A stretch of 4,052 nucleotides of DNA from a virus. Its lineage: Monodnaviria > Loebvirae > Hofneiviricota > Faserviricetes > Tubulavirales > Inoviridae. The notes under the pieces were generated by a model. That model was not told the DNA's origin, did not search any database, and worked only from the letters and a program-made list of their open reading frames with translations. The stretch is taken from the IMG/VR virus record IMGVR_UViG_2671181030_000002; one strand, given 5' to 3'. Below, piece by piece: positions 1 through 4,052 of the stretch (positions are counted from its first letter, which is position 1; the number at the start of each line of letters is the position of its first letter). The position numbers were made by a program, and so were the translations under genes.

Positions 1-225
1 ACAGACCGTAATCCACTGGCCCAGGACGTCTTTCAGGCAATGTTGGCATAAATCCAGTTTTAAGCGATTACTGTCACCAAAAATTGAACCGTATCCAGCT
101 AAGTGATTAACAGACAGAAACTCATTGAACTCAATGTCATCTACCACCGTCTTCGCATGGCGACCACAGCGATCGCAGGTCTTCGCACATAACATTACAG
201 TATCGCTGGATGTGAAAAATTGCAT
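1..225 (-). CDS. Hypothetical protein, N-terminal 75 codons only (gene continues past position 1); zinc-ribbon / possible HNH-like nuclease motif
   Basis: Manual translation of the minus strand from ATG at 225..223 gives MQFFTSSDTVMLCAKTCDRCGRHAKTVVDDIEFNEFLSVNHLAGYGSIFGDSNRLKLDLCQHCLKDVLGQWITVC with no stop before the window edge. It is absent from the ORF track, presumably because it has no in-window stop. A GAGGAG Shine-Dalgarno lies 5 nt upstream of the ATG. Two Cys pairs (C17-x2-C20, C60-x2-C63) bracket N40-H41 and N53. Same strand as the phage genes. Confidence 0.5.
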   Translation of the reverse strand, partial: MQFFTSSDTVMLCAKTCDRCGRHAKTVVDDIEFNEFLSVNHLAGYGSIFGDSNRLKLDLCQHCLKDVLGQWITVC

Positions 226-230
226 TTTAT

Positions 231-236
231 CTCCTC
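231..236 (-). promoter_or_regulatory. Shine-Dalgarno (GAGGAG) for the ORF starting at 225
   Basis: Plus-strand ctcctc at 231..236 is GAGGAG on the minus strand, followed by the 5-nt spacer ATAAA and then ATG (225..223). Confidence 0.55.
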
Positions 237-342
237 GTAATGCTGCCGCGCCGAATCAGCAATAACGCTAAAAAAACAGAATTGTTCGGCTTGGCCAACC
301 CCTGACACTAACAAAAGCAAGTTTTGTCACTGTCCGGGGTTA

Positions 343-651
343 TCATATAAACCAATAGACCGTCCTTACGCCATTCTGGTTATCAATAACATAGCCGCAT
401 TGTTTCCTTAAAAATTCTTCTGCTAAATCAATGGCTTTTACAGAAATCTCATAAGAAGGAAGTAAAGTGTATCCTTTCCCTTCACTGGCAGCTGCTTTGA
501 TCGCATCCAGAGTATTATCAATCAGTAACAGAGCAAGTGATGCTTCATTTACCTGAGCCGAAGAACTTCTGGCTGCAAGTGTCATTGTTTTTGCTTCTTC
601 CGCTGTAATCGTTCGTTCTGCCAGAGCAGATAAAATCCCATAAGAATCCAT
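343..651 (-). CDS. Hypothetical 102-aa protein, no recognisable Ff counterpart; candidate accessory/cargo gene
   Basis: Complete ORF in the track (ATG 651..649, TGA 345..343). A GGGGT Shine-Dalgarno-like sequence sits 5 nt upstream of the ATG. Same strand as the phage block, immediately downstream of gIV. The protein is Ala/Leu/Ser/Glu-rich (helical-looking) with a hydrophobic C-terminus; I recognise no catalytic motif. Confidence 0.5.
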   Translation of the reverse strand: MDSYGILSALAERTITAEEAKTMTLAARSSSAQVNEASLALLLIDNTLDAIKAAASEGKGYTLLPSYEISVKAIDLAEEFLRKQCGYVIDNQNGVRTVYWFI

Positions 652-673
652 TAGTTACCCCAATCAATAATGT

Positions 674-729
674 CCATTTGATGGATAGCGAGCAGGGCTC
701 ACGCACCTACCCGCTATCCATCAAAGTGG
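674..729 (-). other. Imperfect inverted repeat / stem-loop (17-bp stem, one bulge, 21-nt loop) overlapping the gIV stop codon; candidate terminator-like or packaging-signal-like hairpin
   Basis: Arm 674..690 (ccatttgatggatagcg) is the reverse complement of arm 712..729 (cgctatccatcaaagtgg) except for one extra base (g726). Loop is 691..711. The gIV stop (TGA, plus 721..723) lies inside the right arm. On the minus-strand transcript the hairpin is followed by a moderately U-rich stretch (ACAUUAUUGAUU). Confidence 0.6.
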
Positions 730-1986
730 ACGAATGATATGTGCTGTAAGCAAAATATACATAATACGCTGTTCATTGCTGTCTGCCTTGCTACTGAAAA
801 TCCAGCCTATAAGAGGAATTTTACTTATAACTGGAACTGAACGCTCGGCATTGCTGAACGATGAATCGATAAGCCCCCCCAATAACAACGTCTGACCATC
901 CTTAATCTGGACTGTCGTCTGAATCTGGCGCTGATTAGTAATAATATCGGATGCCTGATCATCATTGCTGATTGAATCAGCGCGAGTGTCGATAGTCAGA
1001 ACTAGTTGCCCGTTACCCATGACAACAGGCGTTACCTTGAGAGAAACGCCAACATCATGACGCTCGATAGTCTGAAACGGATTATTTACCCCGGCAGATT
1101 CGCCCGTTACCTTTCCGGTGATAAACGGCACATTCTTACCTACGGAAATGTAACCAGTCTGACCAGACTGAGTAAGAATACGCGGCGTTGAAATCACCTT
1201 AGAGCGTGAATTACTCTGGACAGCACGCAGAGACAGCGCCAACACGTTACCATCAAAAATACCAAAAGAACCGCCCGCCGTAGAAAGAGCGCTACCCAGT
1301 GCAGAAGTATTAAAGCCCCCCGCAACCTTATGACCGGATGCAGAACCTGCCGCAAACGATAAATCAACGCCATCAGACAAGCTGGTTTCAAACATCAGCG
1401 ACTGAATGAGAACCTGATCGCGGGCAACATCCACAGAATTGATAAAATCGGACAGAACCGGCAGCAGCTCGTCAGGCGCAGAAACAATCAGCGAGTTATT
1501 GCCTGGATAATCCACGACATTACCACCACCATTAGAATCAAGATAAATTTTAATCAGTTGCTGAACATCGGACGATCTAACTTTTGTCAGCTTAAAATTT
1601 CTGACCGTAAGCGCCACAGGTACTGGCTGGTAAGATGGCTCAGAAGGAAAAGTATCATAAGACTGGTTATCAGAATCATCGGAATCCGAAACCATCTGTG
1701 AAGGTAATTTAGACGGCAAAGAGACTACCGCAGGATTGCCAGAAAGCATGACAAAACCGTTAGCATTCAGAACAGACTTAAAGAAATCATCAATATTTGT
1801 TGGATTAACATCAGCATTAAATACGGTTACGTTTCCTTTAATATCAGGATTAACAATAACAGGCTTGCCAGTTTTTGAAGAATACCACTGAACAAATGAG
1901 CGAACAGATGAATTATTTAAATTAACAGTTTCAGCAGAAACGCAGAATGAATAGGCAAATAAAAAAGCAACAATAACAGAGCGCAT
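721..1986 (-). CDS. gIV: Filamentous phage gene IV protein (pIV), outer-membrane secretin for virion export
   Basis: The ORF-track translation from MRSVIVAFLFAYSFCVSA (signal-peptide-like) onward aligns by eye along its whole length with M13 pIV as I recall it (e.g. GGSFGIF, NVPFITG, GESA.VNNPFQTIER, DGQTLLLGGL, SKIPLIG). I place the start at ATG 1986..1984 rather than the track's 2079, because an AGGAG Shine-Dalgarno lies 10 nt upstream and the signal peptide begins there. Predicted length 421 aa (M13 pIV about 426). Confidence 0.92.
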   Translation of the reverse strand: MRSVIVAFLFAYSFCVSAETVNLNNSSVRSFVQWYSSKTGKPVIVNPDIKGNVTVFNADVNPTNIDDFFKSVLNANGFVMLSGNPAVVSLPSKLPSQMVSDSDDSDNQSYDTFPSEPSYQPVPVALTVRNFKLTKVRSSDVQQLIKIYLDSNGGGNVVDYPGNNSLIVSAPDELLPVLSDFINSVDVARDQVLIQSLMFETSLSDGVDLSFAAGSASGHKVAGGFNTSALGSALSTAGGSFGIFDGNVLALSLRAVQSNSRSKVISTPRILTQSGQTGYISVGKNVPFITGKVTGESAGVNNPFQTIERHDVGVSLKVTPVVMGNGQLVLTIDTRADSISNDDQASDIITNQRQIQTTVQIKDGQTLLLGGLIDSSFSNAERSVPVISKIPLIGWIFSSKADSNEQRIMYILLTAHIIRPL

Positions 1987-1993
1987 AATAATA

Positions 1994-2368
1994 TTACTCC
2001 TGACAGGTAACAGTCTGTAAATAACGGCCTTTTCTAATAACAACACGACAGGCATCTTTAATATCAACGGAATAACCATCTTTAATCAAATCAAAATACT
2101 GATATTTCATACCTTTTGCATCAACAAACGTAACGGAAACGTCAAAGCCAAGTTGTGAAAAAGAATTAATAGAAAGTCGGGGTAAGTCACTGGACGAATC
2201 AGGCGTTACCGCCCTCGCCTGTTCAGCATAAGCAGATTTAATAGCTGAGATTTCATCAACATTCTTTCCAGACTGGAGCCAGAAACCAAACGCAAGCCCC
2301 AGCGCCAAAAAAGAAAGCATTAATATAAGACGGTTCGATTTGCGAAAATAAATTTTAGTGAGGCGCAT
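1994..2368 (-). CDS. gXI: pXI (pI*), product of an internal in-frame start within gene I
   Basis: In-frame ATG at codon 241 of gI (minus-strand 2368..2366; protein begins MRLTKIYFRK), the same codon position and context as the pXI start in Ff phages (M13 MKLTKIYLKK). A GAGGA sequence lies about 13 nt upstream. Separate expression cannot be shown from sequence alone. Confidence 0.6.
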   Translation of the reverse strand: MRLTKIYFRKSNRLILMLSFLALGLAFGFWLQSGKNVDEISAIKSAYAEQARAVTPDSSSDLPRLSINSFSQLGFDVSVTFVDAKGMKYQYFDLIKDGYSVDIKDACRVVIRKGRYLQTVTCQE

Positions 2369-3088
2369 ATAATAATTAAATCCTCTGTGAACAGAAAATT
2401 GACCGTGCGTGATAAATGGTGGCAAAAGCGAAAATGCGCCATGAGGATAATTATCTGTGAACGCTTGTTTGGTATTGTAAGCAGAATAAAGAGATTTTCC
2501 TGTATATATCCATTTATCAACAGTGATTGAATTAACATTATCACCATATTTGACAATGCCAAAGTGTACCTTTGGTAAAGAAAATCTCGCCCCTGAAACC
2601 AAATTCATAATGGAGCCAACAAAAGGAATGTTTAATTTATCTGAACGGCGACAATAAACAACATGCTCAGCAAGCGCCAGACGAGCTTGCTTATCCATTA
2701 TCGAAATATCCTGAATCAAAAATATAATATCCCAGCCTAATTTTCTGGCATGTAAAAACCAGTCAATAACAGGTTGTCTGTCTTTATCACCCCATGAGCG
2801 GGAATTAAACCAAGTACCACATTCATCAAGTACAAGGAGGCCATTACGGGATTCATCGTAAGATGTATTCCCAATACCAATAGCAAGTAAATCATTTAAT
2901 GAAGGCTTGTCAGGAATGCGAATAACGCGCGTTTTTTTCGCATAACGCCCAACCATAGGCATATTATGCAATTTAAGATCAAGATTAGTGGCAACAGGAC
3001 AACCCTTAGCAAGTCTTTCCTGTATTCTGGAAACACTAACAAGTGTCTTGCCTGAGCCTAATTTGCCTGTTACTACATAAACCGCCAT
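1994..3088 (-). CDS. gI: Filamentous phage gene I protein (pI), Zot-like assembly NTPase
   Basis: 364-aa ORF with an N-terminal Walker A / P-loop (GKLGSGKT) and a hydrophobic segment near residues 254-270. It is collinear with M13 pI as I recall it (MAVY.VTGKLGSGKTLVSV, LLVLDECGTWFN.RSW, QPVIDWFLHARKLGWDIIFL, HVVYCRR). The ATG at 3088..3086 directly abuts the gVI stop. Confidence 0.95.
   Translation of the reverse strand: MAVYVVTGKLGSGKTLVSVSRIQERLAKGCPVATNLDLKLHNMPMVGRYAKKTRVIRIPDKPSLNDLLAIGIGNTSYDESRNGLLVLDECGTWFNSRSWGDKDRQPVIDWFLHARKLGWDIIFLIQDISIMDKQARLALAEHVVYCRRSDKLNIPFVGSIMNLVSGARFSLPKVHFGIVKYGDNVNSITVDKWIYTGKSLYSAYNTKQAFTDNYPHGAFSLLPPFITHGQFSVHRGFNYYMRLTKIYFRKSNRLILMLSFLALGLAFGFWLQSGKNVDEISAIKSAYAEQARAVTPDSSSDLPRLSINSFSQLGFDVSVTFVDAKGMKYQYFDLIKDGYSVDIKDACRVVIRKGRYLQTVTCQE
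1997..2001 (-). promoter_or_regulatory. Shine-Dalgarno (AGGAG) for gIV, embedded in the last codons of gI
   Basis: Plus-strand ctcct at 1997..2001 is AGGAG on the minus strand, 10 nt upstream of the gIV ATG at 1986. It overlaps the gI ...CAG GAG TAA terminus. Confidence 0.6.
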
Positions 3089-3430
3089 TTAAATCACCCT
3101 GTTTGCATAATCAAGAAATTTTTGTTTTAAATCGAAAACAAAAACACTGATACGAGTAACCATAATAACGTTAACACACGCCTGAAAATGGTCAGGCAAT
3201 ACAGACGCCATTAAATGGGAGAAATCAGCAGGTAAACCGTTATACATGACCTCAGCAAGGTACTGCATTAAAAGCGTAACAGTTGTTGTAATTAATGCTA
3301 CCAATGCAAAGGCGATTAATCCTGTTCTGGTAGCAAGTCGAGCTAAAAAACTCGCCACATAGCCAATAAACAAAGGAACAAGACCAATAAGAAAACGCAA
3401 CAATGCAGGAATACCTAATAATAAAGGCAT
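3089..3430 (-). CDS. gVI: Filamentous phage gene VI protein (pVI), minor coat / virion-end protein
   Basis: 113-aa hydrophobic protein MPLLLGIPALLRFLIG..., matching M13 pVI (MPVLLGIPLLLRF..., 112 aa) in length, start and C-terminal FDLKQK/FDVKQK region. The track starts one codon earlier at GTG 3433; I prefer ATG 3430..3428, which overlaps the gIII stop (TGATG). Stop TAA 3091..3089 is immediately followed by the gI ATG. Confidence 0.85.
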   Translation of the reverse strand: MPLLLGIPALLRFLIGLVPLFIGYVASFLARLATRTGLIAFALVALITTTVTLLMQYLAEVMYNGLPADFSHLMASVLPDHFQACVNVIMVTRISVFVFDLKQKFLDYANRVI

Positions 3431-4052
3431 CACTCACCCCCTTTGCGAAGCAATGAAGTTAAAGAAGTAAAGACATACCAGAACGTAAGGCAATAAAAAA
3501 CCCATGAAAGAACATCTTTAATAGTCAGTAATTTATCGCAACCAATATCAATCTGATAAACCTCTCCGGGAAAAATAATAAAATCAGAGCAGCCGTTACC
3601 ATTGGGTAAATTAGGCAGCATAGCACCTTTATTTAAAAATGCTTCCCATAAAGCACCGTGAGAATCCTTTTCAATTCCCAATTCAGAATCAGCTAAAGTA
3701 GAAGCGCCATCTAATTCAGAGTCGCCCTTTCCATAACGAGAATCACCACCTGAAGGGTCAGCAAAACGGCCAGCCCCCCGCGTAAGATTGTTAATGGAAT
3801 CGTCAAGACGATTTATATTATTCCTGGTTTGTTCATCGGCATTTTTTTTATCATCTGATGAAGTGTCTTTCTCCGTTAATTTATCATGAATATCGCTGGC
3901 TATTTTGGGTGAAGCACCTTCGATCGCAGACTGAATATCACCTTTAGAAAGACTGGAACCACTAGAGCCACCGCCAGAACTACCGCCAGAACTACCGCCA
4001 CCGGACTCACCACCGGACTCACCACCGGACTCACCACCGGACTCACCACCAC
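3430..4052 (-). CDS. gIII: Filamentous phage gene III protein (pIII), 3' portion only: glycine-rich linker plus C-terminal membrane-anchor domain; 5' end lies beyond the window
   Basis: The minus-strand frame is open from the window edge (first full codon 4050..4048) to TGA at 3432..3430. Manual translation gives (GGES)x4-GGGSSGGSSGGGSS... and ends ...NGNGCSDFIIFPGEVYQIDIGCDKLLTIKDVLSWVFYCLTFWYVFTSLTSLLRKGGE, resembling the M13 pIII C-terminus (...ANGNG...CDKINLFRGVFAFLLYVATFMYVFSTFANILRNKES). The track entry 3430..3681 is only the tail of this ORF, reported from an in-frame TTG. Confidence 0.85.
   Translation of the reverse strand, partial: GGESGGESGGESGGESGGGSSGGSSGGGSSGSSLSKGDIQSAIEGASPKIASDIHDKLTEKDTSSDDKKNADEQTRNNINRLDDSINNLTRGAGRFADPSGGDSRYGKGDSELDGASTLADSELGIEKDSHGALWEAFLNKGAMLPNLPNGNGCSDFIIFPGEVYQIDIGCDKLLTIKDVLSWVFYCLTFWYVFTSLTSLLRKGGE
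3971..4048. repeat. Tandem 12-nt coding repeats in the gIII glycine-rich linker
   Basis: Four perfect copies of ccggactcacca at 4001..4048, encoding (GGES)x4 on the minus strand. They are preceded by two copies of ccgccagaacta at 3971..3994 (encoding GGSS-type units) and more degenerate copies further 5'. Period 12, in frame. Confidence 0.85.

What the first reader, a model, noticed from the sequence alone, without database searches (positions are those of the whole stretch)
1..720. Two non-Ff ORFs sit where the intergenic region should follow gene IV
In Ff-type phages gIV is the last gene before a non-coding intergenic region (packaging signal, origins). Here a hairpin overlapping the gIV stop is followed after about 70 nt by a 102-aa ORF, a 117-nt spacer, and a second ORF with a strong GAGGAG ribosome-binding site, all on the phage-gene strand. 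Neither product resembles any canonical Ff protein (pII/pX, pV, pVII, pIX, pVIII) by my reading. This is the position where filamentous phages can carry accessory cargo (toxin genes follow the assembly genes in CTX-type phages). The pair may be a toxin-antitoxin, anti-defence or nuclease module; I cannot assign a function.
Basis: partly seen in the sequence, partly recalled or inferred. Interest (0 to 1): 0.7.

Follow-up and report, generated by a model that had tools for sequence, protein, structure and literature searches.

The report
Known UPΦ phage accessory genes h1/h2
The two ORFs after gene IV are real, conserved genes, already published in 2020 as "h1" and "h2" of the dif-integrating filamentous UPΦ phages of E. 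coli and relatives; their function is still unknown, and they behave as two independent insertions into a still-recognisable intergenic region, not as a gene pair.

Summary
On the minus strand, gene IV (stop at 721-723) is followed by a long hairpin, a 102-aa ORF (651-343), a 117-nt spacer, GAGGAG, and a second ORF (from 225, 77 aa, running 9 nt off the window).

[quoted passage not shown] This is the UPΦ901-type inovirus of Shapiro & Putonti (2020), who described these ORFs as h1 and h2, of unknown function.

What I add:
- Both genes are under purifying selection (dN/dS 0.14 and 0.06).
- They are not an obligate pair. A Salmonella lineage has h1 without h2, and more than 1,600 h2 relatives occur without h1.
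- h1 is an orphan, with 7 hits among 1.84 billion representatives. It diverges like the receptor-binding and repressor-like genes.
- h2 is a C4 zinc-binding domain. It is widespread in phages and plasmids, and it also forms the N-terminal module of antitoxin-like proteins. It recurs just upstream of the Xer attP site in at least four inovirus lineages.
- The intergenic region is split, not missing. The gIV-stop hairpin is homologous to IKe's packaging signal, and the spacer holds two conserved hairpins.

A toxin-antitoxin or nuclease pair is not supported. The mechanism remains inferred.

The parts
721..1989 (-). Gene IV (secretin, 421 aa). It is the last canonical Ff-type gene. Upstream on the same strand lie gI (1994-3088), gVI (3089-3433) and the 3' part of gIII (3430-4052, with a Gly-rich GGGES-type linker at the window end).
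   Evidence: The ORF list is. Pfam families Secretin, Zot, DUF5455 and Phage_Coat_A are assigned in a relative.
672..731 (-). Long hairpin overlapping the gIV stop codon. It is probably the packaging (morphogenetic) signal and possibly also a terminator.
   Evidence: The ssDNA fold gives -24.5 kcal/mol, z = -7.6. It is 72% identical over 75 nt, loop included, to the IKe stem-loop at 6141-6196, which is annotated 'morphogenetic signal' and likewise overlaps the gIV stop. One A-T to C-G compensatory change is seen in the Salmonella lineage (read directly).
343..651 (-). ORF1 = h1 (WP_000378924.1). It is a 102-aa acidic cytoplasmic protein, an orphan of the UPΦ lineage, with a hypervariable N-terminal third and a nearly invariant C-terminal part (residues 36-102).
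297..341 (-). Hairpin B, immediately after the h1 stop codon.
   Evidence: The fold of the spacer gives z = -4.0. The same hairpin is perfect in the Salmonella lineage, z = -5.4. Alignment shows one compensatory and one one-sided change, and two pairs that are broken in the window copy (read directly).
245..295 (-). Hairpin C, the second stem-loop of the spacer. Together, B and C are a candidate minus-strand origin or a terminator. This is inferred, not shown.
   Evidence: Two compensatory G-C to A-T changes separate the window from L003. There is no sequence similarity to the IKe minus-origin hairpins.
231..236 (-). GAGGAG Shine-Dalgarno sequence of h2.
   Evidence: Read directly.
1..225 (-). 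ORF2 = h2 (WP_001159442.1). The full protein is 77 aa and the window holds codons 1-75. It is a C4 zinc-binding protein (C17-x2-C20 ... C60-x2-C63) with a GYGS[IV]FGDG core. The stop codon lies 9 nt outside the window, and the XerCD attP/dif site lies 38 nt after the stop.
   Evidence: See, and phrog_5435. dN/dS is 0.06. Family alignment shows C20, C60 and C63 invariant and C17 in at least 90% of sequences. The profile finds 1,656 relatives.

Best explanation
The region is the 3' end of a UPΦ901-type temperate filamentous phage. This phage has an IKe-like morphogenesis module and integrates at dif through XerCD. ORF1 and ORF2 are its published accessory genes h1 and h2.

They are two separate, independently acquired, separately translated genes inserted into an ancestral Ff-type intergenic region, and the cis elements of that region survive between them. 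The order is: packaging-signal hairpin, h1, two conserved hairpins, h2, attP.

Shown here:
- Both genes are under purifying selection.
- They are not an obligate pair.
- h1 is a lineage-restricted orphan.
- h2 belongs to a large C4 zinc-binding family carried on phages and plasmids.

Inferred mechanism for h2 (about 35%): it is a stand-alone copy of the zinc-ribbon module that, in related proteins, occupies the N-terminal position normally held by the DNA-binding domain of antitoxins. Those relatives carry a CcdA-like tail or an Xre/MbcA/ParS C-terminal domain, or sit next to SNase-type or DUF2971 genes. On this reading h2 acts as a small Zn-dependent regulator or neutraliser, binding DNA or a partner protein, expressed from the attP-proximal end of the prophage.

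Inferred mechanism for h1 (about 25%): it is a cytoplasmic specificity factor involved in immunity, superinfection exclusion or repressor modulation. The reason is that it diverges between lineages as strongly as the receptor-binding protein pIII and the repressor-like h3, while the flanking core genes stay 80-93% identical.
For: Identity:
- All 49 matching complete E. coli genomes carry window 1-760 at ≥99% identity, usually in tandem copies.
- In UM146 the prophage lies next to hipBA, with a perfect dif site 38 nt after h2.
- A circular 7,938-bp Salmonella replicon carries the same genes.
- The UPΦ paper describes h1 and h2 in the region that is intergenic in IKe, I2-2 and M13, present in all 229 prophages studied.

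Coding: dN/dS is 0.14 and 0.06.

Independence:
- A 60%-identical h1 follows gIV in Salmonella prophages that lack h2.
- h2 homologues lie in Providencia inoviruses, small Rep3 plasmids, a large plasmid-like contig and 83 IMG/VR contigs, with no recurrent neighbour.

h1 as an orphan: 7 hits among 1.84e9 representatives.

h1 divergence: h1 is 60% identical between lineages, against gIII 50%, h3 42% and the other genes 80-93%.

h2 family and fusions:
- 1,656 relatives with conserved Cys ligands.
- Fusions to Xre_MbcA_ParS_C, a CcdA-like tail and DUF4926. UniRef names one of these a CcdA-family antitoxin.
- 10 of 25 tightly coupled downstream genes in Burkholderiales are SNase nucleases.

Split intergenic region: the packaging-signal homology to IKe and the conserved spacer hairpins.
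Against: - No experiment or homology to a characterised protein fixes the function of either gene.
- The structure models are only moderate for h1 (pLDDT 71) and poor for h2 (pLDDT 58). Fold searches gave only generic or weak matches.
- Both proteins are acidic by my count of the translated sequences (net about -4 and -3), which does not favour DNA binding.
- The antitoxin-module reading of h2 rests on domain position in a minority of relatives. It does not rest on a demonstrated activity.
- The specificity-factor reading of h1 rests on only two diverged lineages.
- No sigma-70 or terminator consensus was found in 1-800, so the transcription units are unknown.
Confidence: 0.55

Rival explanations
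1. h1 and h2 form a two-gene toxin-antitoxin or addiction module that stabilises the prophage or its replicative form.
For: Both genes are small and sit side by side on the same strand. The h2 domain occurs fused to antitoxin toxin-binding domains. UPΦ variants carry bona fide TA-type cargo elsewhere, for example a Doc/Fic toxin in the Salmonella replicon. The UPΦ authors guessed that the two proteins interact.
Against: The genes are separated by a 117-nt structured spacer, and h2 has its own strong RBS. h1 exists without h2 in an otherwise intact prophage lineage. More than 1,600 h2 relatives exist against 7 h1 relatives. No toxin or antitoxin family is hit by either protein. h2 lacks the C-terminal toxin-binding extension that the fusion proteins have.
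Confidence: 0.07
2. h2 is an accessory factor for XerCD recombination at the phage's non-canonical attP. It would work as a directionality or activation factor, in the manner of XafT of TLCΦ.
For: An h2-like gene is the last or second-last gene before the Xer site in at least four inovirus lineages whose Zot and secretin proteins are only 23-50% identical. A 1.4-kb element flanked by two dif-like sites carries only h2, DUF2158 and one other gene (L020). Plasmid-borne h2 copies lie about 1.1 kb from a site with the same unusual architecture, a XerC arm, then 11 nt, then TTATGTTGAAA.
Against: The Salmonella lineage lacks h2, has the identical attP-type site and is integrated at dif. h2 relatives are common in tailed-phage-sized contigs and in Rep3 plasmids where my pattern search found no Xer site. 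There is no DUF3653/XafT similarity. The position next to att sites is also the usual place for phage cargo.
Confidence: 0.1
3. One or both genes are 'morons' that act on competitors or on host defence. Examples would be an anti-defence protein, a decoy for antitoxin-based defence systems, or a superinfection-exclusion factor, rather than regulators of the phage itself.
For: The genes are small, acidic and cytoplasmic, with no family assignment. Stand-alone h2 sits among small accessory genes of many unrelated phages and in plasmids that also carry defence or TA genes such as SIR2 and ParE. h1 shows allele-like divergence. This genomic position holds virulence or fitness cargo in CTXΦ and in other inoviruses.
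Against: There is no hit to PADLOC models, although those models cover defence rather than anti-defence. No known anti-defence fold was recovered. h1 is fixed in every UPΦ and embedded between cis elements, which suggests a phage-intrinsic role.
Confidence: 0.2
4. h2 is a minimal HNH / His-Me-finger-type nuclease.
Confidence: 0.03
5. The ORFs are chance open frames in a non-coding intergenic region.
For: They lie where IKe and M13 have non-coding DNA, and no promoter consensus was found.
Against: dN/dS is 0.06-0.14 at near-saturated dS. Full-length homologues exist at 57-82% identity in other elements. Motifs are conserved, and h2 has a strong RBS.
Confidence: 0.01

Closest known systems
UPΦ901 / 'UPΦ viruses' genes h1 and h2 (Shapiro & Putonti 2020, Virus Evolution 6:veaa030; PMC7307601)
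   Same: The gene order is the same, gIII-gVI-gI-gIV-h1-h2-dif. The host range is the same, covering E. coli, Salmonella, Klebsiella and Citrobacter. The prophage is integrated in tandem at dif. [quoted passage not shown]
   Different: Nothing structural differs; this is that phage type. My analysis adds that h1 and h2 are separable, that h2 has a large family outside UPΦ (the paper found only prophage hypotheticals), and that the intergenic cis elements persist between the genes.
IKe / I2-2 (Lineavirus) intergenic region
   Same: The gIV stop is overlapped by a long hairpin that is homologous in sequence to IKe's annotated morphogenetic signal. The morphogenesis genes are IKe-like (the paper reports about 70% aa identity).
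   Different: IKe has about 740 nt of non-coding DNA holding the packaging signal, the minus origin and the plus origin. It has no ORFs there and no dif-like site. Beyond the packaging-signal hairpin there is no detectable similarity.
CTXΦ cargo position (ctxAB between zot and attP) and RS1 rstC
   Same: Accessory genes lie on the phage strand between the last assembly gene and the XerCD attP site. A divergent small repressor-like gene (h3) lies upstream of the replication gene, as rstR does.
   Different: h1 and h2 have no signal peptides by inspection and are unrelated in sequence to CtxAB or RstC. No virulence role is known.
Antitoxins with swapped N-terminal modules (CcdA-family, Xre/MbcA/ParS-family)
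   Same: The h2 domain occupies the N-terminal position of proteins whose C-terminus is a CcdA-like tail or a PF09722 toxin-binding domain.
   Different: UPΦ h2 is the bare domain, without any toxin-binding extension and without a toxin-like neighbour.

Membership tests
UPΦ-type dif-integrating inovirus (h1/h2 carriers) | IKe-like gIII-gVI-gI-gIV block followed by h1 and h2 | tested here: met
   ORFs are listed. The annotation of identical prophages shows the same order. The paper describes this arrangement.
UPΦ-type dif-integrating inovirus (h1/h2 carriers) | Integration at the chromosomal dif site, usually in tandem | tested here: met
   A perfect 28-bp dif lies 38 nt after h2 in UM146, and a phage-type site lies at the other end next to hipA. 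The median is 2 copies per genome, with up to 16.
Type II toxin-antitoxin pair (h1 + h2) | The two genes co-occur as a unit across elements | tested here: not met
   h1 occurs without h2. h2 occurs without h1 in every non-UPΦ context that was examined: encoding contigs; other inoviruses. h1 has only 7 relatives against 1,656 for h2.
Type II toxin-antitoxin pair (h1 + h2) | Recognisable toxin and antitoxin domains; overlapping or closely coupled genes | tested here: not met
   Neither protein gives a significant hit in Pfam, NCBIfam or PADLOC. The genes are separated by a 117-nt structured spacer.
C4 zinc-ribbon / treble-clef zinc-binding domain (h2) | Four conserved Cys in two CxxC knuckles | tested here: met
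   In 60 diverse relatives, C20, C60 and C63 are invariant and C17 is present in at least 90%. One close relative (P0018) has Ser at the first position.
C4 zinc-ribbon / treble-clef zinc-binding domain (h2) | Fold: a beta-hairpin knuckle, with the second ligand pair at a helix N-terminus | tested here: inconclusive
HNH / His-Me finger nuclease (h2) | Catalytic His at the end of the first strand, between the Cys pairs | tested here: not met
   No conserved His lies between C20 and C60. No HNH Pfam hit was found.
Winged-helix DNA-binding protein (h1) | Helix-turn-helix plus beta-hairpin wing fold | tested here: inconclusive
XafT-like Xer activation factor (DUF3653) | DUF3653/HTH domain; required for integration at an attP lacking a proper XerD arm | tested here: not met
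   h1, h2, h3 and the cargo proteins give no such Pfam hit. The lineage without h2 is integrated at dif with the same attP-type site.
Ff-type intergenic region | Packaging-signal hairpin directly after gIV | tested here: met
   The hairpin has z = -7.6 and is homologous to IKe's annotated morphogenetic signal.
Ff-type intergenic region | Minus-strand origin made of two hairpins downstream of the packaging signal | tested here: inconclusive
   Two conserved hairpins with three compensatory changes lie in the h1-h2 spacer. They show no sequence similarity to the IKe minus origin. Priming activity cannot be tested here.

The most novel reading that the evidence does not exclude
The h2 family, a conserved C4 zinc-binding domain with a GYGS[IV]FGDG-x6-DLCQHC core, is a functional partner of non-canonical XerCD attP sites (XerC arm, 10-11 nt, XerD-like arm). 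It would be a new class of Xer-recombination modulator, or a mobile-element 'solo antitoxin domain' that disarms antitoxin-based defence. That would explain why it is kept just upstream of attP in at least four otherwise diverged filamentous-phage lineages and in mini-elements bounded by dif-like sites.
Probability: 0.1. Interest if true: 0.65.

Novelty: already known. Interest (0 to 1): 0.3.

Why it matters
UPΦ-type phages sit at dif in a few percent of sequenced E. coli, Salmonella and Klebsiella genomes, many of them urinary isolates (about 1% of complete E. coli genomes here; 189 of 12,401 E. coli assemblies in the paper). Every member carries h1 and h2, so these two genes are the obvious candidates for whatever the phage does to or for its host.

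Their existence is not news. The useful results here narrow the experiments:
- Test the two genes separately, not as a pair.
- Treat h2 as one representative of a large uncharacterised zinc-binding family, found on phages and plasmids and in antitoxin-like proteins.
- Treat h1 as a lineage-specific factor that co-diverges with the host-range and immunity genes.
- Do not delete the hairpins around them, because they are probably the packaging signal and an origin.

Tried and rejected
- Family searches: Pfam, NCBIfam, PADLOC and PDB-sequence searches of both proteins gave only sub-threshold noise. A weak h1 match to the Tre1 ADP-ribosyltransferase N-terminus (E = 0.2) was not pursued, because h1 is too short to be that enzyme and the match is not significant.
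- INPHARED: tblastn of both proteins against the phage records found nothing.
- h2 versus ECs_2282: comparison with the ECs_2282-family zinc protein carried as UPΦ cargo gave probability 3%. Neither is related to h2.
- h1 versus the 128-aa protein at the equivalent position in the Providencia inovirus: unrelated.
- Rfam scan of the window: no hit.
- Promoter and terminator consensus scan of 1-800: no hit.
- Neighbour analysis of 70 viral h2 loci: no recurrent partner family.
- The only distant h1 relative (P0135) could not be placed on a contig.
- Apparent h1-gII 'fusions' in the h1 sequence cluster turned out to be a clustering artefact, apart from one real deletion derivative.
- Literature searches for later work on UPΦ901, the protein accessions or ECs_2282 found no functional study.
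Full report
**1. What is in the window**

Read on the minus strand, the window carries these features:
- the 3' part of gene III, with a Gly-rich linker at 3960-4052;
- gVI (3433-3089);
- gI (3088-1994);
- gIV (1989-721).

- a long hairpin over the gIV stop codon;
- a 102-aa ORF at 651-343, starting 69 nt after the stop;
- a 117-nt spacer;
- GAGGAG at 236-231;
- a second ORF starting at 225, which runs off the window after 75 codons.

The hairpin folds far better than shuffled sequence, at -24.5 kcal/mol and z = -7.6.

**2. Where it comes from**

Megablast against phage records finds only a short gIV stretch of IKe and the Erwinia PEar phages.

Window 1-760 is ≥99% identical to 106 places in 49 of 5,426 complete E. 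coli genomes. The median is two copies per genome. A circular 7,938-bp 'plasmid' of Salmonella carries matching DNA, evidently the replicative form.

In E. coli UM146 the element lies next to hipBA. A perfect 28-bp dif site follows the second ORF by 38 nt, and a phage-type variant site lies at the other end. There the second ORF is 77 aa, so the window lacks only two codons and the stop.

**3. It is already described**

A full-text search led to Shapiro & Putonti 2020 (PMC7307601). They describe UPΦ901, an IKe/I2-2-like filamentous phage integrated at dif in E. coli, Salmonella, Klebsiella, Citrobacter and Yersinia. [quoted passage not shown] They name these genes h1 and h2 and report them in all 229 complete prophages.

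The paper found no homologues outside related prophages. It speculated that the two proteins interact.

I found no later functional work.

**4. Are they genes?**

Yes.
- h1 against its 60%-identical counterpart in a Salmonella prophage lineage gives dN/dS 0.14 at dS 1.8.
- h2 against a 71%-identical plasmid-borne homologue gives dN/dS 0.06.
- The neighbouring gIV gives 0.09.

Both proteins match PHROG families of unknown function over their full length. Neither matches anything in Pfam, NCBIfam, PADLOC or PDB sequences.

**5. They are not a pair**

- The Salmonella lineage (L003-L005) has gIV, the hairpin, h1 and the spacer hairpins. About 420 nt then follow with no detectable h2 (tblastn), and then dif.
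- Conversely, an h2 profile retrieves 1,656 proteins. An exhaustive profile search with h1 over 1.84 billion representatives retrieves 7. All are UPΦ-type except one weak hit whose contig I could not retrieve.
- h2 relatives lie in Providencia inoviruses, small Rep3 plasmids of Proteus and Providencia, a large plasmid-like contig, 83 IMG/VR contigs including tailed-phage-sized ones, and many Burkholderiales genomes.
- Around the 70 viral copies examined there is no recurrent neighbouring family.

A two-gene toxin-antitoxin or nuclease module is therefore not supported.

**6. What h1 looks like**

It is acidic by my count and has no signal peptide by inspection. The C-terminal two-thirds are nearly invariant, ending in GYVIDNQNGVRTxYWFI, and the N-terminal third is hypervariable.

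The most informative fact is comparative. Protein identities between the E. coli and Salmonella lineages are:

| Protein | Identity |
|---|---|
| gII, gV, gVII, gVIII, gVI, gI, gIV | 80-93% |
| pIII (receptor binding) | 50% |
| h3 (small divergent gene upstream of gII, in the position of a repressor) | 42% |
| h1 | 60% |

I infer, weakly because only two lineages exist, that h1 takes part in a lineage-specific interaction such as immunity, exclusion or repressor modulation.

**7. What h2 looks like**

The family core is CDRCG-x(10-14)-EFxEF-x(7)-GYGS[IV]FGDG-x(6)-DLCQHC-x(4)-LGxW. C20, C60 and C63 are invariant and C17 is present in at least 90% of sequences.

There is no conserved histidine where an HNH nuclease needs one. 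The family is unrelated to MqsA's zinc domain and to the ECs_2282 zinc protein carried as UPΦ cargo.

In a minority of relatives the domain is the N-terminal part of longer proteins. The C-terminal or neighbouring partners are:
- an Xre/MbcA/ParS toxin-binding domain;
- a CcdA-like tail, in a protein that UniRef names a CcdA-family antitoxin and whose next gene is DUF2971/SRAP;
- DUF4926 or DUF29.

In Burkholderiales, 10 of 25 tightly coupled downstream genes encode SNase-type nucleases.

The h2 domain thus sits where antitoxins normally carry their DNA-binding or dimerisation domain. I take the stand-alone UPΦ h2 to be a small Zn-dependent regulator or neutraliser. This is an inference from domain position, not a demonstrated activity.

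**8. Link to the Xer site**

An h2-like gene is the last or second-last gene before the XerCD site in four inovirus lineages:
- UPΦ;
- a Providencia inovirus with a different replication protein;
- a lineage (L031/L032) with UPΦ-like gII/gV but Zot and secretin resembling the Providencia phage's;
- a further lineage (L033/L034).

The secretins of these other lineages are only 23-29% identical to UPΦ gIV, and their Zot and secretin proteins are 43-50% identical to the Providencia phage's. Their h2 proteins are 57-64% identical to UPΦ h2.

A 1.4-kb element bounded by two dif-like sites carries just h2, DUF2158 and one more gene (L020).

This synteny is suggestive of a role in Xer recombination. 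However, the Salmonella lineage lacks h2, has the identical attP-type site and still sits at dif. h2 is therefore not required for integration. The attachment-site flank is also the usual place for phage cargo.

**9. The intergenic region is split, not lost**

In IKe a stem-loop annotated 'morphogenetic signal' overlaps the gIV stop (6141-6196). It aligns with the window's hairpin at 72% over 75 nt, including the loop. The Salmonella lineage shows a compensatory A-T to C-G change in the stem.

The 117-nt h1-h2 spacer folds into two hairpins, at 341-297 and 295-245 (z = -4.0). Both are retained in the Salmonella lineage (z = -5.4), with three compensatory changes between the two.

By analogy with the two-hairpin minus-strand origin that follows the packaging signal in Ff and IKe, these hairpins may be the minus origin, or they may be a terminator. 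They have no sequence similarity to IKe's. This step is inferred.

Homology between the two UPΦ lineages resumes about 47 nt before dif. h2 therefore looks like a cassette inserted between hairpin C and the attP flank.

**10. Verdict**

The pair/module reading is unsupported, and the finding is already in the literature.

What remains open is the function of h1 and h2. I give about 35% to h2 as an antitoxin-type zinc-ribbon regulator or neutraliser, and about 25% to h1 as a specificity factor. The rivals are anti-defence or exclusion morons (0.2), an Xer accessory factor (0.1), a TA pair (0.07), a nuclease (0.03) and chance ORFs (0.01).

Noticed in passing
L002 2034-2066 (circular form); L001 1422-1454 and 9808-9835; L006 2851-2883; L020 5142-5172 and 6548-6578; L030 6273-6304: The phage attachment sites have an unusual layout. 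A perfect or near-perfect XerC arm (GGTGCGCATAA) is followed by 10-11 nt instead of the 6-bp dif central region, and then by a XerD-like arm (TTATGTTGAAA). The spacer sequence differs between UPΦ, a plasmid-borne copy and Providencia phages, while both arms are kept. The prophage's right junction is a perfect dif and the left junction keeps the phage-type site.
   Followed up: partly
L002 2138-2872 versus L001 1519-2724 (outside the window, between attP and h3): The minus-strand cargo next to attP differs between copies. The Salmonella circular form carries a Doc/Fic-family toxin. UM146 carries three genes, including an 'ECs_2282 family putative zinc-binding protein' with a weak Lar-like zinc-ribbon hit.
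   Followed up: partly
L104 2807-3142 (Citrobacter youngae contig VJOQ01000179.1): This is a deletion derivative of UPΦ. The first 42 codons of gII are fused in frame to h1 from residue 36, which removes all structural and assembly genes and the packaging hairpin. The cargo, h3 and h2 are kept. The h1 sequence cluster also contains many plain gII fragments, apparently linked to h1 through a chimeric member of this kind.
   Followed up: partly
L020 5142-6578 (Providencia metagenome scaffold): A 1.4-kb mini-element flanked by two dif-like sites holds only a 159-aa minus-strand gene, an h2 homologue and a DUF2158 gene. It lies directly upstream of a full inovirus prophage. The same scaffold carries two different inoviruses in tandem.
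   Followed up: partly
L185 (E. coli EC5502, NZ_CP092647.1 22919-63678): This genome has 16 matches to the region. The 40-kb stretch inspected, next to hipA, holds a tandem run of UPΦ copies. Most genes there are annotated as frameshifted, which may reflect long-read assembly errors or may be real decay.
   Followed up: no
L109, L110, L115, L118, L120, L122, L123, L134 and others (Roseateles, Pelomonas and other Burkholderiales): There is a recurrent two-gene operon. A 220-320-aa protein with an N-terminal h2 domain and a conserved 'FDPxxHGGEFP' linker is followed, within 3 nt or overlapping, by a roughly 255-aa SNase-family nuclease. It could be a nuclease-inhibitor or toxin-antitoxin system.
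   Followed up: partly
L002 3240-3340 (h3-gII intergenic region, outside the window): Several copies of a TGAACTCA-like motif lie between the divergent h3 gene and gII. They may be operator or iteron sites of the replication and immunity region.
   Followed up: no
window 3960-4052 (minus strand): The window ends inside the glycine-rich GGES/GGS repeat linker of pIII. The UPΦ paper reports this region as the most variable part of the phage.
   Followed up: no
L001 1150-1420 (E. coli UM146, NC_017632.1): The RefSeq record is peppered with N's across the 3' end of hipA, right next to the prophage's left junction. As a result hipA is annotated as a pseudogene.
   Followed up: no
P0135 (192 aa, from the representative library): This is the only h1 relative outside the UPΦ-type set (E = 2.8e-6). 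It is an exact tandem duplication of a roughly 96-aa sequence, as if translated around a small circular or duplicated contig. It shares the C-terminal '...LRK..CY.I.N.NG.R' motif. Its contig could not be retrieved.
   Followed up: partly

Follow-up and report, generated by a model that had tools for sequence, protein, structure and literature searches.

What does the last gene of a filamentous prophage do when its short product carries two cysteine pairs that bracket a histidine and two asparagines? The question arises at one end of the inovirus DNA analysed here, a stretch of 4,052 nucleotides hereafter called the window (IMG/VR record IMGVR_UViG_2671181030_000002). There, a sequence-only reading had seen in a reading frame cut off by the window edge either an HNH nuclease, lying beside a filamentous phage assembly block, or a non-catalytic zinc-ribbon domain like that of the MqsA/YgiT antitoxins, which would form a toxin-then-antitoxin layout with the 102-aa ORF upstream of it.

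orf77 closes a CUS-1/YpfΦ-type prophage

The frame in question, orf77, is encoded on the minus strand, a detail missing from the earlier description, and translation of the window from position 225 down to position 1 yields MQFFTSSDTVMLCAKTCDRCGRHAKTVVDDIEFNEFLSVNHLAGYGSIFGDSNRLKLDLCQHCLKDVLGQWITVC. In this translation, C17, C20, N40, H41, N53, C60, H62 and C63 all stand where they had been numbered. The ORF had also been called truncated; it is incomplete in the window, but barely so. Identical DNA in E. coli ZYB62 supplied the flanking sequence and with it the full ORF, as had been suggested for a check: a protein of 77 aa (WP_001159442.1, ending ...CDQ*), whose final two codons (Asp-Gln) fall outside the window together with the stop. 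The gene has a strong ribosome binding site, as read from the sequence, and its exact 77-aa product is carried by at least 1,000 contigs, on all of which it is named 'hypothetical'. orf77 is a real, complete gene.

The gene order on the minus strand is pIII (partial), pVI, the Zot-type pI, the secretin pIV, the 102-aa ORF (ORF102) and orf77 (Table 1). The window covers the right-hand portion of a filamentous (Inovirus) prophage of the CUS-1/YpfΦ type that is integrated at dif, and orf77 is the last gene of this prophage, beside the dif attachment site. Forty-nine of 5,426 complete E. coli genomes match the window at ≥99% identity; its first 720 bases are identical in 49 of the 5,426 genomes and in a 7,938-bp circular Salmonella 'plasmid', whereas the GenBank phage collection returned no match by either DNA or protein. 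E. coli ZYB62 carries two tandem prophage copies that adjoin hipBA, with a perfect 28-bp dif site 39 bp past the stop of the terminal orf77 copy; dif-like inverted repeats mark the junction of tandem copies. A consensus scan, weak evidence by nature, revealed neither a σ70-like promoter nor a terminator around ORF102 and orf77, and orf77 may therefore be read through from the assembly operon.

What had been known already of this gene was its status as a hypothetical ORF of CUS-1/YpfΦ. These two are the same phage type, with 99% nucleotide identity reported over 7.1 kb, and they confer a modest in-vivo fitness gain on E. coli K1 and Yersinia pestis. The review of Derbise and Carniel describes two attR-adjacent ORFs without predictable function, YPO2280a and YPO2281, which occupy the slot where CTXφ carries ctxAB, and the YpfΦ review names the terminal ORFs, unassigned in function, as an open question. 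Like orf77, YPO2281 of the Y. pestis YpfΦ and its E. coli K1 CUS-1 homologue are last ORFs past the secretin gene, by attR/dif; from this position and the review's description we infer that orf77 is the YPO2281 homologue.

Table 1. Features of the window, with positions counted from its first letter
Feature	Position	Strand	Basis
orf77, codons 1–75 of 77	1..225	-	translation; complete ORF in identical E. coli DNA; phrog_5435 match
Second Cys pair C60-Q61-H62-C63, N-terminus of predicted helix 61–71	37..48	-	conservation and model
Signature loop G44-Y-G-S-I-F-G-D-S52, predicted tip of β-hairpin	70..96	-	conservation and model
N40-H41, once proposed as HNH catalytic pair, end of predicted β-strand 37–42	103..108	-	not conserved
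First zinc knuckle C17-D18-R19-C20 (C17 codon 177→175, C20 codon 168→166), putative	166..177	-	conservation and AlphaFold model
Shine-Dalgarno GAGGAG of orf77, 5 nt 5' of ATG (225→223)	231..236	-	from sequence
102-aa ORF (ORF102; phrog_4115, function unassigned)	343..651	-	context
Gene IV-type secretin of filamentous phage	721..1986	-	context
Gene I-type Zot-family assembly ATPase	1994..3088	-	context
pVI-like minor coat protein (DUF5455)	3089..3430	-	context
C-terminal part of pIII-like attachment protein, including GGES/GGSS linker	3430..4052	-	context

Family membership and residue conservation

Searches of Pfam, NCBIfam and PADLOC gave no orf77 match above threshold, the best being a sub-threshold hit to the zf-FPG_IleRS zinc knuckle (E = 0.004), and PHROGs returned a full-length match to phrog_5435 (E = 4.5e-46), a family of unknown function. 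A word-indexed protein search identified 14 close relatives of orf77. When a profile of close relatives was run against 1.84 billion cluster representatives, this orf77-seeded search retrieved 1,238 clusters at E ≤ 1e-3 and 611 at E ≤ 1e-10, relatives being counted as clusters at 50% identity. The orf77 domain, of ~65 residues, thus represents a large family that has no curated model. PHROG 5435 carries no annotation, and the family is far larger than this PHROG (1,238 clusters), extending beyond it to plasmids, transposons and antitoxin fusions. What is new here is the placement of the hypothetical CUS-1/YpfΦ ORF in a very large, unmodelled family of mobile-element proteins, putative zinc fingers tied to antitoxins.

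All conservation figures were derived from an alignment of 139 family representatives. In it, C20, C60 and C63 are 100% conserved and C17 is conserved at 99%, a degree of constancy which shows that the two Cys pairs of orf77 are more than a chance arrangement. Further positions follow closely, namely G44, S47 and D51 (99%), Q61 (97%), G50 (96%), E35 (95%), D18 (94%) and D58 (92%), while H62 is His in 60% of the representatives. The family signature reads C-D-R-C-G … E-x-x-E-F … G-Y-G-S-x-F-G-D-G … D-L-C-Q-H-C, and orf77 has every position that is conserved at ≥90%. Four family members contain two tandem copies of the domain.

Predicted fold and zinc site

AlphaFold2 run with a 7-sequence alignment produced an unusable model (pLDDT 58), whereas the 139-sequence alignment raised pLDDT to 89.9. 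In the latter model, short strands at residues 14–16 and 23–25 lie on either side of the C17/C20 knuckle and are followed by a short helix (31–34), a β-hairpin (37–42 / 54–59) with the GYGSxFGDG loop at its tip, and a helix (61–71) that starts at C60/C63. A knuckle Cys pair, a hairpin and a second pair in the first turn of a helix, the arrangement by which a treble clef is recognised, are all present, and orf77 is accordingly predicted to have treble-clef zinc-finger topology. Cysteine conservation and the predicted fold together make it most likely that one structural zinc is bound, in treble-clef fashion, by C17, C20, C60 and C63.

Foldseek comparison with the PDB (E ≥ 0.05) uncovered no close solved structure. 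The best structural neighbours were treble-clef and other small zinc fingers, that is, those of eS26, L24e, FYVE, RING, the ClpX zinc-binding domain and PARP-1, which have the zinc layout of knuckle, hairpin and helix in common with the orf77 model. Small zinc-ribbon proteins of phages, themselves uncharacterised, matched marginally in BFVD (E = 1.9e-3, TM 0.63–0.68). Instead of serving the structure, the highly conserved acidic and polar residues D18, E32, E35, S47, D51, D58 and Q61 might constitute a further metal site, or a catalytic site of a kind not yet recognised.

The family travels with mobile elements

Relatives of orf77 were found on 30 PLSDB plasmids, including Klebsiella IncF plasmids, 7–13-kb plasmids of Proteus and Providencia and Ralstonia pRSI13, and on 69 viral contigs from IMG/VR, 4–460 kb in length. 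The host ORF could be called in 57 of these contigs and was a solo gene of 73–113 aa in 55 of them, the exceptions (L101/L102) encoding 189 aa. One relative shares its region of a plasmid with StbA/ParM and a DNA methylase; in Tn5053/Tn7-like transposons, relatives are cargo straight after tniQ, and others adjoin integrases and KfrA. In Pectobacterium, a relative lies within an island whose OLD-TOPRIM/UvrD genes are reminiscent of the Gabija defence system. On one small Proteus/Providencia plasmid, an orf77 relative was seen beside a SIR2 gene.

Carriers comprise inoviruses, tailed phages, plasmids, transposons, integrase islands and defence islands. The neighbours are heterogeneous (methylases, terminases, HTH proteins, transposases, GmrSD, BrnT), and blastp clustering of neighbours disclosed no conserved partner. 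Upstream genes of ~350 aa had been taken for Zot ATPases, wrongly in most cases, as they proved to be NadA, integrase, KfrA and unknowns. Two associations alone recur, a general one with mobile elements and a more specific one with antitoxin modules.

A recurrent link to antitoxin and immunity modules

The second of these associations is evident from protein fusions. The putative zinc domain lies N-terminal to Xre_MbcA_ParS_C in eight of the 139 representatives (Pfam, best E = 3e-18), is fused to DUF4926 in two (Pfam, 3.7e-11) and to TacA1 in one (Pfam, 1.5e-14, a whole-protein summary that carries neither coordinates nor member identity). Inspected by eye, this TacA fusion (P0125) appears to contain a whole antitoxin including its RHH segment. 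A second protein search added further fusions to PF09722 and DUF4926, the latter a domain for which a role as immunity partner to DUF6883/BECR RNase toxins has been proposed. The same predicted zinc domain thus decorates three unrelated antitoxin/immunity scaffolds, Xre/MbcA/ParS, TacA and DUF4926. Proteins of the Polaromonas type (~255 aa) had been guessed by eye to end in PF09722 as well, a guess that we discarded because all that Pfam reported behind the zinc domain was a weak match to HTH_17 (E = 9.5e-4).

The link extends to separate genes. At four loci (L076–L079), a 78-aa solo zinc-domain gene has a 4-bp overlap with a 69-aa gene that consists of PF09722 only, and this gene pair is a split form of the PF09722 fusion. 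A custom HMM built from the C-terminal domains of the zinc-domain fusions located a PF09722-like ORF within 4 kb in five of 58 genome loci, directly adjacent in three of them, and Pfam confirms three loci; in Pectobacterium, the PF09722 gene is the convergent neighbour of the zinc-finger gene. Xre/MbcA/ParS antitoxins, defined by PF09722 as C-terminal toxin-binding domain, are thus a recurrent fusion partner or neighbour of the domain. In canonical members, an Xre-type HTH forms the N-terminus and a RES/ParT/MbcT toxin is encoded alongside. Neither was seen here, and beside the fusion proteins examined no gene for a toxin (RES, ParT, GNAT or other) was recognised. The antitoxin link concerns about 5–10% of the family members; most copies, orf77 included, are solo, and PF09722 occurs neither in orf77 nor elsewhere in the prophage.

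A binding module as the favoured explanation

We favour, with a probability of roughly one half, the explanation that orf77 encodes a non-catalytic, zinc-stabilised binding module, carried by mobile elements as solo cargo, that modulates toxin–antitoxin or defence-type conflict. Its structural part is close to certain, and its functional part has about one chance in three. The domain would be a portable, non-enzymatic unit, present as a solo protein on inoviruses, tailed phages, plasmids and transposons and also attached N-terminally to at least three unrelated antitoxin/immunity modules. The zinc finger would contact a partner macromolecule through a binding surface made up of the invariant hairpin loop together with those acidic and polar residues that are conserved. 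As this partner we favour a protein over DNA, first because the domain is acidic (its net charge averages −3.8 over the family alignment), and second because it is added to antitoxins that apparently have a DNA-binding domain of their own. Binding of the partner would in turn modulate toxin–antitoxin or defence-type conflict, and the prophage-borne orf77 would act as solo cargo, an accessory on the antitoxin side or against defence, rather than in virion assembly.

A possible though doubtful alternative is that the domain is a small zinc-finger transcription factor, that is, a DNA-binding autoregulatory module whose solo phage version regulates phage or host promoters. Many small phage zinc proteins are regulators, and in the fusions the domain takes the N-terminal place that the HTH or RHH usually has in type II antitoxins. 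It also shows weak structural resemblance to the nucleic-acid-binding fingers of PARP-1 and eS26 and retains moderately conserved basic residues at R19, R22, K65 and position 73, the last being Arg in 70% of the 139 representatives; DNA or RNA could be bound via this basic patch. Against this stand the acidic average charge and the helix after the second CxxC, which has one conserved basic residue only. Moreover, given the RHH segment that visual inspection suggests for the TacA fusion and the class with a weak HTH_17 match, the zinc domain would add to a DNA-binding domain instead of replacing it.

In an unlikely variant of the favoured binding module, the domain would promiscuously serve conflict systems as an accessory or a sensor, fitting onto at least three unrelated antitoxin or immunity scaffolds, with the solo copies serving as decoys that silence or hijack toxin–antitoxin or abortive-infection defences. 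For this, solo copies would have to bind the same cellular or toxin-side partner as the fused ones.

ORF102 and orf77 are not a conserved toxin–antitoxin pair

The sequence-only reading had offered as its second option an MqsA/YgiT-like zinc-ribbon antitoxin that neutralises an ORF102 toxin in a two-gene module. ORF102 and orf77 are small and co-oriented, and the orf77 family is truly linked to antitoxins. MqsA likewise uses an N-terminal Cys4 zinc domain, small and placed in the antitoxin at a position that may be analogous to that of the zinc domain in orf77-family fusions. What holds of this proposal is the non-catalytic Cys4 zinc domain, as predicted, in an antitoxin-linked family, but the likeness to MqsA/YgiT does not. 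The zf-YgiT profile, recommended as a check, has no Pfam match in orf77 or any of its 139 relatives, the family profile found no MqsA chain at E ≤ 10, hhalign gave 0.7% with an approximate MqsA query, and the fold searches detected no similarity to the MqsA N-domain. We therefore rejected MqsA/YgiT homology. Unlike MqsA, orf77 has no HTH domain, its 77 aa being the zinc domain alone, and no conserved toxin partner.

The toxin-then-antitoxin layout fared no better. Among 148 fetched loci, ORF102 homologues are confined to CUS-1 copies, and ORF102 has no toxin-family match in Pfam, NCBIfam or PADLOC and no match in the PDB; 117 bp separate it from orf77, which has its own ribosome binding site. 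In four other inovirus lineages, the zinc-finger gene lies directly 3' of the secretin gene without ORF102. This placement straight after the secretin was evident in an inovirus whose orf77 relative has 82% identity (L061), in Phytobacter (L004) and Klebsiella michiganensis (L006) inovirus loci, reached by a genome scan with a 25-sequence alignment, and in IMG/VR contigs with a relative of 64% identity (L088/L089) or of 57% identity (L090/L091, the K. michiganensis type). These four inoviruses and the restriction of ORF102 to CUS-1 indicate that the pairing of ORF102 with orf77 is not a conserved module, and with neither co-occurrence nor a toxin signature we rejected the pair, leaving the two-gene module a very improbable explanation.

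Equally improbable is an accessory factor for XerCD integration or excision at dif, encoded by attP as XafT is in TLCφ: orf77 does abut the attachment region, with the perfect dif site and the inverted repeats between tandem copies described above, but most relatives reside in non-Xer elements (tailed phages, plasmids, Tn5053/Tn7-like transposons, integrase islands), and Pfam revealed no similarity to known Xer activators.

The HNH-like pattern is probably a coincidence

According to the nuclease reading, two Cys pairs with a structural zinc would surround a catalytic His41…Asn53…His/Asn set in an HNH (ββα-Me) enzyme that cuts DNA. The order of CxxC, β-hairpin and CxxC-helix is that of zinc-bearing HNH domains such as the McrA domain (PDB 6ghc), which, like orf77, has a CxxC, a β-hairpin and a CxxC at the start of an α-helix, and the modelled H41 would sit at the end of the first hairpin strand, the position of the HNH general base. 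HNH domains and treble-clef fingers count as related folds, and it is because they share this layout in outline that orf77 looks HNH-like. The HNH-like spacing noted earlier is hence borne out as topology, but the N-H…N pattern is a trait of this sequence and not of the family. Indeed, among the 139 relatives, H41 is His in 7%, Phe in 37% and Tyr in 12%, N40 is Asn in 9% and N53 is Asn in 54%, and the closest relatives (71–82% identity) have Asp-Arg at 40–41. Directly after the second CxxC, at the site expected for the last HNH His/Asn, stands Val (40%) or Leu (36%), and no conserved His or Asn is found in helix 61–71. The orf77 family thus departs from zinc HNH endonucleases in conserving neither the catalytic His nor the Asn nor the final His/Asn.

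Searches agreed with this outcome, since neither profile nor fold comparison yielded a significant match to HNH endonucleases. The suggested Pfam HNH searches gave nothing for orf77 and one match among the 139 relatives (HNH_5, E = 0.009), so that the nuclease claim is without profile support. A phmmer alignment of the McrA HNH domain with orf77 (residues 16–66) scores E = 1.6, but this match is lost with the family profile, which leaves generic C2H2-knuckle matches (E ≥ 0.03). hhalign of the family against the McrA segment reached 22% probability but set the McrA His-His against N34-E35, in a register unlike that of phmmer, and the difference between the two registers shows the alignment to be unstable. 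In BFVD, an HNHc protein appears only at rank 35 (E = 1.2). We therefore rejected the HNH nuclease on residue conservation, profile searches and fold searches, its remaining probability being negligible, and conclude that the N-H…N pattern is in all likelihood a coincidence in the orf77 sequence and that the protein appears to have no nuclease active site.

Implications

These results remove a misleading nuclease lead: as far as residue conservation tells, no nuclease stands beside the assembly genes of this phage, and the proposal of one is unsupported. The last ORF of CUS-1/YpfΦ leads instead to a very large, unannotated family of predicted zinc fingers tied to antitoxin and immunity modules, whose domain deserves a Pfam model. 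What was a 'hypothetical protein' becomes an experimentally testable cargo gene of two pathogen-associated phages. If solo copies do act as decoys, an ORF of the plague and E. coli K1 phages so far regarded as 'function-less' would gain an anti-defence or anti-addiction role.

Phage copies, integration and the variable arm

E. coli ZYB62 (L001) holds two tandem prophage copies, with dif-related sequence just past orf77, the 77-aa Cys4 zinc-finger gene that closes the prophage. In the terminal copy, 39 bp separate the stop from a perfect dif site. The junction between the copies comprises imperfect dif-like arms plus a 24-nt inverted repeat that is 92% complementary. This layout would fit a phage that, like CTXφ, is integrated by XerCD through an attP formed by folded ssDNA. 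A 720-bp query gave 16 matches within the single chromosome of E. coli EC5502 (NZ_CP092647.1), which suggests that the prophage is present there as a very long array of tandem copies or has inserted many times. This phage evidently also accounts for the 7,938-bp circular Salmonella record NZ_CP140410.1, which is listed as a plasmid but represents the phage's replicative form. In the variable arm of that record, a gene for a Doc/Fic "death-on-curing" toxin (244 aa) runs convergent with orf77, and no Phd antitoxin is annotated; the ZYB62 prophage harbors in this place unknown ORFs of 140 and 369 aa. Separately, this enterobacterial phage recurs at 100% identity on a 25-kb contig (JARKOR010000214.1) binned as a "Candidatus Nanosynbacter" MAG, an assignment that is probably due to binning contamination. 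The DNA coding for the pIII linker consists of near-perfect 12-nt tandem repeats, and the length of this whole stretch likely differs among phage copies.

Features within and outside the window
Feature	Location	Strand	Remarks
Glycine-rich linker of the pIII attachment protein, GGESGGESGGESGGESGGGSSGGSSGGGSSGSS	window 3951-4052	minus	
ORF102, 102 aa, phrog_4115	window 343-651	minus	
E. coli dif site, perfect, 28 bp	L001 1149-1176		outside window, just past orf77
Junction of two tandem prophage copies	L001 9860-9960		outside window
Zinc-domain gene (78 aa) and Xre_MbcA_ParS_C-only gene (69 aa)	L076-L079, about 4001-4443		
Filamentous prophage of another type (with Phage_GPA replication protein and G5P)	L066, about 10089-14333		one Pectobacterium genome

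Zinc-domain relatives and ORF102

Many betaproteobacterial members of the zinc-domain family share a short conserved motif, (R/K)HGGEFP, ~20 residues C-terminal to the zinc domain, another subgroup displays a YQxYQ motif, and in some members the C-terminal tail resembles ParD on visual inspection; Pfam has no model for any of the three (members listed for these motifs and tails: P0021, P0024, P0035, P0042, P0049, P0065 and others; L014-L016, L022, L032 and L036). In L076-L079, the zinc-domain and Xre_MbcA_ParS_C-only genes overlap by 4 bp and form the first cargo of a Tn5053/Tn7-like transposon, directly behind its tniQ; no recognizable toxin gene lies near the pair. In the Pectobacterium genome, the other type of filamentous prophage is inserted ~3 kb away from the zinc-domain gene, and the island there also contains an OLD-TOPRIM/UvrD pair similar to the Gabija defence system.

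ORF102 yielded no family or structure match and, among all fetched loci, was seen in CUS-1-type phages only. Judged by position, it is probably the YPO2280a homologue, and it stands as a second cargo gene of the prophage.

Follow-up and report, generated by a model that had tools for sequence, protein, structure and literature searches.

Probable accessory cargo in CUS-1/YpfΦ-type inovirus prophages: a 102-residue ORF downstream of the secretin gene

ORF102, a small gene that lies between the secretin gene and a zinc-ribbon ORF in the 4,052-nt stretch of inovirus DNA analyzed here (hereafter the window; IMG/VR record IMGVR_UViG_2671181030_000002), is probably a lineage-restricted accessory gene ("moron"-type cargo) of the CUS-1/YpfΦ group of dif-integrating enterobacterial inoviruses. 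For this explanation as a whole we estimate a probability of roughly 0.55, and its parts carry different weights, as described below. The ORF itself is already known, as it has been annotated and discussed in the literature as an ORF of unassigned function. What we add is the evidence for selection, the division of the family into two alleles, the architecture of the slot in which the gene sits, and its independence from the adjacent ORF (YPO2281 in YpfΦ). The features needed to follow the argument, with the slots named as in the locus comparison below, are these:

1–225, minus strand: zinc-ribbon ORF (ZnR77), 77 aa, WP_001159442.1, phrog_5435, in slot B
245–295, minus strand: conserved spacer TTGGCCAAGCCG ... 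GCTGATTCGGCGCGGCAG, in which a second stem is predicted; backbone, not cargo
296–342, minus strand: hairpin 2, a 19-bp imperfect hairpin that begins at the ORF102 stop; right boundary of slot A
343–651, minus strand: ORF102 coding sequence, 102 aa plus stop, WP_000378924.1, phrog_4115
657–661, minus strand: Shine-Dalgarno-like GGGGT, 5–6 nt before the ORF102 ATG, read from the sequence
672–731, minus strand: hairpin 1, which contains the pIV stop (721–723); left boundary of slot A
721–1986, minus strand: pIV secretin gene, 421 aa, which closes the morphogenesis/export module ahead of ORF102

All long ORFs of the window are on the minus strand, which is the phage strand, in the order pIII, pVI, pI, pIV, ORF102, and the Cys-rich (zinc-ribbon) ORF. 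The pIII gene, which encodes a Gly/Ser-rich attachment protein, runs off the end of the window. pVI has DUF5455, pI has a Zot domain, and pIV has the domains Secretin, Secretin_N, and GspD-N0. The last two codons and the stop of ZnR77 are beyond the window start, and dif is just outside the window, 39 nt away. The corresponding element of E. coli UM146 has the full inovirus set (pII, pV, pVII, pVIII, pIII, pVI, pI, and pIV); it adjoins hipBA, and the 28-bp dif site is 39 nt past the zinc-ribbon ORF. Prophages that match the window at 99.3%–99.8% identity are present in 56 of 5,426 complete E. coli genomes, where copies of this type usually occur as two or more in tandem. Judged from its sequence, the window represents an inovirus prophage of the CUS-1/YpfΦ type that is integrated at dif.

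Earlier publications on the YpfΦ/CUS-1 system include Gonzalez et al. (2002) and the review on which we draw here. CUS-1 and YpfΦ are reported to be 99% identical, and they have in common two attR-adjacent ORFs without predictable function, YPO2280a and YPO2281, at the location where CTXΦ carries ctxAB (Derbise and Carniel 2014, PMC4266046). Based on position and gene order, ORF102 would be the homologue of YPO2280a and the zinc-ribbon ORF would be YPO2281. The hosts of ORF102, via prophages of the CUS-1/YpfΦ group, would then be E. coli, Salmonella, and the plague bacillus (the Yersinia assignment is by position). A search of the literature turned up no work on the function of YPO2280a, YPO2281, or the CUS-1 homologue of either.

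Several lines of evidence bear on whether ORF102 is a real gene. The first-pass annotation described a complete ORF on the phage strand with a plausible ribosome-binding site, and this is borne out: there is an ATG at 651–649 and a TGA at 345–343 (minus strand), with 102 codons for amino acids, and a GGGG(T) run at 658–661 is placed 6 nt ahead of the ATG. In the Salmonella allele, the start codon is preceded by AGGA at a distance of 8 nt. The length of the ORF by itself is weak evidence for coding, as shuffling of the 495-nt region gives an ORF of at least 102 aa in 2% of shuffles. More telling is codon usage: log-odds trained on pI, pIV, and pVI are +0.18 per codon in the ORF102 frame and −0.13 to −0.55 in the other five frames. 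The E. coli/Yersinia allele and the Salmonella allele (103 aa) are 61% identical at the amino acid level, and the start codon, ribosome-binding site, and length are kept in both.

Between these two alleles, dN is 0.25 and dS is 1.6–1.8 (synonymous sites are saturated), with a dN/dS of 0.14. The ratio is 0.08 over residues 36–102 and 0.28–0.38 over residues 1–35. For comparison, dN/dS is 0.04–0.05 for pII and pV, 0.09–0.10 for pI and pIV, 0.11–0.12 for pVI and pVIII, and 0.24 for pIII. When genes are ranked by dN, ORF102 (0.25) comes second after the receptor-binding pIII (0.35), with pII and pV at 0.07; a high dN is as expected for a protein that faces a host or a competitor. Because synonymous sites are saturated while dN is low, and because the codon usage is that of a coding sequence in its own frame, ORF102 is, with near certainty, a genuine protein-coding gene under purifying selection. 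The combination of low dN and saturated dS also indicates that the constraint acts at the level of the protein and not of the DNA. The first-pass annotation had named a lack of homologues, a reading frame that is not conserved, and noncoding codon usage as signs against a gene. Homologues exist, the frame is conserved under purifying selection, and codon usage is coding-like.

The family is narrow. We searched 5.8 billion proteins with a word-seeded method and 1.84 billion cluster representatives exhaustively with an HMMER profile, ran a second profile search, a search of PDB sequences, and tblastn of phage and plasmid collections, and scanned GTDB genomes, IMG/VR viral contigs, and metagenome contigs. 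Across all searches, the family comprises two alleles plus truncated, fused, or frameshifted copies. The allele of the CUS-1/YpfΦ type is at least 98% identical wherever it is intact (49 of the 5,426 complete E. coli genomes carry it, in each case with at least 99% identity), and the second allele is found in Salmonella dif-integrated inoviruses. Frameshifted or truncated natural alleles (P0008, P0010, L005, and L033) indicate that the gene is dispensable or decaying in some lysogens. The first reading of the sequence recognized no family, and indeed Pfam, NCBIfam, and PADLOC gave only sub-threshold noise (e.g., S-layer, E 0.0095; SHOCT-like, E 0.15 over 17 residues). The sole family match is to phrog_4115 in PHROGs, labeled "unknown function" (E 2e-68, residues 1–102 against profile positions 1–102 of 102), and the RefSeq entry is a hypothetical protein, WP_000378924.1. 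We rejected the only candidate remote homologue, P0011 (E 5.6e-6). This protein is a fragment of Dynamin_M (56.6 bits) duplicated in tandem, its score is the sum over two copies of a single 33-residue motif match, and ORF102 does not match Dynamin_M even at E ≤ 10.

The case for cargo comes from what surrounds the gene in related phages. Using the secretin as query, we recovered 47 loci for comparison. Phages with 92%–100% identical pIV have a common noncoding scaffold downstream of gene IV, in the order hairpin 1, slot A, hairpin 2 plus conserved spacer, slot B, and finally CCATCCTTACCATT plus dif. Hairpin 1 folds as DNA with −24.5 kcal/mol (z = −7.6). The loop core (GGTGCG..AGCCC) does not vary, unlike the stem, in which 8 of 12 pairs show compensatory double changes across 12 phages; the hairpin is present in IKe-like phages too. 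It is probably equivalent to the gene-IV terminator or to the packaging-signal hairpin that opens the Ff/IKe intergenic region. Hairpin 2 opens a conserved intergenic/attP-side module. The 120-nt region that includes it has z = −3.9 when folded as RNA, and 2 of the 21 pairs of the hairpin show compensatory changes. Hairpin 2 is kept in eight loci, including an inovirus with a pIV that is only 28% identical, and in that inovirus, as in the others, it is followed by the conserved TTGGCCAAGCCG...GATTCGGCGCGGCAG. These elements modify the initial description of the locus, in which ORF102 was placed "directly after" the secretin gene and "immediately upstream" of the zinc-ribbon ORF. The order is correct in both cases, but the first pair is separated by a 69-nt gap with a strong conserved hairpin and the second by a 117-nt gap with two further conserved structures.

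The contents of the two slots vary. Slot A holds ORF102 in both allele groups, an unrelated and very basic 82-aa ORF (pI 11.6) in four other loci (L024, L027, L029, and L030), and nothing in L031 and L032 (in L032, pIV is 76% identical). Sister phages in which slot A is replaced or empty have pIV that is 92%–97% identical and pI that is 93%–95% identical, and tblastn detected no remnant of ORF102 in the phages that lack it. Only phages of the CUS-1/YpfΦ group have the zinc-ribbon gene in slot B; elsewhere this slot has a 67-aa phrog_6642 gene (L031) or unrelated DNA (the Salmonella-type phages and others). All of the sister prophages compared still end at dif.

The near identity of pI and pIV in phages without ORF102 implies that the gene is unneeded for export, and sister prophages that lie at dif without it imply that it is unneeded for Xer-mediated integration. 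Overall, the existence of sister phages without ORF102 means that it is not required for replication, assembly, export, or Xer integration. As those phages keep the hairpins and integration at dif, these elements are independent of ORF102. We thus consider it very likely that ORF102 is independent, dispensable cargo. A role as a backbone gene, which its position behind pIV in the phages of E. coli and Salmonella alike might suggest, was rejected because sister phages lack the gene. Divergence at synonymous sites adds some history to this picture. dS is 0.37–0.38 for the pI–pIV block and 0.94–1.78 for the other genes (1.78 for ORF102), so the block was exchanged later than the genes that flank it, among them ORF102, and the contrast points to a recombination junction at hairpin 1.

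In some respects ORF102 looks like a typical moron. It is located in a variable region within a conserved backbone, delimited by hairpins 1 and 2, and it is absent or replaced in close, intact relatives. Neither a promoter or terminator of its own nor an odd composition was found. Upstream of the gene there is no sigma-70-like site that reaches 9/12 matches, the hairpin after the stop has no adjacent T-run, and scans of this region for promoters, terminators, and Rfam families were all negative. The G+C content is 0.40, within the 0.38–0.43 of the neighboring genes, and being equal to that of the phage backbone it gives no compositional sign of recent acquisition. A separate promoter, a terminator, and atypical composition are common in morons, although not obligatory. 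Because classical morons often have their own promoter, its absence here does count against the assignment.

The protein is acidic (pI 4.7, net charge −4.5; the Salmonella alleles have pI 5.0–5.6), and the maximum 19-residue hydropathy is 1.2–1.4 across the alleles (1.2 for ORF102 itself). No signal peptide or membrane-spanning segment was found, and the N-terminus, MDSYGILSALAERTITAEE, has neither a hydrophobic signal segment nor a lipobox Cys. ORF102 is thus predicted to be an acidic, soluble, cytoplasmic protein of 11 kDa. Its N-terminal two-thirds are rich in Ala, Leu, Ser, and Glu, just as was noticed at first reading. The hydrophobic C-terminal strand noticed at the same time, GYVIDNQNGVRTVYWFI, is also present; it is predicted to form a beta-hairpin, and no other part of the protein is as well conserved.

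Each allele was modeled with AlphaFold (pLDDT 72.6 and 67.2), and the two models share their C-terminal topology at a pLDDT of ~80. The modeled C-terminal domain has a helix at 36–56, a strand at 61–63, a helix at 71–85, and a hairpin at 88–92/95–99, and this hairpin is invariant between the alleles. The N-terminus is modeled as two short helices of low confidence (pLDDT <50 in the Salmonella model). Overall, the protein seems to consist of a variable, fast-evolving, helical segment (residues 1–35) and a conserved alpha-beta-alpha-beta-beta domain (residues 36–102). Foldseek searches of PDB and BFVD with the two models gave no match at E ≤ 0.001. The best PDB match was the N-domain of ribosomal protein S8 (E 0.08), other non-significant matches were scattered among winged-helix, R3H, and Smr domains (TM ~0.35), and the BFVD neighbors are all uncharacterized small phage proteins (E 0.006 or weaker). 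On these models, no known fold fits the constrained 67-residue C-terminal domain.

The mechanism of ORF102 is not derivable from its sequence or predicted structure, and what follows is a tentative proposal. Transcription would occur by read-through from the pI–pIV assembly operon past hairpin 1, given that there is no sigma-70-like promoter upstream and that pI–pIV are co-oriented with the gene; low expression would be expected in that case. The protein may act in the cytoplasm by stoichiometric binding to a host protein or to one from a competing mobile element, and the effect could be superinfection exclusion, anti-defense, or modulation of host fitness. A conserved polar and basic patch at the beta-hairpin (R82, K83, Y87, N91, N93, and R96) is a candidate for the constant interaction surface, and the variable N-terminus would be the lineage-specific part. 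A protein-binding role is suggested because the protein is acidic, lacks a DNA-binding signature, evolves fast, and is dispensable. Even so, we regard this specific mechanism, a protein-binding modulator, as doubtful, at perhaps one chance in three or a little less. Uncharacterized genes of inoviruses are known to include superinfection-exclusion factors, toxin–antitoxin (TA) modules, and defense-related functions, the class into which "hypothetical" inovirus genes put to experimental test have fallen (Roux et al. 2019, PMC6813254). It is possible, albeit unlikely, that ORF102 is the founder of a new fold-level family of cytoplasmic inovirus effectors that bind a target in the host or in a rival element (for exclusion, anti-defense, or fitness in the mammalian host).

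The alternative that survives best, although we judge it improbable, is that ORF102 is a small nucleic-acid-binding regulator whose alpha/beta domain is winged-helix-like or S8-N-like. Its targets would be DNA or RNA of the phage or the host (e.g., the intergenic/attP hairpins), and it would tune replication, packaging, or Xer recombination. The location of the gene between two conserved structured DNA elements, ~390 nt from dif, is consistent with this, as are the topology (beta1, a short segment, a helix, and a beta-hairpin, which recalls a wing after a helix) and the conserved R82/K83/R96/N91/N93 patch at the hairpin. Weak Foldseek neighbors also include ArsR, MecI/BlaI, MarR-like, TubR, F-112, and Z-alpha winged helices as well as the S8 N-domain, R3H, and Smr. 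However, none of the structural matches reaches significance (best E 0.08 and 0.27, TM ~0.35), and those to winged helices are at best E 0.55–1.9 with TM ~0.3. The S8 N-terminal and winged-helix domains do share with ORF102 the alpha-beta-alpha-beta-beta order over ~62–65 residues, but the similarity is non-significant (E 0.08–1, TM ~0.35, 13%–23% identity), and ORF102 is acidic and without sequence-family support. A basic recognition helix or surface is lacking (pI 4.7, charge −4.5); the candidate recognition helix, VKAIDLAEEFLRKQ, holds D75, E78, and E79, and there is no HTH match in Pfam even at E ≤ 10. Sister phages have both hairpins and integrate at dif without ORF102. As an aside, the weak Foldseek neighbors are mostly small nucleic-acid-binding domains, none of them significant, and this fits a regulator as well as it fits a protein binder.

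A more specific idea along these lines, an accessory role in Xer recombination or one like that of an excisionase, was considered given the proximity to dif and a helix plus beta-hairpin loosely like the wings of Xis/AlpA. It was rejected, as sister prophages are at dif without ORF102, the protein is acidic, and there is no HTH match.

It is very unlikely that ORF102 is an accessory to morphogenesis or export, such as a factor that chaperones or helps to assemble the pIV secretin or pI. The gene directly follows pI–pIV on the same strand and probably shares their transcript, as such a factor might, but phages with 92%–97% identical pIV and 93%–95% identical pI do without it, and IKe-like relatives with the same hairpin after gene IV have no such gene. 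Moreover, pilotins are recognized by a signal peptide plus lipobox; ORF102 has neither of these, nor a membrane segment, which rules out a pilotin-type partnership with the secretin.

The first-pass annotation speculated that ORF102 is a toxin, antitoxin, or regulator partner of the zinc-ribbon ORF, and proposed that co-occurrence of the two be checked. We made this check, and each gene is found without the other. Salmonella-type phages have an ORF102 homologue and no zinc-ribbon gene. Conversely, ZnR77 homologues occur without ORF102 in six loci (L065–68, L069, and L070) and in 28 of the 30 plasmid records with a ZnR77 match. A homologue that is 82% identical directly follows hairpin 2 in a distant inovirus in which slot A is empty, and a copy that is 71% identical is in a plasmid-like setting beside YubE and a DNA methyltransferase. 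Others are on Klebsiella IncF and 7-kb Proteus/Providencia plasmids (50%–64%) and on beta-proteobacterial replicons (36%–55%). No ORF102-like neighbor was seen beside the homologues in the distant inovirus, the plasmid-like setting, the plasmids, or the beta-proteobacterial replicons. Going by these sequence matches, the distribution of ZnR77 is much wider than that of ORF102.

A two-gene module (either toxin–antitoxin, or effector plus regulator) would account for two small, co-oriented, adjacent genes that are always together in the CUS-1/YpfΦ allele group, in a phage family that often carries TA modules (Roux et al. 2019, PMC6813254). Against it, ORF102 homologues occur in phages that lack the zinc-ribbon gene, and ZnR77 homologues (50%–82%) occur alone in another inovirus and in many plasmids. 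In place of the overlap or few-nucleotide gap typical of TA genes, there are 117 nt with structured backbone elements, and these conserved hairpins separate two slots that vary separately. There is also no match to a TA or defense family: Pfam, NCBIfam, and PADLOC gave no known toxin or antitoxin family for either protein, and Foldseek gave none for ORF102. Separate occurrence, the structured spacer, and the lack of any TA signal together remove the basis for a module of this kind, for which we see hardly any chance, and with it the idea of a partner.

Least credible of all is that the frame has no function as a protein and is a chance or decaying ORF over cis-acting DNA (an origin or packaging signal), for although its length is reached in 2% of shuffles and the family has only two alleles with some frameshifted or truncated copies, this is at odds with dN/dS of 0.14 (0.08 in the C-terminal two-thirds) at a dS of ~1.6–1.8, with a start, ribosome-binding site, and length conserved in both alleles, and with codon usage that is positive in the ORF102 frame only.

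Returning to ORF102 as accessory cargo, it can be compared with several known systems. YPO2280a is likewise followed by a second ORF in the interval from the secretin gene to attR/dif, of which it is the first; the two do not differ in sequence class, and the assignment rests on gene order. The type II TA modules of inoviruses (e.g., PfiT/PfiA of Pf4) resemble ORF102 in that they are small and accessory and lie in variable regions of temperate inoviruses, and 15 TA pairs have been reported (Roux et al. 2019, PMC6813254). ORF102 differs from them in that it has no conserved partner, no tight or overlapping operon, and no match to a toxin or antitoxin family.

Superinfection-exclusion proteins, like ORF102, are small, lineage-specific inovirus proteins whose function was initially unassigned, and the most likely functional class for ORF102 would be one that acts on the host or on competitors (superinfection-exclusion type). 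PfsE, a very small inner-membrane protein, targets type IV pili, whereas ORF102 is predicted to be soluble, is acidic, and is unrelated in sequence. PfsE is the superinfection-exclusion protein of Pf phages (PMC8764522), and two hypothetical proteins tested by Roux et al. (2019, PMC6813254) are further examples.

In most respects ORF102 is an ordinary case, an annotated, hypothetical phage ORFan. What sets it apart is its setting. CUS-1/YpfΦ is fixed in the third-pandemic lineage of Y. pestis and linked to highly virulent clones of E. coli K1, and a fitness advantage in the mammalian host has been reported for YpfΦ in Y. pestis and for CUS-1 in E. coli K1, without assignment to a gene; the ORFs at the end of the genome are named as an open question (Derbise and Carniel 2014, PMC4266046). 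Recognition of ORF102 as selected, dispensable cargo in a defined slot, independent of its neighbor, shortens the list of candidates for that effect. ORF102 has no sequence or structural similarity to ctxAB, lacks a signal peptide, and is not an AB5 toxin. Nonetheless, both are dispensable for the phage cycle, and both are cargo that follows the morphogenesis/export genes on the attR side of an inovirus that integrates at dif via Xer (Derbise and Carniel 2014, PMC4266046). ORF102 thus occupies the position equivalent to that of ctxAB, in a phage that is fixed in pandemic Y. pestis.

As judged by sequence comparison, the phage is a mosaic. Between the whole E. coli phage (L001) and its Salmonella counterpart (L002), pI and pIV have dS values of 0.37-0.38, as against 0.9-1.8 for pII, pV, pVIII, pIII, pVI, and ORF102 (the 102-aa gene under study), indicating that the export module alone was recently exchanged. 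These values also suggest that the hairpin at the pIV stop codon (hairpin 1) doubles as a recombination junction. The features considered are as follows (window coordinates unless a compared locus is named).

1-225, minus strand: zinc-ribbon ORF, 77 aa, CxxC...CxxC, phrog_5435; relatives in loci L065-L072
245-342, minus strand, and L069 5889-5990: conserved hairpin 2 (CCGGnCAGTGACAAAAC...TTTTGTTnnTGTCCGGGG) and spacer (TTGGCCAAGCCG...GATTCGGCGCGGCAG)
672-731, minus strand, also in L024-L039: hairpin 1, long, spanning the pIV stop codon
3960-4052, minus strand: tandem 12-nt repeat (ggactcaccacc on the plus strand) within pIII
~4859 in L024, L029, and L030; 4689 in L031; 4352 in L032; 4636 and 4739 in L037: 16-nt motif GGTACAGATTTACCAA
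L005 (Citrobacter youngae) 2807-3142 and L033 3958-4152: degenerate prophages

Hairpin 2 and its spacer are common to inoviruses with just 28% identity between their secretins, which suggests a mobile intergenic or attP-side module that may be the minus-strand origin. In sister phages, GGTACAGATTTACCAA lies in intergenic DNA or in slot B (after the spacer and before dif), with two copies in L037; the CUS-1-type prophage itself lacks it.

The zinc-ribbon family is broad. Lone members occur on Klebsiella IncF plasmids, 7-kb plasmids of Proteus/Providencia, and beta-proteobacterial replicons, and on one plasmid-like contig a member adjoins YubE and a methyltransferase. Because these homologs reside on plasmids and other replicons without ORF102, the zinc-ribbon gene moves between elements independently of it. 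The attL-side cargo differs between L064 (a Doc/Fic-family toxin of 244 aa) and the UM146 prophage (a membrane protein, an ECs_2282 zinc-binding protein, and a 159-aa protein), which makes the left end a third region of variable cargo. L064 (NZ_CP140410.1), a circular Salmonella enterica "plasmid" of 7,938 bp, is evidently the same phage in its circular replicative form.

Some copies are degenerate. In L005 and L033, one deletion fused the pII N-terminus to the C-terminal part of ORF102, and the other removed the pIV end together with ORF102 codons 1-37. Frameshifted ORF102 alleles also occur (P0008 and P0010), and the strains that carry them include an E. coli with 16 copies. The ggactcaccacc repeat encodes a pIII linker rich in Gly, Ser, and Glu, and prophage length variation among E. 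coli copies probably maps to it. In L006 (JARKOR010000214.1), a contig from a "Candidatus Nanosynbacter sp." bin, this enterobacterial phage is present, its ORF102 is 100% identical, and the dif site matches the E. coli type perfectly; the contig is almost certainly contaminating or misbinned.

Hairpin 1 is kept from CUS-1-type through IKe-like phages. Its loop core (GGTGCG..AGCCC) is invariant and its stem covaries, with compensatory double changes in eight of the 12 pairs (12 phages). It is probably the counterpart of the hairpin, a terminator or packaging signal, with which the intergenic region of Ff/IKe begins.
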